The notes beneath the pieces are model-generated. The model saw only the letters and a list, made by a program, of their open reading frames with translations. It ran no database searches and was not told the DNA's origin. The translations under genes and the position numbers were made by a program. Positions 1 through 64,000 of a DNA stretch of 64,000 nt are shown here, one piece after another. Each line of letters opens with the position of its first letter. Position 1 is the first letter of the stretch. The DNA lies in the sequence record MW879340.1; one strand, 5' to 3'.

Positions 1-30
1 AATATCTCACCGCCATCAAATAAAGAACAA

Positions 31-240
31 ATGGGTTTCATGTATGCCATTGATGGTTTCACGTCGGACGGTGACGCTATTCTTAGTTACCACAATGTCG
101 ATGGCGATTACATCGAACATCGTTGTGTAGAGGCGCGTAATATCGAGTCAACCATTGAGATGCTGAAGTTCGGTATTGACGCTCACGGCAGAATCATTTT
201 CAATCACGGTTGGGCGCGGCGTCTATTCGAACGAGAGTAA
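31..240 (+). CDS. hypothetical protein (69 aa)
   Basis: ORF co-oriented with the downstream gene run; no recognised motif. Confidence 0.55.
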   Translation: MGFMYAIDGFTSDGDAILSYHNVDGDYIEHRCVEARNIESTIEMLKFGIDAHGRIIFNHGWARRLFERE

Positions 241-298
241 AACCGAACATCTTTGCACCATTATTTGAGCTTTAACTATAACCAAAAAGGGAACTGTA

Positions 299-568
299 AT
301 GTCTGTTAGTAAGCGTAAAGTGGGAAGTCGTTTCTTGAAGCTGGTAGCCCTGGCCTTCGTTGTTTATGTCATCGGTATGTTCTTCTTCCTTAACGGAATA
401 GACTCACCGAGCAAGCTGGATGGGTTCCAGAAAACCAGCGTTGATAACACCCCCATCTTTAACCTTACCGAACCGCACACGCAGTGCCAATACGTGTACG
501 ACTCAGTAAACAAAACCGTGAAGCAGGCCAAAGGGTCTGAACACTGTGAATTACCATCATTCAATTAA
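299..568 (+). CDS. small membrane protein
   Basis: Basic N-terminus then hydrophobic segment LVALAFVVYVIGMFFFL; AAGGGA RBS. Confidence 0.7.
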   Translation: MSVSKRKVGSRFLKLVALAFVVYVIGMFFFLNGIDSPSKLDGFQKTSVDNTPIFNLTEPHTQCQYVYDSVNKTVKQAKGSEHCELPSFN

Positions 569-590
569 CTTAACTCGTAGGGAACAAAAA

Positions 591-1064
591 ATGAAAAAGA
601 TCATGACGGCTGAAGAATGGGTAGTCTGGTTAGAAAAACAGATGGTGGAAAACACCGAATGTGGGATGGAGTGGACGCCAGGTCATTTGGTTGCCAACAT
701 CTTTGATATCACCACGTACGACGATGCCGCGGACCGTGTGTTCGCTGAGCACATCGTTGAAGTACTTACAGCGATTGCGACAAGAACCACGTTTGAGTAC
801 CAGGCGCAATCCACTGAACATTATTATCGTTTCTTGACGGTAATCAATTTCAAGAACATCTACCCGATGCTGGAGTGGGGTACATCTATTCGTGGCTGTT
901 GGTTTAACTTAGGGTTTGGTAAGAAGTTTGACCCTGTTGATTATCTGACTCGTTTCCAGGATCAAGTATACCCGGTCATTGAATCTCAGGAAGAGATGGC
1001 TGAGTTTGTCAAAGCACTTCGCACGTACCTCGACACCCACCCAGAAACAGAAGACAAGGAATAA
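591..1064 (+). CDS. hypothetical protein
   Basis: ATG 591 after AGGGA RBS (track ORF starts 546); no recognised family. Confidence 0.8.
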   Translation: MKKIMTAEEWVVWLEKQMVENTECGMEWTPGHLVANIFDITTYDDAADRVFAEHIVEVLTAIATRTTFEYQAQSTEHYYRFLTVINFKNIYPMLEWGTSIRGCWFNLGFGKKFDPVDYLTRFQDQVYPVIESQEEMAEFVKALRTYLDTHPETEDKE

Positions 1065-1069
1065 CCCGT

Positions 1070-1678
1070 ATGAAAACTATTGCTGACCTGTCTATCAAAC
1101 AACTGAACTCCCTTGCCCATATTGCGATGCTCCGTTTGGACCGTCGCGTGGTGTTTATGGCCGACTCACCAAAAGAAGTCTTTAAAGAAGCGCTTAAAGA
1201 CACGTTATCAGCGTATGAAATGCGTGTACTATTGAAGCTGTTGCCTAACCTCAACATTGGTCAAGTGCCGCTTATCAATGAGCGTGATGAACCGGGTGTT
1301 GCGTTAGTGAAAGCGACCTGGATCGGTATCAATACGTTCGGTCTGGATCGTTTCTTTGCCGGTAGTACACCTAACGGCTACGGTAAGTATAAAAATGAAT
1401 ACATTATCGATTCGCTGGTCCCGATTAATCTGGAAGGGAATTTCAACCATCGTGGCGTGGAAGCTAAGCTGGCCGTAGATTTATACGTCGGTCTGCTGGA
1501 ACGTTTCTATTCACTGGAGTTTCGTGCAACACGTCCGTGCAACGATAACATCTTAAGCAGCACCCGATCTAACATCGGTAACTATTGGGATAACATTGCT
1601 GTTAGGCGTCATCTCGGTAAAGACGTGTCCAAATGGGCCGCGCACGTTGAAAAGCATACAGGTGGTAAACGTGGCTAA
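1070..1678 (+). CDS. hypothetical protein
   Basis: 202-aa ORF, AAGGA RBS, tight packing. Confidence 0.8.
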   Translation: MKTIADLSIKQLNSLAHIAMLRLDRRVVFMADSPKEVFKEALKDTLSAYEMRVLLKLLPNLNIGQVPLINERDEPGVALVKATWIGINTFGLDRFFAGSTPNGYGKYKNEYIIDSLVPINLEGNFNHRGVEAKLAVDLYVGLLERFYSLEFRATRPCNDNILSSTRSNIGNYWDNIAVRRHLGKDVSKWAAHVEKHTGGKRG

Positions 1679-2036
1679 ACCAAAGATGCGCGGTAAGTCA
1701 ATCGATGTGGAAGTCAGTGGTGTAATTTATACATTCAACCCCATTGATGGCACCTTCGCTGATATCGAACCTAACAAGCTGATCATCATTGCGTTGGATC
1801 TGAAACGCAATTGTTTCACAGACATCTGGGTGTGTGATGCTGAAACAGATTACGAGCTTCAGGGTCACATGGAAGCTATCCTGGTCAGCGATCGGCATAA
1901 GTGGTTCGATAAGAGTCATGCGATGACCCGCTTAACAGCATGCGATGCTAATTCGTACTCCTTCACAGGACCGAATAAGAAAACCATTAACATGGTACGT
2001 ATGGGCGATAAATTCTACGCTACCAAATTAAACTGA
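1671..2036 (+). CDS. hypothetical protein
   Basis: GTG 1671 with AGGTGG RBS, overlaps previous stop (track ORF starts 1596). Confidence 0.7.
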   Translation: MAKPKMRGKSIDVEVSGVIYTFNPIDGTFADIEPNKLIIIALDLKRNCFTDIWVCDAETDYELQGHMEAILVSDRHKWFDKSHAMTRLTACDANSYSFTGPNKKTINMVRMGDKFYATKLN

Positions 2037-2043
2037 GGCTATT

Positions 2044-4586
<2,543 letters not shown>

Positions 4587-4622
4587 CGTAACGCAGGACA
4601 AGGATGTCCTTGAGGAACAACG

Positions 4623-5078
4623 ATGACCCGTTTAGGTGAAGAAATAAAACGTCTCAAAGAAAGCCGCACTGCACGGTTAGTTGAGGCCGGCAAAGAACTG
4701 ACCGCTGTCGTGCGCGTGATTGCCGATGAACTTTGTGATTTGTTTGAACGTGCGTTAGACACGGACAAGATCAATGATGAATCCGACTTGGCTAAAGTAA
4801 CCGCGCTTAAGCAACCGATACTGTTATGCACTATCGGTCATGACGGGGCAATGTTACGCGTTGACCTTGACCGCTACAATAACGGTCAGTTTAAGCAGTT
4901 TAACGATATACAGCGCGGCATGGTCCTTGATATCGCGACTGCACTGATACAGGAAAAATACCCTGAGTACAAGGTATCGCGTAATGGAGGTGATATTTGT
5001 ATCGCCGAACCACCGCCACCACCAATGTCATTTATCCAGTGGGTTCGCTCTCTGTTTAAACCGCGGGAGTTAATCTGA
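4623..5078 (+). CDS. hypothetical protein
   Basis: 151-aa ORF, GAGGA RBS. Confidence 0.75.
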   Translation: MTRLGEEIKRLKESRTARLVEAGKELTAVVRVIADELCDLFERALDTDKINDESDLAKVTALKQPILLCTIGHDGAMLRVDLDRYNNGQFKQFNDIQRGMVLDIATALIQEKYPEYKVSRNGGDICIAEPPPPPMSFIQWVRSLFKPRELI

Positions 5079-5428
5079 TGCCGTTCATTGTGTACAAAGC
5101 AAAGAAGGTCAAACTCACGCCCGCCGCGTTCCAACAAGTCATCCGTATTTTCCGTAAAAAGAAACGTAATCTGGATAACATATGCGTCAAAGAAGTGTAT
5201 GTGCTGGATACCGATGACCATGGTGAATTCCTGACCGCTAAAGGTACATTGATTGTACTGGTAAACGTCAACGGCAAGCCAACGCAGTTTACTCACCTGT
5301 GGGGAGGCGACATCCGCGACATGCTGGATGCCTTCCATCCTGAACTTGAAGAAACCGATCATCGTGTGCGCCTGGATCACGAATGCCACATTGATGACTT
5401 CCGTGGTGTGACTTACACCCGCTATTAA
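5078..5428 (+). CDS. hypothetical protein
   Basis: TGATG stop/start coupling with upstream gene. Confidence 0.75.
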   Translation: MPFIVYKAKKVKLTPAAFQQVIRIFRKKKRNLDNICVKEVYVLDTDDHGEFLTAKGTLIVLVNVNGKPTQFTHLWGGDIRDMLDAFHPELEETDHRVRLDHECHIDDFRGVTYTRY

Positions 5429-5437
5429 GGAACCTGT

Positions 5438-6127
5438 ATGAAAGATGCACACAAGAATTTCATCGGTGGTTTGATTAAGACCACCTACCCAGTTGTCAGC
5501 GAAGACTCCACAGAGCTGTTGCTTGGCTGGCACTACGAAGCACCCGACCGTCATGTATTGCCTGATACCGGACCTGTCGAGCACGACCGTGCATTGGTGA
5601 ACGGTGAGCTGATGTATACGTTCACCGAAGGTAAGTGGGAATTCGACTTACTCTACACCAATCGCTTCCATAAATTCGAAGGTATGCAGTACGTCACCAA
5701 GACGGGTCCGACTACACCGGCTGTTGAAGGTTTGGACTTCTCCTCCAAGCCGCGTAACGAATGGACCATGGGTAATTGGATTGCTCATGTAGGTGGCAGT
5801 ATTCGTTCTGACCACTTCGTCACGTTCGGTAGTGTGATGGCTGTTGACATGATGGTGCAACAGATTCTTAAAAATGTCCTGGGTGTAAAGAAAGAAGGCA
5901 TCAGTCTTTCTTTGCGTGGCGGTACGGAAATGCAGCGTTTGATGCTTGCCACTGCGATCACTGGCGCAATCGAACCCATCACGGTTAACCCTGGCTACAA
6001 TCTGAAGAAGTTCATTGAAGCACAGGGTGAGAACATTCTCACGTTTGAGCAGTCAGTTGTGATCATGGACGCGATCGAAAACAGCGGCGGCGTTAATATC
6101 GAAATTGCAGCAGATAAGGCAGAATAA
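5438..6127 (+). CDS. hypothetical protein
   Basis: 229-aa ORF, AAGGA RBS. Confidence 0.8.
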   Translation: MKDAHKNFIGGLIKTTYPVVSEDSTELLLGWHYEAPDRHVLPDTGPVEHDRALVNGELMYTFTEGKWEFDLLYTNRFHKFEGMQYVTKTGPTTPAVEGLDFSSKPRNEWTMGNWIAHVGGSIRSDHFVTFGSVMAVDMMVQQILKNVLGVKKEGISLSLRGGTEMQRLMLATAITGAIEPITVNPGYNLKKFIEAQGENILTFEQSVVIMDAIENSGGVNIEIAADKAE

Positions 6128-6129
6128 CA

Positions 6130-8430
6130 ATGACACAGGAATTACGTAGTTACGAACGTTTGTCGCCGGAACTGTCACTGCTGGATCAACGCATCAGCGT
6201 AGATACCACCAACGATGGGCTGATCACTGACTACCTGGTCACCGGTGCACGTGGCTGGGATTGGCTGTGCCAGCTTTACCCCGGTGCGATGCTCCTTGAT
6301 CAGGAGAACATGGTTAACCATCGTTTAGCCGCGGATGATCTGATTGAATACCCGTCCATCATCCAGGTGTTCTCCACCACGGAAGGCGATAAGGCCAATT
6401 ATTACTTCCTCACCATTGAACTGGGTGAAGATGCAGACGCTATTGTTGCCGGTATCGAAAAACGCCTCAAAGCACCAAACGTCATCATCGACGAGTTCCC
6501 GTTTTACTTCAAACACACCTTGAAGCTTGATATCCCGGCTACGTGTGAAAACCCTGAAGCTTATCTGCGTGAGGTTGTTGAAACCTTCTGTATGGCCAGC
6601 AATATGGATAAGGCACGTGTTGGTGTGAGCCTTAACATCGTAACGGATGAAGTCCGTGCGAAGCTGATAGAAGACGTTAAGGACATCAATATCCTTGGCG
6701 GGTATCCGATCATCCATCGTGACACAAATCTGGATGTGAAAGCGCAATATCCTGAAACGTACACACTGGCCAACACAACAGCCGAACGTCTTGTTATTGA
6801 GGTTGAGACCGATTGCGAGAATCCGGAAGAAACCATTTCACGTGCAATCGATTTGTTCTGTGAAAAACACCCATCAATGTCCGCGCTGATTCCTGGTCAT
6901 AAAGAACAGTGGATCAAACGCATCATGGATTGTCGTTTCTTCGAAGATCTCAAAGTCGACGGCGGTACGTTAGACTATCCTGTTGATGAGCTGCTGGCAA
7001 TGGATCCTCCAAAGCGCGGTTGCCTTAAAAACTTCCTGGTCTGTGACGACCCGGCTTATTTAAATAACGGAGAGAAAGAAGTGGCTGATCTTAACAAAGC
7101 ACCGAAAGTTGAACTCAGTGAAAGCATCGCATGCCCTAAAGTAAAATACGAAGGCATTCGTGACACTGACGTTGTTGCGGTTGACATGGTGGCTGAATAC
7201 ACCCCGTTCATCCGTAAGTGGGCCGAAGACCGTAACATCATCGGTGGTGGTTCTACCACGCTGGACCAGTTTATCAAAGGTCTGACCGAAGCTGGCGAGC
7301 TCTGGACTCACATTGGTAAAGGTCAGCGTGAACTCATTCAGGACGACCTGGGTGATGTGTATGTGTGCCTGGTCAATGCCGCGGGTAACTTCGACATCAA
7401 ACTCGAAGAGCACATCCGTCCACTGACACCGTACAACATCCACAGCGGTCGTCAGCTGTATCAGCGTCGCGGCCTGAAGCGTTACAGCCTGCAAGTGCTG
7501 TACGGGTTGGCTGCGGTGTCTCAGTCTATTGAGAACGTGCTGGAAGCCGACAACGAACGTGATGTCGAGTTCTTCAAGACCGACTTCTGCGAGGCGTGTG
7601 CCGATGTGGTGTATGCACTGGAAACCATTGCCCTGGAACACGGTTGGTCATTGTCTGACTGCGTGATTGCGGCGTACGAAGATATTCGTGATAGAAAGGG
7701 ATTGATGGTCAACGGTACGTTTATCAAAGAGAAAGACTTCACCGGTGAAATGGTAAAAGCCGCTCTGGACGACGAACGTGTCAAAGACGAAACCAAGGTC
7801 TATCTGCGTGAATGGCTGCTGAAACAAGCTGGGCCGATTGGCGGTGCTTTAGCAACAGAGTCAACCGGTGACGAACCTGTGCCGGAGTTCTGGAAAGCAT
7901 GGAACGACGCCACCGGCAATGTTCGCAACGAAGCACCGTACGAATTGACTGAACAAGCCATTGCATTATCTAATAAACGCACCGGCGATCAGTTTACTAC
8001 TGTACTGGGTCTGTTCGGTAAACCAAACCACAACGGCGATGTATTCGTTATCACGCATGAGATGTTGAAAAGCAGCTTGGATACGCTGAAGGGTCGTTTG
8101 ATCGGTGAGTTTGGTAATCCAGTCGTAGACGGTAATGATCACGTCCAGATCATGCAGCGTCTAAACCTCACTCTGGTTGACAACGCGGTCGGCACTCTGG
8201 TCGACTACGCTATCAATGATCTGGGTGATGATAGTGTCGGGTCGGTCTTCGAAGTGGTTGGTTTGATCGAGCCTTCAAAACAGCTGAAGTCGCGCGTGTA
8301 TGCCGGTGAAGGCGGTCACTTCGGTATTCGCGCGATCACAAGTGTGGGAACTGACAACATGCAGTATAAGCATGTGGCTGCGCTTCTTGCTTTCGACCTC
8401 CACGTTAAAAATCCGCGGGAGATGAAATGA
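6130..8430 (+). CDS. multidomain protein: MazG-like nucleotide pyrophosphohydrolase domain plus C-terminal prohead-protease-like domain
   Basis: KWAEDRNII..QFIKGLTEAGEL..DDLGDVYVCLVN and AYEDIRDRKGLMVNGTFIKEKD are typical of phage MazG-like proteins; C-terminal NHNG..GEFGNP..FGIRAIT..AFDL follows the prohead protease motif order. Confidence 0.8.
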   Translation: MTQELRSYERLSPELSLLDQRISVDTTNDGLITDYLVTGARGWDWLCQLYPGAMLLDQENMVNHRLAADDLIEYPSIIQVFSTTEGDKANYYFLTIELGEDADAIVAGIEKRLKAPNVIIDEFPFYFKHTLKLDIPATCENPEAYLREVVETFCMASNMDKARVGVSLNIVTDEVRAKLIEDVKDINILGGYPIIHRDTNLDVKAQYPETYTLANTTAERLVIEVETDCENPEETISRAIDLFCEKHPSMSALIPGHKEQWIKRIMDCRFFEDLKVDGGTLDYPVDELLAMDPPKRGCLKNFLVCDDPAYLNNGEKEVADLNKAPKVELSESIACPKVKYEGIRDTDVVAVDMVAEYTPFIRKWAEDRNIIGGGSTTLDQFIKGLTEAGELWTHIGKGQRELIQDDLGDVYVCLVNAAGNFDIKLEEHIRPLTPYNIHSGRQLYQRRGLKRYSLQVLYGLAAVSQSIENVLEADNERDVEFFKTDFCEACADVVYALETIALEHGWSLSDCVIAAYEDIRDRKGLMVNGTFIKEKDFTGEMVKAALDDERVKDETKVYLREWLLKQAGPIGGALATESTGDEPVPEFWKAWNDATGNVRNEAPYELTEQAIALSNKRTGDQFTTVLGLFGKPNHNGDVFVITHEMLKSSLDTLKGRLIGEFGNPVVDGNDHVQIMQRLNLTLVDNAVGTLVDYAINDLGDDSVGSVFEVVGLIEPSKQLKSRVYAGEGGHFGIRAITSVGTDNMQYKHVAALLAFDLHVKNPREMK

Positions 8431-8801
8431 AAGTCACCGGCATCACCAAGCTCGAAGTTGCGTATCGTTTCAATACTGAAATGATGCACAAGTACTACGA
8501 GTTGTTTAAACAGGCGAAAGAAGCGCGTAAGAAACTGCGCGTGTACGCTGACCCAATTGCGCGTGAGCGTTTACAGCAGAATCACTTCCCGGTATTTACC
8601 GACGGTGAGTTTGCTGAGCTCGATATCAACGCATACCCTAATGATGAAATGCACGCAGCCAACATTGGTCGCGGTATGTCAAACGGGTTCGTGTTGATCA
8701 TTGACTGGAATGGTCGTTACACCGACATTCTCAGTGCCTCACTGGCTGCAAGTGGTACAACCGGTTACATCGTTAAAAACCTGGTTGAAACACAGCGTTA
8801 A
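8427..8801 (+). CDS. hypothetical protein
   Basis: ATGA overlap with upstream gene. Confidence 0.75.
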   Translation: MKVTGITKLEVAYRFNTEMMHKYYELFKQAKEARKKLRVYADPIARERLQQNHFPVFTDGEFAELDINAYPNDEMHAANIGRGMSNGFVLIIDWNGRYTDILSASLAASGTTGYIVKNLVETQR

Positions 8802-8806
8802 AATGC

Positions 8807-8828
8807 AAGGGAGGGGAAACCCTCCCTT
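8807..8828 (+). terminator. hairpin terminator
   Basis: AAGGGAGGG-GAAA-CCCTCCCTT directly after stop codon. Confidence 0.7.
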
Positions 8829-8856
8829 TATACCCTTAACCCGTTGGAACTCTATC

Positions 8857-9126
8857 ATGCTGAGTAAACTATACCTGCGCGTTTACTGGTCGCTGCATTT
8901 CTATATGCGTTCACACCCACTGGTTACGCCAGGGGTATTATGGTGTGCATTGATCATGTTTGTGCTTTGGACGTATAACGTAGTGCATTTCGTTTCAGGT
9001 CTATATCACAAGCGTGATGAACCAACTGTAATTGGTCAGCGTGTTGTAAAAGAATTCTTCTATCTGCCAGATAGCAAGGGCATTGTGAATCTGGTAGCAG
9101 ATATCAATAAAAAGGACAGTAAATGA
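8857..9126 (+). CDS. membrane protein
   Basis: ATG 8857 (track ORF starts 8701); TM segment GVLWCALIMFVLWTY. Confidence 0.65.
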   Translation: MLSKLYLRVYWSLHFYMRSHPLVTPGVLWCALIMFVLWTYNVVHFVSGLYHKRDEPTVIGQRVVKEFFYLPDSKGIVNLVADINKKDSK

Positions 9127-9323
9127 AACCGTTGATGGTAATGCTGTTGATCTTCTTTGTTACCGGCTGTGAAAAGGATGATGAGTATCGCCGTCTGGAA
9201 AGCGGTTATCGCCTCGAGATGCTGAGCTGCTGGAAAGCCAACGTCGGTAACGAAGGCATGTGCAACGAGAAGTACAACGACCAGGTTAAGAAACTCAAGG
9301 AGCGCTTAAATGCAGAAGCTTGA
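9123..9323 (+). CDS. small lipoprotein
   Basis: Signal peptide MKPLMVMLLIFF plus lipobox VTGC; AAGGA RBS. Confidence 0.7.
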   Translation: MKPLMVMLLIFFVTGCEKDDEYRRLESGYRLEMLSCWKANVGNEGMCNEKYNDQVKKLKERLNAEA

Positions 9324-9768
9324 CAAGATAGCCCAGTTGACTGATGCACAATTGGTCTACGGGGTATTGAAGTATCTGGGTTATGACATCTTTGACTGCG
9401 GTGATCATGACGAAACCAGTCCTCACTGTTGGCCAGGTAATGGTAAAGTCACTGAACTTGCTGCGACCAAAAACATTGTGACTATTGGTCTGATGGGTGA
9501 GATTCACTTAGAAGGCTATGGTATCAGTCAGCAAATCCACTGCAACGGTGTCGTGGGTGGTCATCTGAATCAGCTGGTCAATCGTGATGCCGTCAGTAAT
9601 ATCACGACGGACTCCAACGGACAATACGTGGTGAGTGTCATCATGGGGATGGATCCGGAAGCAACCTGTTATGTTCATGGCGGTGATCTGTATAAAGCAA
9701 TCTGTTACGGATTCATCATGCGTCATTGTGACGGAACCTTAGACGTTCCGGACGTGCTGGTAAAATAA
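9310..9768 (+). CDS. hypothetical protein, possible DUF2591/phage ABA-sandwich family
   Basis: N-terminal LTDAQL and C-terminal GGDLYKAICYGFIMRHCDGTLDVPDVL resemble that family's termini; family call tentative. Confidence 0.5.
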   Translation: MQKLDKIAQLTDAQLVYGVLKYLGYDIFDCGDHDETSPHCWPGNGKVTELAATKNIVTIGLMGEIHLEGYGISQQIHCNGVVGGHLNQLVNRDAVSNITTDSNGQYVVSVIMGMDPEATCYVHGGDLYKAICYGFIMRHCDGTLDVPDVLVK

Positions 9769-9771
9769 TAA

Positions 9772-10356
9772 ATGAAAAGAACGAAAAACATTCGCCATGA
9801 GCGTTTCCGTAAGGTACATCGCTTTGGCTCTTTATCTATGGCGTTAATGGTTGCAACCGGTGCTTTTGCCATGACAGGTTGTGACGAAGTGGCTGACCAG
9901 CAAGTTGCAATGTATCGCAACTCCGACGACTGCGTAAAAGCAAACCCGTCTGAAACGGAGCAGTGTAATAAGGCCTGGCAGCGCGCATTGCAGGAAAGCG
10001 ACAAGACGGGTCCGAAGTACAACAATCAGCAAGACTGTACGGACGAGTTCGGGACCAATCAGTGTTACCAACACAGCAGCAGCGGCGGTGGTTTTGTTTA
10101 CATGCCGTATCCGGGTGGTTTCATGTACGGTGGTCACGGCAACTACAGTCAGCCTCTGTATTCATCCAGTCGTTCGTCCAGCCCGATGTATCGCAGCTTC
10201 TCTGATGCGTCCGGTCGTAATTACGGCAGCAACATCTCTGGTCGCAACATCATGACTACCCGTACGGCTATCTCACCAAAACCTGCAACAACCTCAACCG
10301 TAACCCGTGGTGGGTTTGGACGCTCTGTCTCATCCCACGCTAGCTTTGGAGGCTAG
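9772..10356 (+). CDS. ygiB: YgiB/DUF1190-family lipoprotein
   Basis: MKRTKNIRHERFRK, lipobox MTGC, Y.N.DDC...NP...C, KY..QQDC..EFG..QC, PKPATTSTVTRGGFG match enterobacterial YgiB. Confidence 0.92.
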   Translation: MKRTKNIRHERFRKVHRFGSLSMALMVATGAFAMTGCDEVADQQVAMYRNSDDCVKANPSETEQCNKAWQRALQESDKTGPKYNNQQDCTDEFGTNQCYQHSSSGGGFVYMPYPGGFMYGGHGNYSQPLYSSSRSSSPMYRSFSDASGRNYGSNISGRNIMTTRTAISPKPATTSTVTRGGFGRSVSSHASFGG

Positions 10357-10357
10357 A

Positions 10358-10783
10358 ATGAAATCGATCTCTGAATTAGTGGCAGAACTCAATAAGAAAG
10401 ACGACGCCATTAATTGTACGGCGGCTGATCTTAAGAACAAACTCATTACTGACATGAAGTCTGACGTCATTGCAATCGTTGATGAGATCATCAACGGTAA
10501 GCTACTGCCGAACGACTTTGGCGAGTATCGTCGTAAAGGGACGAAGGCGCGCGTAACGGTCAAAGGATTGTGTGTTGAAACCGACTACAACACCTACTAT
10601 GAACGGTACGTCCGCATACTGGGTCAGGACACGGGTGTTTATGAGCACTTCAGGGATCTGTCGGCAATCGGTCGGGTAGTTGCAAAAGAAGTCACCAACG
10701 AAGGCAGTCACTTCTGTGGGTTTGAAGGTAAGCAGTGCATCATGACATCTACCTTCTTCGTGTTCCTGGTTAACGACCGTTAA
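10358..10783 (+). CDS. hypothetical protein
   Basis: ATG 10358 with GGAGG RBS (track ORF starts 10307). Confidence 0.75.
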   Translation: MKSISELVAELNKKDDAINCTAADLKNKLITDMKSDVIAIVDEIINGKLLPNDFGEYRRKGTKARVTVKGLCVETDYNTYYERYVRILGQDTGVYEHFRDLSAIGRVVAKEVTNEGSHFCGFEGKQCIMTSTFFVFLVNDR

Positions 10784-10791
10784 GGATCTTT

Positions 10792-11139
10792 ATGTCAACA
10801 CGTAACGATCTCAAATTCGGGGCTGCTATTATCGGGGCCTGGATTCTGTACATCCTGTTCTATGGCTGGTATCGTCGTTGGTTTGCAATAAACCGTACGG
10901 TACTGCATAACGGGGATCAGTTGGTTGAATACCGTAAAACGTTATACAACAAACATCTGATCAAAGCAGTGAATCAGTTGTGGGCGAAGTCAGATATTCC
11001 CTTTCCCATGACGATCGAAGAACGTATGTGTTGGTGGCGACCTGTTGAAGAATACAAGTTCTTTAACCGTGAACTCACCTACACGTTCGACAAAGAGTGG
11101 AACATCGTTTCCAACAAAACCAAAAACTACGTTTATTAA
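10792..11139 (+). CDS. membrane-anchored hypothetical protein
   Basis: N-terminal TM FGAAIIGAWILYILFYGWY followed by RRW. Confidence 0.75.
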   Translation: MSTRNDLKFGAAIIGAWILYILFYGWYRRWFAINRTVLHNGDQLVEYRKTLYNKHLIKAVNQLWAKSDIPFPMTIEERMCWWRPVEEYKFFNRELTYTFDKEWNIVSNKTKNYVY

Positions 11140-11179
11140 TCTAACCTCAACGTGGGCAATTGAGCTCCAGGAGATAAAG

Positions 11180-11854
11180 ATGAGTATTGAAGTATTAAAC
11201 CGTGCATTCGCACTGTGCATTAACAACGAAGAAGAAGAGATGCGTTTGGTTATTCGCGTGAGTGAAAACAACATGCGTGAACTGACCCGTTTCATTCGTT
11301 TCGACGCCTTAGGCTTTAAGAACATGAAAGGCGATGACATCTTCTTTACCAACGCACACAAAGTTTCGTCTAATGACGGTGTGGTGGAATCACCGCAAGG
11401 TAAAGTGTTCTTTACCATCGAAGACGGGACTGTGGTGTTCCGTCCGCTGAATGGTTCACTGGGTCAGTTCGTGTTCAAAGCCACGCTGGATGAATTAGCG
11501 ACAACGTTAATTCGTGAATCTAACCTGAGACGCTGGGATGATTACTGCCTGGGCGAACTGGGTTACAACGGACACGTGGTGCACTTCTACAGCCATCTGC
11601 TGTTTGACGACATGGTTACAATCACTGACCGTGAATCGTTCTACATCGAACTGACCCGTAAAGATGGGTATTGGGATCTTGGTAGCCAGTTCATTACCAA
11701 TGACATGTGGATGCGCTTGGCTGAAATCCATCGCACGAACACTGATTTCCTGCCGCCGCATGATGTTCCATTGCGTGCCCAGGTGATGAAGATCATGAAT
11801 TTCCATGACTTCAATTCCGTGCGGGATATCAAAAACTTTTTCAATATCCTGTAA
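11180..11854 (+). CDS. hypothetical protein
   Basis: ATG 11180 with AGGAG RBS (track ORF starts 11045). Confidence 0.75.
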   Translation: MSIEVLNRAFALCINNEEEEMRLVIRVSENNMRELTRFIRFDALGFKNMKGDDIFFTNAHKVSSNDGVVESPQGKVFFTIEDGTVVFRPLNGSLGQFVFKATLDELATTLIRESNLRRWDDYCLGELGYNGHVVHFYSHLLFDDMVTITDRESFYIELTRKDGYWDLGSQFITNDMWMRLAEIHRTNTDFLPPHDVPLRAQVMKIMNFHDFNSVRDIKNFFNIL

Positions 11855-11864
11855 GGGTTCGGCC

Positions 11865-12161
11865 ATGATTATTGCGATATTATTATGGATCGTCATCATT
11901 GTCTTTGGCCTGGTTTTGATTCTGTTATTTTCGAATGGTGCCTTTACCGGTGCCGGTGCGACGGCAATGCTGGCATGCGCGGCCGTTATTGCGTTGTGTG
12001 TTAACGGGCTGGATCGTAACGAGGCATCACAGGTGTGCGATGCTATTAATAACCTGGGTGGACAGGCATCTTTTGTCTCAGGTAAATGTCTTATCAAGAA
12101 CGACGGCGGAGTTCCCATCGATAGGGAAAGTGACCGTTATGTTTATTTCACTCAACAGTAA
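11865..12161 (+). CDS. membrane protein
   Basis: Two hydrophobic segments; ATG 11865 with AAGGG RBS. Confidence 0.7.
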   Translation: MIIAILLWIVIIVFGLVLILLFSNGAFTGAGATAMLACAAVIALCVNGLDRNEASQVCDAINNLGGQASFVSGKCLIKNDGGVPIDRESDRYVYFTQQ

Positions 12162-12174
12162 CTCGGGACTTTAA

Positions 12175-12483
12175 ATGGAACGTACTCAATTCGACTCACT
12201 ACGTGCAATCGCGTTAGAAACTATGCCTGGCGAACTCATTCGTCATTCATCCTGGCCTGAAGGCAAGACCTTTGCTTGCTCAACGGAGTTTCTGCATGCG
12301 TTCGGTAATTACCCTTTCGCTAACCGTGGGGTAATGAATCTGAACAACATGCCTAAAATTGGCAAAGGCGGTACCTGGGAACACGCGGGTAAATATCCAG
12401 TGCGTCCAAACACCGTTAGCCGCGCACCTCGCCTTGGTGGCGTGCCGCATCACGTTCCTGTAATAAAGAATAAAGCCGCGTAA
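12175..12483 (+). CDS. hypothetical protein
   Basis: 102-aa ORF ending at a bidirectional hairpin. Confidence 0.65.
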   Translation: MERTQFDSLRAIALETMPGELIRHSSWPEGKTFACSTEFLHAFGNYPFANRGVMNLNNMPKIGKGGTWEHAGKYPVRPNTVSRAPRLGGVPHHVPVIKNKAA

Positions 12484-12493
12484 GCGACATAAA

Positions 12494-12525
12494 GCTAGGT
12501 AAGCCCCGCAAAGGGCTTACCTAGC
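12494..12525. terminator. bidirectional hairpin terminator
   Basis: GCTAGGTAAGCCC-CGCAAA-GGGCTTACCTAGC, 13-bp perfect stem between convergent genes. Confidence 0.85.
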
Positions 12526-12527
12526 AC

Positions 12528-12941
12528 TTATGCCGGTTCTTCATCGAGTACTGCGGGTAACACGTAGTCTGCCGGCAACTCAGCATGACTGTCTAACGAC
12601 GGACGACCAAAGATCTTTACGAACCAGTACATCACACGCCAGTATTCGGGGCCTAACCCGCAACGCTGGATATTCAGTTTGAACAGTTCATCAGCTGCTG
12701 CCTTCGTACCTATCCCACGGACTGCAAGCAAGTACATGTAATCATGCACAATGCACGCAGGGAAGTAACGATAGTACGGTGGAAACAGTGACCACAGAAA
12801 CCGAGGGATAGTGCCGCCATCAGTGATCAGCCCTTTAGGAACGATTACTTCTGGAGTCACATAATCTTCGGTGAGCATAAAACGATCCTTGCGGTTTAAA
12901 TACAAGCAAGGAACATCTGGTAAAACAACGCCATCGGACAT
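12528..12941 (-). CDS. DUF1353-family protein
   Basis: IVPKGLITDGGTIPRFLWSLFPP..ACIVHDYMY..ADELF motifs. Confidence 0.85.
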   Translation of the reverse strand: MSDGVVLPDVPCLYLNRKDRFMLTEDYVTPEVIVPKGLITDGGTIPRFLWSLFPPYYRYFPACIVHDYMYLLAVRGIGTKAAADELFKLNIQRCGLGPEYWRVMYWFVKIFGRPSLDSHAELPADYVLPAVLDEEPA

Positions 12942-12992
12942 TTACCACCCCTTATACAACATCGCTATCATACCATTTTCAGGAGACCTGCA

Positions 12993-13415
12993 ATGTCTAG
13001 AGCAAACATCGTAATGGAGCGTATCTTGAATTCCCTGGATAACGATCCAAAGTACCACAGCAGTTTGTTATGTCGTACTATTGGTACCTCATCTTTTGGA
13101 CCTGTACAGATCGCCATGTTCATCATGCCGGTTGCTGACAATGACTTAACCGCTGAAATGACTGAACGCCGTATCCTGGCAGAAATGCAGGAAGAGAACA
13201 TTTACGTGGCGTTCCACAAAACACGTCGTCAGGAAGGTGAACGTTTGATCACCGTGACGAAACCCCTTGAACCTAAGAACATCAACTTCACCTACGGCAA
13301 CCTGAAAGGGTTTACCAAGATGTGGTTAATTGATGCAACTGATGCCGCCCGAGCCGTACGTGAAGCGAAAGAAAAAGCAGAGGGTCAACAACACCGTACC
13401 GTTGGCCGTTATTAA
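12993..13415 (+). CDS. hypothetical protein
   Basis: 140-aa ORF, AGGAG RBS. Confidence 0.75.
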   Translation: MSRANIVMERILNSLDNDPKYHSSLLCRTIGTSSFGPVQIAMFIMPVADNDLTAEMTERRILAEMQEENIYVAFHKTRRQEGERLITVTKPLEPKNINFTYGNLKGFTKMWLIDATDAARAVREAKEKAEGQQHRTVGRY

Positions 13416-13423
13416 GGAGGACT

Positions 13424-13579
13424 ATGTTCTTCGTCATCTCACTATTTGCTGTTTGCATTGGGTATGTCGCCTTCAAGTTAAGTGCGACATTCCGCCACCG
13501 AACCCTTTGGTTCTTTATCTTATCTGGCTTATTAGCCTTTGTCGCAGGGCTTTTGTTTAAGGCCCTCTTTCTTGTATAA
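13424..13579 (+). CDS. 51-aa two-TM membrane protein (not in ORF track)
   Basis: AAGGAGG RBS; MFFVISLFAVCIGYVAFKLSATFRHRTLWFFILSGLLAFVAGLLFKALFLV; fills the gap between neighbours. Confidence 0.75.
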   Translation: MFFVISLFAVCIGYVAFKLSATFRHRTLWFFILSGLLAFVAGLLFKALFLV

Positions 13580-13590
13580 AAGGAACACAC

Positions 13591-14178
13591 ATGTCTAGTC
13601 CAAATAACTTACGTGAACACATGCGCCCAGCTATGGGTGCCGCTATCCTTCGTCTGATTGGTGGTGAAGAATTCACACTGTGTTCACCAAACACCGACCA
13701 TTGCACCTTACTTGAAACCCCGCCAGCTGACATGCATGGTTTTGGTCCAGCGGTAATCCACGTCGCGGTTGACAACTACCCGTTCTCTGTGTATGCGCAG
13801 TACATCGATGAGCGCTGTCGTGAACTGTTTGGGTTTGGGTTGGTGCGTGAAGGTATTACGGTGTCGTTGAAACGTCGTAAAAACCCAAGCGATTCATCCA
13901 CCCATTATGGCTATGCGTACGGCAAGGATAGCCAAGGTCGTATGATGATTCGTGGCGATTACGGTAATGAGCTGAATATTGCTTACATGAAGATGCTGGA
14001 AGAACCGATGAAGGTTCTTGACACCGTGCCTTACTCCCAGCAAACGCTTCAGCCGTACGTCTATAACAACACTGCGTTCATTTATCTGTCCGACCTTGAG
14101 GCGTTAGCCAAGTGGTGTGGTGACACTGTTGTAATAGAAGACGGTATGGCTTCTATCAAATCGGAGTGTCCGTTATGA
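13591..14178 (+). CDS. hypothetical protein
   Basis: 195-aa ORF, AAGGA RBS. Confidence 0.75.
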   Translation: MSSPNNLREHMRPAMGAAILRLIGGEEFTLCSPNTDHCTLLETPPADMHGFGPAVIHVAVDNYPFSVYAQYIDERCRELFGFGLVREGITVSLKRRKNPSDSSTHYGYAYGKDSQGRMMIRGDYGNELNIAYMKMLEEPMKVLDTVPYSQQTLQPYVYNNTAFIYLSDLEALAKWCGDTVVIEDGMASIKSECPL

Positions 14179-14558
14179 TTGTTGGTATTGCGGCGTTTAT
14201 TGCAGGCGTTATCTGTATCATCTACTCCATCTTCCAGTTTGTCAAGGCCAGACGACTGGTGTACCTCAACATGCTCAGCGCGGAATATAACCTGTGGGGC
14301 ATCTTGGGGTTATTTGGTGTCACCGTCTTCATGGTCATTGCCGCAATGGCATTCCGTGCGGTATATCTGAATAACACGCACATCAGTGAACGCATTGCTG
14401 AAATCGAGCAGTGTAACAAGATGGAGCGCGTGTGGCCAGGCCGCATGTTGTTTACCGACCATTGTTACTTTGAGATGGGTAACGGCATCTACATGATGCA
14501 TGCTGGTGATGCTACAAAGCTGTACACTAAAGAAGAAGTACTTGCACGTAAACCTTAA
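14175..14558 (+). CDS. membrane protein
   Basis: ATGA overlap; two TM segments then a Cys-containing soluble part. Confidence 0.75.
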   Translation: MIVGIAAFIAGVICIIYSIFQFVKARRLVYLNMLSAEYNLWGILGLFGVTVFMVIAAMAFRAVYLNNTHISERIAEIEQCNKMERVWPGRMLFTDHCYFEMGNGIYMMHAGDATKLYTKEEVLARKP

Positions 14559-14575
14559 CCTGTAGGAGTTTTACC

Positions 14576-14779
14576 ATGGATCAATTAGCTGGCTGTGTCT
14601 TTGCCATCTTCCTGTCTATCTTTCTGGTAGGGTTGTCTTCCTACTACGTCAGACTTAATAAGACCGCCGGTGAAGGCGGATGGTACGCTATGTGGTGGTG
14701 GGTGGGTGCGCTTGGCACTGTTGCTGTCGTGGCAGCTATCATCACAACCGGTACGGTAATACAACGTATCTATTTTTAA
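14576..14779 (+). CDS. small two-TM membrane protein
   Basis: AGGAG RBS; two hydrophobic segments. Confidence 0.75.
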   Translation: MDQLAGCVFAIFLSIFLVGLSSYYVRLNKTAGEGGWYAMWWWVGALGTVAVVAAIITTGTVIQRIYF

Positions 14780-14781
14780 GT

Positions 14782-14801
14782 CTACATTACTGTAGTGTAA
14801 T
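14782..14801 (+). promoter_or_regulatory. phage early-type promoter motif
   Basis: CTACATTACTGTAGTGTAAT, identical to 35282..35301; resembles the phiKZ early TATATTAC core. Confidence 0.7.
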
Positions 14802-14861
14802 CCCAAACATAACCCTTACTTGTTATGCTACACCACACCCCAATTAATACAGGAACTCGTA

Positions 14862-16217
14862 ATGACTATCAAAACTATGGCTGAACTGAACAAAGCTGAA
14901 CCACACCTGCGCGACCTGGAAATCACCGTTGACGGACTCAACGTGGTTGATATCCAATTTGCCGGTCCAGGTGTTTGGGTTCCTCGCTTTACCGTACAGA
15001 TTTCCGGTGACCAAGGTATCAATGAAGTTACCAAAGGCCGTATGGTGTATCTGTCCGCTGCTGAGTACCTGCGTTCTGCACTGCTGAATAACGGTACTGG
15101 CGATGGCACCAAACCACATGCCTTTGTCCCACACGCCAACATCAGCCGTGAAGACGAACCAGGTGACCAGGACGCCGCAGTAGCGGTCGCTAACCGCGCC
15201 ATTACACGTCTGCTGGATGTGTACAACGGTACCGACCCGGAAAACGACGGTAAGCCTGTTGAAGATGATTTCTTCGAATGGTACGGCAAATCACTGCATA
15301 TCGTCGTACGCACGGTGGACTTCGACCTGACTGAAAAACGCATCCTCAGCGGTGAAGCGTTTGAACATCTGCAAGCGATTATCGGCACACCGGCTAGCCC
15401 GTCACCAGCACTGACTAGTCTACTGACCGGTACGGTGCCACACCGCTCCAACTTTAACATCGAACTCACACCGACCGATGCAACAAAAGAGTTCGACGGT
15501 GTTATGCACGTAAGCCTGACCCACAAGGCCACCGAAGGTTCTGCAACGGTGCTTTACTGGGTGCCTATCAGTAAAGCCGACCAGTTCACATCACTGGCTA
15601 ACGTTATTAACGGCGTGCAACTTCTGCCTGTTGCTAACGGCAACGGTTACGTAGAGTATTTGGTGCGTGACCTGAACCCAACCGCGCTGGAAGTCATTCC
15701 GCTGGATATTCGCAACACCACGGTCGTGGAGAATGGCGGTGTATCACTGGATGTCGAAGAAGGCCTGACGGTATCTAACGTTACCAAGTCCTTCGATGGC
15801 GTGCTGCATGCTAGCGTTGTACTGGAAGGTAACTTAACCGCACCGAATCAGGTGTTCTGGATTCCGGCTGACCGCATCGATGAGTTCCCTTCTCTGGAAG
15901 CGATTCGCAGCGGTACCGTGTTAACCTGTATTGCAAATGGTAATGACTGGATTGAATACCTGGTACAGATTCCAAGTATTGAAACCGCCGTACCGGAAAT
16001 CAAACCTGATGTGCGTAACCTCACGACGCTGATTGACGGTATTCCTCACAAACGTTTCGAGCGTCATGATAACGACACAACGAACGTGTTTTGGGTGCCT
16101 GAAACAATGGAACTGGTGATTGACCAAACGCATGACGTACCAGATGACCTGGTAATGACCATCATTGCGGACAATGGCGATAACCACGTTGAATGGCTTG
16201 TCATCAGTCGTAAATAA
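14862..16217 (+). CDS. hypothetical protein with three C-terminal tandem repeats
   Basis: ATG 14862 with AGGA RBS; DG..H...V(L/F)(Y/F)W(V/I)P...NG....VE(Y/W)LV unit occurs three times. Confidence 0.85.
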   Translation: MTIKTMAELNKAEPHLRDLEITVDGLNVVDIQFAGPGVWVPRFTVQISGDQGINEVTKGRMVYLSAAEYLRSALLNNGTGDGTKPHAFVPHANISREDEPGDQDAAVAVANRAITRLLDVYNGTDPENDGKPVEDDFFEWYGKSLHIVVRTVDFDLTEKRILSGEAFEHLQAIIGTPASPSPALTSLLTGTVPHRSNFNIELTPTDATKEFDGVMHVSLTHKATEGSATVLYWVPISKADQFTSLANVINGVQLLPVANGNGYVEYLVRDLNPTALEVIPLDIRNTTVVENGGVSLDVEEGLTVSNVTKSFDGVLHASVVLEGNLTAPNQVFWIPADRIDEFPSLEAIRSGTVLTCIANGNDWIEYLVQIPSIETAVPEIKPDVRNLTTLIDGIPHKRFERHDNDTTNVFWVPETMELVIDQTHDVPDDLVMTIIADNGDNHVEWLVISRK

Positions 16218-16238
16218 GTAACGCTACACCGTCATAAT

Positions 16239-16262
16239 AGCCAGGGGTGTTGACCCCTGGCT
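16239..16262 (+). terminator. intrinsic terminator
   Basis: AGCCAGGGG-TGTTGA-CCCCTGGCT plus T-rich tail. Confidence 0.8.
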
Positions 16263-16296
16263 TTTTCTTTTATCCATAACCCGTTGGAGTGCGACT

Positions 16297-16974
16297 ATGC
16301 TTAACTTAGAACAGCTGTTAGCTGAAGACCGTATCAAATTCGAACAGAAACTCATTCCGCTGCACGACAAACCAGCTGAGCAATACAGCCAGGGCGTGTC
16401 GCTATTTACGCAATTGGTATCCGATGTGCTTGATGCTGCATTATCCATTAAACAGCAGAACGCGTACCCACATGAACGTGTAGATGCATTCATGTATCTG
16501 CTGGTCAATTACAAGATCGCACCTGGCGTTGGTTTGCACGTATTACGTTCGACCGTTAAATCCGCTGACCGTTACGCTAACCGTCAGGCTCTGGTTGACT
16601 ACCTTAAAGGCTGCCCGCGCGCTGGTCTCACATCGGTAGCTAACGCTATTGATGAAGTGGCCGGCGAATCACTCTGTGCTTCTAAGTCGTTGATGTCGGC
16701 TGAAGAAGCAAACGACCCGCAGCACCAACTTAAAGAAATCAACCTAAGAGGTTTCTTTGCCAAAGTGGATCAGCTGCAAGCGTACTGTGAAGAGTACGAA
16801 GAATGGATGGCTAATATGCGCCGCCTCGCCCCTACCGCCAATCCTAAGAATCATCCGACTACCGGGCAGTTACGTGAACGCGATGCTATCCGTGTCAAGA
16901 TTAATGAGCTCGCTACGCCAGAGGTCATTGCTCATCTTGTTCGTATTGCGCGCGCAGAGCGAGATTCACAATGA
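16297..16974 (+). CDS. hypothetical protein
   Basis: 225-aa ORF, GGAG RBS. Confidence 0.8.
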   Translation: MLNLEQLLAEDRIKFEQKLIPLHDKPAEQYSQGVSLFTQLVSDVLDAALSIKQQNAYPHERVDAFMYLLVNYKIAPGVGLHVLRSTVKSADRYANRQALVDYLKGCPRAGLTSVANAIDEVAGESLCASKSLMSAEEANDPQHQLKEINLRGFFAKVDQLQAYCEEYEEWMANMRRLAPTANPKNHPTTGQLRERDAIRVKINELATPEVIAHLVRIARAERDSQ

Positions 16975-17297
16975 GCAGTATTAATCTTGACTCGCCCGGC
17001 AATGTGAAGCTGCGTGAAGTCCTGCAAGACCTGGCGTTAGTACGTAGCCTGGCACAAAGTAATAACCGCCCTGTCAATACAGCTATCCGTAATCGCTGTA
17101 AGGAGATCATCAAAGATCCTAACATGGACAAGATGATCAAAGACGTGGCGTTACACATCAGTCGTAAGACTTTGTGCAGTCATACGCTCACTGTAGCGAT
17201 CTCGTCGTATAACGAAATGGCTAACGGTGAAGTGGAAATGATTCGGGATGGCGAAGTTGTGTCCGTCAACCCGGGTAACCAAAACCCAATCGGGTAA
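16971..17297 (+). CDS. hypothetical protein
   Basis: ATGA overlap with upstream gene. Confidence 0.75.
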   Translation: MSSINLDSPGNVKLREVLQDLALVRSLAQSNNRPVNTAIRNRCKEIIKDPNMDKMIKDVALHISRKTLCSHTLTVAISSYNEMANGEVEMIRDGEVVSVNPGNQNPIG

Positions 17298-17345
17298 TCT
17301 GTAGTATCATCCAATTACGGGCAATGTGACCCCTAAGGAAATGAA

Positions 17346-18074
17346 ATGAAAATCGATTATGCATTTGACTTTACGTTGGCCAAAAATACTGTTCCTGCGA
17401 CTGAGAAACATAAGTCCCATCATGTGCTCGAACGGGCGAGTTTGGAAATCAATGATTATCTGTTCGAGGTCACATTAGACCAAGAGATGGTGTCAAAGAT
17501 TAATGCATCTGATTTTGATGATTTAAAGTATCGTTATCATTACCGTCTTTGTCGTGGTGCTGACTTGGTTGCATCAGGCAAGGTACGTTCTTGCCAAAAC
17601 ATGCCGACCACAAACGGCCGTCGTATCTTTTCATTAGACCACGTCGGTGGTTTAATTAATGAAATCATGCACGAGGCCATCGGTAGTATGATACTGAGTG
17701 ATGTCGCTGCTTACACACCTGAACTTGAACAACTTAAGTTCTTTGAACAGGTCAGCGCTGCAACGAGTTTTACTGCCGGCGTAAACAACTCTGGTGCCAT
17801 CGGTACTCCGCGATTTGTTATGGCGGTCTCAACCGACATCCCGCACCTACGTGGCGGTCGTCGTTTTAGCATATCACGCGACGGCGGTATCCAACGTATT
17901 ACGGGTGTGACAACCACCTGGGTTTATAACCTGGGCGACCAGACCGCGCCAGGTGATGAACCACGTTTGTTGTTCAGAGATCGCGTTGAAGGTGAGAACT
18001 TTACGTTCACACCGATGACCGACAAAGAAGCGTTGGTCAAAATCAAAGCCTATGCAAAGGCATTGAGCGCATAA
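17346..18074 (+). CDS. hypothetical protein
   Basis: 242-aa ORF, AAGGA RBS, followed by a terminator. Confidence 0.8.
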   Translation: MKIDYAFDFTLAKNTVPATEKHKSHHVLERASLEINDYLFEVTLDQEMVSKINASDFDDLKYRYHYRLCRGADLVASGKVRSCQNMPTTNGRRIFSLDHVGGLINEIMHEAIGSMILSDVAAYTPELEQLKFFEQVSAATSFTAGVNNSGAIGTPRFVMAVSTDIPHLRGGRRFSISRDGGIQRITGVTTTWVYNLGDQTAPGDEPRLLFRDRVEGENFTFTPMTDKEALVKIKAYAKALSA

Positions 18075-18087
18075 CCACCTATTAACC

Positions 18088-18116
18088 AGAGGGGATTCGT
18101 CCCCTCTTTTTTTTTT
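18088..18116 (+). terminator. intrinsic terminator
   Basis: AGAGGGGA-TTCG-TCCCCTCT plus poly-T. Confidence 0.9.
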
Positions 18117-18132
18117 GATTAAGGACTTCATT

Positions 18133-18459
18133 ATGTCACAGGCATTAAACCAAGAGTTGTTCACCCAGGTCTTTATTAACGGCGCTCGTTTCGATCCAAT
18201 CAGCGTTGGGATCAGTGACCAGACCGTTGTGGAAGGTCAGCCCGGTGCACTCGACTTCCCTAAGGCCGTTGACCTGCTGAAAGAAGCGTACAACCATCGT
18301 CACAACCCAGAGCGTGACAAGATCATTATCCTGGGCATGCTGGACACCATCAAAGCAGAACTGCCAACAGCCAACCTGCATTACAGCCGCAGTATCTCGC
18401 TGGGTGATGTAACTCTCCAGTACACCGTTGCTGTCCGCCCTGCTAAATCAGCAGAATAA
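18133..18459 (+). CDS. hypothetical protein
   Basis: ATG 18133 with AAGGA RBS. Confidence 0.75.
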   Translation: MSQALNQELFTQVFINGARFDPISVGISDQTVVEGQPGALDFPKAVDLLKEAYNHRHNPERDKIIILGMLDTIKAELPTANLHYSRSISLGDVTLQYTVAVRPAKSAE

Positions 18460-18495
18460 TTGTATACGACTAACCAGTAAAAGAAAGGATGTACG

Positions 18496-18681
18496 ATGAG
18501 TGGTAAAGACCTGAGCAGCTACCTGCAAGAACCTGCCAAGCCAGCCAGCGATGACCTGGATATGGGTGCGTTAGCCAGCATGGATTTCAGCGCGGTAGAA
18601 GAACGCGTTGAACAAATGCAGGAAGGCGGTGGTGAAGTGGTTGAAGCAGACAATGACTGCGTCGACGGTTGTAAGATCTAA
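18496..18681 (+). CDS. 61-aa acidic protein ending in CVDGCKI, resembling the RNR alpha C-terminal redox tail
   Basis: AAGGA RBS, own terminator; C-terminus DNDCVDGCKI vs E. coli NrdA DDGCESGACKI. Confidence 0.75.
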   Translation: MSGKDLSSYLQEPAKPASDDLDMGALASMDFSAVEERVEQMQEGGGEVVEADNDCVDGCKI

Positions 18682-18687
18682 ACATAC

Positions 18688-18718
18688 GGGTCGGGCTTCG
18701 GTCCGGCCCTTATGCCGG
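18688..18718 (+). terminator. hairpin + TTATGCCG terminator-like element
   Basis: GGGTCGGGC-TTCG-GTCCGGCCC then TTATGCCGG. Confidence 0.75.
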
Positions 18719-18757
18719 CTGATGATATGTGTTGACTAATAAACACAAGGAGGAAAT

Positions 18758-19483
18758 ATGAACGGTGTAAAGGTGTCGGAGTTGGAGCCCGCTACCGCAC
18801 TCAGTGAAACGGATCTACTCTACATTATCCGTAAGAGTGTAGAAGGCGGAATGGAATCAAAGAGAGCGTCGCTTGGTGACTTGCTTAGCATGCTTGGGTC
18901 GGCTGGCTCAAAGGGTCTGGAACGAATTCAGCTTGGTAACAAAACCCAGCAAGAGTTCAATGATTTGTTCAATGCGCAGTTGATCGCTGAGAAGCCAGAA
19001 CACCCAACCTGTACAATGATGATGGTGCTTGAAAGTCTGGAGAACGGTGCCCAGGGGTCTATGGGGTCGATCACGGTTTTTCCAACATCAGAAGGCAAGT
19101 ACGTACTGGGATCGGGATTGAATGCGCTGGGTGACGGTAACTTAGGCATTGCCTTATTGTTTATCCCTAACGATCTGACCGACGGCGTATCCATGCTTTG
19201 TTGGTTCTCCCCCTTCTCAATGAACACTGGCGGCACGTCAGGTAAAGATGGTAATAGTGTTACGTTGAAAGGCAGCTTTGATAATTTCAACGATTTACCT
19301 TTACCGGGCGATAACCAGATAGGCGACTGCTGGTTCGTCAAAACAACGCTCTATTGTTGGGATGGCGGTAACTGGATTAACCTAGGCGATTTTGGTGGGC
19401 CTCAAGGTGAGAAAGGTGTTGATGCTGTCGGTATTGCCGATATCACTATCACCACCACACCGTACCTGATCCCTGATCCTTAA
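18758..19483 (+). CDS. putative tail-fibre-associated protein with collagen-like motif
   Basis: N-terminal VKVSELEPATALSETDLL as seen in fibre proteins; WDGGNWINLGDFGGPQGEKG module; AGGAGG RBS. Confidence 0.7.
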   Translation: MNGVKVSELEPATALSETDLLYIIRKSVEGGMESKRASLGDLLSMLGSAGSKGLERIQLGNKTQQEFNDLFNAQLIAEKPEHPTCTMMMVLESLENGAQGSMGSITVFPTSEGKYVLGSGLNALGDGNLGIALLFIPNDLTDGVSMLCWFSPFSMNTGGTSGKDGNSVTLKGSFDNFNDLPLPGDNQIGDCWFVKTTLYCWDGGNWINLGDFGGPQGEKGVDAVGIADITITTTPYLIPDP

Positions 19484-19495
19484 TCGAGGTTACCC

Positions 19496-20254
19496 ATGAC
19501 TGGCGGAACGATAGTAACGTTTAAATTCACGCTGTCCGACGGGACGGTTGTTGAAAAAGAACTTAAAGTAAAAGATGGCAACAACGCATACGAGATGTGG
19601 TTGATCGCCGGGCACTCTGGAACGTTGGACGACTATATTGCTTTTAATAAGGGCGAGAAGGGCGAACAAGGTGAACAGGGGTTGGAAGGGCCGATGGGTC
19701 CTATGTTGGAATTCGTCGGCGTATTCGACACCGTTGAAGAGTTACCTGTTGATGTCAATGTGAACAGCATCGCAACAGTAGGGACTTTCTTCTATTTCTT
19801 CAACGGTAGTGAATGGATTTCGTTGGGTAGCTTTGCGGGTCCACAGGGTGAGAAAGGTGATCCAGGTACGGCAAACTTTGCTATTAAGAGTGGTAACTTC
19901 TCCAGTAACTACTCGAATAACTTAGCGGCCGCTAACGCCCACGGCACTATCGGGGGTAAAGAGTACTGGAAATACACGATAAACTTGGACAAGGCGACGT
20001 ACAACAAGTATCCGGTTTGTAATGTGCTTTTGCAAGAATTGCCTTGTGATGCTAGCGGTGTTCCAGTGCCGTACACGTTGCATTATTTCTTCAACTCGTC
20101 CGGTGCCAATAAACCACCTAACATTGTGTTGATGCTGATTCTGCATGAGCCGGCAACTCAACTGCTGAGCAACACCACAGGACAGTATGGTCCTCTGGGG
20201 TTAGTCGACGACGTACAGTACGAACCGCATTATTCGGTGTCTTACTGGTATTGA
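19496..20254 (+). CDS. collagen-like (Gly-X-Y) fibre protein
   Basis: KGEKGEQGEQGLEGPMGP and FNGSEWISLGSFAGPQGEKGDPG. Confidence 0.75.
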   Translation: MTGGTIVTFKFTLSDGTVVEKELKVKDGNNAYEMWLIAGHSGTLDDYIAFNKGEKGEQGEQGLEGPMGPMLEFVGVFDTVEELPVDVNVNSIATVGTFFYFFNGSEWISLGSFAGPQGEKGDPGTANFAIKSGNFSSNYSNNLAAANAHGTIGGKEYWKYTINLDKATYNKYPVCNVLLQELPCDASGVPVPYTLHYFFNSSGANKPPNIVLMLILHEPATQLLSNTTGQYGPLGLVDDVQYEPHYSVSYWY

Positions 20255-20262
20255 CATAATAC

Positions 20263-20293
20263 AAAGCCAGGCTCGTCCTGGCTTTTATGCCGG
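20263..20293 (+). terminator. hairpin + TTATGCCG terminator-like element
   Basis: AAAGCCAGG-CTCGT-CCTGGCTTT then TATGCCGG. Confidence 0.75.
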
Positions 20294-20340
20294 ACAAGGA
20301 ATGATATGAATTCACTTTAGATATACTTAGGGGCCCTGTT

Positions 20341-21288
20341 ATGCTTGAGCTAATGTTAGCAGGAAATAATAAGCCAATTGTTCCTGAATCGGGACCTGGC
20401 AATAAACAGTTACTAGCGGGCAACCGAACCGATGGCTGGTTTGGTATTATACCTGCGGCCGAAATGCCGTCTCCATTTACTATTGCAACAACATCAGGAT
20501 TATCCGTAACGCTTCCACAAATCAACAACAATCCGCTGACATGGTTAAAAGCAGTACTGGACGGTAAGTACATCTTTTTCTCATCCACTCCGTTTAACAA
20601 CACGACCTTAACCGCGCTTTACAACGCTGGGGTCGTGTACGGCACAGATGACAATGGGTTACGAACCCCAACGGGTTCATCGCCGACCAATCAGCTTAAG
20701 TTGATTGTGTTTAAAGACTCGGCAAATAAAACGTGGTGTTTTAAAATCAGGCTGATCAACACCATCAACCCTAACACCATGACGTCAACGGACACCCCAG
20801 CGTCCACCAGTGTATATGCCGGGGAAATGTACAAGTTGTTCTCCCACATCATGGCTAGCGGTAACGTGCCGCAAGACGGGGTGAAGTGGGATAAGTTTGT
20901 AGCAGGTCGTGAATTCTACAATGACCGCTACCACAGTAATTCGGTGCAGGCGGGTAGTGTGTTCCAGGGCGCGCCAACGTACACCCTTGGTCAGTATGGC
21001 TGGTACGGTGTCGGTGTGTCGGTTAGTTGGATGCCGGTGCTGGAACTTATTAACCCAGACGTTGAGTTGGTTCCGCCAATTGAAGTCACTGGCGCCGCAC
21101 CGAAGATGATGCCGGCTAACGTAAACGCCACATCTAACATTGATGCACTCTCATCGTCGGAGCTGACAATGATATCGAGCACCTTAACACCACCGCTTGA
21201 ATCAGCCCCTGCCTCACCAGAGCCATTATCTGCTGGCGCTGTTAACACAGTCAATGCCCAGTGGCTCCCGCCGCACATGACCAATTAA
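20341..21288 (+). CDS. putative virion/tail protein, cassette 1 gene A
   Basis: MLELMLAG tag; SGPGNKQLLAG..GWFG and WMPVLEL motifs shared with 9 paralogs. Confidence 0.8.
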   Translation: MLELMLAGNNKPIVPESGPGNKQLLAGNRTDGWFGIIPAAEMPSPFTIATTSGLSVTLPQINNNPLTWLKAVLDGKYIFFSSTPFNNTTLTALYNAGVVYGTDDNGLRTPTGSSPTNQLKLIVFKDSANKTWCFKIRLINTINPNTMTSTDTPASTSVYAGEMYKLFSHIMASGNVPQDGVKWDKFVAGREFYNDRYHSNSVQAGSVFQGAPTYTLGQYGWYGVGVSVSWMPVLELINPDVELVPPIEVTGAAPKMMPANVNATSNIDALSSSELTMISSTLTPPLESAPASPEPLSAGAVNTVNAQWLPPHMTN

Positions 21289-21300
21289 TAAGGTACCAGC

Positions 21301-22143
21301 ATGCACATTCATTTAAAATGGGTTAATGCCAACACCCAGCAAACTGTCACGAACATTTATCGTGGCACGACGACGCTTGATCGCAATAACCTAGGAACAC
21401 CGTTGGTGGTATTATCCGCAGGCGAGACCGAGTACTACGACCGCACCGTAGAAGCAGGTACGACCTATTACTACGTCATCGAATACGTTTCTGCCACCAC
21501 ACGAGTCAAATCACGTGTGTACAGCTTCCTGGCTGACTATGTCCGTGGCGCCGGTGGCAACGTAGTGTTGTTCGGTAATGATGATTTCGGTTTCATGGGG
21601 TACGGTACATTCCCATCATACACCGAGATTTTAACTAAGATTGGTGTGGGCCGTGAAACCGCCAGCCCGACAACAGACGCTGCGGTGAATGGTTGTAAAT
21701 TCAGTGTCGCCGGTAAAGTCTATTACTCTGTTTTCTTATCTGGCAGTGCCCTTGATTTTACAACGACACTGGCTTTCCTTAAGCGCACCGATAAACTCCC
21801 AATCACCATTGAGGGTATAAACTATCTGGCTTACCCGCTGGACATGCTGGGTGATGGTTTTGTATGGGACGGAACTTACTCAAGTACGGCACCGGTAGGT
21901 AAACGGGATATGTTCGAATACCTGGTGATTCCGCAATTACCGTCTGTCACGATAGATGGTTCGTGGAAAGGCGATGTGTTGGGTCGTGTCAGCACTCAAG
22001 GGACCAATAGCCCAATGTCAAAAGCGGTTGCGGGTATGGCACGCATTCCATATTGGAACATGACCAACAACACCATAGCCTACGCGGCATCAGCGGTGTC
22101 CTCCCAACTGTTGCACATCGTCTTAGAACTAGTAGAGGCTTAA
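21301..22143 (+). CDS. putative virion/tail protein, cassette 1 gene B (FN3-like N-terminus)
   Basis: IHLKWVN..NIYRG..YYD..GTTYYYVI pattern; ends IVLELVEA. Confidence 0.8.
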   Translation: MHIHLKWVNANTQQTVTNIYRGTTTLDRNNLGTPLVVLSAGETEYYDRTVEAGTTYYYVIEYVSATTRVKSRVYSFLADYVRGAGGNVVLFGNDDFGFMGYGTFPSYTEILTKIGVGRETASPTTDAAVNGCKFSVAGKVYYSVFLSGSALDFTTTLAFLKRTDKLPITIEGINYLAYPLDMLGDGFVWDGTYSSTAPVGKRDMFEYLVIPQLPSVTIDGSWKGDVLGRVSTQGTNSPMSKAVAGMARIPYWNMTNNTIAYAASAVSSQLLHIVLELVEA

Positions 22144-22144
22144 T

Positions 22145-23071
22145 ATGAGCATTACCCTAAATTGGAACAACCGGGGTCAGACCGTCACGGCGGTGAAGAT
22201 TTACCGCGGCACAAGCAGAATGGTGGCGTCAACGTTACTCACCACTATCAACAGTGCTGCGATAACGTATACCGACGACACCGCAGCGAATGACACGCTG
22301 TACTACTACAAAGTGGCGTTGGTAATCAATGGTGAAGAAGTCTCTGGTTCACTTCGCCCAATGGTTGCCTTCACAAACCTTGGTCCGGGCCCGACAACCT
22401 TAATTTCCGGCACCGCTGAATTCGGTTATTTCGGTAAGATGACGCCGCTTGAGTTTTTTACCGGTTCTGGATTACGGTCGGCAGTGGGTACTGCACCCCA
22501 GTACTGGACGAGTTACACCACCGAGATAACATGGTGGCGTAAATACGCGTACTTCGGTAAAATCCTTTACGTGCCGGATCTGCCTATTTACACAACTGCG
22601 TCCGCTAACAACTCTGCGATCAGTGCACTGTACACAGCTGGGATGTTGTATGGACATGGTAAGACAGATAAGAATTCGATCATTACCGTGGCAGCGACTG
22701 TTCAGAACAAAAAGGTCGTCAAGGACAGCTACGAGTTTTTGATTAAGGCCCCGTCTGCTAATATTTATACTGATCCGACGACATCGTTCATGAATCTTAC
22801 GCCTTCTTTGGATTATTACCAGAGTGAAGGGTTTCTTCTTTCGGCTCCGGCATCAACGTATTCGTATTCATCCATTGCATCCGGATTGGCGTTCCCGCGT
22901 GTAACACCGGCCGATACATACGGTGCTACCCTGGGTGGTATGGTTACGCAACACATGGTAACCGCTTCCACGTTTAACGTCCATTATAACTACACGGCCA
23001 GCCGTGCTAACTTGAACTGGACCGCCACCAACACGATTTACTACTTGCCAATTCTGCAATTGGTTCCATAA
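22145..23071 (+). CDS. putative virion/tail protein, cassette 1 gene C (FN3-like N-terminus)
   Basis: ITLNWNN..KIYRG..YTDDTAANDTLYYY; GPGPTTL..GYFG; ends LPILQLVP. Confidence 0.8.
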   Translation: MSITLNWNNRGQTVTAVKIYRGTSRMVASTLLTTINSAAITYTDDTAANDTLYYYKVALVINGEEVSGSLRPMVAFTNLGPGPTTLISGTAEFGYFGKMTPLEFFTGSGLRSAVGTAPQYWTSYTTEITWWRKYAYFGKILYVPDLPIYTTASANNSAISALYTAGMLYGHGKTDKNSIITVAATVQNKKVVKDSYEFLIKAPSANIYTDPTTSFMNLTPSLDYYQSEGFLLSAPASTYSYSSIASGLAFPRVTPADTYGATLGGMVTQHMVTASTFNVHYNYTASRANLNWTATNTIYYLPILQLVP

Positions 23072-23076
23072 CCACC

Positions 23077-23106
23077 AAGCGGGGCTTCGGTCCCGCTTTT
23101 ATGCCG
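23077..23106 (+). terminator. hairpin + TTATGCCG terminator-like element
   Basis: AAGCGGGGC-TTCG-GTCCCGCTT then TTATGCCG. Confidence 0.8.
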
Positions 23107-23148
23107 ATTGATGTTATGTATCCTGTATTTTAATAAGGTTAAGATACC

Positions 23149-24132
23149 ATGCTAGAGATCATCATATTTGGGGGTGCGGGTAACGGAAACTACCTCCCCA
23201 ACTCAGGACCTGGCAATAAGAAAGTACTAAAAGGAAGTAAGCAAAATGGATGGTTCGGGATGATTGATCCCTCGTATATGCCTACCATTCAAGAGGTCGG
23301 GAAGCAAGCCGGCATGATCACCCTGCCTGACTATACAGGGGCTAACCCAGCCAGACCTGCCTGGATGAAAGCCGTGATCGATGACAAGGTTATCTTCCTG
23401 CCTAACGGACCGTGGACTGGTGACATCAGTTATTGGGACTGCTACCGAGCGGGTGTAGTGTTTGGCGTTGACGGTATCAGTCCTGATAATACGAGTAGAC
23501 CTTCTGCGGCACTCAGCAGTTATAACCAGCTCAAGTACGTGGATTGGATTGACCCAACCGGTAAGGCCTGGTTGTTCAAGGTGCGGTTCATTAAGGGGAA
23601 CGCCCCCATCGTTGTAGCGAGTACTGGCGCAGTAAACTCAGACACGTCATCCAACAGTGAAGCGTATCAGCTGTTCTGGCGGACACGTGCGACATCGACC
23701 GCCAGTGAAGCAGAGCGTTGGGATTCGTTGGTATCGGGCGTGGATTATTACCAGTTCCGCTATTTCGACCAGACGTATATCCCTTCTGGTGATAACCGCA
23801 GCATTGGCGGTACGACAGCATTACCGGACGTTGGTCAGTGGTGGGGTGGTGGTTCGACGAACAAGTTCCCGTGGTGTCCGGTACTGGAAGTGGTGTCTCC
23901 GGACGATACTTTCATTTACCCTATCGGTGTCACTTTTGTCACACGGCAATCCACACCGTTAGCGCCAGTGATATCCAGTGATACTCGACTGATGGTTGCG
24001 GGTGATGTTGATCTGCAAAACCAGCGCACGATTCCACTGGCAGCGCTTGTCTCTTCTGATGCCTTTACGGTTGCCAATGCCGTGAGTTTCACTAACATGG
24101 CAGTCGCGCCGATTAACCCAATTATGAGTTGA
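23149..24132 (+). CDS. putative virion/tail protein, cassette 2 gene A
   Basis: MLEIIIFGG tag; NSGPGNKK..GWFG; WCPVLEV; paralog of 20341. Confidence 0.8.
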   Translation: MLEIIIFGGAGNGNYLPNSGPGNKKVLKGSKQNGWFGMIDPSYMPTIQEVGKQAGMITLPDYTGANPARPAWMKAVIDDKVIFLPNGPWTGDISYWDCYRAGVVFGVDGISPDNTSRPSAALSSYNQLKYVDWIDPTGKAWLFKVRFIKGNAPIVVASTGAVNSDTSSNSEAYQLFWRTRATSTASEAERWDSLVSGVDYYQFRYFDQTYIPSGDNRSIGGTTALPDVGQWWGGGSTNKFPWCPVLEVVSPDDTFIYPIGVTFVTRQSTPLAPVISSDTRLMVAGDVDLQNQRTIPLAALVSSDAFTVANAVSFTNMAVAPINPIMS

Positions 24133-24142
24133 GGTAGATAAC

Positions 24143-24976
24143 GTGTATATCGACTTAAAGTGGACCAATGCTAACTCCGGTATGATGAAGACCAATATCT
24201 ACCGTAGCACCACGCCTTTAGACAAAGCCAACCTTGGTACACCGGTTGTCGTGTTAACGAACAACGAAACCACCTGGCGTGATCTGTCCGTGTCTCCTGC
24301 TGTGACGTATTATTACGTCATTGAGTTTGAAGCCAACGACGTTAAAGTTTCTACTCGTGTCTTCACAATGACTGCCAGTTACACACGTGGTCATGGTAAT
24401 GCGACGGTAGTCCTGGGTGATCAAGAATACGGGCTGATGGATCAGGTGGCTGTAGGTCGTATGGTCTCCGTACTGACCTCTGCCGGTTTCTCACAATCAG
24501 GCATGACCGACACCACGTTCGGACCAGGTACTAAGTTCAGTTACAAGAACAAAGTGTATTACGTGATCATGATGCAGGCTAACCTTGTTGGTTCCACCAT
24601 GGCGGCACTGACTCCGTTGTTTAATAACAATGACGGTGTTCCGGTAACGATCGAGGGATTCAACTACCTGTTGCGTCTGGCGAAGGTACTGGGACCAAGC
24701 TGGGATGGGTCTACGAAAGTAACTACCACCACGGACCTGGATGAATTCTACATCAAGTTCGTGCTCCCACAGTTCAGCTTCTTGGCTAACTGGCCGGGCG
24801 AGTCATTGGGTAAGCTTAACAACCTGGCGGCGACTAACATTATCGTTGGACGGGATGTTGTGGCGGGCACTGTTGCTACTCGAGTGGGTCGTAACGCCGC
24901 AGTTACCTGGTCAGCGACCACCACATCGTTAACATCGTCAACGTACGTTCCTTTCATCTTAGAACTGGTGGAGTAA
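24143..24976 (+). CDS. putative virion/tail protein, cassette 2 gene B
   Basis: IDLKWTN..NIYRS..NLGTPVVVL; ends FILELVE; paralog of 21301; GTG start. Confidence 0.8.
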   Translation: MYIDLKWTNANSGMMKTNIYRSTTPLDKANLGTPVVVLTNNETTWRDLSVSPAVTYYYVIEFEANDVKVSTRVFTMTASYTRGHGNATVVLGDQEYGLMDQVAVGRMVSVLTSAGFSQSGMTDTTFGPGTKFSYKNKVYYVIMMQANLVGSTMAALTPLFNNNDGVPVTIEGFNYLLRLAKVLGPSWDGSTKVTTTTDLDEFYIKFVLPQFSFLANWPGESLGKLNNLAATNIIVGRDVVAGTVATRVGRNAAVTWSATTTSLTSSTYVPFILELVE

Positions 24977-24977
24977 C

Positions 24978-25940
24978 ATGGCAATCACATTAAACTGGGC
25001 GAATAAAAACGCCAACGTCACGAACTTTAAAGTGTACCGTGGAACGACCAAGTCTAACCTGGTGTTATTGACCACGTTGTCGAGCTCAGCGACGTCCTAC
25101 ACCGATAATACGGCACAGAACAATACTTTGTACTATTATCAGGTTAACGTCGTTCTAGGAGCGTCTGATGAGGTTCCCGGGGCTATCACGCCACACACCG
25201 CGTTTACCGATACCGGTCCTGGTCCACAGACCTTATTAGCGGGAACGATGGAGTGGGGGTACTTCGGTCAGCTAACCCCGGCCGAGTTCATTCCGGATGC
25301 ACAGTACAAGGCATTGTCAACCACAGGCACGGCATACGGAACAGCGATCACGCTCTGGTGTAAGTTTGCTTATAAAGGCAAGATCCTGTTTGTGGCAGAT
25401 AACCCCTGCCGTAACCAGACCATTGCCCCGTATACCTTTGCGAAGTCGTTGTATAACGAAGGTGTGTATTTAGGTACGGGCGACAGTAGCCTACCACACA
25501 GCTTACTCGGCGTAGGTGCTGCTGCGGTACCTCAGACCAAACGCACTACCGCGGGATCGTATGAATTCATTGTTCGTGCCATGAAAGCTAACGAGACCAC
25601 TCTACCATCAGCGAACGGGCTGTACAACAGTGCCACACCACCTAACCAACGTGAGTCTGTGTTTTCTGAAGCGACGTTGATTGCCTCCGGCAGTAGTGCC
25701 TGGGCGTCTACCGCGGCTTACGTGGCGCAAGGTCTCATGCCAACGAAGTTAGTTGGATCGGGTGCGTTGTTAGGTGTGTATCAGAACAGCTGGCACATCA
25801 CACAGCACTTTACGTCCGCATCGAACTACGCGCTGATGATGGTCAACAACGGGACAGCCACAACCAGCGTGACCGGCATGGCATACGGCACATCTATTGC
25901 GTGTGTGTTCTTACCGGTGCTGGAGTTGGTTACTCCGTAA
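24978..25940 (+). CDS. putative virion/tail protein, cassette 2 gene C
   Basis: ITLNWAN..KVYRGT..YTDNTAQNNTLYYY; GPGPQTL..GYFG; LPVLELV. Confidence 0.8.
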   Translation: MAITLNWANKNANVTNFKVYRGTTKSNLVLLTTLSSSATSYTDNTAQNNTLYYYQVNVVLGASDEVPGAITPHTAFTDTGPGPQTLLAGTMEWGYFGQLTPAEFIPDAQYKALSTTGTAYGTAITLWCKFAYKGKILFVADNPCRNQTIAPYTFAKSLYNEGVYLGTGDSSLPHSLLGVGAAAVPQTKRTTAGSYEFIVRAMKANETTLPSANGLYNSATPPNQRESVFSEATLIASGSSAWASTAAYVAQGLMPTKLVGSGALLGVYQNSWHITQHFTSASNYALMMVNNGTATTSVTGMAYGTSIACVFLPVLELVTP

Positions 25941-25987
25941 TATGTAAAATCGTACATATGTGGTAGGTATATATAACCACACTTACT

Positions 25988-26008
25988 GGCTAGGGTTCAT
26001 CCCTGGCC
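25988..26008 (+). terminator. hairpin terminator-like element
   Basis: GGCTAGGG-TTCAT-CCCTGGCC followed by TTTATTCTG. Confidence 0.6.
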
Positions 26009-26030
26009 TTTATTCTGATTTGGCGGGCAT

Positions 26031-26537
26031 ATGTTTGAATCAATGATCTTAGGGAATACAAGACCAAAGGCTGTGTCTGGCCAGTCGGTTCGATTGTGTG
26101 GATTAAGCGCGCAAAATATAAACGTAATTGGGGTGTACGAACTTGAGCTTTACAACAAAGCGGGGGTTAACCTGTGTAGGGTCGCAGGCGCAACACCCGC
26201 AACATCGTACAGTCCGGCCACCACCAACTCGCCGTCGGTTAACTTGGTGAACTATCCACCATCTAACACCATTGATGGTAACACCACCGATTGGCACAGC
26301 ACGTGTTACATTGCCTGTGCTACCGATGGATCGGCTTGGTTACAGTACGACTTCCCAGTCCCGATCACGATTGACCACTGGTACTTCTTACCAGAAGGTC
26401 AATACATCCCGGCCGGTGCAGGTTTAAAGCTACAGATCTACATCGATGGTGTGTGGTGTGATATACGAGGTACCATGACCCCTACCCAGTGGTCATTTAG
26501 CAAATGGCACGTCTTTACGAACTTGTCCATCGTTTAA
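26031..26537 (+). CDS. discoidin/F5-8 type C-like carbohydrate-binding protein
   Basis: NTIDGNTTDWHS..AWLQYDFPVPITIDHW..LKLQIY..GVW pattern; MFESMILG tag. Confidence 0.65.
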   Translation: MFESMILGNTRPKAVSGQSVRLCGLSAQNINVIGVYELELYNKAGVNLCRVAGATPATSYSPATTNSPSVNLVNYPPSNTIDGNTTDWHSTCYIACATDGSAWLQYDFPVPITIDHWYFLPEGQYIPAGAGLKLQIYIDGVWCDIRGTMTPTQWSFSKWHVFTNLSIV

Positions 26538-26550
26538 TAAAAGGAAACCC

Positions 26551-26871
26551 ATGCTATCAGACATTACGGTCGGTCACATTTACAGCTCACAATCTGGTGT
26601 GCCGTTTATTGTGATCGCTAAAGCTGCTCACGGGCAAGACTGTTCATTGAGCATGATTGTCTATCAGAACCTCGAGCCGACGAAGGACTACCCGACCGGA
26701 AAGATCTGGGTGGAGCCTGAGTCGTTGTTCTTGACACAATTTAAAGAATTCGAATCAGGAGTTTATCATGACTACAACAATGCACGATCATCTACTGAAG
26801 CGGGGGTACGATCTGACCCGCTATCCTACTTCCTGGGTCACCGACACGACGCTGACTGTTCCACTGTTTGA
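26551..26871 (+). CDS. DUF1653-like protein
   Basis: Y...SG..F.VIA.A.H..D....IVYQNL...G.IWV.P...F pattern. Confidence 0.65.
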   Translation: MLSDITVGHIYSSQSGVPFIVIAKAAHGQDCSLSMIVYQNLEPTKDYPTGKIWVEPESLFLTQFKEFESGVYHDYNNARSSTEAGVRSDPLSYFLGHRHDADCSTV

Positions 26872-27296
26872 CTTTGCGGGTAAGCTGAAAGGGTATCAGA
26901 CGTATACCCCGAACGCACCGAAGAAAACGAAGAACCCGAAAGAAGCTAAATACTTCACCCGCATGATGGGTCACGGTCAGCTGGTCTGGGGTACAGAGCT
27001 GGAGTTGGAAATTAACAACCAACAGTCCGTGGGCAACCGTATTCTTAACTGAATCGGTCTTTAAAGCCTGTGCGTTACATCGGGCTGGTTTCAACGCGTG
27101 GTCTGTGTTAGGCAGTGACGTATCAACACAGCTCAAGCAGCAGTTACTTTTATTACCTCATCATTTTGTCTGTGCAGGGGACGATGATAAAGCAGGATTA
27201 AAGTTCTCACGCACGTTCCGTGATGGGTTTGTTTCCAGGGATCTAGATGAACTATCATCTGATGAAGTACGTGCACTAGCTGCACCATTCTTATAA
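26768..27296 (+). pseudogene. small Toprim primase-like gene split by a +1 frameshift
   Basis: Frame 1: HLLKRGY..PLFDFAGKLKGYQTY.P..K..NPKEAKYFT..LVWGTE; next frame, open from about 26967: TVFLTESVFKACALHRAGFNAWSVLG..CAGDDDKAG (Toprim E and DxD motifs). Confidence 0.8.
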
Positions 27297-27311
27297 TTAA
27301 AGGAACCTATC

Positions 27312-27911
27312 ATGATCGAGTCAATGTTGTTAGGCGGGAAGTCTAGCGTGCCCGCAGGCCAAGTGATGTATACGGCCGCTAACACATTCAGCTTCGTTGT
27401 GCCTGCTGGGGTTAACGAGATATCAGCATATGCACGAGGGTCTGGTGGCGGTGGCGGATACGGTAACACGTCGTACCGTGGTCTGGCCGGCGGGCCTGGC
27501 GGGATTGGTGGTAGCTCCTACGCAAACAAGATCCCGGTCACCCCAGGTGAAACGTTGACCGTGAGAATCGGCGCAGGTGGTGGAACACCAGGACCTGGTG
27601 CAGTGACACAGTTATTGCGTGACGATGTTGTTTTACTAACCGCGACAGCCGGTGCAGCAGGCTACAACTCCAGCGGAACGGGTAGCAGTGAGAACAACCC
27701 GGGCTCGCCTGGACCGGCAGCAGGGGCTATTCCTGGTGCCACTGGATTGGGTACGGGAAATGCCTTACCGGGCAGTGGTGGTAACGGTGGTAAAGGTTAC
27801 GGGTTCAGTGGTGGTTACACCGCATCAAAAGGTATCAACGGTTGCATGCGTATTATCTGGGGTAGCAATCGTGCTTTCCCTAGCACAAACGTGGCTGACG
27901 TCGTAGCGTAA
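27312..27911 (+). CDS. glycine-rich tail adhesin-like protein
   Basis: FSFVVPAGVNEISAYARGSGGGGG..IPVTPGETLTVRIGAGG..GINGCMRIIWG; MIESMLLGG tag. Confidence 0.75.
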   Translation: MIESMLLGGKSSVPAGQVMYTAANTFSFVVPAGVNEISAYARGSGGGGGYGNTSYRGLAGGPGGIGGSSYANKIPVTPGETLTVRIGAGGGTPGPGAVTQLLRDDVVLLTATAGAAGYNSSGTGSSENNPGSPGPAAGAIPGATGLGTGNALPGSGGNGGKGYGFSGGYTASKGINGCMRIIWGSNRAFPSTNVADVVA

Positions 27912-27915
27912 ATAG

Positions 27916-27945
27916 AGGAGGGGGTTTCCCCTCCTTTTATGCTGA
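27916..27945 (+). terminator. hairpin + TTATGCTG terminator-like element
   Basis: AGGAGGGG-GTTT-CCCCTCCT then TTTATGCTGA. Confidence 0.75.
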
Positions 27946-28004
27946 TTAGTTATTGTTGACAAATTAGCACAATAAAATGAACATAACTAATTGAGAGAAT
28001 AAAA

Positions 28005-29330
28005 ATGAGCTCAGGAAAAGCGGTAGTAGAAGACTTCCGTCAGTTAGCACGGGTGGTACGTATCGATGACGTCATTCAGCACCCAAATGCTGACCGTATG
28101 TCTTTAGCCATCATTGGTGGCTGGCAGGTATGCATCAAGTTAGAAGAATTCAAGAAAGGTGATCTGGCGTTGTACTGCGAGATTGACTCTCTGGTGCCAA
28201 CCAGTGTACCAGAGTTTGCCTTCCTGGAAGAACGCAAAGACGGTTTGAAGTCATTCGGCGAACAGACGTACTCGCGCATCAAAACCATCAAGTTGCGTAA
28301 AGAGCTGTCGCAGGGCCTACTGGTCCCAATCCCTCGTCAGCTTGAAACGCCGGTTGAAGAAGGTGATGACCTGACTCAGGCACTGGGTGTGTTGAAGTAT
28401 GAGAAGTCTGCTTCAAAAAACCTGACTTCGGTCGAACCAACTTACAGCCTGTATCATCGTCTGGCGTTGCGTATTCGTGGGCCAGAGGTTGAGCCGCTGC
28501 CGTTCCCAGCATTCTTGCGCAAGTCCGAAGAGAACCGCGTACAGAACTCCTCATCGCAATACCGTCGTGCGGTAGAAGAAGGTGAAGAATTCGAAGTCAC
28601 CGTGAAACTCGATGGTGAATCAATGACCTTGTATTCCGTCATTGATGGCACTGCGGTCCGCACAGGGGTATGTTCACGTAACTGTGAAATCCGTCAGGAC
28701 GATGTGGTATTCACGCCGGTTCAGATGCTGCGTCGCTGGATTGGTGGTCTGATGCTGCGTAACCGGCGTGCATTCAGCTGGCGTCGTATCACATGGCCTA
28801 AAGAAGCAACAACCCCACTGGCCTGGTTACGTGAGTTCCGTGAAAACAATACGCGCTATGACATCCTCAATGTGGGGTTGCCTAGCGTTGAACGTGTTAT
28901 TTCTGCGCTGGATGATCCTTTCTTCAACTACGCTTGCAAGAGCAACGCATTGATGCAACTCGCGTCGGTATCACTGGAAGACCGTTGTGCGTACACCGTG
29001 CAGGGTGAACTGTTCGGTCCTGGTATCCAGGGTAACTATGAAGGCGTGCAAGAAACTTCCTTCAACGTCTACCGTGTCTACGTTGATGGCCGTGATGCGT
29101 TACTGCCTGATGAAGCGCGAGCATTGTGTAAACGCATGGGCCTGAAGTACGTACCGGTTCTTGAAGAACGTACCAAACTGCCAGCTGATATCAAAGAAGC
29201 GCTGGCGAAAGCAGACGGTAAGCGTTACTACTCCGGCAAGCCAAACCGTGAAGGCGTGGTCTACAAATCGTTAGCACGTGACTTCTCGTTTAAAGTTATC
29301 AGCAACAAGTATTTGCTCAGCGAAGACTAA
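28005..29330 (+). CDS. ATP-dependent RNA ligase, DRB0094/Rnl5 family
   Basis: N-terminal HPNADR..GGWQV..Y.EIDS..IKTIKLRKELSQGL; motif I KLDGES; SRN; QGEL.GPGIQGN; REGVV; FKVIS. Confidence 0.9.
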   Translation: MSSGKAVVEDFRQLARVVRIDDVIQHPNADRMSLAIIGGWQVCIKLEEFKKGDLALYCEIDSLVPTSVPEFAFLEERKDGLKSFGEQTYSRIKTIKLRKELSQGLLVPIPRQLETPVEEGDDLTQALGVLKYEKSASKNLTSVEPTYSLYHRLALRIRGPEVEPLPFPAFLRKSEENRVQNSSSQYRRAVEEGEEFEVTVKLDGESMTLYSVIDGTAVRTGVCSRNCEIRQDDVVFTPVQMLRRWIGGLMLRNRRAFSWRRITWPKEATTPLAWLREFRENNTRYDILNVGLPSVERVISALDDPFFNYACKSNALMQLASVSLEDRCAYTVQGELFGPGIQGNYEGVQETSFNVYRVYVDGRDALLPDEARALCKRMGLKYVPVLEERTKLPADIKEALAKADGKRYYSGKPNREGVVYKSLARDFSFKVISNKYLLSED

Positions 29331-29339
29331 GGTTAAATC

Positions 29340-30578
29340 ATGTCTAACATTATTGAATTAGATGGCGTAAACGTCCCCGTTAAAATGTGGACTAAGTTTG
29401 TTCCTGTGGAGGAACGGGCGACGATACAGTTGCACAACATCACAACGCTGCCGTTCATCTTTAAGCATCTTGCCGTAATGCCTGATGTTCATTGGGGGAT
29501 GGGCGCAACGGTTGGGTCGGTTATTGCGACTAAGGGTGCTATCATACCGGCTGCGGTTGGTGTCGATATCGGCTGTGGCATGATTGCTCAACGTACTTCG
29601 TTGACCGCGGCTGACCTGCCTGACAACCTTGGTCCGTTACGTAGCCTCATTGAAGCTAACGTCCCACATGGTCGTACCGATAACGGCGGCGATAATGATC
29701 GTGGTGCGTGGGGTGGTGAATACGCCATGCAGTTAGATCCGGCGCACAAAGATGAGCTGCTGAAGTTGCAGTCTCGTTTAGCCGATATTGTCGGCAAGCA
29801 CCCTAAACTCACTAAAGCTTCAAAACGCTTTACTCGCCACGCAGGTACACTCGGCAGCGGTAACCATTTCGTTGAAATCTGTCTGGACGAAGAAGACCAC
29901 GTATGGGTAATGTTGCATTCTGGTTCACGCGGCATCGGTAACACCATCGGCAAGTACTTCATTGAAAAAGCCAAAGAAGAGATGGCGAAATTCTTCATCC
30001 ATTTGGTTGACCAAGATTTGGCGTACTTACCGGAAGGGTCGTTGTATTACAATGACTATCTTGAAGCGGTCACCTGGGCACAAGACTTCGCGGCGGTTAA
30101 CCGTGCCATCATGCTTAACGCCACGTTAAAGGCGTTGCACAGCACGGTAGGAAAACCTTTCACGGAAAATACCGTTGCGGTTAACTGTCATCACAATTAC
30201 GTCTCAATGGAAAACCATTTTGATACTAACGTGCTGATAACCCGTAAAGGCGCTGTGCGGGCCCGTGTGGGTGACCTGGCAATCATCCCAGGTAGCATGG
30301 GTGCGAAGTCCTTTATTGTTGAAGGGCTTGGTAACCAGGAGAGTTTCTGTTCTTGTTCACATGGGGCTGGTCGTCTGATGTCTCGCAGTGAGGCCAAAAA
30401 CACCTTCAGCATTGAAGACCATGTGCGTGATACCGCAGGTGTCGAATGTCGTAAAGACCGTGATGTTATTGATGAAACGCCGAAAGCGTATAAATCAATC
30501 GATGACGTTATGCGTTCTCAAAACGATCTGGTTAAAATCAAGTACGTGCTTAAACAAGTACTGTGCGTGAAAGGATAA
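29340..30578 (+). CDS. rtcB: RtcB RNA ligase (2',3'-cyclic phosphate/5'-OH)
   Basis: MPDVHWG, DIGCGM, GTLGSGNHF, LHSGSRG, HHNY, RKGA, PGSMG, HGAGR, DETPKAYK. Confidence 0.96.
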   Translation: MSNIIELDGVNVPVKMWTKFVPVEERATIQLHNITTLPFIFKHLAVMPDVHWGMGATVGSVIATKGAIIPAAVGVDIGCGMIAQRTSLTAADLPDNLGPLRSLIEANVPHGRTDNGGDNDRGAWGGEYAMQLDPAHKDELLKLQSRLADIVGKHPKLTKASKRFTRHAGTLGSGNHFVEICLDEEDHVWVMLHSGSRGIGNTIGKYFIEKAKEEMAKFFIHLVDQDLAYLPEGSLYYNDYLEAVTWAQDFAAVNRAIMLNATLKALHSTVGKPFTENTVAVNCHHNYVSMENHFDTNVLITRKGAVRARVGDLAIIPGSMGAKSFIVEGLGNQESFCSCSHGAGRLMSRSEAKNTFSIEDHVRDTAGVECRKDRDVIDETPKAYKSIDDVMRSQNDLVKIKYVLKQVLCVKG

Positions 30579-30581
30579 TCC

Positions 30582-31172
30582 ATGTCAGCTAAATTATTCT
30601 GGCGTTACGCCACCATGAACGCGGGTAAGTCGGCTGAGCTGATCATTGCAGCGCATAATTACGTAGAACGTAAGATGCAACGTATTGTTATCAAGCCAGC
30701 CATAGACACCCGTGATGAACTGGGGAAGGTCAGTAGTCGTATTGGTCTGGCGACTGACGCTATCCTGGTAAATCCAGAAGACGATCTGTTTGAAGTGATC
30801 TGTGTGGCATTGCGCGATCAACCAAAGGCGATGTGTGTCTTTGTAGACGAAGCGCAGTTCTTGTCAGCTAAGCAGGTAGGTCAGTTAGCCAAGGTGGTGG
30901 ACATTATTCACCTGCCGGTTATTGCTTACGGGTTACGTAGTGATTTCCAGGGTAATCTCTTTCCTGGTTCAGCTGCACTGTTTGCTGCTGCTAACGAGAT
31001 GACAGAGATTCGTACAGTTTGTCATTGCGGTCGTCGCGCCACTCACGTGCTGCGTTACAATGCGGATGGCGATGTTGTTAAGGAAGGCCCTCAGGTAGAG
31101 ATTGGTGGAAACGATCGCTACGAAGCGGTGTGTCGTAAGCACCATGCAGGACCGATGGGTTATTATGATTAA
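30582..31172 (+). CDS. tdk: thymidine kinase
   Basis: TMNAGKS, KVSSRIG, VDEAQF, YGLRSDF, C.CGR.A, QVEIGGNDRY..VCRKH. Confidence 0.96.
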   Translation: MSAKLFWRYATMNAGKSAELIIAAHNYVERKMQRIVIKPAIDTRDELGKVSSRIGLATDAILVNPEDDLFEVICVALRDQPKAMCVFVDEAQFLSAKQVGQLAKVVDIIHLPVIAYGLRSDFQGNLFPGSAALFAAANEMTEIRTVCHCGRRATHVLRYNADGDVVKEGPQVEIGGNDRYEAVCRKHHAGPMGYYD

Positions 31173-31174
31173 GC

Positions 31175-31214
31175 CGGCATAAGAGCCAGGGCTTCGGCCC
31201 TGGCCTTTATGACG
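31175..31214. terminator. bidirectional hairpin terminator flanked by CGGCATAA and TTATGACG
   Basis: GCCAGGG-CTTCGG-CCCTGGC between convergent genes. Confidence 0.85.
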
Positions 31215-31853
31215 TTAAGTCTTTGGTACGAAGAAACGTATCTTACCTATCTTGCCATTGAAGGCGCGGGAGCTGAATGTGTCGGTAAACGAACCAATCG
31301 CCAACACAACGTTTGAGTTGTTAAATGTTACGTTCGTTGCGTTTGATTGTAGCTGGTCGTTGAAATACAGCTCAAGCGTTGTTCCGGTACGTTTTAATCG
31401 TAACGTGGTCAATTGGTCAACGGTTAATGCGTTAGCCGTTTTAAGCGCATTCCAGACTCCATTTGAACCAACCCAATAGAATTCAATTTTACCTTGGGTG
31501 CTGGGCTGAAACCCGAAATACCACCCGCCTGTACCGCTACCGTTGAATGCCCGTGACATAACAATCCCGCCGTTATTCACAGCAGCCGGTATAACGTCGA
31601 TGGACAGTTCCCAGTTGGTCAGGCTAAAGTTTATCAGGTTATAGATAGTGCCGGATTGATACATGCCGCCGCCGGCATTACCTCTGAAGCAATTACCCAA
31701 TGTAGCATCGTTGGTAATAACACCAGTACCTCCGACATTAAAAACGGTTTTCGATACGACTTCCGTTGTTTTAGTACCAGGACCTTCACGCCAATCGATG
31801 AGAAACAAATCATCTGTTTTTGCGACGGCATCTCTCATCAGCATTTCCAACAT
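31215..31853 (-). CDS. LamG/concanavalin-A-like lectin domain protein
   Basis: GGWYFG..IEF..TLRLKR.GTTLELYFNDQL..LAIG..FNGKIGKIRF; MLEMLMR tag. Confidence 0.75.
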   Translation of the reverse strand: MLEMLMRDAVAKTDDLFLIDWREGPGTKTTEVVSKTVFNVGGTGVITNDATLGNCFRGNAGGGMYQSGTIYNLINFSLTNWELSIDVIPAAVNNGGIVMSRAFNGSGTGGWYFGFQPSTQGKIEFYWVGSNGVWNALKTANALTVDQLTTLRLKRTGTTLELYFNDQLQSNATNVTFNNSNVVLAIGSFTDTFSSRAFNGKIGKIRFFVPKT

Positions 31854-31890
31854 GTTATTATCCTCAAAGTAACTCTATACAATTTCACGC

Positions 31891-31909
31891 CTACATTATC
31901 TTAGTGTAG
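31891..31909 (+). promoter_or_regulatory. phage early-type promoter motif
   Basis: ATTTCAC-GC-CTACATTATCTTAGTGTAG. Confidence 0.6.
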
Positions 31910-31935
31910 TAAAACTTAACTCGTAAGGATTAACT

Positions 31936-32475
31936 ATGTTCAACTATGTATCGCAAGACCAGTTTAACGTTCTCAAGCGTCGTTGGGAGATCGAACTGGC
32001 TGAAGGCTGTCCAAGTATCGACCCGCGTCTTGTTGAGTCGCTGAAAGCGTTCAATGCACTGCCTGGTGTCGTTAGCATCTGGTCGTGCTCTGGTCACACC
32101 AAGGCAGAACAGGAAGCAGATAATGAGAAGTTCGAAGAGCGTCAAGACCGTAACATCATCTTCGCTATTCGTCCTGGTTCTGAAAACCTGTTCGCAGCCT
32201 TTGCAGCCTGGTCTGAGGTTCAGGAACACAGTGAGTGGTCGTTGACCCGTCCGGTCATGTCCACATTCAATCTGGTCTGGTGCTTCAAAGAACACCCCGA
32301 TGGCACAATCACGATAGACGATATCGGTGGATTGTATTCGGCGTGGAAACTCAACATGAGTTATTACGAACACGAAGACCTGCCGTTCTACATGTCTCAG
32401 CAGTGGGACTACCTCATTAATTTCTTAGGTGACTATCACCAGGGAGTAACCAATGCCCGTTCTCAGCATGTTTAA
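31936..32475 (+). CDS. hypothetical protein with TYW3-like N-terminal motif
   Basis: SIDPRLVESLKAFNALPGVVSIWSCSGH; AAGGA RBS. Confidence 0.7.
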   Translation: MFNYVSQDQFNVLKRRWEIELAEGCPSIDPRLVESLKAFNALPGVVSIWSCSGHTKAEQEADNEKFEERQDRNIIFAIRPGSENLFAAFAAWSEVQEHSEWSLTRPVMSTFNLVWCFKEHPDGTITIDDIGGLYSAWKLNMSYYEHEDLPFYMSQQWDYLINFLGDYHQGVTNARSQHV

Positions 32476-33088
32476 TACATTCATCAAATACGAAGTGCCG
32501 GAAGATAAAGGTAATCACGTCAAGCTGGACTCAAACACCTGGCACGGCATCACCATTGATACCTGGCGTATGGATGCAGAGAAGCCGTACAATCAGTTGG
32601 TTGGTTACTTCATTGCAGAAGACGGGCGTGAGATTCTGCTGGGTCGTCGTGATGTGGAAGCTACCGACTTAGGGTCACTGGATTTCCATAACCAACGTAG
32701 CAAGTATTTCTCTGACCTGATTCACTGGTCGTTCCACGGCTTTGCCGATAACCTGCATTACGAAATCAGTATCTCTGACCTGATGGAGGGTCGTGCGGTT
32801 ATTCAGCCTTTCCCACCGGCTAATGGTCACAACCACGAAACCATCTATCTGGAAGACAGCATTGAGTTAGGTGGTCGCACAATGCACTGGAAAGTAACCT
32901 CAGAGAAGCTGACTAACGGCCCGTTCAAACAGACCATCGACTTCTTTGTTAAGAACTACGCCAACATCGGCCGCCACTTCATTATCGATGTGGAAGCCGC
33001 AAACCCATTCGTGAAGATCTCCAATCACTACGAACGGCATAAAGACCTGATTGCCGAAACCCTTGGCCTCGACCTGAGTAAAAAATAA
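32453..33088 (+). CDS. hypothetical protein
   Basis: AGGGAG RBS, overlaps upstream gene. Confidence 0.75.
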   Translation: MPVLSMFNTFIKYEVPEDKGNHVKLDSNTWHGITIDTWRMDAEKPYNQLVGYFIAEDGREILLGRRDVEATDLGSLDFHNQRSKYFSDLIHWSFHGFADNLHYEISISDLMEGRAVIQPFPPANGHNHETIYLEDSIELGGRTMHWKVTSEKLTNGPFKQTIDFFVKNYANIGRHFIIDVEAANPFVKISNHYERHKDLIAETLGLDLSKK

Positions 33089-33714
33089 TGGGACAGATAA
33101 ACAAGACGCGGTATGGTATTTTCACGGTGACGTTGAAAACCATTGCGGCAGAGTCAGATTCGTATACGGTGGAGATATCGTACCGTTCTAACGATGAGCC
33201 GATTCTGGCATGGGCTCGTGTATTCCGTACCGATAAGGTCAGTTACGACCGCGGTATTGCAGTAACGCTGGCTGACTACATCATCGCGATAAAGACTGGT
33301 GTTGTTCCGGACCATGGTTATACACCAGCCAGCTTTAAAGACATGCGGACGTGGGTGCGTGAGCTCAGTAAGGATACTGACTTCTGCATCGCGTTCAATT
33401 CGTCACCGGTGATTACACAAGCGGTATTCCATCACGACCAAGAATACGAGGTCAAAGGGAAAACGCTCGTTCGTAATCGCGTGACCGAATACTGCATCGC
33501 TACATCGCTGATTGGGCCGGACAACCACATTAATGCGATTTATCGCGTGACGTTTGCTGGCGCACACACCGATGAAACCGAGCGTAACGGTTATCGTGCG
33601 GTGGGGGTTAATCGTAACGTTACCTTTACGGTAACTAATGAAGAAAACATCTTTAACATCAACGACTTCGTTAATTCATACGAAGACAAAATCGCGGGAG
33701 CATTAGGATTATGA
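33088..33714 (+). CDS. hypothetical protein
   Basis: TAATG coupling. Confidence 0.75.
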   Translation: MGQINKTRYGIFTVTLKTIAAESDSYTVEISYRSNDEPILAWARVFRTDKVSYDRGIAVTLADYIIAIKTGVVPDHGYTPASFKDMRTWVRELSKDTDFCIAFNSSPVITQAVFHHDQEYEVKGKTLVRNRVTEYCIATSLIGPDNHINAIYRVTFAGAHTDETERNGYRAVGVNRNVTFTVTNEENIFNINDFVNSYEDKIAGALGL

Positions 33715-34220
33715 TTAAGGCAACTTTGCAAGATTTCATCAACTGCTGGAAAATGTTCAACGGGCACGGCATGATGTCCGAACAAGATGCAGCTGGTCAA
33801 ATCAACCGTGGCGACTGTGGCTTGGCGGCTATTGCTGTGTCGTACGTGCTGCGTCACAAGTACGGCGTGGAAGCAGAGATTCATCAGAATGCGAATCACT
33901 GCTGGCTGGTTATCCAGGGTTCAGGTGAATTTGACACCCTGCATCCGGACGGTTATAAAGTGCCTGTTAAAGAGGTCTGGGATCGTCAAGGCGGTAGCGA
34001 AGAGCGTACGTTACACTTTGGTGAGGCGTGTGCCGAATGGATGCCATGTGATGCACACGGCGGTTATTTGGCTAAAGCGTTCTTCGACCGTCACTCACTG
34101 CCGATGCCGGTGGAGATGCAACATCTGATCACCAATGCGGCGGAGTACGAGTGTCCGGAACAAGTCCCTGTGTTGCAGGGCTATTACGAACGTACCCTGC
34201 GCGTACCGTTCCCTGTGTAA
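33711..34220 (+). CDS. putative papain/transglutaminase-like Cys-His-Asp protein
   Basis: GDC36GLAA, NH63CWL, FD75TL in catalytic-triad order. Confidence 0.6.
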   Translation: MIKATLQDFINCWKMFNGHGMMSEQDAAGQINRGDCGLAAIAVSYVLRHKYGVEAEIHQNANHCWLVIQGSGEFDTLHPDGYKVPVKEVWDRQGGSEERTLHFGEACAEWMPCDAHGGYLAKAFFDRHSLPMPVEMQHLITNAAEYECPEQVPVLQGYYERTLRVPFPV

Positions 34221-34295
34221 CAACGTACATAAGTCCCCTTTTATATGTACACCCCTGTGTCGCAGCAGGGGTTTCTTTGGGGAGGCAAATATGTC

Positions 34296-34667
34296 ATGGG
34301 TCCGTTGAATTATGTCGTCTCGTTTTATGTGGTGTGCGATGAAGAGCCTAAACCGAAACTGGTTGGGGTCTGCAACTATGACGCATACGTTAACAAGCCT
34401 CACCTGATGAGTGTTCACTCGGAAGTGGTTGAAGCGGTTAATCGTGATGCGGGTATGTTCAACATTGTGCAAGCCACCCATGACGAAGAACGTTTTGCGT
34501 GTGAATTCTTTTATGTGGCCATGGACCCGAAACAGTTGGCTGCTGAGGCCGACCCTGCGGACAGTCTATTGAGCGTTTTATTAAAAGCATCCAACGGTTT
34601 TATCAACCGGAGCATGCGCAGTATCCATCATGCAGTGTATCCGCTGTCGAAACCTGTGGGGTGTTAA
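34296..34667 (+). CDS. hypothetical protein
   Basis: GGAGG RBS; start at 34296 or 34245 uncertain. Confidence 0.65.
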   Translation: MGPLNYVVSFYVVCDEEPKPKLVGVCNYDAYVNKPHLMSVHSEVVEAVNRDAGMFNIVQATHDEERFACEFFYVAMDPKQLAAEADPADSLLSVLLKASNGFINRSMRSIHHAVYPLSKPVGC

Positions 34668-35279
34668 ATGTACGGACATGCATTCTATTTTGATCAGCCG
34701 GTTAAACGCATCTGGTATTCCTGGAGCGTTCTGCGGGGTGATGACTACTGGCGTGAATCCATTGCTGAAGTATTCTACGATCCAGCACGTGTGCCGAATG
34801 AGCTGTATCGTTTGTTCCGTGGCGAACATCGCTTTGAACCTTCTGTTGTGGTCAATTCCGAAACCATCATTGGTGCGCACCTGGAAGGCGACCAATGGGT
34901 GGATGCCGCGGTGATCGGTGAAATACGTCAGTTGACCCAGCAAGGGTTCAGCCGTGACCGTATTCGTGAGATCGTCATTAACGTGGATGATGCGGTTCGA
35001 CGTATCCGTTGTTTGCGCTCAGCGCTGACGGTGAACGCCGGGCTGTATTACGATCGCAATGAAAGCATCATCAGCGATGAAGAATGGGATCTGATGGCGC
35101 TGAAGCTGGTTGAAATGCAGCAGCGTTATTTCTACGTGTTACCTTTTGTAGATTTCTTTGACAGCGCCTTTGATGGATTCGATGGATCTACCGGATTCCA
35201 TCTGCCGTATCGGGTCGAGCCGTTCTTGACCCACATGAGTCGTGCTGTTGAGTTCTTTGAGAAACACAGAAAAGTTTAA
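34668..35279 (+). CDS. protein with C-terminal ligase domain Ia-like module
   Basis: LYYDRNESIISDEEWDLMALKLVEMQ matches the spacing of LigA YHVMDAPEIPDAEYD; ends with FDGSTGFHLP. Confidence 0.7.
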   Translation: MYGHAFYFDQPVKRIWYSWSVLRGDDYWRESIAEVFYDPARVPNELYRLFRGEHRFEPSVVVNSETIIGAHLEGDQWVDAAVIGEIRQLTQQGFSRDRIREIVINVDDAVRRIRCLRSALTVNAGLYYDRNESIISDEEWDLMALKLVEMQQRYFYVLPFVDFFDSAFDGFDGSTGFHLPYRVEPFLTHMSRAVEFFEKHRKV

Positions 35280-35281
35280 GC

Positions 35282-35301
35282 CTACATTACTGTAGTGTAA
35301 T
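35282..35301 (+). promoter_or_regulatory. phage early-type promoter motif
   Basis: CTACATTACTGTAGTGTAAT, identical to 14782..14801. Confidence 0.7.
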
Positions 35302-35338
35302 AGCTACAGTAAACTAACCCAACTCGTAAGGATTTGTT

Positions 35339-37075
35339 ATGACCGATACCACTGTATTCGACCCTACCGACAAAAAGCTGGAAATCAGAACTGGTGAGAA
35401 CCAGGTGTCTTTGCACTTCGGTGAATACCTGGTGGCACATTGTGCGACCCAGGGCTGTGACCAATGGTCCGACACGAAGATCCTGGCGTACTTCTACCTG
35501 GAAGCGCTGTATCGTCGTGGTTGTGTCATGAACCACATGTTCAGCGAAAGTATCTTCACGCTGATTCTGAACACGCTGCATGCTTCTGGTCATGACGACT
35601 TTGTATCGGCCGACTGGGCTGATGTGAAGTATGAAACATCTTCAGCTACTGCAACCAGTGTAGCAGTGTATGTCACCGTCACCACCACTGATGGCTTTGA
35701 CATCACGCTGAACTACATGACACCTGGTCTGGCCTGGCAGCAGCTGGTTGTTACCCATGCGGAAGAAGTTCCGACCATGGACGAGTTGTATGATCGTCTG
35801 AAAGGTAAAGGTAACGAAGAGTGGACCAGCCTCGGTACGTTGATTCACGACGGCATCGTCTACAACTACGATGCAGCGGCCACGGCGCTCTTCACCATGA
35901 AGAACCGTCTGGAGATCATCATCGAAGGTGGTGACTTGATCTATTCCGATGCGGAAGCACAAGGTCACGGCCTGATTGAAGTGCTGATGGATCTGTACCG
36001 TAAGCTGCAACTGCGTATGAACTACGGTGAGATTGACATGCTCTCTGCTGAACACATCCAGCTGGTTCAGTCTAACCTGGGTAAACTGCTGACCGATGTA
36101 TTTGCCATGGGCGAATACCTGGAGCTGGCAGACAATACATCACACACCATCCGTGGTTCAGTGAGCGAAGACATTCTCTGTACCATCAGTCACACGTACA
36201 TTGCCGAAGCGGGTAAGATCCGTGCTGACTTCCGTTTCTTGACCATGGCGCAGAACTGGTCGGTTGAACGCAGTGAAGCATTCGATGTTGATGGCATGCC
36301 GGTTTACGTGGATGCGGTGTATAACCAACATGCGGCGCAGATCCGTGCTGGCCTGGGCCTGGACGTTGTTGATCAGCCTGCTCAAACGCTGGCAGACATT
36401 CCGTTTGAAAATCGTGAAGTGGGCAACGACTTTGTTCAACCGCAATACGCCGAACCGGTCTTTACACCTGTCTCCAATGAAGAGCTGATGATGGAAGATC
36501 CGGACAACGCAGTAGCCGGTGATCCACTGGTCGTGACTGCGGTGGCTGCTGTAGGTCCACATGGCGGTATCGGCATGGGCAGTGATCTGCTGTGGCGTAT
36601 TAAAGAAGACCTGCAATTCTTCAAACAGGTAACGACGAACCACGTGGTCATCATGGGTCGTAAGACTTTTGAATCCATCGGTAAGCCATTACCAAATCGC
36701 CAGAACATTGTTATCACCCGTGATCCGGAATACGTACTGAACCTGTACACTCCGGAAAACGATCAGCAGTACGATAACCTGCATTGCGCAACCAGCATCG
36801 AAGAAGCGGTACTGTTGGGTGGTCGTTTGGCTGCACAGGTGTACGGTAACAACGAGCTGATGGTAATCGGCGGTGGCGAGATCTACAAAGAGTTCCTGCC
36901 GATGACGTCTAAGGTGTTCTTGACTTACGTTAAGGGCGATGACAGCCATGCTGATGTGTACTTCCCGATCACTTCGGAAGACATCGGCATGTACTGGACT
37001 CCTCAGATTCTGGCAGAAGGTCTGGAAGAAGACGGCGTGCAGTACGATCGCTTTGTCCTGACCCGTAAACAATAA
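35339..37075 (+). CDS. folA: dihydrofolate reductase fused to a ~395-aa unknown acidic N-terminal region
   Basis: AVAAVGPHGGIG..LLWRIKEDLQFFK..VIMGRKTFESIGKPLPNRQNIVITR..VIGGGEIY..ADVYFP. Confidence 0.92.
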   Translation: MTDTTVFDPTDKKLEIRTGENQVSLHFGEYLVAHCATQGCDQWSDTKILAYFYLEALYRRGCVMNHMFSESIFTLILNTLHASGHDDFVSADWADVKYETSSATATSVAVYVTVTTTDGFDITLNYMTPGLAWQQLVVTHAEEVPTMDELYDRLKGKGNEEWTSLGTLIHDGIVYNYDAAATALFTMKNRLEIIIEGGDLIYSDAEAQGHGLIEVLMDLYRKLQLRMNYGEIDMLSAEHIQLVQSNLGKLLTDVFAMGEYLELADNTSHTIRGSVSEDILCTISHTYIAEAGKIRADFRFLTMAQNWSVERSEAFDVDGMPVYVDAVYNQHAAQIRAGLGLDVVDQPAQTLADIPFENREVGNDFVQPQYAEPVFTPVSNEELMMEDPDNAVAGDPLVVTAVAAVGPHGGIGMGSDLLWRIKEDLQFFKQVTTNHVVIMGRKTFESIGKPLPNRQNIVITRDPEYVLNLYTPENDQQYDNLHCATSIEEAVLLGGRLAAQVYGNNELMVIGGGEIYKEFLPMTSKVFLTYVKGDDSHADVYFPITSEDIGMYWTPQILAEGLEEDGVQYDRFVLTRKQ

Positions 37076-37087
37076 TTGCATCACAAC

Positions 37088-37112
37088 GGGGGTGATTCAG
37101 ACGTTCACCCCC
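37088..37112 (+). terminator. GC-rich hairpin (terminator or processing site)
   Basis: GGGGGTGA-9nt-TCACCCCC with no U tract. Confidence 0.45.
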
Positions 37113-37127
37113 TAACCGAGGTATCAA

Positions 37128-37745
37128 ATGACTAAACCCGTAGGAACACCCGCTAAAGTAAAAACCGCCGTAGGTAACCCCTTCGACATTCAGGCAAAGA
37201 GCAAAGGTATTATGCTGCTCAGCAACAACACCGTCTGGATGACCGGTAACTACGTGCTGGAAAACTTTATGCACGATGAGGCGAAACGTAACGCGATTAA
37301 AGCAGCGTACGATGCAGCCCCTCGTATCACCCTGGAGGCCGCAACCACAATTGATGGTAAGGCTGACACCACAAAATCCGCACCGATTATGTTGGTGCAA
37401 CACAAGACCGGTGCGTGGGACACCCGTAAGATGGGTCGTTTGGCTATTCTGGATCGTGATAGCCTGATTGTGATCCACACCCACTACCATACGTCGAGTA
37501 AAGTGAGTTTCTCACAAACGGCGCTCATCAAAGCTCTGACCGATTACTGTCAGCTGGCCGCATTGCAGAATCGCCGCAAAGATCCAATCATCATCCCAAT
37601 GCCGGGTCTGGACTGTGTAGGTGTTCTGCAACCAACTGGCGCTGGGTCGTACACCATCAACGAGGATCACGTTAAAGCAGTGACACGCATCATTGCTGAA
37701 ACGATGTTCCCTGAAGCGGACGTGACCTTAGTCACTCCGGCATAA
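37128..37745 (+). CDS. hypothetical protein, probable degenerate macrodomain
   Basis: VGNPFD..IMLLSN.TV..G; LIVIHTH; IIIPMPGLDCVG follow macrodomain motif order with the key motifs eroded. Confidence 0.6.
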   Translation: MTKPVGTPAKVKTAVGNPFDIQAKSKGIMLLSNNTVWMTGNYVLENFMHDEAKRNAIKAAYDAAPRITLEAATTIDGKADTTKSAPIMLVQHKTGAWDTRKMGRLAILDRDSLIVIHTHYHTSSKVSFSQTALIKALTDYCQLAALQNRRKDPIIIPMPGLDCVGVLQPTGAGSYTINEDHVKAVTRIIAETMFPEADVTLVTPA

Positions 37746-37758
37746 TCAAGAGGCTGGT

Positions 37759-38157
37759 ATGTTGAATCGCGTTAAACACATTAATAAACCGTCTGGCGGA
37801 CGTGAAGCGCGCATCATTCCAGCCTGGGATAAACTTGCTAAGTGTCTGGTGACGTTAAGCGAGTCTAACGCTATCCCAGATAAGCACGATCGTTATCTGT
37901 TGGATGAAGGGATTCGTACGCGGATCCCCAGTTCAGCAGGTCGTGCGGTGAAAGCCATTGAGACTTTTATGCTTGATTGGCTGAACCAAGCTGTGCACCG
38001 TGAAACATTAACGGAACGCATCAGCAATAACCCGTCGTTAAGCAACGTGCGTTTACTGATCGGTAAGCCAGATAAGAATGGGAACGTAAACCTGTCCTTG
38101 TCTACACCGAAAGGTTTTATCGTCGTTGCAATCTGTAAAGATCGGTTCGAAGCCTGA
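37759..38157 (+). CDS. hypothetical protein
   Basis: GAGG RBS; 132 aa. Confidence 0.7.
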   Translation: MLNRVKHINKPSGGREARIIPAWDKLAKCLVTLSESNAIPDKHDRYLLDEGIRTRIPSSAGRAVKAIETFMLDWLNQAVHRETLTERISNNPSLSNVRLLIGKPDKNGNVNLSLSTPKGFIVVAICKDRFEA

Positions 38158-38225
38158 TCTATGTATATGGCATTAAGTAGTTGTCATATGCAATAACATC
38201 AACCATCCTCAAAGGGGAACTTAGT

Positions 38226-38522
38226 ATGACTATAAAGAAAACTATTACTGCCGAAGCAGTAGAACAAAGCATTCTCGATCGTGAAGGCGTGCGTGTTGTA
38301 TTACGCGTAGGCTCGAAAAAGAAAGTTGCCGTTGCTGGCGCTAACTACGGCGAGACGTTCAAAAACCGCTGTGCCAAAACTAATACCTTGGCTACGTTGC
38401 GTAAACGCATCGCCCAGGTTATTGGCTCTGACATTGAGGTTGACATTATCGACGGCTCCGGCACGTCAGTGAATGGTAATACCAAACTTGGTAACCTTCG
38501 TGAAATGTATCTGCCCGCGTAA
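38226..38522 (+). CDS. hypothetical protein
   Basis: ATG 38226 with AAGGGG RBS (track ORF starts 38181). Confidence 0.75.
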   Translation: MTIKKTITAEAVEQSILDREGVRVVLRVGSKKKVAVAGANYGETFKNRCAKTNTLATLRKRIAQVIGSDIEVDIIDGSGTSVNGNTKLGNLREMYLPA

Positions 38523-38541
38523 AAAAGCATAAAGACATACA

Positions 38542-38600
38542 CAGCATAAAAAGTACACCTCTCCGCCGCAAGGCAGGGAGGTGTACTTTACTTTATGTCA
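38542..38600. terminator. bidirectional hairpin terminator flanked by CAGCATAA and TTATGTCA
   Basis: AAAGTACACCTC...GAGGTGTACTTT stem between convergent genes. Confidence 0.8.
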
Positions 38601-38609
38601 TCTTTTTTT

Positions 38610-39488
38610 TTAACTGAAATCTAACTCATAGATAATGTTACCAGCGATTGTACCGCTGGTTGCCATCGCAGCTGCTGTGGTGTATACAGACCACTGCAAG
38701 CCAATGACGTTAGATGCATCCTGCCACCCTGTGAAGATACGGCCCGACCCGGAGTAGATGTTGTTCTCATCCCCCAGGCGATACCCATCTTTAAACCAAC
38801 GGTTAGCATTGGTGGTGTTATCCCAGTTAAGTGCCGTTGAGAACTGAGCGCACAGTTCACTCTTCAGCTTATCGGCCATACCGGTAATCGTCTGAACACC
38901 GCTCAGGTCGGTCGATGGGGATGACGTAGGTAAACGCACCTTAAACCCATAATCCCCTTTATCAATTGACATGATCGGTGACGCAGTATTACCAAACGCC
39001 TTGACCAGTTTATAGTTGATCATGTTCACTACAGAATACGTGCCGATGACCGCATTCGGAATGAAAATGATCTTACCATTAACCACCCACTTACGGTACT
39101 TGGTTGGCGTGTCCGCAGCGACACGTGTAAACCCACCGGTCGAAGCCACCTCATCAAATGTTGGCAGTAACGCCATATCGGTAGTGACTTCACCAAAGTA
39201 ACCGTATTCCCAGTCCCCAATGATGATGTTCTTAGGGCCCGGCCCCGTATCAGGGAAGTAGCCAATGGGCGTGCGCTTACTCAACGTCTCAGCACCGTCC
39301 TTCACCGACGCAATGGAATACCAATAGACCACGTTGGTGACGGTCGGTGTATTGTCTTCATACGTCAGTGCATTACCGGCTGTAGTACCAACCAATTCAA
39401 GTGTACCGGTCTTTGTTGCTGATCGGTAGATCTTGATTGAGTCAAGCGGTACTGTACCCCTGTTCGTCCAGGAAAGTTTAACACCCAT
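38610..39488 (-). CDS. putative virion/tail protein, cassette 3 gene C
   Basis: VKLSWTN..KIYRS..TYEDNT; DTGPGPKN..WEYGYFG. Confidence 0.8.
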   Translation of the reverse strand: MGVKLSWTNRGTVPLDSIKIYRSATKTGTLELVGTTAGNALTYEDNTPTVTNVVYWYSIASVKDGAETLSKRTPIGYFPDTGPGPKNIIIGDWEYGYFGEVTTDMALLPTFDEVASTGGFTRVAADTPTKYRKWVVNGKIIFIPNAVIGTYSVVNMINYKLVKAFGNTASPIMSIDKGDYGFKVRLPTSSPSTDLSGVQTITGMADKLKSELCAQFSTALNWDNTTNANRWFKDGYRLGDENNIYSGSGRIFTGWQDASNVIGLQWSVYTTAAAMATSGTIAGNIIYELDFS

Positions 39489-39500
39489 ACAAACCTCCCA

Positions 39501-40406
39501 TTAGAATAACAGTTCCAGCACCAGAACCGGACGCGCTGACGCACCCACGGTGTAGTTCAGGGTGTTAGTTGACAATGACGCGTACACATACTGCGCGCCA
39601 GAAGCACCTAACGTTGTCGACCAATGCACGTTAACGTTTGTGCCCGGTGCAAGGTCGCCTAAACGATACTTAGCATATGACGTCACACCCGCAACCGGCA
39701 CGGGTAATTGCCCCGCCGTGTTACCGAACAATGAAAACATCATTCCAAGTTCTGTGGTATAGATACCGTCGTAGTTGGCGAGAGCCGGGGTTGACACTCC
39801 TGTTAGGTTAGCATGCGGGCATCGAATAACATACTCGTACCCGTTCTTAAACCCGGTGATGCCTTTGTTGGGGTAGTCGCCATCGACAACAATGAGCTTA
39901 TTGGTGACCAGCGATGCAGGTGTTATAGTCGAAGCCGAGTAAGTGTTATCCGGAATGAACACAATACGTCCTGCAATGACGCATTTGTGATAGGTCGCAA
40001 TAGTAGGCGCGTTGGTAGGCGGCAACACGTTGGCCGCGCCAACCGCGGTAAGCAGTAGCTGGAAAATCTCATTACCTACAAGTAACTCACTGGACGAGAC
40101 TTCACCAAAGTAGCCAAACGCCCAGTCGCCGCGTAGCAATACACTTGGACCTGGCCCTGTGTCGGGATAGTACCCGATCGGAATCTGATCCCCGTACGTC
40201 ACACTGCCATCCGCTTTCTTCGACCCTACCACGATGTAATACAACGTGTTGTTGACGCCGGTCGGGTACGTGTAAGACGTCACATCAGACGCTACTTCAA
40301 CTTTATCAGTTGGTAACGCCGACAGATTCACCGGGGAACCTACGTTACGGTACAGCACGTACCCGGTGGAGTTAGGGACTGCCGCCCAATTTACAGCGAT
40401 GCCCAT
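39501..40406 (-). CDS. putative virion/tail protein, cassette 3 gene C'
   Basis: IAVNWA..LYRN..NNTLYY; DTGPGPSVL..WAFGYFG; RPVLVLELL. Confidence 0.8.
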   Translation of the reverse strand: MGIAVNWAAVPNSTGYVLYRNVGSPVNLSALPTDKVEVASDVTSYTYPTGVNNTLYYIVVGSKKADGSVTYGDQIPIGYYPDTGPGPSVLLRGDWAFGYFGEVSSSELLVGNEIFQLLLTAVGAANVLPPTNAPTIATYHKCVIAGRIVFIPDNTYSASTITPASLVTNKLIVVDGDYPNKGITGFKNGYEYVIRCPHANLTGVSTPALANYDGIYTTELGMMFSLFGNTAGQLPVPVAGVTSYAKYRLGDLAPGTNVNVHWSTTLGASGAQYVYASLSTNTLNYTVGASARPVLVLELLF

Positions 40407-40407
40407 A

Positions 40408-41307
40408 TTACGCCTCCACTAATTCTAACACCGGCCACCAACTGAAGGTGGTGGTTGTCGATGCCAATCCTTGGAACCCAGCCGAGGAAAGCTTGGTGCG
40501 TTCATTCGTAGTGATGCCGGCAAAATAACGGACAAATGCCATATCACCCTCAAGCCCTTTTTCCTGACACAGAATGTAATAACCTGTGGAGTACAAGTTT
40601 GTCACGGCAACTTGCAACCAGTTAGGCATGCGCTGCGTTAACGGCGTTGGTGCGCACATTGGATACACGAAGTCGTTGAATTCGCAGGTTTGTGTGTACG
40701 CAGTTGTGTCAAACGTTCCGAGTGCTTTGGCCGGCAGCGGCACGGCGCTGTCTGATTCGTTCCAGCCGCGCATTAAACGCACTTTCCAGTTATAGCCGGC
40801 AATCTGTACAACGGTCCCGTCAATCAACCCCTTCAGCTGTAAGGCGTTGTAGCCGGTGCTGTTACCCAACGCATGTTCAGGCACCATATACACTTTGCCG
40901 CGACGCGCGTACTTGTACCAGCTGGTATTGGCATAAACGTTAGCAACCGCTGACCCGACCAGGGTGTTCAGGTTAGCCGCAGTAATAAAGGAGTCAACGG
41001 ACAGGATGTCGTACAACCCTAATTCACGGTCACCGTAAATGAAGACGTTGGAACCTGGACCACGGGTTTCGGCTGCCTGAATAGGTTGGTCGCGAGAGAT
41101 AATGGTTTCGGAACCGTTGGTTGTTTTAAAGACGTAATGGTAAGTATTACCCTGGACAGCTGTCAAATCGACGTAGCTGGTTTCTTGTGCGGTAAGGACC
41201 ACCAGAGGGGCTGGTAAGTTTGCACGGTCTATCTTCGTATCGCTACGGTAGATCGTGGTGGTGACAGGTTGAGTGTTTTTATTCACCCAACTAAGTTTAA
41301 TCGACAT
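40408..41307 (-). CDS. putative virion/tail protein, cassette 3 gene B
   Basis: IKLSWVNKN..TIYRS..NLPAPLVVL..ETSYVD; WWPVLELVEA. Confidence 0.8.
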   Translation of the reverse strand: MSIKLSWVNKNTQPVTTTIYRSDTKIDRANLPAPLVVLTAQETSYVDLTAVQGNTYHYVFKTTNGSETIISRDQPIQAAETRGPGSNVFIYGDRELGLYDILSVDSFITAANLNTLVGSAVANVYANTSWYKYARRGKVYMVPEHALGNSTGYNALQLKGLIDGTVVQIAGYNWKVRLMRGWNESDSAVPLPAKALGTFDTTAYTQTCEFNDFVYPMCAPTPLTQRMPNWLQVAVTNLYSTGYYILCQEKGLEGDMAFVRYFAGITTNERTKLSSAGFQGLASTTTTFSWWPVLELVEA

Positions 41308-41316
41308 GGACTACCC

Positions 41317-42447
41317 CTATTGGTCAACGAGTTTAATTCCTGTTAATGGTGCTGGCGTGTAGGTCGCTGTTACGCCGAACGCGCCGATCAACGGAACAGT
41401 GCGTGCGGTGGCGACTGGAGGTTTACCCAGCAAACTTACTTTTAGTGCATTCGGTACGGTTGGGGAACCGGCCGTTGACACTGTAATGGCGCGCGGCACC
41501 GCAGACAACAGACCCACCTTAATATCAGCCGGTCTACTCAACAGCACAGCGTAACCTTTGGACAATAACGACCCGTCTGTCATGGACCCACGAACAGAAC
41601 GCACGGTAATCAAACCACCTGCGGTTTCACCTTTCTCAACGTAGAGGTCGAGTACCTTAGGAGGAGGGTTATCCGCAGTAAACCCGGTGAGATCCAACAG
41701 ATGGTCAGCAGGGTTGAGGTACCTCAGCACCGGCCACCAACGGAAACCAGACGACCGTACTGTCTTGCCGGTTGTGCCGAACGACATCAAACCTTTACTG
41801 GTACCCGGTACCCCATTCACCATCCCCGTACCAGCTGCACCGGATGATGTTTTCATAATGGCATTAGAGCCGGTCTCAAGACTGGTGGTCGGGAGCTCAT
41901 CCCATTTCCCGGTACCAAAGCGGAAACCTACCTGATACACATTGGAAAGCAACTCGGCGAATTCACCCTTACCTGACGCCCCTGCAACGGTCCCGTCGGA
42001 AACAGGATCACTGTCATAGGCAGCGGACAGTCTTGGCCAGAAACCAGCCGTCTTACCTTCCAGTGTTTTGGAGATGGTAAACCGTTGGTTGATTGGTGTA
42101 GCCGGGGGTGCTGGGAACGTGCCGTCGTCATCTGTCCCGTAGACAATCCCCAGCTGATACAGATCCTGCCAGGAATATTGTTGGTTTGGACCGGTGATAG
42201 GACGAGTCGGAATGTAGACGATCTCACCCTTGTAGTAGAATTTACACCACAACATCGAAACGTCATTGTTCGGGTCAAGCGCGGGCATGCCTAACAAGTT
42301 GAAGAGTTCAGTTGATGTAAACAGTTGCGATTGCGTTAACGTACCAAAATAGCCGGCTTGTTCATTCCCACCGGCTAACGACTTAGGGCCAGGTCCAGAG
42401 TTAGGGTAAAATGGTTTACCCCCTCCAGCGACAAGCATTTCTAACAT
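41317..42447 (-). CDS. putative virion/tail protein, cassette 3 gene A
   Basis: MLEMLVAGG tag; NSGPGPKSLAGG..AGYFG; WWPVLRY. Confidence 0.8.
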   Translation of the reverse strand: MLEMLVAGGGKPFYPNSGPGPKSLAGGNEQAGYFGTLTQSQLFTSTELFNLLGMPALDPNNDVSMLWCKFYYKGEIVYIPTRPITGPNQQYSWQDLYQLGIVYGTDDDGTFPAPPATPINQRFTISKTLEGKTAGFWPRLSAAYDSDPVSDGTVAGASGKGEFAELLSNVYQVGFRFGTGKWDELPTTSLETGSNAIMKTSSGAAGTGMVNGVPGTSKGLMSFGTTGKTVRSSGFRWWPVLRYLNPADHLLDLTGFTADNPPPKVLDLYVEKGETAGGLITVRSVRGSMTDGSLLSKGYAVLLSRPADIKVGLLSAVPRAITVSTAGSPTVPNALKVSLLGKPPVATARTVPLIGAFGVTATYTPAPLTGIKLVDQ

Positions 42448-42486
42448 AAAGCCCTCACTTAAAGAAAGACGTCCTTGTCATCACGA

Positions 42487-44640
42487 TTACCAGTTCATGG
42501 CTTTAGTACGAGGGGCTGTAATGACACCAGGCTCTTCGTTCACAAACACACCAACTTCTTCCATGTGATCGAGTAATTCTTCGTTACCCGCAGACAGCAT
42601 CCCATGAGCAATCAGTAAGCGGTCTGACGGACGAGGATCATCTTCACCGTAACCAAACGCTTCGGTACCAATCCCTTCCATATCCGGCACGTCTACCGTT
42701 GAACCCACACGGTCATAGCCCATCAACTGATCGACCTGGTCACGAGACCAGTTCATGATGTCCTCTGAACGCGTAGAGATATTCGGCTCTGCACCGGTGT
42801 CCAGCACGAAGTTATTCACGTACACCGTCGTATCTTGACCGATACGGTGCATACGCGCCATCGCTTGCTTGTACTGGTGGAAGCGGAAAGGCTTGTTCAG
42901 CATCATCCCGTTGTTGGCTTCAGTCAGTGGGACGGCTTCAGCTAACGACAGGAAGGTGGCGATGCATGGGTTAATGTCAGCATTTGCACGGAAGTCTTTA
43001 ACGATGTTTACGAGGTTGTTACTCGTGTCGCCGTAAACCACCACAGGCATATAACCCAGGCCGGTCACAAACTTACGGGTCTCTTCCAGCACGGGGATAA
43101 AGTCAGTGAAGATCAACGTCTTCTTCTCTGCGTTATCAATGTACTGTTGGAACGGAATGTACGGCACCATGTCAATGTGGCACTGTGTACGTTCTTTACC
43201 CAGGATGCGGCCAAGACACTCGCCCTTGATCTTCAGGTCCACGTACTTGATAACCGAGCGGGCATCTTTAAACGGTGCACGTAGGCTCTCCGGCAACGAC
43301 GGAATGATCACCTTCAGTTCGTATTCATTACAGAACTTCGACTCATCGGACATGGTCTTCGGATCAAAGCCGTACTTCTGGAACATGGCAACGTTTTGCT
43401 GATACTGCTTGAACGCTGCATGGTCATTCGGTGTACGCAATACCTTCTTGTGACACATCATGGCATCATCGTAGATACGCTGATACGTCGGGCGGTTCTT
43501 GGTGTAGTACTCGAAACGTTCTTTGATGAAGTTCACCATCAGCGTACGAATCGAATCCAACGTGTAACGACTGGCATTTGGGATTTTCACCTTGACCGTG
43601 GCTTCGACCGGCTTGTCCGACATGAAGCTGGACTTTGGTACCAGGAAGCTGACGATACCCAAACGGTTTGCCAGGATGTCGTTAGCTTTACCGCCAACCT
43701 TGCCCCAGATCTTACGCATCGCTTCTTCGGCTTCTGGCGTAAAGTTATCAATGAGGCAGCGGAATAAAGGAATGGCTTCTGAACCCATCGCGGTCAGTGC
43801 AGTGCCGGACAACCAGATAGCATCCTGAGTCTTCGACACTTTACACAGCTCAATGAACTGCGCGGTACGAATGGACTCTTTAGACTTCATGTTCAGGTTG
43901 TGGGATTCGTCCAGGAGGATACCGACGTTAGAGAGGTTCAGTGACTTCGCCATGTCGACAGCTTGATCCAGGCGCTCGTAGTGGAAGATCATCCACTTCG
44001 TACCTTTCGGACAGGTCGTATTGGTATCAGCTACCCAGACCTTTTGATTACCGGACACTAACGTCTTAAGGGTTTTCTCCCAGACGTCGTAGATGGCTTT
44101 CTTTGGCGAGACCACGAACACGTAATCAACATCACGGGCCAACATTGCGGCAATGCCGCCCAGTGTCTTACCAGACCCGGGATCACCTGCAAATAACGCG
44201 CCTTTCAGATTGTAACGTGGTTTGGTGTAGTTGTAGTACTGGAGGAACTTCACCTGGTGGTCTTTCAATTTATACACAATCGGACTGGTCTTGCGGATAT
44301 CAAGAATATCATCCCAAGGTTGATCCAGATCGCGCATCCAGGTGTTTTCTTTGATCAGCTCAACGATGCGAGCCAGAACACGACGACTACAGTAACGTGT
44401 CTTGTCTTCGATCATCTTCTCAAACATGTACACGATCTCTAACGCAAAGAAGCTGTGGAACGAGAACTCGCTCGGCTTCACGTTTTTGAACATGTGTTTG
44501 GCGATCTTAGAGGTACCCCAGAGTTTGTCGATATCGTACTGAATAAATCGTGACGGAGTGCCAGTCACCGTGATGAGACCGTTTTGTTCTCGAACACTGA
44601 TGATGCCTAGCATTCCTTTTACGCGGTCAAAAATGGCCAT
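42487..44640 (-). CDS. SF2 (SNF2/DEAD-like) helicase
   Basis: Walker A GDPGSGKT, Walker B LLDESH, LSGT, motif VI QAMARMHRIGQ; ATG 44640 with AAGGGA RBS. Confidence 0.9.
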   Translation of the reverse strand: MAIFDRVKGMLGIISVREQNGLITVTGTPSRFIQYDIDKLWGTSKIAKHMFKNVKPSEFSFHSFFALEIVYMFEKMIEDKTRYCSRRVLARIVELIKENTWMRDLDQPWDDILDIRKTSPIVYKLKDHQVKFLQYYNYTKPRYNLKGALFAGDPGSGKTLGGIAAMLARDVDYVFVVSPKKAIYDVWEKTLKTLVSGNQKVWVADTNTTCPKGTKWMIFHYERLDQAVDMAKSLNLSNVGILLDESHNLNMKSKESIRTAQFIELCKVSKTQDAIWLSGTALTAMGSEAIPLFRCLIDNFTPEAEEAMRKIWGKVGGKANDILANRLGIVSFLVPKSSFMSDKPVEATVKVKIPNASRYTLDSIRTLMVNFIKERFEYYTKNRPTYQRIYDDAMMCHKKVLRTPNDHAAFKQYQQNVAMFQKYGFDPKTMSDESKFCNEYELKVIIPSLPESLRAPFKDARSVIKYVDLKIKGECLGRILGKERTQCHIDMVPYIPFQQYIDNAEKKTLIFTDFIPVLEETRKFVTGLGYMPVVVYGDTSNNLVNIVKDFRANADINPCIATFLSLAEAVPLTEANNGMMLNKPFRFHQYKQAMARMHRIGQDTTVYVNNFVLDTGAEPNISTRSEDIMNWSRDQVDQLMGYDRVGSTVDVPDMEGIGTEAFGYGEDDPRPSDRLLIAHGMLSAGNEELLDHMEEVGVFVNEEPGVITAPRTKAMNW

Positions 44641-44687
44641 GGTGCTTCCCTTTGGTTTCAATTGAGTAACATACAATTTTCCAAAAC

Positions 44688-44715
44688 ATTTCAGGTCTAT
44701 ATTACGGTAGTGAGT
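44688..44715 (+). promoter_or_regulatory. phage early-type promoter motif
   Basis: ATTTCAG-GT-CTATATTACGGTAGTGAGT, contains TATATTAC. Confidence 0.7.
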
Positions 44716-44761
44716 TTTCGATCGAAAACAAATGTAATACTTAACTTGTCGGGGTTATTAA

Positions 44762-44845
44762 ATGAGCAACTCATTAATTAACTTAATCATTTTTATGGTC
44801 TGCATCGTCGGACTCACATTGATGTTTGTGCTCAATGTAAAATGA
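44762..44845 (+). CDS. 27-aa hydrophobic peptide (not in ORF track)
   Basis: MSNSLINLIIFMVCIVGLTLMFVLNVK; GGGG RBS; first ORF after the promoter motif. Confidence 0.45.
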   Translation: MSNSLINLIIFMVCIVGLTLMFVLNVK

Positions 44846-44931
44846 TCATATGACTGTTATGCGCAGTCAAGCAAACATCCTCAGGGGTTTGGATGTTAAC
44901 AACCAAATTATAAAGTAAGGGTTTATCCAAA

Positions 44932-45489
44932 ATGATTGAATCGATTATTCGCACAGCTGTACAACGTGCTTCACAGGAATCCAATGCTGAAGCCTATCTC
45001 GTTCGTTTGCGTCAATACATCGAATCTGATATCCGCCATCAGATCAAACTACACGGCGGCCGTCAAAGCTTTGACGTTAATACTCGTTTCCATTTAGGTT
45101 ACAGTGACGCGGATGGTTTCTATCAAGAGATCACCACGAATGTAGTCTGCGCCGGGAACGGAAAAGAAATGGTCGAACACGTCCGTTTCCCAGTTTCACC
45201 AAACTCGTTGCTTGGCTCCTTGCGCGGTGTCTTCCACCATGCAGCGATAAAAGCCAAACAAGCCAGCGACACCTATTTCACTGGCGGTCAAGTCCTGACT
45301 ACCCAGACTGCACTCCAGAACGAACTTCAACCATTCTTTGCCAACCACAAAGCTATCGTCGTGCTGAACCATGCGCGCACAGGTAACTATGCGGTTGACG
45401 TCGAACTGATTCAGAGTTCAATGAAAAACCTGGGTGCTATGATGCAGGCCCTGGAGCACAACTTACCGGATGATCTGGTAACCGCATAA
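44932..45489 (+). CDS. hypothetical protein
   Basis: 185-aa ORF, AAGGG RBS, terminator follows. Confidence 0.8.
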   Translation: MIESIIRTAVQRASQESNAEAYLVRLRQYIESDIRHQIKLHGGRQSFDVNTRFHLGYSDADGFYQEITTNVVCAGNGKEMVEHVRFPVSPNSLLGSLRGVFHHAAIKAKQASDTYFTGGQVLTTQTALQNELQPFFANHKAIVVLNHARTGNYAVDVELIQSSMKNLGAMMQALEHNLPDDLVTA

Positions 45490-45495
45490 CAATCC

Positions 45496-45528
45496 AGAAG
45501 GGGGCTTCGGCCTCCTTCTTTTTTTTTT
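45496..45528 (+). terminator. intrinsic terminator
   Basis: AGAAGGGGGC-TTCG-GCCTCCTTCT plus poly-T. Confidence 0.9.
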
Positions 45529-45543
45529 GCCGAGGACTATAAG

Positions 45544-46023
45544 TTGGACTATTTAGTGTATCTGAAGTACCTGGGTGCCTTTTTCATCATGGCGGGTGTT
45601 GTCATCGCCATCCTGACTGTTGTGTCACTAATGAATCCCAGATCCCCACTACCGAGTCCGATCCCCGATGAACTGAAGGATCATGTTCGTCTCTTATTAG
45701 AAGAGATTCGTTTTGAACTCACCATACCGTATCCGACATACAACTACCAGCTGATGAAGTCGATCCCGATGAAACATCGGATGCGGTTCATGGCCAAGCA
45801 TTTACGTAAATATATCGAACGTCATGTATTAGATTACACCACCAAGTGTTCTTATGTAAGTCGTTCCATTTGGTTACGTAAGTCGCGTGTCACCGTTGAG
45901 ATTCACGACGATCAACTTGCCATTACTGTATATGGTATTAGTAACGTCATCATTCACTCCTTGCACTTTATGCCGTCGGAATACGCGCACGCAACGGAGT
46001 ACTTCAAGAACAAAATGTGTTAA
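45544..46023 (+). CDS. membrane-anchored hypothetical protein
   Basis: TTG start with GAGGA RBS; N-terminal TM segment. Confidence 0.7.
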   Translation: MDYLVYLKYLGAFFIMAGVVIAILTVVSLMNPRSPLPSPIPDELKDHVRLLLEEIRFELTIPYPTYNYQLMKSIPMKHRMRFMAKHLRKYIERHVLDYTTKCSYVSRSIWLRKSRVTVEIHDDQLAITVYGISNVIIHSLHFMPSEYAHATEYFKNKMC

Positions 46024-46034
46024 GAGGAATAAGC

Positions 46035-47228
46035 ATGTCTGGTAAGAAAAACAACGCTACTAAACTGGCCCGTCGTGAAGCTGAGAAAGCGAATCCACTG
46101 CACTGGGAACTTGAGTGGATCAACAAGATCACGCCAGCGATTCAAGAGTTCGCTAACCAATCCGTACGTCTGCGCTTTAAGCGTGACGTCGTTGCAGAAG
46201 ACCGTGCTAACTGGACTTGGGGTTCAGACGTTGACATTGAGAACGAACTGCGTCGCGTGGTTGTGACCGAATGGTTTGTTCCGATCGTTAATGGTAAGCC
46301 GGTGGTCTACCTGGAAGACGGTTCTCTGAACCCGAACATGGTTGCCCACAAATTCATCCTGCGCTACGACCACCTGCGTGCTGCCGCACAGATGGCCAGC
46401 CAGAAAGGCACCGCACCGAACATCGGCCGTTACTACCTGCCGGAAGTGACTGTGGTTCCTGGAGCTAAAGGTTGGGAAGCCAACTTTGAAGTGAACGAAC
46501 TGCGTGCCAAAGAGATCGTGCGTAAAGCGCTGGATCGTCTGGACGATTACAAGCTGGATCTGGTTAAAGAGTTCGGTGAAGAAAGCGACGCTGGTAAATA
46601 CATCGGCCTGACTCTGGTGTATAACGACGAAGACAACCTGCTGCAACTGGTCACCCATTCCAAAGAAGCGCTGGATGTGATCGAACGTAAAGACGGTGAG
46701 ATGAACTACATCGACCTGCCTGAAATCGAGATCGATGATCTGGCTATCGACGGTTGGGATGCGAACAAGCTGAACATTCGTTCTGCTGTTGCGCGTGTTG
46801 CCGCTGAACACCGCATGTGGGATCGTGTCGTTAAGCCGTCTCAGGCGGCCTATAAGCGCTTCTCCGGCGACATCGCGGATTACATCATGTCACTGGTGGA
46901 AGAAGTGTACAACCGCGCTCACGCGGCTAAACCGGCAGATGCAACACTGTTCTTCGAACAGGATGTAACCACTGGCTTCCTGAAGGCGTCTTACGTTGAC
47001 CCTAAAGCAACGGTCGCGTCTGTGGAGCCACAGGAAGGCGCTGATACTCTGGTAGCTACTCCGGTAGTTCATGAGATCGAACTGGCTCGTGAAGATGCAG
47101 CAGCAATCTTAATAGTTGCAGGTCGCATTGAGCCGGACATGTGGTTCCATGTGGACTACGATGTTAAGTCTCGCTTCAACGCCAAATACGGCAACGGTAA
47201 AGTTACTATCCTCGAAGCAGTAATCTAA
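46035..47228 (+). CDS. hypothetical protein (~397 aa)
   Basis: ATG 46035 with GAGGA RBS; rich in CGT/CTG/AAA/GAA codons by eye. Confidence 0.85.
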   Translation: MSGKKNNATKLARREAEKANPLHWELEWINKITPAIQEFANQSVRLRFKRDVVAEDRANWTWGSDVDIENELRRVVVTEWFVPIVNGKPVVYLEDGSLNPNMVAHKFILRYDHLRAAAQMASQKGTAPNIGRYYLPEVTVVPGAKGWEANFEVNELRAKEIVRKALDRLDDYKLDLVKEFGEESDAGKYIGLTLVYNDEDNLLQLVTHSKEALDVIERKDGEMNYIDLPEIEIDDLAIDGWDANKLNIRSAVARVAAEHRMWDRVVKPSQAAYKRFSGDIADYIMSLVEEVYNRAHAAKPADATLFFEQDVTTGFLKASYVDPKATVASVEPQEGADTLVATPVVHEIELAREDAAAILIVAGRIEPDMWFHVDYDVKSRFNAKYGNGKVTILEAVI

Positions 47229-47238
47229 CCAGCATATT

Positions 47239-47283
47239 AGCCAGGTCTTCTCCTTTGCGGGAGAAGATCCTGGTTTTATGCCG
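47239..47283 (+). terminator. hairpin + TTATGCCG terminator-like element
   Basis: AGCCAGGTCTTCTCC-loop-GGAGAAGATCCTGGTT then TTATGCCG. Confidence 0.8.
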
Positions 47284-47322
47284 ATTTGTTGTTTATTTTT
47301 TGTTTCTTTTGAGTTGCAGATT

Positions 47323-47350
47323 ATTTCAGACCTATATTAAAAAGGTGAAT
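47323..47350 (+). promoter_or_regulatory. phage early-type promoter motif
   Basis: ATTTCAG-AC-CTATATTAAAAAGGTGAAT. Confidence 0.65.
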
Positions 47351-47396
47351 AAGAGCAATGAACTTTACTTTTAACTATCTATTCAAGGTGCATTCC

Positions 47397-47525
47397 ATGA
47401 AGACTTCTGAAGTTATCGTAGTCGCAGCGGTCGCTGTTATCTTAATCAAACTGGATGCATACCACAACCCGTTTGGCCGCACTGCAAAGATTCTGAAGAA
47501 ACTGTCATTCAAGAAAAACAAATAA
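47397..47525 (+). CDS. 42-aa membrane peptide (not in ORF track)
   Basis: AAGGT RBS; MKTSEVIVVAAVAVILIKLDAYHNPFGRTAKILKKLSFKKNK. Confidence 0.6.
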   Translation: MKTSEVIVVAAVAVILIKLDAYHNPFGRTAKILKKLSFKKNK

Positions 47526-47561
47526 ATCCAACTAACCCATTTTAATAAAGAGGAACAACCC

Positions 47562-47753
47562 ATGAACAATTCATCTTCCGCAGCAGCAGTAGTATACGGC
47601 ATCTTCTGTGCAGGTCTGGTAGCCGCAACGGTTGCCCTTGAAGTTAAAGCACACAAAATCCGTAAAGACCGTATTGCCCGTATTGCAAAGCAACTGGATG
47701 ATCAGCGTTTCGCTGAAGCCAAAGTACTGCACAACGTTGAAGTAGTTGCATAA
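47562..47753 (+). CDS. small membrane-anchored protein
   Basis: GAGGA RBS; AAAVVYGIFCAGLVAATVAL then a basic tail. Confidence 0.7.
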   Translation: MNNSSSAAAVVYGIFCAGLVAATVALEVKAHKIRKDRIARIAKQLDDQRFAEAKVLHNVEVVA

Positions 47754-47790
47754 CCTGTATTAACTAAACCTTAACCGTTGGAGTATTACC

Positions 47791-47919
47791 ATGAAAGACA
47801 TCATCATTAAAGTTGCTGTATCTGTAGTTGTATCCGTAGCCGTAACCAAAGCTCTGAATGCTTACAACAAGAAAGTCAACAACGGCGTAACCAGTCGTTA
47901 CACTTTCATCAAACTGTAA
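47791..47919 (+). CDS. 42-aa membrane peptide (not in ORF track)
   Basis: GGAG RBS; MKDIIIKVAVSVVVSVAVTKALNAYNKKVNNGVTSRYTFIKL. Confidence 0.65.
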   Translation: MKDIIIKVAVSVVVSVAVTKALNAYNKKVNNGVTSRYTFIKL

Positions 47920-47928
47920 GAGGTGCGT

Positions 47929-48138
47929 ATGGAAGCTACAATCAACATCGATGTATTCGAAAAGATCGGTAAGATCTTTGAAGTCATTGACCGGGTCTGT
48001 AAACCAAAGAAAGTTTACGAGTATCCGAAAAAGTATCATCTCATCAGACAAGTTGAAGTGGACGGCGAAACCTGCAATCTCATCTTCGACTTTGATCGTC
48101 ATCTTGAATACGTAGTACACCCAAAACCAAAACACTAA
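47929..48138 (+). CDS. hypothetical protein
   Basis: GAGGT RBS; ATG 47929. Confidence 0.65.
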   Translation: MEATINIDVFEKIGKIFEVIDRVCKPKKVYEYPKKYHLIRQVEVDGETCNLIFDFDRHLEYVVHPKPKH

Positions 48139-48203
48139 GCAGAGCGTTCATGTGAACCTCTGCATCCTAACTAAAATTAATCACTTGCAAATGAGGTATT
48201 ATC

Positions 48204-48644
48204 ATGAACATCGACAAAAACAAACTGGCTTTCATCATGTCAGAAGAATTCGTTTCTATGGTGCGTGAAGATCTGAACACCATGGGCGTTAAAGGCGTGT
48301 GCCGTATGGCCGAACGTCGCTATCAGTACCGTAATCCAAAAATGGACGGTATTGAAATCACTGTAGAAGATATCAAACGCGCTGTTGGTATGAGCTACGG
48401 TATTGTAACACATAAAGATCGTCTGGTCAACATCTATACATGGATTGTAAGCAACGTACGTAACTTCTTTGGTGGCGTGAAAGCGACTAAAGAAGCCGTA
48501 GCGGATGCATGGGTATCTTACCGCAAATATGTGTCTGACAATGGTTTGGAACGTCTCTGGGCTGGCGCGGGCATCACTGACCGCAACAGTATTGTTGAAC
48601 GTGAGTTCCGTATCATATGTTCAAACGTCGCCGAAAAGATCTGA
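48204..48644 (+). CDS. hypothetical protein
   Basis: GAGGT RBS; 146 aa. Confidence 0.75.
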   Translation: MNIDKNKLAFIMSEEFVSMVREDLNTMGVKGVCRMAERRYQYRNPKMDGIEITVEDIKRAVGMSYGIVTHKDRLVNIYTWIVSNVRNFFGGVKATKEAVADAWVSYRKYVSDNGLERLWAGAGITDRNSIVEREFRIICSNVAEKI

Positions 48645-48654
48645 GGGAAATACA

Positions 48655-49152
48655 ATGTTTGACTTGGATATGTTTGACTTAATTAAGTGGTTTGCCTGGA
48701 TGGCAGTCATTACCTTCTTGATAATGGTGCTTCGTGCTATCTTCCACAAACCAGCCAGCGTTCCGAACAAGCGCTGGCTTTTTCTAACGACGCCGGAACT
48801 AATCGAGTGTGCCTTTACGACAAAGCGGATGTATGGCATCGCTGAGAAAACGGCAAAGTTGCACCTCGACAAATACGGCGCCGAAGGATGGATTAACTTG
48901 TACACCGATCTGTTTAAGGCGTATGAAAGCGACCCGACAACAGATGGCTACCGGATCAAAGGTGACATCACCGATCTGGGCGACCAAAAGGTGCGTCTGG
49001 TATTTGAATTGGACCGTAGCGGCGAAACCACCCATTACCTGTATGAGGTATCGTACCTCCATCTGGCTCGGGTCACTGACGTGTTGTCACCAGCACTGTT
49101 AGCTCGTCTCGATTGGCATAAGAAAACATTAAACCGTATCAGCGAGGGGTAA
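48655..49152 (+). CDS. membrane-anchored hypothetical protein
   Basis: ATG 48655 with GAGGG RBS; TM WFAWMAVITFLIMVL. Confidence 0.75.
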   Translation: MFDLDMFDLIKWFAWMAVITFLIMVLRAIFHKPASVPNKRWLFLTTPELIECAFTTKRMYGIAEKTAKLHLDKYGAEGWINLYTDLFKAYESDPTTDGYRIKGDITDLGDQKVRLVFELDRSGETTHYLYEVSYLHLARVTDVLSPALLARLDWHKKTLNRISEG

Positions 49153-49170
49153 CACCCTCGCCTTATGCCG
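49142..49170 (+). terminator. hairpin + TTATGCCG terminator-like element
   Basis: GCGAGGG-GTAACA-CCCTCGC then C-TTATGCCG. Confidence 0.7.
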
Positions 49171-49200
49171 ATCTAATTAACAATGCAGTCTAGCACATGC

Positions 49201-49218
49201 CTACATTACTAATGTGTC
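49201..49218 (+). promoter_or_regulatory. phage early-type promoter motif
   Basis: CTACATTACTAATGTGTC inside an inverted repeat. Confidence 0.55.
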
Positions 49219-49251
49219 TAGGCTGCTTTATCACTTTAAGAGGAACTTACC

Positions 49252-49956
49252 ATGGGCTGCCCTATGAACGATATCCGCGACTTCAAACAAGCACGTAAAG
49301 AATCTAACCTGGATAACGTAGGTCAGATTCGTCGTGAGGCTCCTGTTGCATCGCTGCATCATGCTCGTGCTGAAGAAGCCGACATTGAAGTTACTATCGA
49401 AACCGAATCTGAAACCTTAACCTGTGAGATGAACACCATGCAAACTGCAAACGAATCCAACAACGTTGAACAACTCCGCAAACCTCTGAGCGATCTGGCA
49501 GAAGGCATCAAAGAAGCACTGAACACTAAACCTGAACATGTAGAGGAAAGCACCATGGAAAACATCAACGTTGAAGAACAAGTAGAAACCGTATCTATCA
49601 CCGACGCAACCACTCGTTACAACACACTGCGTCGTAACGCTATCGTAGGTAACATCGTCGGTAACATCGGCGGTGCAATCGGCATGGTTGCCGGTGCGGC
49701 ATTAAATGGTCGTGAAGTTAAACGTGCTGCCTGTGTGGGCGGTGTTCTGGGTGCCGTAAGCATCGGTTGGATGCTGACCAGCAAACGTCAGAAAGCAATT
49801 GCCAAGGCACAGGCAGATTACTTTGACGAAGATCTCTACCAGGTTGCTGCTGAGAACAAACCGTCTACCATCGCTGCGGGCTTCGCAGGCGCACTGGCAT
49901 TCGGTGCAGTGCTCGGTGCAGTATTCATTCGTAAAGTTGCCACCTCCGAAGAATAA
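49252..49956 (+). CDS. glycine-zipper membrane protein with acidic N-terminus
   Basis: GNIVGNIGGAIGMVAG, VGGVLGAVSIG, AGFAGALAFGAVLG segments; GAGGA RBS. Confidence 0.8.
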   Translation: MGCPMNDIRDFKQARKESNLDNVGQIRREAPVASLHHARAEEADIEVTIETESETLTCEMNTMQTANESNNVEQLRKPLSDLAEGIKEALNTKPEHVEESTMENINVEEQVETVSITDATTRYNTLRRNAIVGNIVGNIGGAIGMVAGAALNGREVKRAACVGGVLGAVSIGWMLTSKRQKAIAKAQADYFDEDLYQVAAENKPSTIAAGFAGALAFGAVLGAVFIRKVATSEE

Positions 49957-49966
49957 GGAAACTGTC

Positions 49967-50326
49967 ATGAGCCAGATTGAAAAAGTAGCTATCCCGTTCG
50001 ACGCCCGTAAAAACGTAGCAGTTACTCGTCTGGCTCGTGGTGCTGGATTCGTAGCTGCGGTTGGACTGGGATTAGCGTTATTCAAAATCCCTAAAGAAAA
50101 GATCCTGGTCGCGACCTCTCTGTTAGGTGGGGTCGAGATCGCTTCTGCTGGGCTGTCGGCATGTAGCGACAACGAAGTGAAAGAAGAAATGGGTAAAGAG
50201 AACTTCGGTGGTAACCAAGAGAAGCTGGAAGCAGCCAGCTACGGGTTAGGTATCGGGTTCGCTGCGGTGGCACTGAGTGTCGCCTTTATTAAACTGACTG
50301 CGAAGAAGGAAGAGAGCGATGGATAA
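49967..50326 (+). CDS. small multi-TM membrane protein
   Basis: ATG 49967 with AAGGA RBS; three Gly/Ala-rich hydrophobic segments. Confidence 0.75.
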   Translation: MSQIEKVAIPFDARKNVAVTRLARGAGFVAAVGLGLALFKIPKEKILVATSLLGGVEIASAGLSACSDNEVKEEMGKENFGGNQEKLEAASYGLGIGFAAVALSVAFIKLTAKKEESDG

Positions 50327-50507
50327 ACAAACTGACCGTGTGGACTGCCCTGTGAGCAAAACTCGCTGGGGCTTCCCGATCGTCGCACTCACTGTGGGCT
50401 CTGTGTTAGCTGGCAGTGATAACCGCGGCGTGAAAGCCATGGGCGCTGGCATTGCAGTAGCTGCCGCACTCAGCTTATTAAACAAACTTGCAGCAATGGT
50501 GGACTGA
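50319..50507 (+). CDS. small membrane protein
   Basis: Two hydrophobic Gly/Ala segments; overlaps upstream stop. Confidence 0.65.
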   Translation: MDKQTDRVDCPVSKTRWGFPIVALTVGSVLAGSDNRGVKAMGAGIAVAAALSLLNKLAAMVD

Positions 50508-50509
50508 TC

Positions 50510-50956
50510 ATGCGTTTAAGTACCAAAGAAGCTATCAAAGAAGTTCTGACCCGTGATGCTATTTTCGAATGGCTTGAGACAGAACAGAACGACGTAGACT
50601 GGGCGGTGGAACACCTGATCCGCGACATCCTCAACGGTGACGACGAAACCAAAGAAGATTTCTACCAGTACGTTCGTAATCTCTTCATCAGCACGATGGT
50701 CGTTGGTGTGCCAGTTGAACGTTTGCCGTTTGCTGGCCTGTCCACACTGCGCGTAACCGTGCAAGAGCTGGAACAACACTATCCGATGGATCCGGACGAG
50801 TTCGCGTATGTTGAATCTCAACTGACTGACAGCGAGCCAGCCCAGCCGACCTTCACTTACAAAGCAGAAGGTAAGAAAGCGGTAGTCGTTGGCTTACTGG
50901 CCGGCATCGCATTGGGTGTCGGTATCGTGGCGCTCATTCGAGCTGCCCGTAAATAG
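50510..50956 (+). CDS. tail-anchored membrane protein
   Basis: Acidic body; C-terminal TM AVVVGLLAGIALGVGIVALI then RAARK. Confidence 0.75.
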   Translation: MRLSTKEAIKEVLTRDAIFEWLETEQNDVDWAVEHLIRDILNGDDETKEDFYQYVRNLFISTMVVGVPVERLPFAGLSTLRVTVQELEQHYPMDPDEFAYVESQLTDSEPAQPTFTYKAEGKKAVVVGLLAGIALGVGIVALIRAARK

Positions 50957-50961
50957 TGTGT

Positions 50962-50992
50962 AGAAGGAGGGATTTCGATCCCTTCTTTTTTT
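50962..50992 (+). terminator. intrinsic terminator
   Basis: AGAAGG..GGGAT-TTCG-ATCCCTTCT plus poly-T. Confidence 0.8.
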
Positions 50993-51013
50993 GTTAAAAC
51001 CACGGAGGTGTTC

Positions 51014-51478
51014 ATGCACGATCTAATTGTGGTGCTCTGCGCCATCGTAGGTTTCATTGCACTTATCTGGGTTACGAGTGTTGCATTTGATAACGTCGAA
51101 GAACGCGCCAACGAGAAACGTTTTAGAATCTTAAATGAGTTTCTTGAAAAAGGCGAACACACGCTTGACTACACAACCATCGCATTAATTACCGCCGAGC
51201 TTCGCTATCGCATGTCCATGACAGGTGAATACGAGGTGACCGTAGAGCATCGGGCGCTGTTAAGCGCAATTGCGCGTAACGTGTACATTCTGGTGAAAGC
51301 CGGGGTGCGCGATCAAATGCAATTGCTGTCCGTTGTCTGCGAACAACTCAATCGTCGGGGTCACCACAAAGCTCGGATGAATATCACCACCAACAACCGC
51401 GTTGAGTTGATTATCCAATTTGGTACTGAGGAACGTCTGACCTACATCAAGCTGCACTCTGTCAATACCCTCTTCTGA
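51014..51478 (+). CDS. membrane-anchored hypothetical protein
   Basis: GGAGGT RBS; N-terminal TM. Confidence 0.75.
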   Translation: MHDLIVVLCAIVGFIALIWVTSVAFDNVEERANEKRFRILNEFLEKGEHTLDYTTIALITAELRYRMSMTGEYEVTVEHRALLSAIARNVYILVKAGVRDQMQLLSVVCEQLNRRGHHKARMNITTNNRVELIIQFGTEERLTYIKLHSVNTLF

Positions 51479-51479
51479 T

Positions 51480-51520
51480 CGGCATAAAGGCAGGGGTTTG
51501 ACCCCTGCCTGTTTTATGAC
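51480..51520. terminator. bidirectional hairpin terminator
   Basis: CGGCATAA-AGGCAGGGG-TTTGA-CCCCTGCCT between convergent genes. Confidence 0.85.
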
Positions 51521-52134
51521 TGCCCAGTTAAACGCTTTTCATAGTCTTTAATGATCAAGCGCAACCGTTCGTTCTCTGCGGTCAACGCGATGTTCTGCGC
51601 ATGCTCAGTGATACGGTTCTTGATTGCGGCTAAGCGGTTCTCTTCATTCAGGCGATGCTGTTGCACGGTGACCGACCCGGAGGACGGTGCGACCGATACG
51701 TTGACTGTAGGCCTTACGCCTATTAAGTCAGAACAGTCGTCTTGAATGGTGTCGAGTAACTGCTGGATACCGCTGACTAACGTCGTCGGTACCGCACCTA
51801 ATGATGCCGAGATCACCACGTAGTCATAACTGACCGCGGTGTCGTCCGGCATCTTAACGATGTACGTGCTGGGGACATAGACCGTAGGCTGACCAGGTGC
51901 CGTGAGGGAGATGACCTTTGCCAATGCCTGTACGTCAGCATCGTACGCTGTCTTGTCCAACCCGACGGGTGTATAGATCAGCTCTACCGGATCAACTTTC
52001 TCTTTCTGGTTCAGGATGTCCGAAAACGTACGAACCGCTTCCACCGTATAGATGGTGTTGGCTGTCAGTTTAAACGGATCACCTAACGTCCATAGCCCAC
52101 GCAGCGACATCGGTGGTACAATGTTCGTTGCCAT
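51514..52134 (-). CDS. phiKZ-like conserved protein, probable virion protein
   Basis: Position in the core block next to RNase H; GAGG RBS; product inferred from synteny. Confidence 0.7.
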   Translation of the reverse strand: MATNIVPPMSLRGLWTLGDPFKLTANTIYTVEAVRTFSDILNQKEKVDPVELIYTPVGLDKTAYDADVQALAKVISLTAPGQPTVYVPSTYIVKMPDDTAVSYDYVVISASLGAVPTTLVSGIQQLLDTIQDDCSDLIGVRPTVNVSVAPSSGSVTVQQHRLNEENRLAAIKNRITEHAQNIALTAENERLRLIIKDYEKRLTGQS

Positions 52135-52144
52135 TTACGACCTC

Positions 52145-53464
52145 TTATGCGAACAGCGATTCAGTGTAAGGCTTCGCAACCATCAGGAACTTAATACCGT
52201 CCACGGTTTTGGTTGCACAGATTACACCGTCACGCACCACACGGTTCACACCCGCTGGCAGTTCAGAGAACTCTTCCATGGTTTCCGCGGCGATGATCAT
52301 CTCCTGCATTGCAAAGATGAACGCCTGTGTACCTTTGGAGATACTGTCGAACTCCACGTCACGGGATGGAATCAGCGCGTAGTCTGGATACAGCTCAAGC
52401 AGCTTCAGCTGACCAGAACGGTTGGTTGGTTTGGCGACCGCATGCAGCTTGATAGAACGGGTAAGGTTCGGGAAGGTTTGCAGCGATGCCTTGATGTGGT
52501 CTTCGGAATACCACTTGAGCACCTTGATCGGCAGATCGAGATAGGTCTCGTAATCGATGACCGGACTGTGAACGCCAGCTTGCACCGTTTTGTTGGGAAT
52601 GCTATAGGACATCCAATCAGGCGCAAACGTGTACTCGATTGGGTTGAACAGATCCGGGATAACCAGGGCCCATTCTTCTTCATCGTATTCGGAGTTCTCA
52701 AGAATGTCTTTCTTGATTGCCTCGTATGCGGCGTCATCATTGCGGCCGTTCTTACCCCAACCGACCACCTGCCAGTACGCATCCTGCCAAAGTTTGGTAT
52801 TGGCTTTGTCGTAAACCTTGAAGGAGTACGTTTGGATAAAGGTCTGCGGGTGTTCCCCGATAATCTCATCCAGCGCTGTGGTGATCATCCCTTTAGTAAA
52901 GGCATCGATCGTGGCTTTCTGCGTTTGAAAGTCCTCGTGCAGTTTGTCCAGGTCCGCGGTCGGCACACAGTGCAGCGGGATCAGTTCAAAGCGAGGATAC
53001 TGCATCTGGAAAGACTGATCGGTAAACCAGATCTTCACAGTGTTATCGCCAGCCTGGTCGCCAGCAATTGAACCAGAGATCCACTCAGGCGCCCAATGCA
53101 CGCCATCCGTCACCATATTACCAATGGAAAGGTTACTCCATGAGTTTCCAAATTCGCTGGTAATCTGCTGCAACGTGATGACTTTGTCGTTGGTGATCTG
53201 TCCATTAATGATCCGCAGCATTGTCCAGTAATGCAACTGGAGAATCGGGATCTTGTAGACGTCGGTCAAAACAAAAGGCTTACCTGCATCGTTCTCCGAG
53301 GTAAAGGCCAGAAAGACCGCGCCGGGTTGACTGTCGTTGGAATAGGTTCCGATGCTCCGGGAAGACGTCACGGAGATCTGTGATAACTCACCGATGTCAT
53401 TCGTAATCGACGGGCTGTTATTGATCAGGGCATTGCATTGAGCAAACCCGAGTATCGTTTTCAT
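52145..53464 (-). CDS. phiKZ-like conserved virion structural protein
   Basis: 439-aa ORF, AAGGG RBS; synteny with the phiKZ-type RNase H/UvsX block. Confidence 0.7.
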   Translation of the reverse strand: MKTILGFAQCNALINNSPSITNDIGELSQISVTSSRSIGTYSNDSQPGAVFLAFTSENDAGKPFVLTDVYKIPILQLHYWTMLRIINGQITNDKVITLQQITSEFGNSWSNLSIGNMVTDGVHWAPEWISGSIAGDQAGDNTVKIWFTDQSFQMQYPRFELIPLHCVPTADLDKLHEDFQTQKATIDAFTKGMITTALDEIIGEHPQTFIQTYSFKVYDKANTKLWQDAYWQVVGWGKNGRNDDAAYEAIKKDILENSEYDEEEWALVIPDLFNPIEYTFAPDWMSYSIPNKTVQAGVHSPVIDYETYLDLPIKVLKWYSEDHIKASLQTFPNLTRSIKLHAVAKPTNRSGQLKLLELYPDYALIPSRDVEFDSISKGTQAFIFAMQEMIIAAETMEEFSELPAGVNRVVRDGVICATKTVDGIKFLMVAKPYTESLFA

Positions 53465-53602
53465 AGTTCACCCTTTACAATTGGGAGTGGATAAAAGACA
53501 TAACATTCAGCAACGGTACGTGAGTCGGGGGTTAACAGCATGTTACTGTTACGTATCTTTTTTATGTGCCTCCCCTTTATTCGGAAACAATCGAATAACT
53601 TC

Positions 53603-53956
53603 ATGTCCGACGGCGCCACGCGTTACAGCACGACACGCAAGAGCAAGGGCCTGTACTATGCCTTGATCGCGTTTATATTCCTTTTGTCCGGGGTCGTCTA
53701 TTACGGATACCGGGAATACGAAAGCCTGAGCACACAAAATAAGCAGTTTGTGAGCGAACTGAGTACTCTCCGCACCATGACGAGTATTTATCCGAACATG
53801 ACTGATATGCTGAACCAGAACAAGCTTCTGTTACAGCAGAATAAAATATTAGGCGACGAATTGTTGCAATTGCGTAAAGAAAATGCGCGTTTGAATGAAG
53901 AACTAATGGGACAATGTAAAAAGCCGGTGAAGTCACCCCTACGGAAGCATTCGTAG
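53603..53956 (+). CDS. membrane-anchored coiled-coil protein
   Basis: TM LYYALIAFIFLLSGVVYYGY then Leu/Gln heptads; start uncertain (53540 or 53603). Confidence 0.65.
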   Translation: MSDGATRYSTTRKSKGLYYALIAFIFLLSGVVYYGYREYESLSTQNKQFVSELSTLRTMTSIYPNMTDMLNQNKLLLQQNKILGDELLQLRKENARLNEELMGQCKKPVKSPLRKHS

Positions 53957-54025
53957 GGGTTTTGGTATTTCTTTACCTAATCGGTCTATTATAAGAGAGT
54001 ATTCGATTAAATTGAGGAGTCAGCG

Positions 54026-55540
54026 ATGGAATCAACATCATTGCCGAAGGTTTCCATGATCCTGTACACGGATGGTGGCTTTCGGCAGAATGTGGGCGGA
54101 TGGGGTGTGCATGGATACACTCACCTCGTCGACGATACCGACGATAAGAAAAAGAAGAAGAAACCGGCGGTAGGTGTTCCGACCACAACCGGATACATCA
54201 TCAAAGACGATCCGAAACTGAATCAACGTGAAGTTGTGCGTCCGGTTCACGTTTTCGAATCGTTTGGCGGGTTGTTACCGGAAACCACCAACAACATCGC
54301 TGAAATCACAGCTGCTGTAAACGGTATGGATCTGGCCATTAACCAAGGTGCTGAGAAACTGTTGGTGTTTACCGACAGTGAATATGTCGTAAAAGGCATT
54401 ACCCAGTACCTGCACAAATGGAAGCAGAATGGCTGGAAGAAATCCACCGGTGACGAAATTGCCAACAAACCACTCTGGCAGGCCGTCGACGTTAAGTTGG
54501 GCGAACTGAAAGAGAAGAACATCCACTATACGTTCCAGTGGGTGAAGGGCCACGACGGACATCGTGGTAATGTCATGGCGGACTACATGGCAACGCGTGG
54601 TGTCATGCTTGGTAAACAAGGTGATGCCGAGCCACGTCATAACGTCCAGGACTTCAGCGAGTATGAGAAGTACAAAGCAGAGCGTCACCGTTTTGTGTCT
54701 CATTCCCGTTGGTACTTCAACCTCGGCGACGAGAACATGCTGAAGGCTAACCCTCATGGTTATTATGAGTATAGCTTTGGGCATCCGTCAAAAGAAGACA
54801 CTGACCAAGTCTATCTGGGTAAAGCGTTAGCTGATACTGCGTTTAGCGTGGTATGGCTGCAACAACCTGAAACCTGTTTGGACCTGGTCTATTCAAAGAC
54901 CAAGCAGATTGCCACGAACGTGTATGGCAATGTGTTCATTGGTCGCCTGGACAACATCTACAGCCCGTTCACTCATAAAGAGATCATGGACCACGCTGGC
55001 GATCTGTTGTTCCGTGCGAACAAGAATGATAACGACATCACCAACTGTACTGGCGCATTAATCGTGCGTGAGTGTAACCCACCGGCAATCTCCTATCGTG
55101 CAGTCAATAACCTGGTATTCTTGAACCAGTGCCTGACCGAGTTCCACACGGGTGAGCTGGATCCGTTGCGTAAGGTGTATGACGTTACTGACTTGATCTA
55201 CGATTCAGAGACAACGAAGAAGGGTGACGTGAAGATGTCCTTGAAAAAGGAAATCAAGCAAAACACGAAAGCCATCAAGTTGCCTGTGTCTTGTGAAGTC
55301 CTCGGTAAGCCAATCGTTGTCGACGTCACGTGCACGCTGGGGTTAGATATCCCAAGTCGTAACACGTTGAACGGCATCGTGGATGAGCATCCGAAGATTC
55401 ACATCATGGTAGTTAAGGAATCCGATGTAGCATTCCGTTATCTGACTATCATGTCGTGTGACGCCGGGTACTGCATCATGGCCAATGTGTACGCCAACCT
55501 ACGCATACTGTCTAAAGCGGAATTGGACAAGTGTGCCTAA
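54026..55540 (+). CDS. rnhA: ribonuclease HI with long C-terminal extension (phiKZ-type)
   Basis: YTDGG, TNNIAEITA, FTDSEYV..WK.NGWK, WVKGH.GH.GN.MAD. Confidence 0.92.
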   Translation: MESTSLPKVSMILYTDGGFRQNVGGWGVHGYTHLVDDTDDKKKKKKPAVGVPTTTGYIIKDDPKLNQREVVRPVHVFESFGGLLPETTNNIAEITAAVNGMDLAINQGAEKLLVFTDSEYVVKGITQYLHKWKQNGWKKSTGDEIANKPLWQAVDVKLGELKEKNIHYTFQWVKGHDGHRGNVMADYMATRGVMLGKQGDAEPRHNVQDFSEYEKYKAERHRFVSHSRWYFNLGDENMLKANPHGYYEYSFGHPSKEDTDQVYLGKALADTAFSVVWLQQPETCLDLVYSKTKQIATNVYGNVFIGRLDNIYSPFTHKEIMDHAGDLLFRANKNDNDITNCTGALIVRECNPPAISYRAVNNLVFLNQCLTEFHTGELDPLRKVYDVTDLIYDSETTKKGDVKMSLKKEIKQNTKAIKLPVSCEVLGKPIVVDVTCTLGLDIPSRNTLNGIVDEHPKIHIMVVKESDVAFRYLTIMSCDAGYCIMANVYANLRILSKAELDKCA

Positions 55541-55902
55541 GGAGTTCCGTTGTGAGTATAACGTCAACATTACCCATGCGTGCTGATGTTGACATCGGGG
55601 CGTTGTTTGATCAAGACCGTATCGTGGATGCGCCGATAAGACGTCGGATGTTACTCACGTACATTTGCAAACGACGCCACCCTGATGCAACTGCTGATGA
55701 GCTCAATCGAACTTATCACATCACGCGGAGTGCGAAGGACGTTGCTCGTTACCTCCTCTATTTACAGGTGATGGAAGAGAATCTACGTGCAACCTTTCGC
55801 GGGGTGGACTTTGGTTGTCCGCTCGACATCATTGCTCACGTCCCGTATTGGATTAAGTATGGGTCCGTGGTTGAGATGTATCACGACATAAAAGCACTCT
55901 AA
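55531..55902 (+). CDS. hypothetical protein
   Basis: 123-aa ORF overlapping the RNase H stop; exact start uncertain. Confidence 0.6.
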   Translation: MCLRSSVVSITSTLPMRADVDIGALFDQDRIVDAPIRRRMLLTYICKRRHPDATADELNRTYHITRSAKDVARYLLYLQVMEENLRATFRGVDFGCPLDIIAHVPYWIKYGSVVEMYHDIKAL

Positions 55903-55903
55903 T

Positions 55904-55956
55904 CGGCATAAGAGGCGCTTCTCCCCGAAGGGAGAAGCCCTCTATGCTTTATGCCC
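55904..55956. terminator. bidirectional hairpin terminator flanked by CGGCATAA and TTATGCCC
   Basis: AGAGG.GCTTCTCCC-CGAA-GGGAGAAGCCCTCT. Confidence 0.85.
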
Positions 55957-55961
55957 TTTTT

Positions 55962-56744
55962 TTATTTTTTGCTGTTCAGCTTATCCGCGGTGTTGTTCAG
56001 TGCAGCGCCGGTAGCGATGAACAGGGTCACAGTGACACTGTAGACGTCTACAATGCGTGCCATCTGTAACAGGAGCTCACCTATGGCTTTAACCTGTTGC
56101 GCGCTCAGTTCGAGCTCTCCGGCCGCTGCTGCGGTATGGATGTTGCCAGCCAGCTCTGCAATGCGATCCACGTTCAAGCGAACGTCTTTCGGGTTACGAC
56201 GAACCAGGTTCTGCACCAGTGAGTTAAAGTCAACGTATGCGGCCTGATATTGTGTCATACTTTCGAAACGCGTAGAGAACACTGCTTCCGTGGTATCGCG
56301 GCCGTTAAACGACTTCTGCAATTCCAGCTCCAGTTTGTTCTTGACCTGGGTCAGCGCAGAAGTTGGATAAATAGATATGCCGTCACCGTTGTTGACATCC
56401 AGCAGACTTTTCAATACAGAAGGAAGAGCCTGTTCAGCGGCGAGCAGAAAACGCATTCCCTGGTCAAGGGTAGGCTGCAATTCTTTGTACGACTTGTTGA
56501 GACGCTGTGGTTGGAAGATCAACGTGTCCATCACGTCGGTATAGTTCAAACGACCGACCACTTTCTTCGCTGCGTTGACGTCAGCCAGGATCAGTGGTTT
56601 GTCTAATCCCAGGAGTTTACCCTGGAAGTAATTCTTGATACCTTCGAACAGTTTGCCGATGGAAGTGACCGGATTAAAGTCTTCGTTACCGATGCCCTCG
56701 TTGAGGTCCTTTACGGCATTTTCAAAATCGTTAATGGTATACAT
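55962..56744 (-). CDS. phiKZ-like probable head protein
   Basis: ATG 56744 with GGGAG RBS; helical sequence; N-terminal GNE matching the (S/A/G)-x-E processing motif. Confidence 0.65.
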   Translation of the reverse strand: MYTINDFENAVKDLNEGIGNEDFNPVTSIGKLFEGIKNYFQGKLLGLDKPLILADVNAAKKVVGRLNYTDVMDTLIFQPQRLNKSYKELQPTLDQGMRFLLAAEQALPSVLKSLLDVNNGDGISIYPTSALTQVKNKLELELQKSFNGRDTTEAVFSTRFESMTQYQAAYVDFNSLVQNLVRRNPKDVRLNVDRIAELAGNIHTAAAAGELELSAQQVKAIGELLLQMARIVDVYSVTVTLFIATGAALNNTADKLNSKK

Positions 56745-56827
56745 ATTTGCTCCCGAGGGTTCATTAGTTTTATTCAACATATTATCACTTCTTATGAAGT
56801 CATTTTCTTTTATCAAGGATCAAAACC

Positions 56828-58216
56828 ATGAGCTTATCTTTTGGTGAAGTTATTGAAAAATCCAAGCCGATACGACCGCTGTTGAATATCGGCGCTGGGT
56901 TTGACATCCCGACAGGATCATACCGTTTGGGTAAGCATGGCGAATCCATTCTGAATGGAGGCCTCGCCCCCTACACGGCTATCGTTGGGAAAGGCAACAC
57001 CTTTAAAACGGCTATCATGATGTTTATGATGGGTCGTGTATTAGAACGTTACAACAACAGTAACGCGCTGCACTACGATACCGAATGTACGTTTGGTACT
57101 GACCGTATTCTCAGCCTGATGTCTCACCTGGAACCAGGTACTGCACAGAGCTGGATCGACGACGGTCGTATTTACCTGACCGATGACTCCATCGCGAAAG
57201 GTAACGAATGGTTTAAGAAGACCGTTCAGGACTATGCTGGCTTAAAACAAAAAGATCGCAAGTCCATGGGCACCTTACCGTTTGTTGACAGCAACGGCAA
57301 CCTGATCCCGTATCTATACCCAACGGTCAACGGTGCTGACTCTATTTCCGAGATGAAGTTCAATGATCTCGAAAAGAACTACGCGAAGATGGAAATCGGT
57401 CAAGGCGAAATGCAAACCGAAGCCATGCGCGTATCGAACGCCAAGCGTATGCTGATCGAAAAGACGCAGGGTTACGCCAACGGCGGCGGTCTTTATGTCA
57501 TCATGTCTGCTCACCTCGGTAAAGAGCTGAACATGGACGGCAAGCCGCAAGAGAAGAAAACCACCTTCATGAAGCAGGGTGACAAAATCTCTAAAGTGCC
57601 GAGCCAAATCCTGTCGCTCCCGAACAACGCCTGGGAGATCTCCACCGGTACCGTACTGATTAACCGTGACACCAAAGAATGGATGTACCCGAAACCGGGT
57701 GACGTCGAGACTGCGGGTAACCCTGACTTACTGACGCTGATTGCTAAGAACCTGCGCGGTAAGAACGGTCCGTCCGGTGTACCGTGGGAATTTGTGATGT
57801 CTCAGTCTGAAGGCCTGCTGCCGTCACTGACTGAATTCAACCACATCAAAAACTGCAACCGCTACGGCCTGGGCGGTAACGATCGTAATTATTATGTTGA
57901 GTTGCTGCCAGACGTTAAGCTGATGCGTACGACTGTGCGTGGCAAAATCGACGAAACACCAGAACTGCGCCGTGCATTAGAGATCACCATGGAAATGTGT
58001 CAGATGCGCTATCTGTGGCATACCCGTGATCCGAAGTACAACATGACCCCACTCGAACTGCGTGAAGGTCTTGAGAAGAAAGGGTATAAGTGGGATCAAC
58101 TCCTCAACACCCGCGGCTTCTGGACGTACGAGGAAGATAACCATCCTCTGCCGTTCTTGAGCACCATGGACTTACTCCGCATGTATCATGATGAGTATCG
58201 TCCGTTCTGGATGTAA
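56828..58216 (+). CDS. uvsX: UvsX/RecA-like recombinase (phiKZ-type)
   Basis: IVGKGNTFKT P-loop, YDTE, ADSIS..F, C-terminal LS..DLL.MY; adjacent to RNase H and the RNAP fragment as in phiKZ. Confidence 0.85.
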   Translation: MSLSFGEVIEKSKPIRPLLNIGAGFDIPTGSYRLGKHGESILNGGLAPYTAIVGKGNTFKTAIMMFMMGRVLERYNNSNALHYDTECTFGTDRILSLMSHLEPGTAQSWIDDGRIYLTDDSIAKGNEWFKKTVQDYAGLKQKDRKSMGTLPFVDSNGNLIPYLYPTVNGADSISEMKFNDLEKNYAKMEIGQGEMQTEAMRVSNAKRMLIEKTQGYANGGGLYVIMSAHLGKELNMDGKPQEKKTTFMKQGDKISKVPSQILSLPNNAWEISTGTVLINRDTKEWMYPKPGDVETAGNPDLLTLIAKNLRGKNGPSGVPWEFVMSQSEGLLPSLTEFNHIKNCNRYGLGGNDRNYYVELLPDVKLMRTTVRGKIDETPELRRALEITMEMCQMRYLWHTRDPKYNMTPLELREGLEKKGYKWDQLLNTRGFWTYEEDNHPLPFLSTMDLLRMYHDEYRPFWM

Positions 58217-58236
58217 CTTTGTCCGTGCGCTAAATC

Positions 58237-58271
58237 GGAGGCGGGGTTTCCTGCCTCCACCTATTACGCCG
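58237..58271 (+). terminator. hairpin + TTACGCCG terminator-like element
   Basis: GGAGGCGGG-GTTT-CCTGCCTCC then TTACGCCG. Confidence 0.65.
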
Positions 58272-58306
58272 GTTGGGAATAAGCGAGTTAGTTGGGAAAG
58301 GCTACT

Positions 58307-58723
58307 ATGTTAAATAAAGAAGTACGTATAGTCGTTGCCGGCGATAAAGGGTTCCACAACAAGGATCGTTTAAAGCTGGCACTTGATCGTCTCATCGCTG
58401 ATATCTTCTTAGTCAATGAAGGTGTGACCGATGAGGATGAGTTGTTAACGAAGGATCACATTCTGCTGATCACCAACGGCGAAGTTAAAACGTTGGCTGC
58501 GGAAGTGAAGGAGTACTCTGCTGAAAACCAGATCGATCTGCAAGAGATTGCGGTTGAATGGGACCGGGGTAAGAAAGCGTTCTTTGACAACTGCGGTGTA
58601 TTGGGGATGCGCTCTACCCATGCGATCATCTTCACCGGCCACAGTGACGAAGGAATGAAGACGCTGGTCAAAGACTGCCTGTCCGCAGGTAGCAGGGTGC
58701 GGGTATTTACCACCGCCGTCTAA
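58307..58723 (+). CDS. divergent SLOG-fold (YspA-like) protein
   Basis: VRIVVAGDKGF..LKLALD..LITNGE..EWD..HAIIF..GMKTLV parallels the SLOG domain of the next gene. Confidence 0.6.
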   Translation: MLNKEVRIVVAGDKGFHNKDRLKLALDRLIADIFLVNEGVTDEDELLTKDHILLITNGEVKTLAAEVKEYSAENQIDLQEIAVEWDRGKKAFFDNCGVLGMRSTHAIIFTGHSDEGMKTLVKDCLSAGSRVRVFTTAV

Positions 58724-58732
58724 GGATCTATT

Positions 58733-60022
58733 ATGATCGTATCGGAATCGCACATCGGCATTCTGGATGTTAAAGTCAGCCACGTCATCTGTACTGTCAA
58801 CACTGAAGGACATATGGGACGGGGAGTTGCACTTTATCTACGGAAGTGTATTCCTGGACTCTACGACGCATATCGTGAGCAGTGCAAACAAAAACAATTA
58901 CTGGTCAACACGCTGTGGGTTTACGAGAACAACGAACCGAGAATTCTTTGCTTCCCAACGAAAGACAAGACTTGGGAAGACAGCAGGCTGGAGTGGATTG
59001 AAACCAACCTGCGTACGCTGCGTGATACTTATCGGGAACGGGGCATCACGAGTGTTGCAATGCCACCGCTGGGCTGTGGCAACGGTGGTCTTAAGTGGGA
59101 GGACGTTCGTCCTCTCATTTATGCCATTTTGGGTGATTGTGATCTACAAGTGTACATCTGCCTTGGAGCCAAATTACCTAACCCGGATGACGACGTAACT
59201 AAACACATCAACATCTGGACGAAGTCGCGTCATTCATTAGGACGTGGTTTAAGCAACTTATCGAAGTACGGTTTCTTGCATGAAGATCACGGTTGGTTTG
59301 AATGCCTGGAAGGGTACTGGTATTGGTTGGCGACTGGTTGTAAACACGAACAGTTCAAAACCATGAACGGATGGGACGCCAAATCGATTGGATCGAAAAT
59401 GGATCGGGTGGAGATGCCTGACTTCCAGGAGCGGTTCAAAGAAGGGATGCGATTGCGTTTGGAACAAAACGAAATACTGCGTCTTGAATTGATCAACTCC
59501 ACATTACCGTTCGAACATTATTACGTCTACGGTAATCAGAATGGCAAGGTAGTGGATGTCAAAGCCCGCCATCAGTGGCAGCTCGACTTCTATGACGAAT
59601 ACCGTAAGGCTGAGAGGGCAAAATTGGAGCGTGATACCTTGAACGTATTAATTGCCGGTGGCCGGACGTTTAACAACTACCGTGTCTTTGATGCGGTGGT
59701 AAAAGAACAGCTGGCTCACTTTGAAACCCCGTTTGATGGGGATTATGATATCAACATCATTACCGGGTTGGCGCTCAGCGGCCCTGACGACATGGCGATT
59801 GAGTACTCCCGTAAGAACGGCTGTCAGCTGACTGGCTGGCCTGCACTGTGGGACAAGTACCAGAAACGGGCCGGGATGATTCGTAATCACCACATGTCCA
59901 AGCAGAATCTACACTACGCCATCATCTTCTGGGACGGTGAATCCCGCGGGACCAAGAACATGATCGACCTTCTCGTCAAGAATGATATAGCCCATTTTAT
60001 CTATATCTACCCCAAGGAGTAA
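58733..60022 (+). CDS. Macro (DarG-like) + NADAR-like + SLOG (YspA-like) fusion protein
   Basis: aa 1-143: TVNTEGHMGRGVA, FPTK, PPLGCGNGGLKW; aa ~158-295: LSNL..F.HE..LEGYWY..AK.IG..EQN..L..L; aa 303-429: IAGGR.F, ITG..GPD, W..Y.KRAGMIRN..M, FWDGESRGT..MI. Confidence 0.85.
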   Translation: MIVSESHIGILDVKVSHVICTVNTEGHMGRGVALYLRKCIPGLYDAYREQCKQKQLLVNTLWVYENNEPRILCFPTKDKTWEDSRLEWIETNLRTLRDTYRERGITSVAMPPLGCGNGGLKWEDVRPLIYAILGDCDLQVYICLGAKLPNPDDDVTKHINIWTKSRHSLGRGLSNLSKYGFLHEDHGWFECLEGYWYWLATGCKHEQFKTMNGWDAKSIGSKMDRVEMPDFQERFKEGMRLRLEQNEILRLELINSTLPFEHYYVYGNQNGKVVDVKARHQWQLDFYDEYRKAERAKLERDTLNVLIAGGRTFNNYRVFDAVVKEQLAHFETPFDGDYDINIITGLALSGPDDMAIEYSRKNGCQLTGWPALWDKYQKRAGMIRNHHMSKQNLHYAIIFWDGESRGTKNMIDLLVKNDIAHFIYIYPKE

Positions 60023-60028
60023 GTCGAC

Positions 60029-60697
60029 ATGAACGCAGCACGTCAAGCGGTCGAGCAGTACATTTCAACAGCCATGGCACAAGTGCTGTCGGGTAACAAG
60101 AACCCAGAGATCTACAAAGACTTCTTTGCTCGTCTTGACGACGATCAGTTTGAAGCTTTGCTGGAACGTATGGAAAAGGATGGTGAGTCTTTCCCGTTTT
60201 ACCATCCTAACTTCACCGGTAAGAACATTGACCTGGAGCAGCTGATTGAATTGATCACCAAAGAAGGTGGTGCGTTCATGGAGCAGATCCACATGGTCGA
60301 CTTCGAAACCGGGCAGAAGTTCTTGACACCTATCAAGTATCCGATCCTGCGCCTCCCACTGCGTATTCAGCAGCAGAAGTTGCAGAAGAAAATGTCGGTG
60401 CCGAAAGATAACAAACACGTGGATGACTTAACCGGTCAGCCTACTACGGAATCTAAAGGTTCTGCGATCTCGTATCCTGAGATTCAGATTCTCTATGCGA
60501 TGGGTCTGAACAAAACCATGCAGGAGCTCCTGAAGGTCCGTGGTGGCGATGAGAAAGCCTACCGCGAATATAACAACGAAATCATTGCTACGGGCGGTGT
60601 GAACGTTGGCGCCATCGCCAGTCAGAAAACCAAAGTGAAATCCACGAAGACCGTGGGGTCCATCCTGACCGCGATGATGCTGACCAACAACCTGTAA
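60029..60697 (+). CDS. virion RNA polymerase beta subunit, C-terminal fragment (phiKZ gp149-like)
   Basis: KKMSV..VDDLTGQP..SKGSAISYPEIQILYAMG..ELLKVRGGD corresponds to the C-terminal conserved region of RNAP beta. Confidence 0.88.
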   Translation: MNAARQAVEQYISTAMAQVLSGNKNPEIYKDFFARLDDDQFEALLERMEKDGESFPFYHPNFTGKNIDLEQLIELITKEGGAFMEQIHMVDFETGQKFLTPIKYPILRLPLRIQQQKLQKKMSVPKDNKHVDDLTGQPTTESKGSAISYPEIQILYAMGLNKTMQELLKVRGGDEKAYREYNNEIIATGGVNVGAIASQKTKVKSTKTVGSILTAMMLTNNL

Positions 60698-60707
60698 TGG
60701 AGTTGGT

Positions 60708-61307
60708 ATGTCAAGCAATAAATTAACGGCGTTCGTAGATTCGATTGCCAAGATTGCCAAGGCTGGCGAAATCCCTGTGCTGGAGATGGATGCTGCCGCA
60801 CAGGAAGTCACTGAAGAGTTCTTCCGTATCTGGTTGGTGTCACGTATCCGCCACAACAAAGCGCTGGCACGCGACATTAAAGAAGACAAAGTGTACACGG
60901 TAGTGGCTGGGTATGCGGTACGTTTGAACTCTGAGTTCTTCTATCCACGTATGTGGAGTGAGGCCGGAATCAAAGACATCATCACACAGCCTATCGAGTC
61001 TGACCAGGATCTGTTGGAGTTTGTATACCGTGGCGGTGCAACGTTGTATGCACGCATCTTCGGTAAGTCGAACGATAACAACAACCCGTCGTTTGACATG
61101 ATGACTAAGCACATCTGTGACAGCCTGTGCATCATGTCTAACAACTCCGACAAGAACCTGGTATCGGAAACACACCGTAGCGTCTTCCCGGTTTACCAGA
61201 CCACGCTTCAGCTGTTTACTGCGAACCCGTGGTTGGTGTTTATTTACTATCTGTGCCGCATCGACATCTATGAGATGATTACGGCAACTAAAGGGAGCAG
61301 CAAGTGA
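60708..61307 (+). CDS. phiKZ-like conserved hypothetical protein
   Basis: GGAG RBS; operonic with the RNAP fragment. Confidence 0.75.
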   Translation: MSSNKLTAFVDSIAKIAKAGEIPVLEMDAAAQEVTEEFFRIWLVSRIRHNKALARDIKEDKVYTVVAGYAVRLNSEFFYPRMWSEAGIKDIITQPIESDQDLLEFVYRGGATLYARIFGKSNDNNNPSFDMMTKHICDSLCIMSNNSDKNLVSETHRSVFPVYQTTLQLFTANPWLVFIYYLCRIDIYEMITATKGSSK

Positions 61308-62029
61308 GCGACAACATTACCTGTCTCGTTCCCCTTGATGCGTTAATGGATACTCGTCTGGCGACCCTGCGTCGCCTGAACGAAGAACAGTCCGTGGCGA
61401 TTCAAGGGTCCTGGTATCACAACCGCACCGTTGATACCTTTGACCGTAACGGGTCGAAGATTAATCAGCGTGCATTTGAAGCCCTGTACGAAGCCCGTGA
61501 TGAAGAGACGTTGAAAAACGCCTTTATGACCCAGCTGCCGAAATACCTGATGACGTTGATTGCGCGTCTGACAACCCAGCAGGGTATGCCGTTGCTGTCT
61601 CAGCAGTTCAAGATCGACATAAATCTCTACCCCTACCAACTCAGCGAGGAGGTAAGGGCTTCGATTGTTATGGCAATTGAGACGTACACGAATAATGCAG
61701 CGGAAGTTAACCTGGTCGACTTTGCACCGGAAGAACTGACTGTACAGCTGATAAAGAGCAAGTACCAAATTCTCTTTATGTACGACTTCAACGAATGGCT
61801 GATGAAGCACACGGAAGAGTTCAAGCAAACCACCATGCCAGAAGTGCGCGTGGTTGCTCCTCGCCTGTACCTGAAAGAAACCCCCACGGCTTTGTTAGCG
61901 AAGGTGGAATCTGAAGAGTACGGCTGGGAGCAGATGAGCCTGATGTTTGTTGGGCTGGTCGGGGTGGTATTTATGGACGTCAATCTGTTCTCCATAGTGA
62001 CCGATAACGAACCCGACCTTGATCCGTAG
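61304..62029 (+). CDS. phiKZ-like conserved hypothetical protein
   Basis: GTGA overlap; N-terminal LVPLDALMDTRL. Confidence 0.75.
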   Translation: MSDNITCLVPLDALMDTRLATLRRLNEEQSVAIQGSWYHNRTVDTFDRNGSKINQRAFEALYEARDEETLKNAFMTQLPKYLMTLIARLTTQQGMPLLSQQFKIDINLYPYQLSEEVRASIVMAIETYTNNAAEVNLVDFAPEELTVQLIKSKYQILFMYDFNEWLMKHTEEFKQTTMPEVRVVAPRLYLKETPTALLAKVESEEYGWEQMSLMFVGLVGVVFMDVNLFSIVTDNEPDLDP

Positions 62030-62479
62030 TTACTTGTCTTTCTTCATGATGTCATCGTACTCGATGTACTCGACACCAATGTGGGCTTCCTGAGAACTGA
62101 TGTTGTCTGTTGGCAGCAATCCTAATTGTGGTGCCGGTGCAGCGGGGTGTTCCGCTGTGCCCGCGCCTGTGCCGTCCGCCAACATCATTCCGCCTTTGTC
62201 CATGACCTGGTTCAGCAGGCCACCGATAGTACGTTGGAATTCGCCTTCGTTCTCAGCTGTCTGTTTGTCCAGCTCAAGACGACGTTGTTTCTGGATAGAG
62301 TTATCGACCCCGTCCATTGCGGAGAGTGCCACACGCAACATCTTCGGATCTTTATGCCTAACTTGTTCGCCAGGGTTTTCGGGAGGAGCGTCCATTACTC
62401 CCGTGATGATGTCCATGCGATAGCGCTGCATTTTTGTCAGCAACACCTCATCGCTATCAAGAGCAATGTTGTCACTCAT
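62030..62479 (-). CDS. hypothetical protein
   Basis: GGAGG RBS; abuts the stop of the convergent gene. Confidence 0.75.
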   Translation of the reverse strand: MSDNIALDSDEVLLTKMQRYRMDIITGVMDAPPENPGEQVRHKDPKMLRVALSAMDGVDNSIQKQRRLELDKQTAENEGEFQRTIGGLLNQVMDKGGMMLADGTGAGTAEHPAAPAPQLGLLPTDNISSQEAHIGVEYIEYDDIMKKDK

Positions 62480-62493
62480 ACTTCCTCCAAGAA

Positions 62494-62521
62494 ATTTCAG
62501 GACTATATTACTAAGGTGAAT
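62494..62521 (+). promoter_or_regulatory. phage early-type promoter motif
   Basis: ATTTCAG-GA-CTATATTACTAAGGTGAAT, contains TATATTAC. Confidence 0.7.
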
Positions 62522-62545
62522 GTGGAACTGAATTAAGGACTATCC

Positions 62546-63070
62546 ATGCGGTTCTTAAAACGCTTTTTCTTAACCCGTCTGTTAACTTCGTTAGAAGTGG
62601 CTCGACGTGATAACTATAAAACGGAAGATGGCCTACGTGCATTGACCGCGCTGCGGAAGGTTATCAACAGCGACAATCCCATAGAATACTTTAGCGTACG
62701 CAAGATGTTGGATGTGCGTATGCGAGTACAGACCCACTGTGCAACGAATTTGTTGATCACCTTAACCGAGATCAATGAAGCCTTGTCCGATGAGTCTACG
62801 TCTCTACCTGAACCCCGAATCATCTACCGGCTCTTGCAAGAGAACCGCGACATGACACTGTATGATTGGTTAGTGGATGAAGACAACAACGTCCTCGACA
62901 TTCCCGAGTTCTATGTTGCCTTTACACATCAGCTGAACGTGCTGTGTGATTTGGTCTTTCAGGTGGACGACATCGATCGTGACTACATCCTGCGCAAACT
63001 GACCCCGTTGTATACGGAGCTGTTGGTCGTGTTTGCAGCAACACTGGATTGTGGTTTGCGGAGTATCTGA
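62546..63070 (+). CDS. hypothetical protein
   Basis: AAGGA RBS; 174 aa. Confidence 0.75.
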   Translation: MRFLKRFFLTRLLTSLEVARRDNYKTEDGLRALTALRKVINSDNPIEYFSVRKMLDVRMRVQTHCATNLLITLTEINEALSDESTSLPEPRIIYRLLQENRDMTLYDWLVDEDNNVLDIPEFYVAFTHQLNVLCDLVFQVDDIDRDYILRKLTPLYTELLVVFAATLDCGLRSI

Positions 63071-63084
63071 AGGAGTATAACCCG

Positions 63085-63576
63085 TTGGAAAAGAAGAAAC
63101 CAAAAGAGAAGATGGAAGAGCTCCTTACTGACCCTAGTAAGAAAAGCTATTCCACCTCGCACTACCTCTTGCGGCTTTGGCGTGAGTTCTTAGCAGCGGA
63201 AAACGTGACACCTTCAAAGTGGACGCGCTTAGTAGCGAGTCATGTTTCCAAGCTACGTCAAGTCAAAAGCATGAGTGCTCAGGATATCGGCACCGCCCGC
63301 GGTAACCTGGTCAAAGTGTTTATTGAAAAACCTACCATGTCTTTCCAAGCTCTGATACGGGGGATGGAGTTCTTAGAATTCAGATCCGTTCGTATTCAGA
63401 TCACCGGCACGCGACCGGATGGTACCGAAGTAACCAACGCAACTACCATCCCGTTGGTGAAACGTCGCATGTTCGGTGAACCGCAGTCTCAACCAGAGGA
63501 GCAAACGACGTCGGGCCCTTCTGATGATGACATTGGTGACATGGAAACCGAAGAAGATGTAGAAGAAGTAAAATGA
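63085..63576 (+). CDS. hypothetical protein with acidic C-terminus
   Basis: TTG 63085 with AAGGAG RBS (alternatives 63049 or 63112). Confidence 0.7.
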   Translation: MEKKKPKEKMEELLTDPSKKSYSTSHYLLRLWREFLAAENVTPSKWTRLVASHVSKLRQVKSMSAQDIGTARGNLVKVFIEKPTMSFQALIRGMEFLEFRSVRIQITGTRPDGTEVTNATTIPLVKRRMFGEPQSQPEEQTTSGPSDDDIGDMETEEDVEEVK

Positions 63577-63583
63577 TATAGCC

Positions 63584-63622
63584 GGTGGGGAGACGTCCCC
63601 ACCACTATCTTCTTTTTTTTTT
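63584..63622 (+). terminator. intrinsic terminator
   Basis: GGTGGGGA-GACG-TCCCCACC then a T run. Confidence 0.75.
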
Positions 63623-63639
63623 GGTTTCGTGGAGGCCGT

Positions 63640-64000
63640 ATGGCTGTTGATATTAACAACTCGATTGGTCCGGCTCTCAAGCAGGCCGGTTCAGTTACGA
63701 CCGGTGCGGTGTCTAAAGCCACGTCGATGTTTACGGGTGGATTGAAAGAGAACTTAGCACTCGTTGACTCCACGGCTAAAAGCGGCATTGAAGCACTCAA
63801 CGCCTTTAAGGATGATCAGATTGGGCAAGTCAGCTCGTTCATCAAAAAGATCTCCAGTGGCGCATTATCAGTCAGTGAACTCAGTAAGTACATTGACATC
63901 CGTAACGGCTTTAAGATCGACTACGCAGGGTTAAGCAAACAGCTAGGTAATGCGGCGGGCTTCCCGATCGAATCCATCATGAACATAACGGAGGACATCA
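63640..64000 (+). CDS. partial CDS running off the window, probable virion protein
   Basis: GGAGG RBS; MAVDINNSIGPALKQ... open for 120 codons to the window end. Confidence 0.75.
   Translation, partial: MAVDINNSIGPALKQAGSVTTGAVSKATSMFTGGLKENLALVDSTAKSGIEALNAFKDDQIGQVSSFIKKISSGALSVSELSKYIDIRNGFKIDYAGLSKQLGNAAGFPIESIMNITEDI

Follow-up and report, generated by a model that had tools for sequence, protein, structure and literature searches.

The window analysed here is a stretch of 64,000 nucleotides from sequence record MW879340.1. On its plus strand, a single frame with an ATG start at 58733..60022 encodes a product of 429 aa in which a macrodomain, a NADAR domain and a SLOG domain follow one another. 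The protein is 100% identical to coding sequences of the jumbo Erwinia phages pEa_SNUABM_48 (QXO10626, annotated 'hypothetical protein') and pEa_SNUABM_37. Proteins with the same architecture (421-429 aa, 73-89% identity) form at least nine further 90%-identity clusters from metagenomes. The fusion is thus not a sequencing artefact. A group I intron was considered as the cause of a 684-aa variant, and Rfam found none.

The gene belongs to a compact block of genes that all run in one direction and are 6-90 bp apart; a single gene separates it from UvsX, which lies upstream. The left neighbour (56828..58216, plus strand) is a UvsX/RecA-like recombinase that matches phrog_97 (1.5e-47) and is annotated UvsX in relatives. 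It is followed by a gene for a divergent SLOG-like companion of 138 aa (58307..58723, plus strand; Pfam YAcAr 23.8 bits, E 3.9e-5; phrog_289, 2.7e-7), whose position is shared with phages AH06 and SA002 and in which the canonical pocket residues are missing. On the right, at 60029..60697 of the same strand, is a piece of an RNA polymerase beta subunit (phrog_3233, 3.3e-87). In AH06 the corresponding gene carries the annotation RNAP beta, and in SA002 that of a virion structural protein. Around the fusion gene, sigma-70 promoter and terminator sites were no more numerous than in shuffled sequence.

A previous sequence-only reading of this DNA had named these three neighbours, and all of them were recovered. 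It had also described the gene as an unusual insertion between UvsX and the polymerase subunit, which did not hold. In Erwinia phage AH06, SLOG, macro and NADAR-SLOG are encoded by separate genes downstream of UvsX, in a cassette reaching the RNAP beta gene, and other Agricanvirus phages carry SLOG, macro and NADAR-SLOG genes at the same locus, as judged by tblastn position. The fusion alone is lineage-specific, not the cassette. Since the relatives hold the same domains in separate adjacent genes, neighbouring genes were fused in the lineage of the window. The AH06 gene gp159, located between macro and NADAR-SLOG, was considered as a relic of the L004 homing endonuclease and rejected, as no similarity was detected. 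UvsX of the window phage is 78% identical at the nucleotide level to that of a close relative, Erwinia phage RAY, which has been described as forming a phage nucleus.

Identity of the three domains

The fusion protein consists of a DarG-type macrodomain, a phage-type NADAR and a SLOG domain. All three identities are supported, and for each domain the alignment of homologues shows conservation of those key residues that were checked. The sequence-only reading had proposed these three domains in one open reading frame, with a DarG-like macrodomain recognised by its motifs, a YspA-like SLOG and, as its least certain call, a NADAR-like middle domain. Each of these calls stood in the analyses described below.

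The macrodomain occupies residues 1-146 (58733..59170, plus strand). Pfam Macro (PF01661) matches the protein (42.6 bits, cut-off 22; E 6.5e-11), and more specific profiles identify it as DarG: E 2.3e-40 with NCBIfam antitoxin_DarG and 3.9e-43 with PADLOC DarG. The best PDB sequence matches are the DarG entries 5m31 (2.7e-23) and 5m3i (2.9e-21), with TARG1 weaker at 2.6e-7. The top Foldseek structure for this part of the model is also 5m31; the low pLDDT in the macro part is due to the shallow alignment there. The domain is 41% identical to E. coli DarG adjoining a DUF4433/DarT gene, and identity to bona fide bacterial DarG proteins encoded beside DarT/DUF4433 is 41-43%, compared with 28% (E 7e-18) for AdfM of phage Asesino. 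On sequence, the macrodomain is nearer to bacterial DarG encoded beside DarT than to generic macrodomains. The motifs quoted previously are present at residues 22-33 (VNT..G.MGRGVA), 74-77 (FPTK) and 111-122 (PPLGCGNGGLKW), the last covering the Gly-rich loop at 111-120. N23, K77 and G114-G118 line up with the residues of DarG and Asesino AdfM to which the roles of substrate-site Asn, catalytic Lys and Gly-rich phosphate loop have been assigned (PMC11543638, PMC13309987). Among the aligned sequences covering each position, Asn23 and Lys77 are kept in 12/12 and the Gly-loop residues in 13/13. The C-terminal DarT-binding domain is absent from the protein: the NCBIfam DarG profile is matched at 8-156 of its 338 positions, with a score of 138.9 that falls under the equivalog cut-off of 250. 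No DarT gene adjoins the fusion gene, its neighbours being the UvsX, SLOG-like and RNAP genes.

When the model of the whole 429-aa protein was compared with the PDB by Foldseek, macro matches dominated, accompanied by eIF2B-type Rossmannoid alignments that were discarded as meaningless (TM ~0.2, rmsd >16 A). As these two sets swamped the search, the middle domain was modelled alone. This domain spans residues 145-300 (59165..59632, plus strand), and its AF2 model has a pLDDT of 97. Foldseek matched it to YbiA 2b3w (probability 1.0, TM 0.65) and to the NADAR structures 8bau (1.0) and 8bat (0.90), all other PDB matches being at a probability of <=0.08. A profile of the domain searched against PDB sequences retrieved 8bau (0.048) and 2b3w (0.53) and nothing else. 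By hhalign, it aligned with the gp30.3 homologue of phage vB_SdyM_006, which itself matches PF08010 (1.2e-42), with a probability of 93.9% (E 1.6e-7).

NADAR proteins follow a family rule of a catalytic Glu and, in phages, a specific His in place of the Glu of the YbiA family (PMC11543638, PMC11125620). In the middle domain Glu193, present in 69/69 sequences, aligns with the Glu of 8bau, 2b3w and gp30.3, and His262, present in 68/69, aligns with the His of gp30.3. Ala or Thr stands at the position that aligns with P. nicotianae K50 and E. coli C7 K95, the Lys that binds phosphate; another Lys/Arg position, K217, is conserved in 69/69. Model and alignments thus support a NADAR (YbiA) fold, characterised by a helical core with two small beta-hairpins at its sides, and a distant homology with T4 gp30.3/AdfN. 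The divergence of the clade is such that it is missed by the NADAR and gp30.3 models of Pfam and by those of NCBIfam. Neither PF08719 nor PF08010 matched the middle domain of the window at E<=10, NCBIfam and PADLOC gave nothing significant for it, and 45 homologues searched against Pfam yielded two weak PF08010 matches (E 0.08). An 'Olfactory marker protein' match (E ~0.008) fell below the cut-off and was taken as chance. By tblastn (E<=1e-3), no T4-size record was among the matches listed, which were 60 of 527 phage records. A member of the clade is carried by the Vequintavirinae phage SSBI34. A link to the assayed AdfN-Bas60, also of Vequintavirinae, was sought and dropped, no BASEL phage name occurring in the best 60 of 222 matches.

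The remainder of the protein, residues 301-429 (59633..60019, plus strand), is a Rossmannoid SLOG domain of the YAcAr/DprA type, modelled with pLDDT >90 for most of its length (blocks 64 to 96). Pfam YAcAr (PF10686) scores 24.3-26.9 bits on the window protein, slightly below its gathering threshold (28.2), and matches 19/20 homologues (best 9.6e-13). Many viral models of YspA cpYpsA-related SLOG/DUF2493 proteins in BFVD match it at probability 1.0 with an rmsd of 2-3 A. DprA is found at a greater distance: Pfam DprA (PF02481) matched 6/20 homologues weakly and below its cut-off, the window protein itself had no PF02481 match, and the best PDB match of the SLOG profile was DprA 3uqz. The motifs are G309-G-R311, G345..G350-x-D352, A380-G-M-I-R384-N385 and S404-x-G406, and their motif residues are conserved in 20/20 sequences. 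In the first motif these are G and R, the middle position being S, G or T across the family; in the third they are A, G, R and N. In H. pylori DprA an ssDNA base is bound by the motifs G-S/T/A-R and F/L/Y(or A-M)-x-x-R-N/D (PMC3950713). Judged by its residues, the SLOG domain keeps both of these ssDNA-binding motifs, with Gly and not Ser/Thr/Ala in the middle of the first one in the window.

Known relatives and other architectures of the module

Bacterial DarG2 (T. aquaticus 5m31 and E. coli pSTEC1012_1 DarG) is the best match of residues 1-146 in both sequence and structure, but the window protein differs from it in that the C-terminal domain for DarT binding is absent and no DarT gene lies beside it. 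The first of these features brings it close to the AdfM proteins of jumbo phages of the nucleus-forming group (PhiKZ gp104, Asesino and PhiPA3), which are likewise of DarG type and without the DarT-binding domain, and which also keep the active-site Asn and Lys and the Gly loop. AdfM is, however, a stand-alone protein at a different locus and 28-30% identical, whereas the macrodomain of the window is fused to NADAR-SLOG. The NADAR domain shares with AdfN/T4 gp30.3 the YbiA fold and the aligned catalytic Glu and phage-family His, but it belongs to a separate, very divergent clade and is joined to other domains. The SLOG domain resembles the Rossmann domain of DprA/Smf in its G-x-R loop, its SGxAxGxD motif and its x-x-R-N helix motif (PMC3950713); unlike DprA/Smf, it is shorter, is accompanied by no other DprA domains, is closest to YAcAr and has Gly in the first motif.

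The NADAR-SLOG pair constitutes a two-domain module in its own right (phrog_11222), which stands alone in AH06 and RAY. Relatives annotate the NADAR-SLOG homologue as DprA-like. The most frequent partner of the module is DUF4326, not macro (30/70 and 11/20 homologues), and in the window protein macro occupies the N-terminal slot where DUF4326 usually sits. Four-domain versions also occur independently as Macro-DUF4326-NADAR-SLOG and DUF4326-Macro-NADAR-SLOG (P0062, P0109), and the macrodomain of the former is again of DarG type (NF048014, E 4.7e-70).

The macro-NADAR-SLOG architecture is already in the literature and is not new. Iyer, Burroughs, Anantharaman and Aravind catalogued Macro/NADAR/SLOG/DUF4326 architectures in silico, jumbo phages included, with the same domain set as in the window; the partners DUF4326, YAcAr and Macro were recovered here. 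These authors predict an action mainly on soluble ADPr derivatives, their proposals being predictions only (PMC7824862, PMC9503650). DUF4326 is predicted to be a phosphatase that processes ribose-linked phosphates, and its partnership is taken by them as a sign that small ADP-ribose derivatives, not DNA adducts, are the substrates.

Proposed function of the fusion protein and its alternatives

Bacterial DarT toxins block phages by attaching ADP-ribose to thymine or guanine of viral ssDNA, and phages answer with an AdfM macrodomain or an AdfN NADAR (PMC13309987, PMC11825919). The DarG2-like macrodomain AdfM of the chimallivirus PhiKZ removes DarT2 marks, protects the phage and counters DarTG2 (PMC13309987). 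The NADAR of T4 gp30.3 (AdfN) hydrolyses guanine-ADPr and counters DarTG1 (PMC11125620, PMC11825919). With these precedents in separate phage proteins, it is plausible by analogy that a single protein reverses DNA ADP-ribosylation on thymine as well as on guanine. The gene may accordingly encode a nucleic-acid de-ADP-ribosylase of the orphan-antitoxin type, with two different erasers and a binding module, a reading to which we give an even chance. Its catalytic activities, its substrates, the role of SLOG and a counter-defence function are what we infer.

In such an enzyme, the DarG2/AdfM-type macrodomain would hydrolyse thymine-linked ADP-ribose in ssDNA, the mark of DarT2, and the NADAR would hydrolyse guanine-linked ADP-ribose, the mark of DarT1-type and pierisin-type transferases. 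With a DarG-type macrodomain, a phage NADAR and a SLOG domain in one protein, marks of either DarT class may be removed. The SLOG domain would hold on to ssDNA or to an ADP-ribose-type nucleotide. The sequence-only reading had assigned to it the binding or processing of the released signal. This is one option of two, as the retained DprA motifs mean that SLOG may instead tether the enzyme to ssDNA, and the pocket residues, being common to nucleotide-binding SLOG domains, do not discriminate between ssDNA and a free nucleotide. If SLOG does anchor the protein, both erasers would act at the target sites of DarT, namely replication and recombination intermediates, and anchoring on the latter is consistent with the position of the gene beside UvsX.

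Several observations count against a DNA eraser. The alignment places no equivalent of the phosphate-binding Lys of characterised NADAR proteins (K50/K95), identity to AdfM of Asesino and PhiKZ, which is encoded at another locus, is just 28-30%, NADAR-SLOG is joined most often to DUF4326 and not to macro, the SLOG pocket residues are general, and the NADAR clade is too divergent for the Pfam and NCBIfam models.

The eraser reading can be extended to a more specific form, which we put forward tentatively as possible and not as probable. Here a DprA-like SLOG clamp would park two glycohydrolases of unrelated mechanism, one thymine- and one guanine-specific, on the ssDNA of replication and UvsX recombination intermediates inside the phage nucleus. 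If so, one polypeptide would be effective against both DarTG classes, and perhaps against further ADP-ribosyltransferases that modify bases, and the widespread NADAR-SLOG proteins would be an unrecognised ssDNA-targeted repair enzyme, not a signal degrader.

The alternative that survives best, although we consider it rather unlikely, follows the model of Iyer, Aravind and colleagues. Each of the three domains would cleave a different bond in soluble ADP-ribose derivatives from host immunity, and DNA adducts would not be the main substrate. These derivatives would include cyclic ADPR isomers (TIR/Thoeris), ADPr-1''-phosphate and related toxins; SLOG would either sense them or, like NADAR, act as an N-glycosidase, and macro would clear groups from the distal ribose. 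The model draws on NADAR-SLOG as an old two-domain module, on DUF4326, predicted to act on ribose-linked phosphates, as its commonest third partner, and on the location of macro where DUF4326 is normally found. The binding of ADPR-derived signals by the SLOG domains of Thoeris-type systems is also in its favour. However, macro and DUF4326 are found together in P0062 and P0109, so the one does not simply replace the other. Among macrodomains, that of the window protein falls specifically in the DarG clade, and DarG-type macrodomains are DNA-specific, acting on DNA-linked ADP-ribose (PMC13309987). The NADAR families assayed so far all take ADP-ribose off guanine in nucleic acids, and the DprA ssDNA motifs of the SLOG domain likewise argue against soluble substrates. 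No similarity to anti-Thoeris sponges of the Tad1/Tad2 type was seen among the PDB sequence and fold matches, a ThsB-Tad3 row being at chance level (probability 0.04).

The location of the gene in the block downstream of UvsX is also what would be expected of an accessory of recombination and repair, in which a DprA-like mediator would load or assist UvsX on ssDNA and the hydrolases would remove ADP-ribose lesions, whether from host or phage, in the course of general repair and not as anti-defence. The DprA-like annotation of the homologue in relatives, the six of 20 homologues that touch Pfam DprA and the DprA structure found as best PDB sequence-profile match of the SLOG domain agree with such a role, and Iyer et al. 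2021 propose jumbo-phage DprA/SLOG proteins as extra ssDNA-binding proteins. The window protein itself, however, has YAcAr as its best domain match and none to Pfam DprA; neither a surface for interaction with RecA nor the remaining domains of true DprA were found in it, and NADAR-SLOG and DUF4326-NADAR-SLOG proteins are present in many phages. We regard this role as quite improbable. A self-eraser that reverses or tunes marks placed by phage-encoded ADP-ribosyltransferases (ARTs) on host or phage macromolecules would fit the joint expression of NADAR genes and ARTs that Iyer et al. note for T4-like phages and the 'toggle' roles that they propose for such fusions, but it is very improbable, with the immediate neighbourhood of the fusion gene devoid of an ART gene and with the DNA specificity of DarG-type macrodomains (PMC13309987).

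The NADAR clade, which at 50% identity comprises about 1,260 clusters, escapes the models now in Pfam and NCBIfam, so that its members are mostly annotated 'hypothetical' or 'DprA-like'. The fusion is a well-supported case of the macro/NADAR/SLOG combination and a plausible candidate for a dual anti-DarT enzyme. Two erasers and a nucleotide- or ssDNA-binding SLOG in one natural protein would be a compact, broad-spectrum answer to DarT defence. Such a protein would also offer a concrete system for the role of the common phage NADAR-SLOG and DUF4326-NADAR-SLOG proteins, whether their targets are DNA adducts or soluble ADP-ribose signals.

Genomic context of the fusion gene

The window is 100% identical to the Erwinia phages pEa_SNUABM_48 and pEa_SNUABM_37, jumbo phages of 294 kb infecting Erwinia amylovora, and its UvsX region shares ~78% nucleotide identity with Agricanvirus phages, RAY and Ea35-70 among them. 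Exactly one ORF (58733-60022, +; 429 aa), annotated solely as 'hypothetical protein', encodes the macro-NADAR-SLOG fusion, in agreement with a sequence-only reading that had placed three domains in a single frame. The gene lies in a tight co-directional block comprising a UvsX-like recombinase (56828-58216, +), a 138-aa SLOG-like gene (58307-58723, +), the fusion gene and an RNA polymerase beta-subunit piece (60029-60697, +), with more genes downstream. Scanning around the gene for promoter and terminator consensus sequences gave no signal above chance.

The 138-aa SLOG-like gene is also present in Erwinia phage AH06 and Salmonella phage vB_SalM_SA002. In its product, the G-x-R, SGxAxGxD and R-N residues, which never vary in the C-terminal SLOG domain of the fusion, are absent. 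Because these pocket residues are missing, it is probably a non-canonical paralogue, possibly non-binding. Another gene kept in both AH06 and SA002, at 54026-55540 (+), encodes a protein of 504 aa; Pfam places an RNase H domain at residues 78-193 (E 6.3e-27), and the long flanks have no assignment.

Domain identities

Residues 1-146 form a DarG-type macrodomain (42.6 bits against Pfam Macro). Among the sequences of solved structures, two DarG macrodomains match best, that of Thermus aquaticus (5m31, E 2.7e-23) and that of M. tuberculosis (5m3i, 2.9e-21); human TARG1 is far behind (2.6e-7). The PADLOC DarG model matches at 3.9e-43 and the NCBIfam DarG equivalog at E 2.3e-40, the latter over profile positions 8-156 of 338 only; the fusion thus lacks the half of the antitoxin that binds DarT, and it has no DarT partner. 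Asn23, Lys77 (FPTK) and the Gly-rich loop match their DarG counterparts and are unchanged in every fused relative aligned. The closest matches on plasmid or chromid records (41-43% identity) are macro proteins adjoining DUF4433 (DarT-family) genes, one of them in an E. coli DarT-DarG pair within a type I restriction-modification operon. In that pair, on E. coli pSTEC1012_1 (comparison locus L009:1851-3571), DarT (DUF4433) and DarG are flanked by the genes for the S and R subunits, a layout of the defence-island type in an enterobacterial host. A stand-alone homologue of the macrodomain is the chimallivirus AdfM (PhiKZ gp104; also Asesino and PhiPA3), which strips DarT2-made ADP-ribose off DNA and shields nucleus-forming phages (PMC13309987). 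Asesino gp217 is 28% identical to the fusion macrodomain (E 7e-18) and its gene is at a different locus.

The middle domain (residues 145-300; window 59165-59632) had been the least certain call of the sequence-only reading, a caution explained by the lack of any Pfam or NCBIfam match. Four independent lines, from sequence and a predicted structure, identify it as a divergent NADAR. At E<=1e-3, an exhaustive HMMER search recovered representatives of 1,264 clusters, and many of these are ~150 aa long and stand alone. A profile built from 45 of these, searched against all PDB sequences, retrieved only two chains at E<=10, both NADARs: 8bau (0.048) and E. coli YbiA 2b3w (0.53). The AlphaFold2 model (mean pLDDT 97) matched the folds of YbiA (probability 1.0, TM 0.65), the Phytophthora NADAR 8bau (1.0) and the Geobacter NADAR 8bat (0.90), all other PDB matches having probability <=0.08. 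In hhalign, the 45-sequence profile aligned with a T4-type gp30.3 homologue of Shigella phage vB_SdyM_006 (PF08010 match 1.2e-42) at probability 93.9%, E 1.6e-7, pairing Glu193 and His262 of the fusion with the Glu and His of that protein. Glu193 is conserved in 69/69 sequences and His262 in 68/69. The catalytic residue is Glu in YbiA and Asp in DarG1, replaced by His in phage NADARs such as gp30.3 (PMC11543638, PMC11125620, PMC12945103). T4 gp30.3 (AdfN) acts against DarTG1 and hydrolyses ADP-ribose linked to guanine (PMC11125620, PMC11825919). As a caveat, the aligned position does not hold the phosphate-binding Lys known from characterised NADARs, although another Lys/Arg, K217, is fully conserved.

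The clade numbers about 1,264 representatives at 50% identity and is present in 527 phage records; most of them name it 'hypothetical', with 'NADAR', 'DUF1768' or 'N-glycosidase' in a few cases. One unannotated member is an ORF of Salmonella phage SSBI34 (Vequintavirinae; L008:2501-2962) that shares 38% identity with the window domain; the DNA ligase gene of that phage follows just downstream, an order reminiscent of T4 gene 30.3 beside gene 30.

Residues 301-429 form the C-terminal SLOG domain, predicted earlier to be YspA-like. This assignment held: Pfam YAcAr, slightly below its cut-off of 28.2 with the fusion itself (24.3-26.9 bits), matches 19/20 NADAR-SLOG homologues (best 9.6e-13), and the DprA model touches 6/20. 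The structural model (pLDDT >90 over most of the domain) resembles many viral 'YspA cpYpsA-related SLOG' or DUF2493 models at probability 1.0. Against PDB sequences, DprA Rossmann domains ranked first with marginal E values, the alignment passing through G-S-R and S-G-x-A-x-G-x-D. G309, R311, G345, G350, D352, W373, A380, G381, R384, N385, S404 and G406 are invariant (20/20). They include both motifs of the DprA ssDNA-binding signature of Wang et al., G-S/T/A-R plus x-x-R-N/D in helix alpha-6 (PMC3950713).

Origin and spread of the fusion

PHROG 11222 (293 aa) spans residues 148-428; NADAR-SLOG is therefore a two-domain module predating the fusion. The RAY homologue carries the name 'DprA-like protein'. 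The insertion between the UvsX and RNA polymerase genes, earlier thought unusual, is not peculiar to the window phage. The corresponding locus of AH06 (Agricanvirus) has the order UvsX, 139-aa SLOG-like, 147-aa macro, 115-aa gene, 292-aa NADAR-SLOG, 94-aa gene and RNAP beta. At this position the cassette is thus ancestral, and it was the window's lineage that joined macro to NADAR-SLOG.

The fusion recurs, at 421-429 aa and 73-89% identity, in no fewer than 9 additional clusters defined at 90% identity. Among 160 retrieved homologues, 84 are NADAR alone, 18 X-NADAR-SLOG and 9 macro-NADAR-SLOG; X is DUF4326 in all 11 of the 18 scanned against Pfam. Independent four-domain proteins, Macro-DUF4326-NADAR-SLOG (macrodomain again DarG-type) and DUF4326-Macro-NADAR-SLOG, were also found.

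Two variants were observed. In a sister jumbo phage (L004:6001-8055 and L005:6001-8055, from a 291,896-bp Logan contig and an ENA contig; proteins P0004 and P0002), the homologue is 684 aa: precisely where macro meets NADAR it carries, in frame, a homing-endonuclease-like segment of ~260 aa (GIY-YIG plus I-TevI-type DNA-binding). Gene order is otherwise that of the window, and an Rfam scan of the locus found no group I intron. In SA002 (L003:6933-8809) the homologue is split into ORFs of 290 aa (macro-NADAR) and 326 aa (macro end, then NADAR-SLOG). The single direct repeat in this region (>=300 nt, 97% identity) suggests either tandem duplication of a part of it or an error of assembly.

Proposed function

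The component parts of the fusion are already known. AdfM and AdfN have been established by experiment as separate proteins (PMC13309987; PMC11825919), and computational studies of 2021-2022 described Macro/NADAR/SLOG/DUF4326 fusions in jumbo phages (PMC7824862, PMC9503650). The literature surveyed reports no assay for the fused protein or its NADAR clade, and it mentions neither that the SLOG domain retains DprA ssDNA motifs nor how the fusion arose at the UvsX locus.

The analysis demonstrates which domains are present, that their key residues are conserved, that the gene has no DarT partner and that it arose by fusion; we infer the activities, substrates, SLOG role and counter-defence function of the protein. 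The most economical reading, to which we give an even chance, is an orphan-antitoxin-type nucleic-acid de-ADP-ribosylase with two erasers and a pocket domain. In the main rival, the proposal of Iyer and Aravind (PMC7824862, PMC9503650), phage proteins of this kind break down immune signals or toxins that are soluble derivatives of ADP-ribose. In its favour, the third partner is often DUF4326, a predicted phosphatase, and we regard this reading as a serious if unlikely contender. That the protein serves recombination or repair as an accessory working with UvsX appears improbable, and we give very little credence to the idea that it undoes ADP-ribosylation carried out by the phage itself.

As a de-ADP-ribosylase, the fusion would erase thymine-linked marks through its DarG2/AdfM-type macrodomain and guanine-linked marks through its AdfN-type NADAR, and the DprA/YAcAr-type pocket domain may keep both erasers attached to ssDNA or to a nucleotide of the ADP-ribose type. 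In its fullest form, put forward tentatively and with some doubt, the protein would be a pan-DarT, ssDNA-targeted enzyme.
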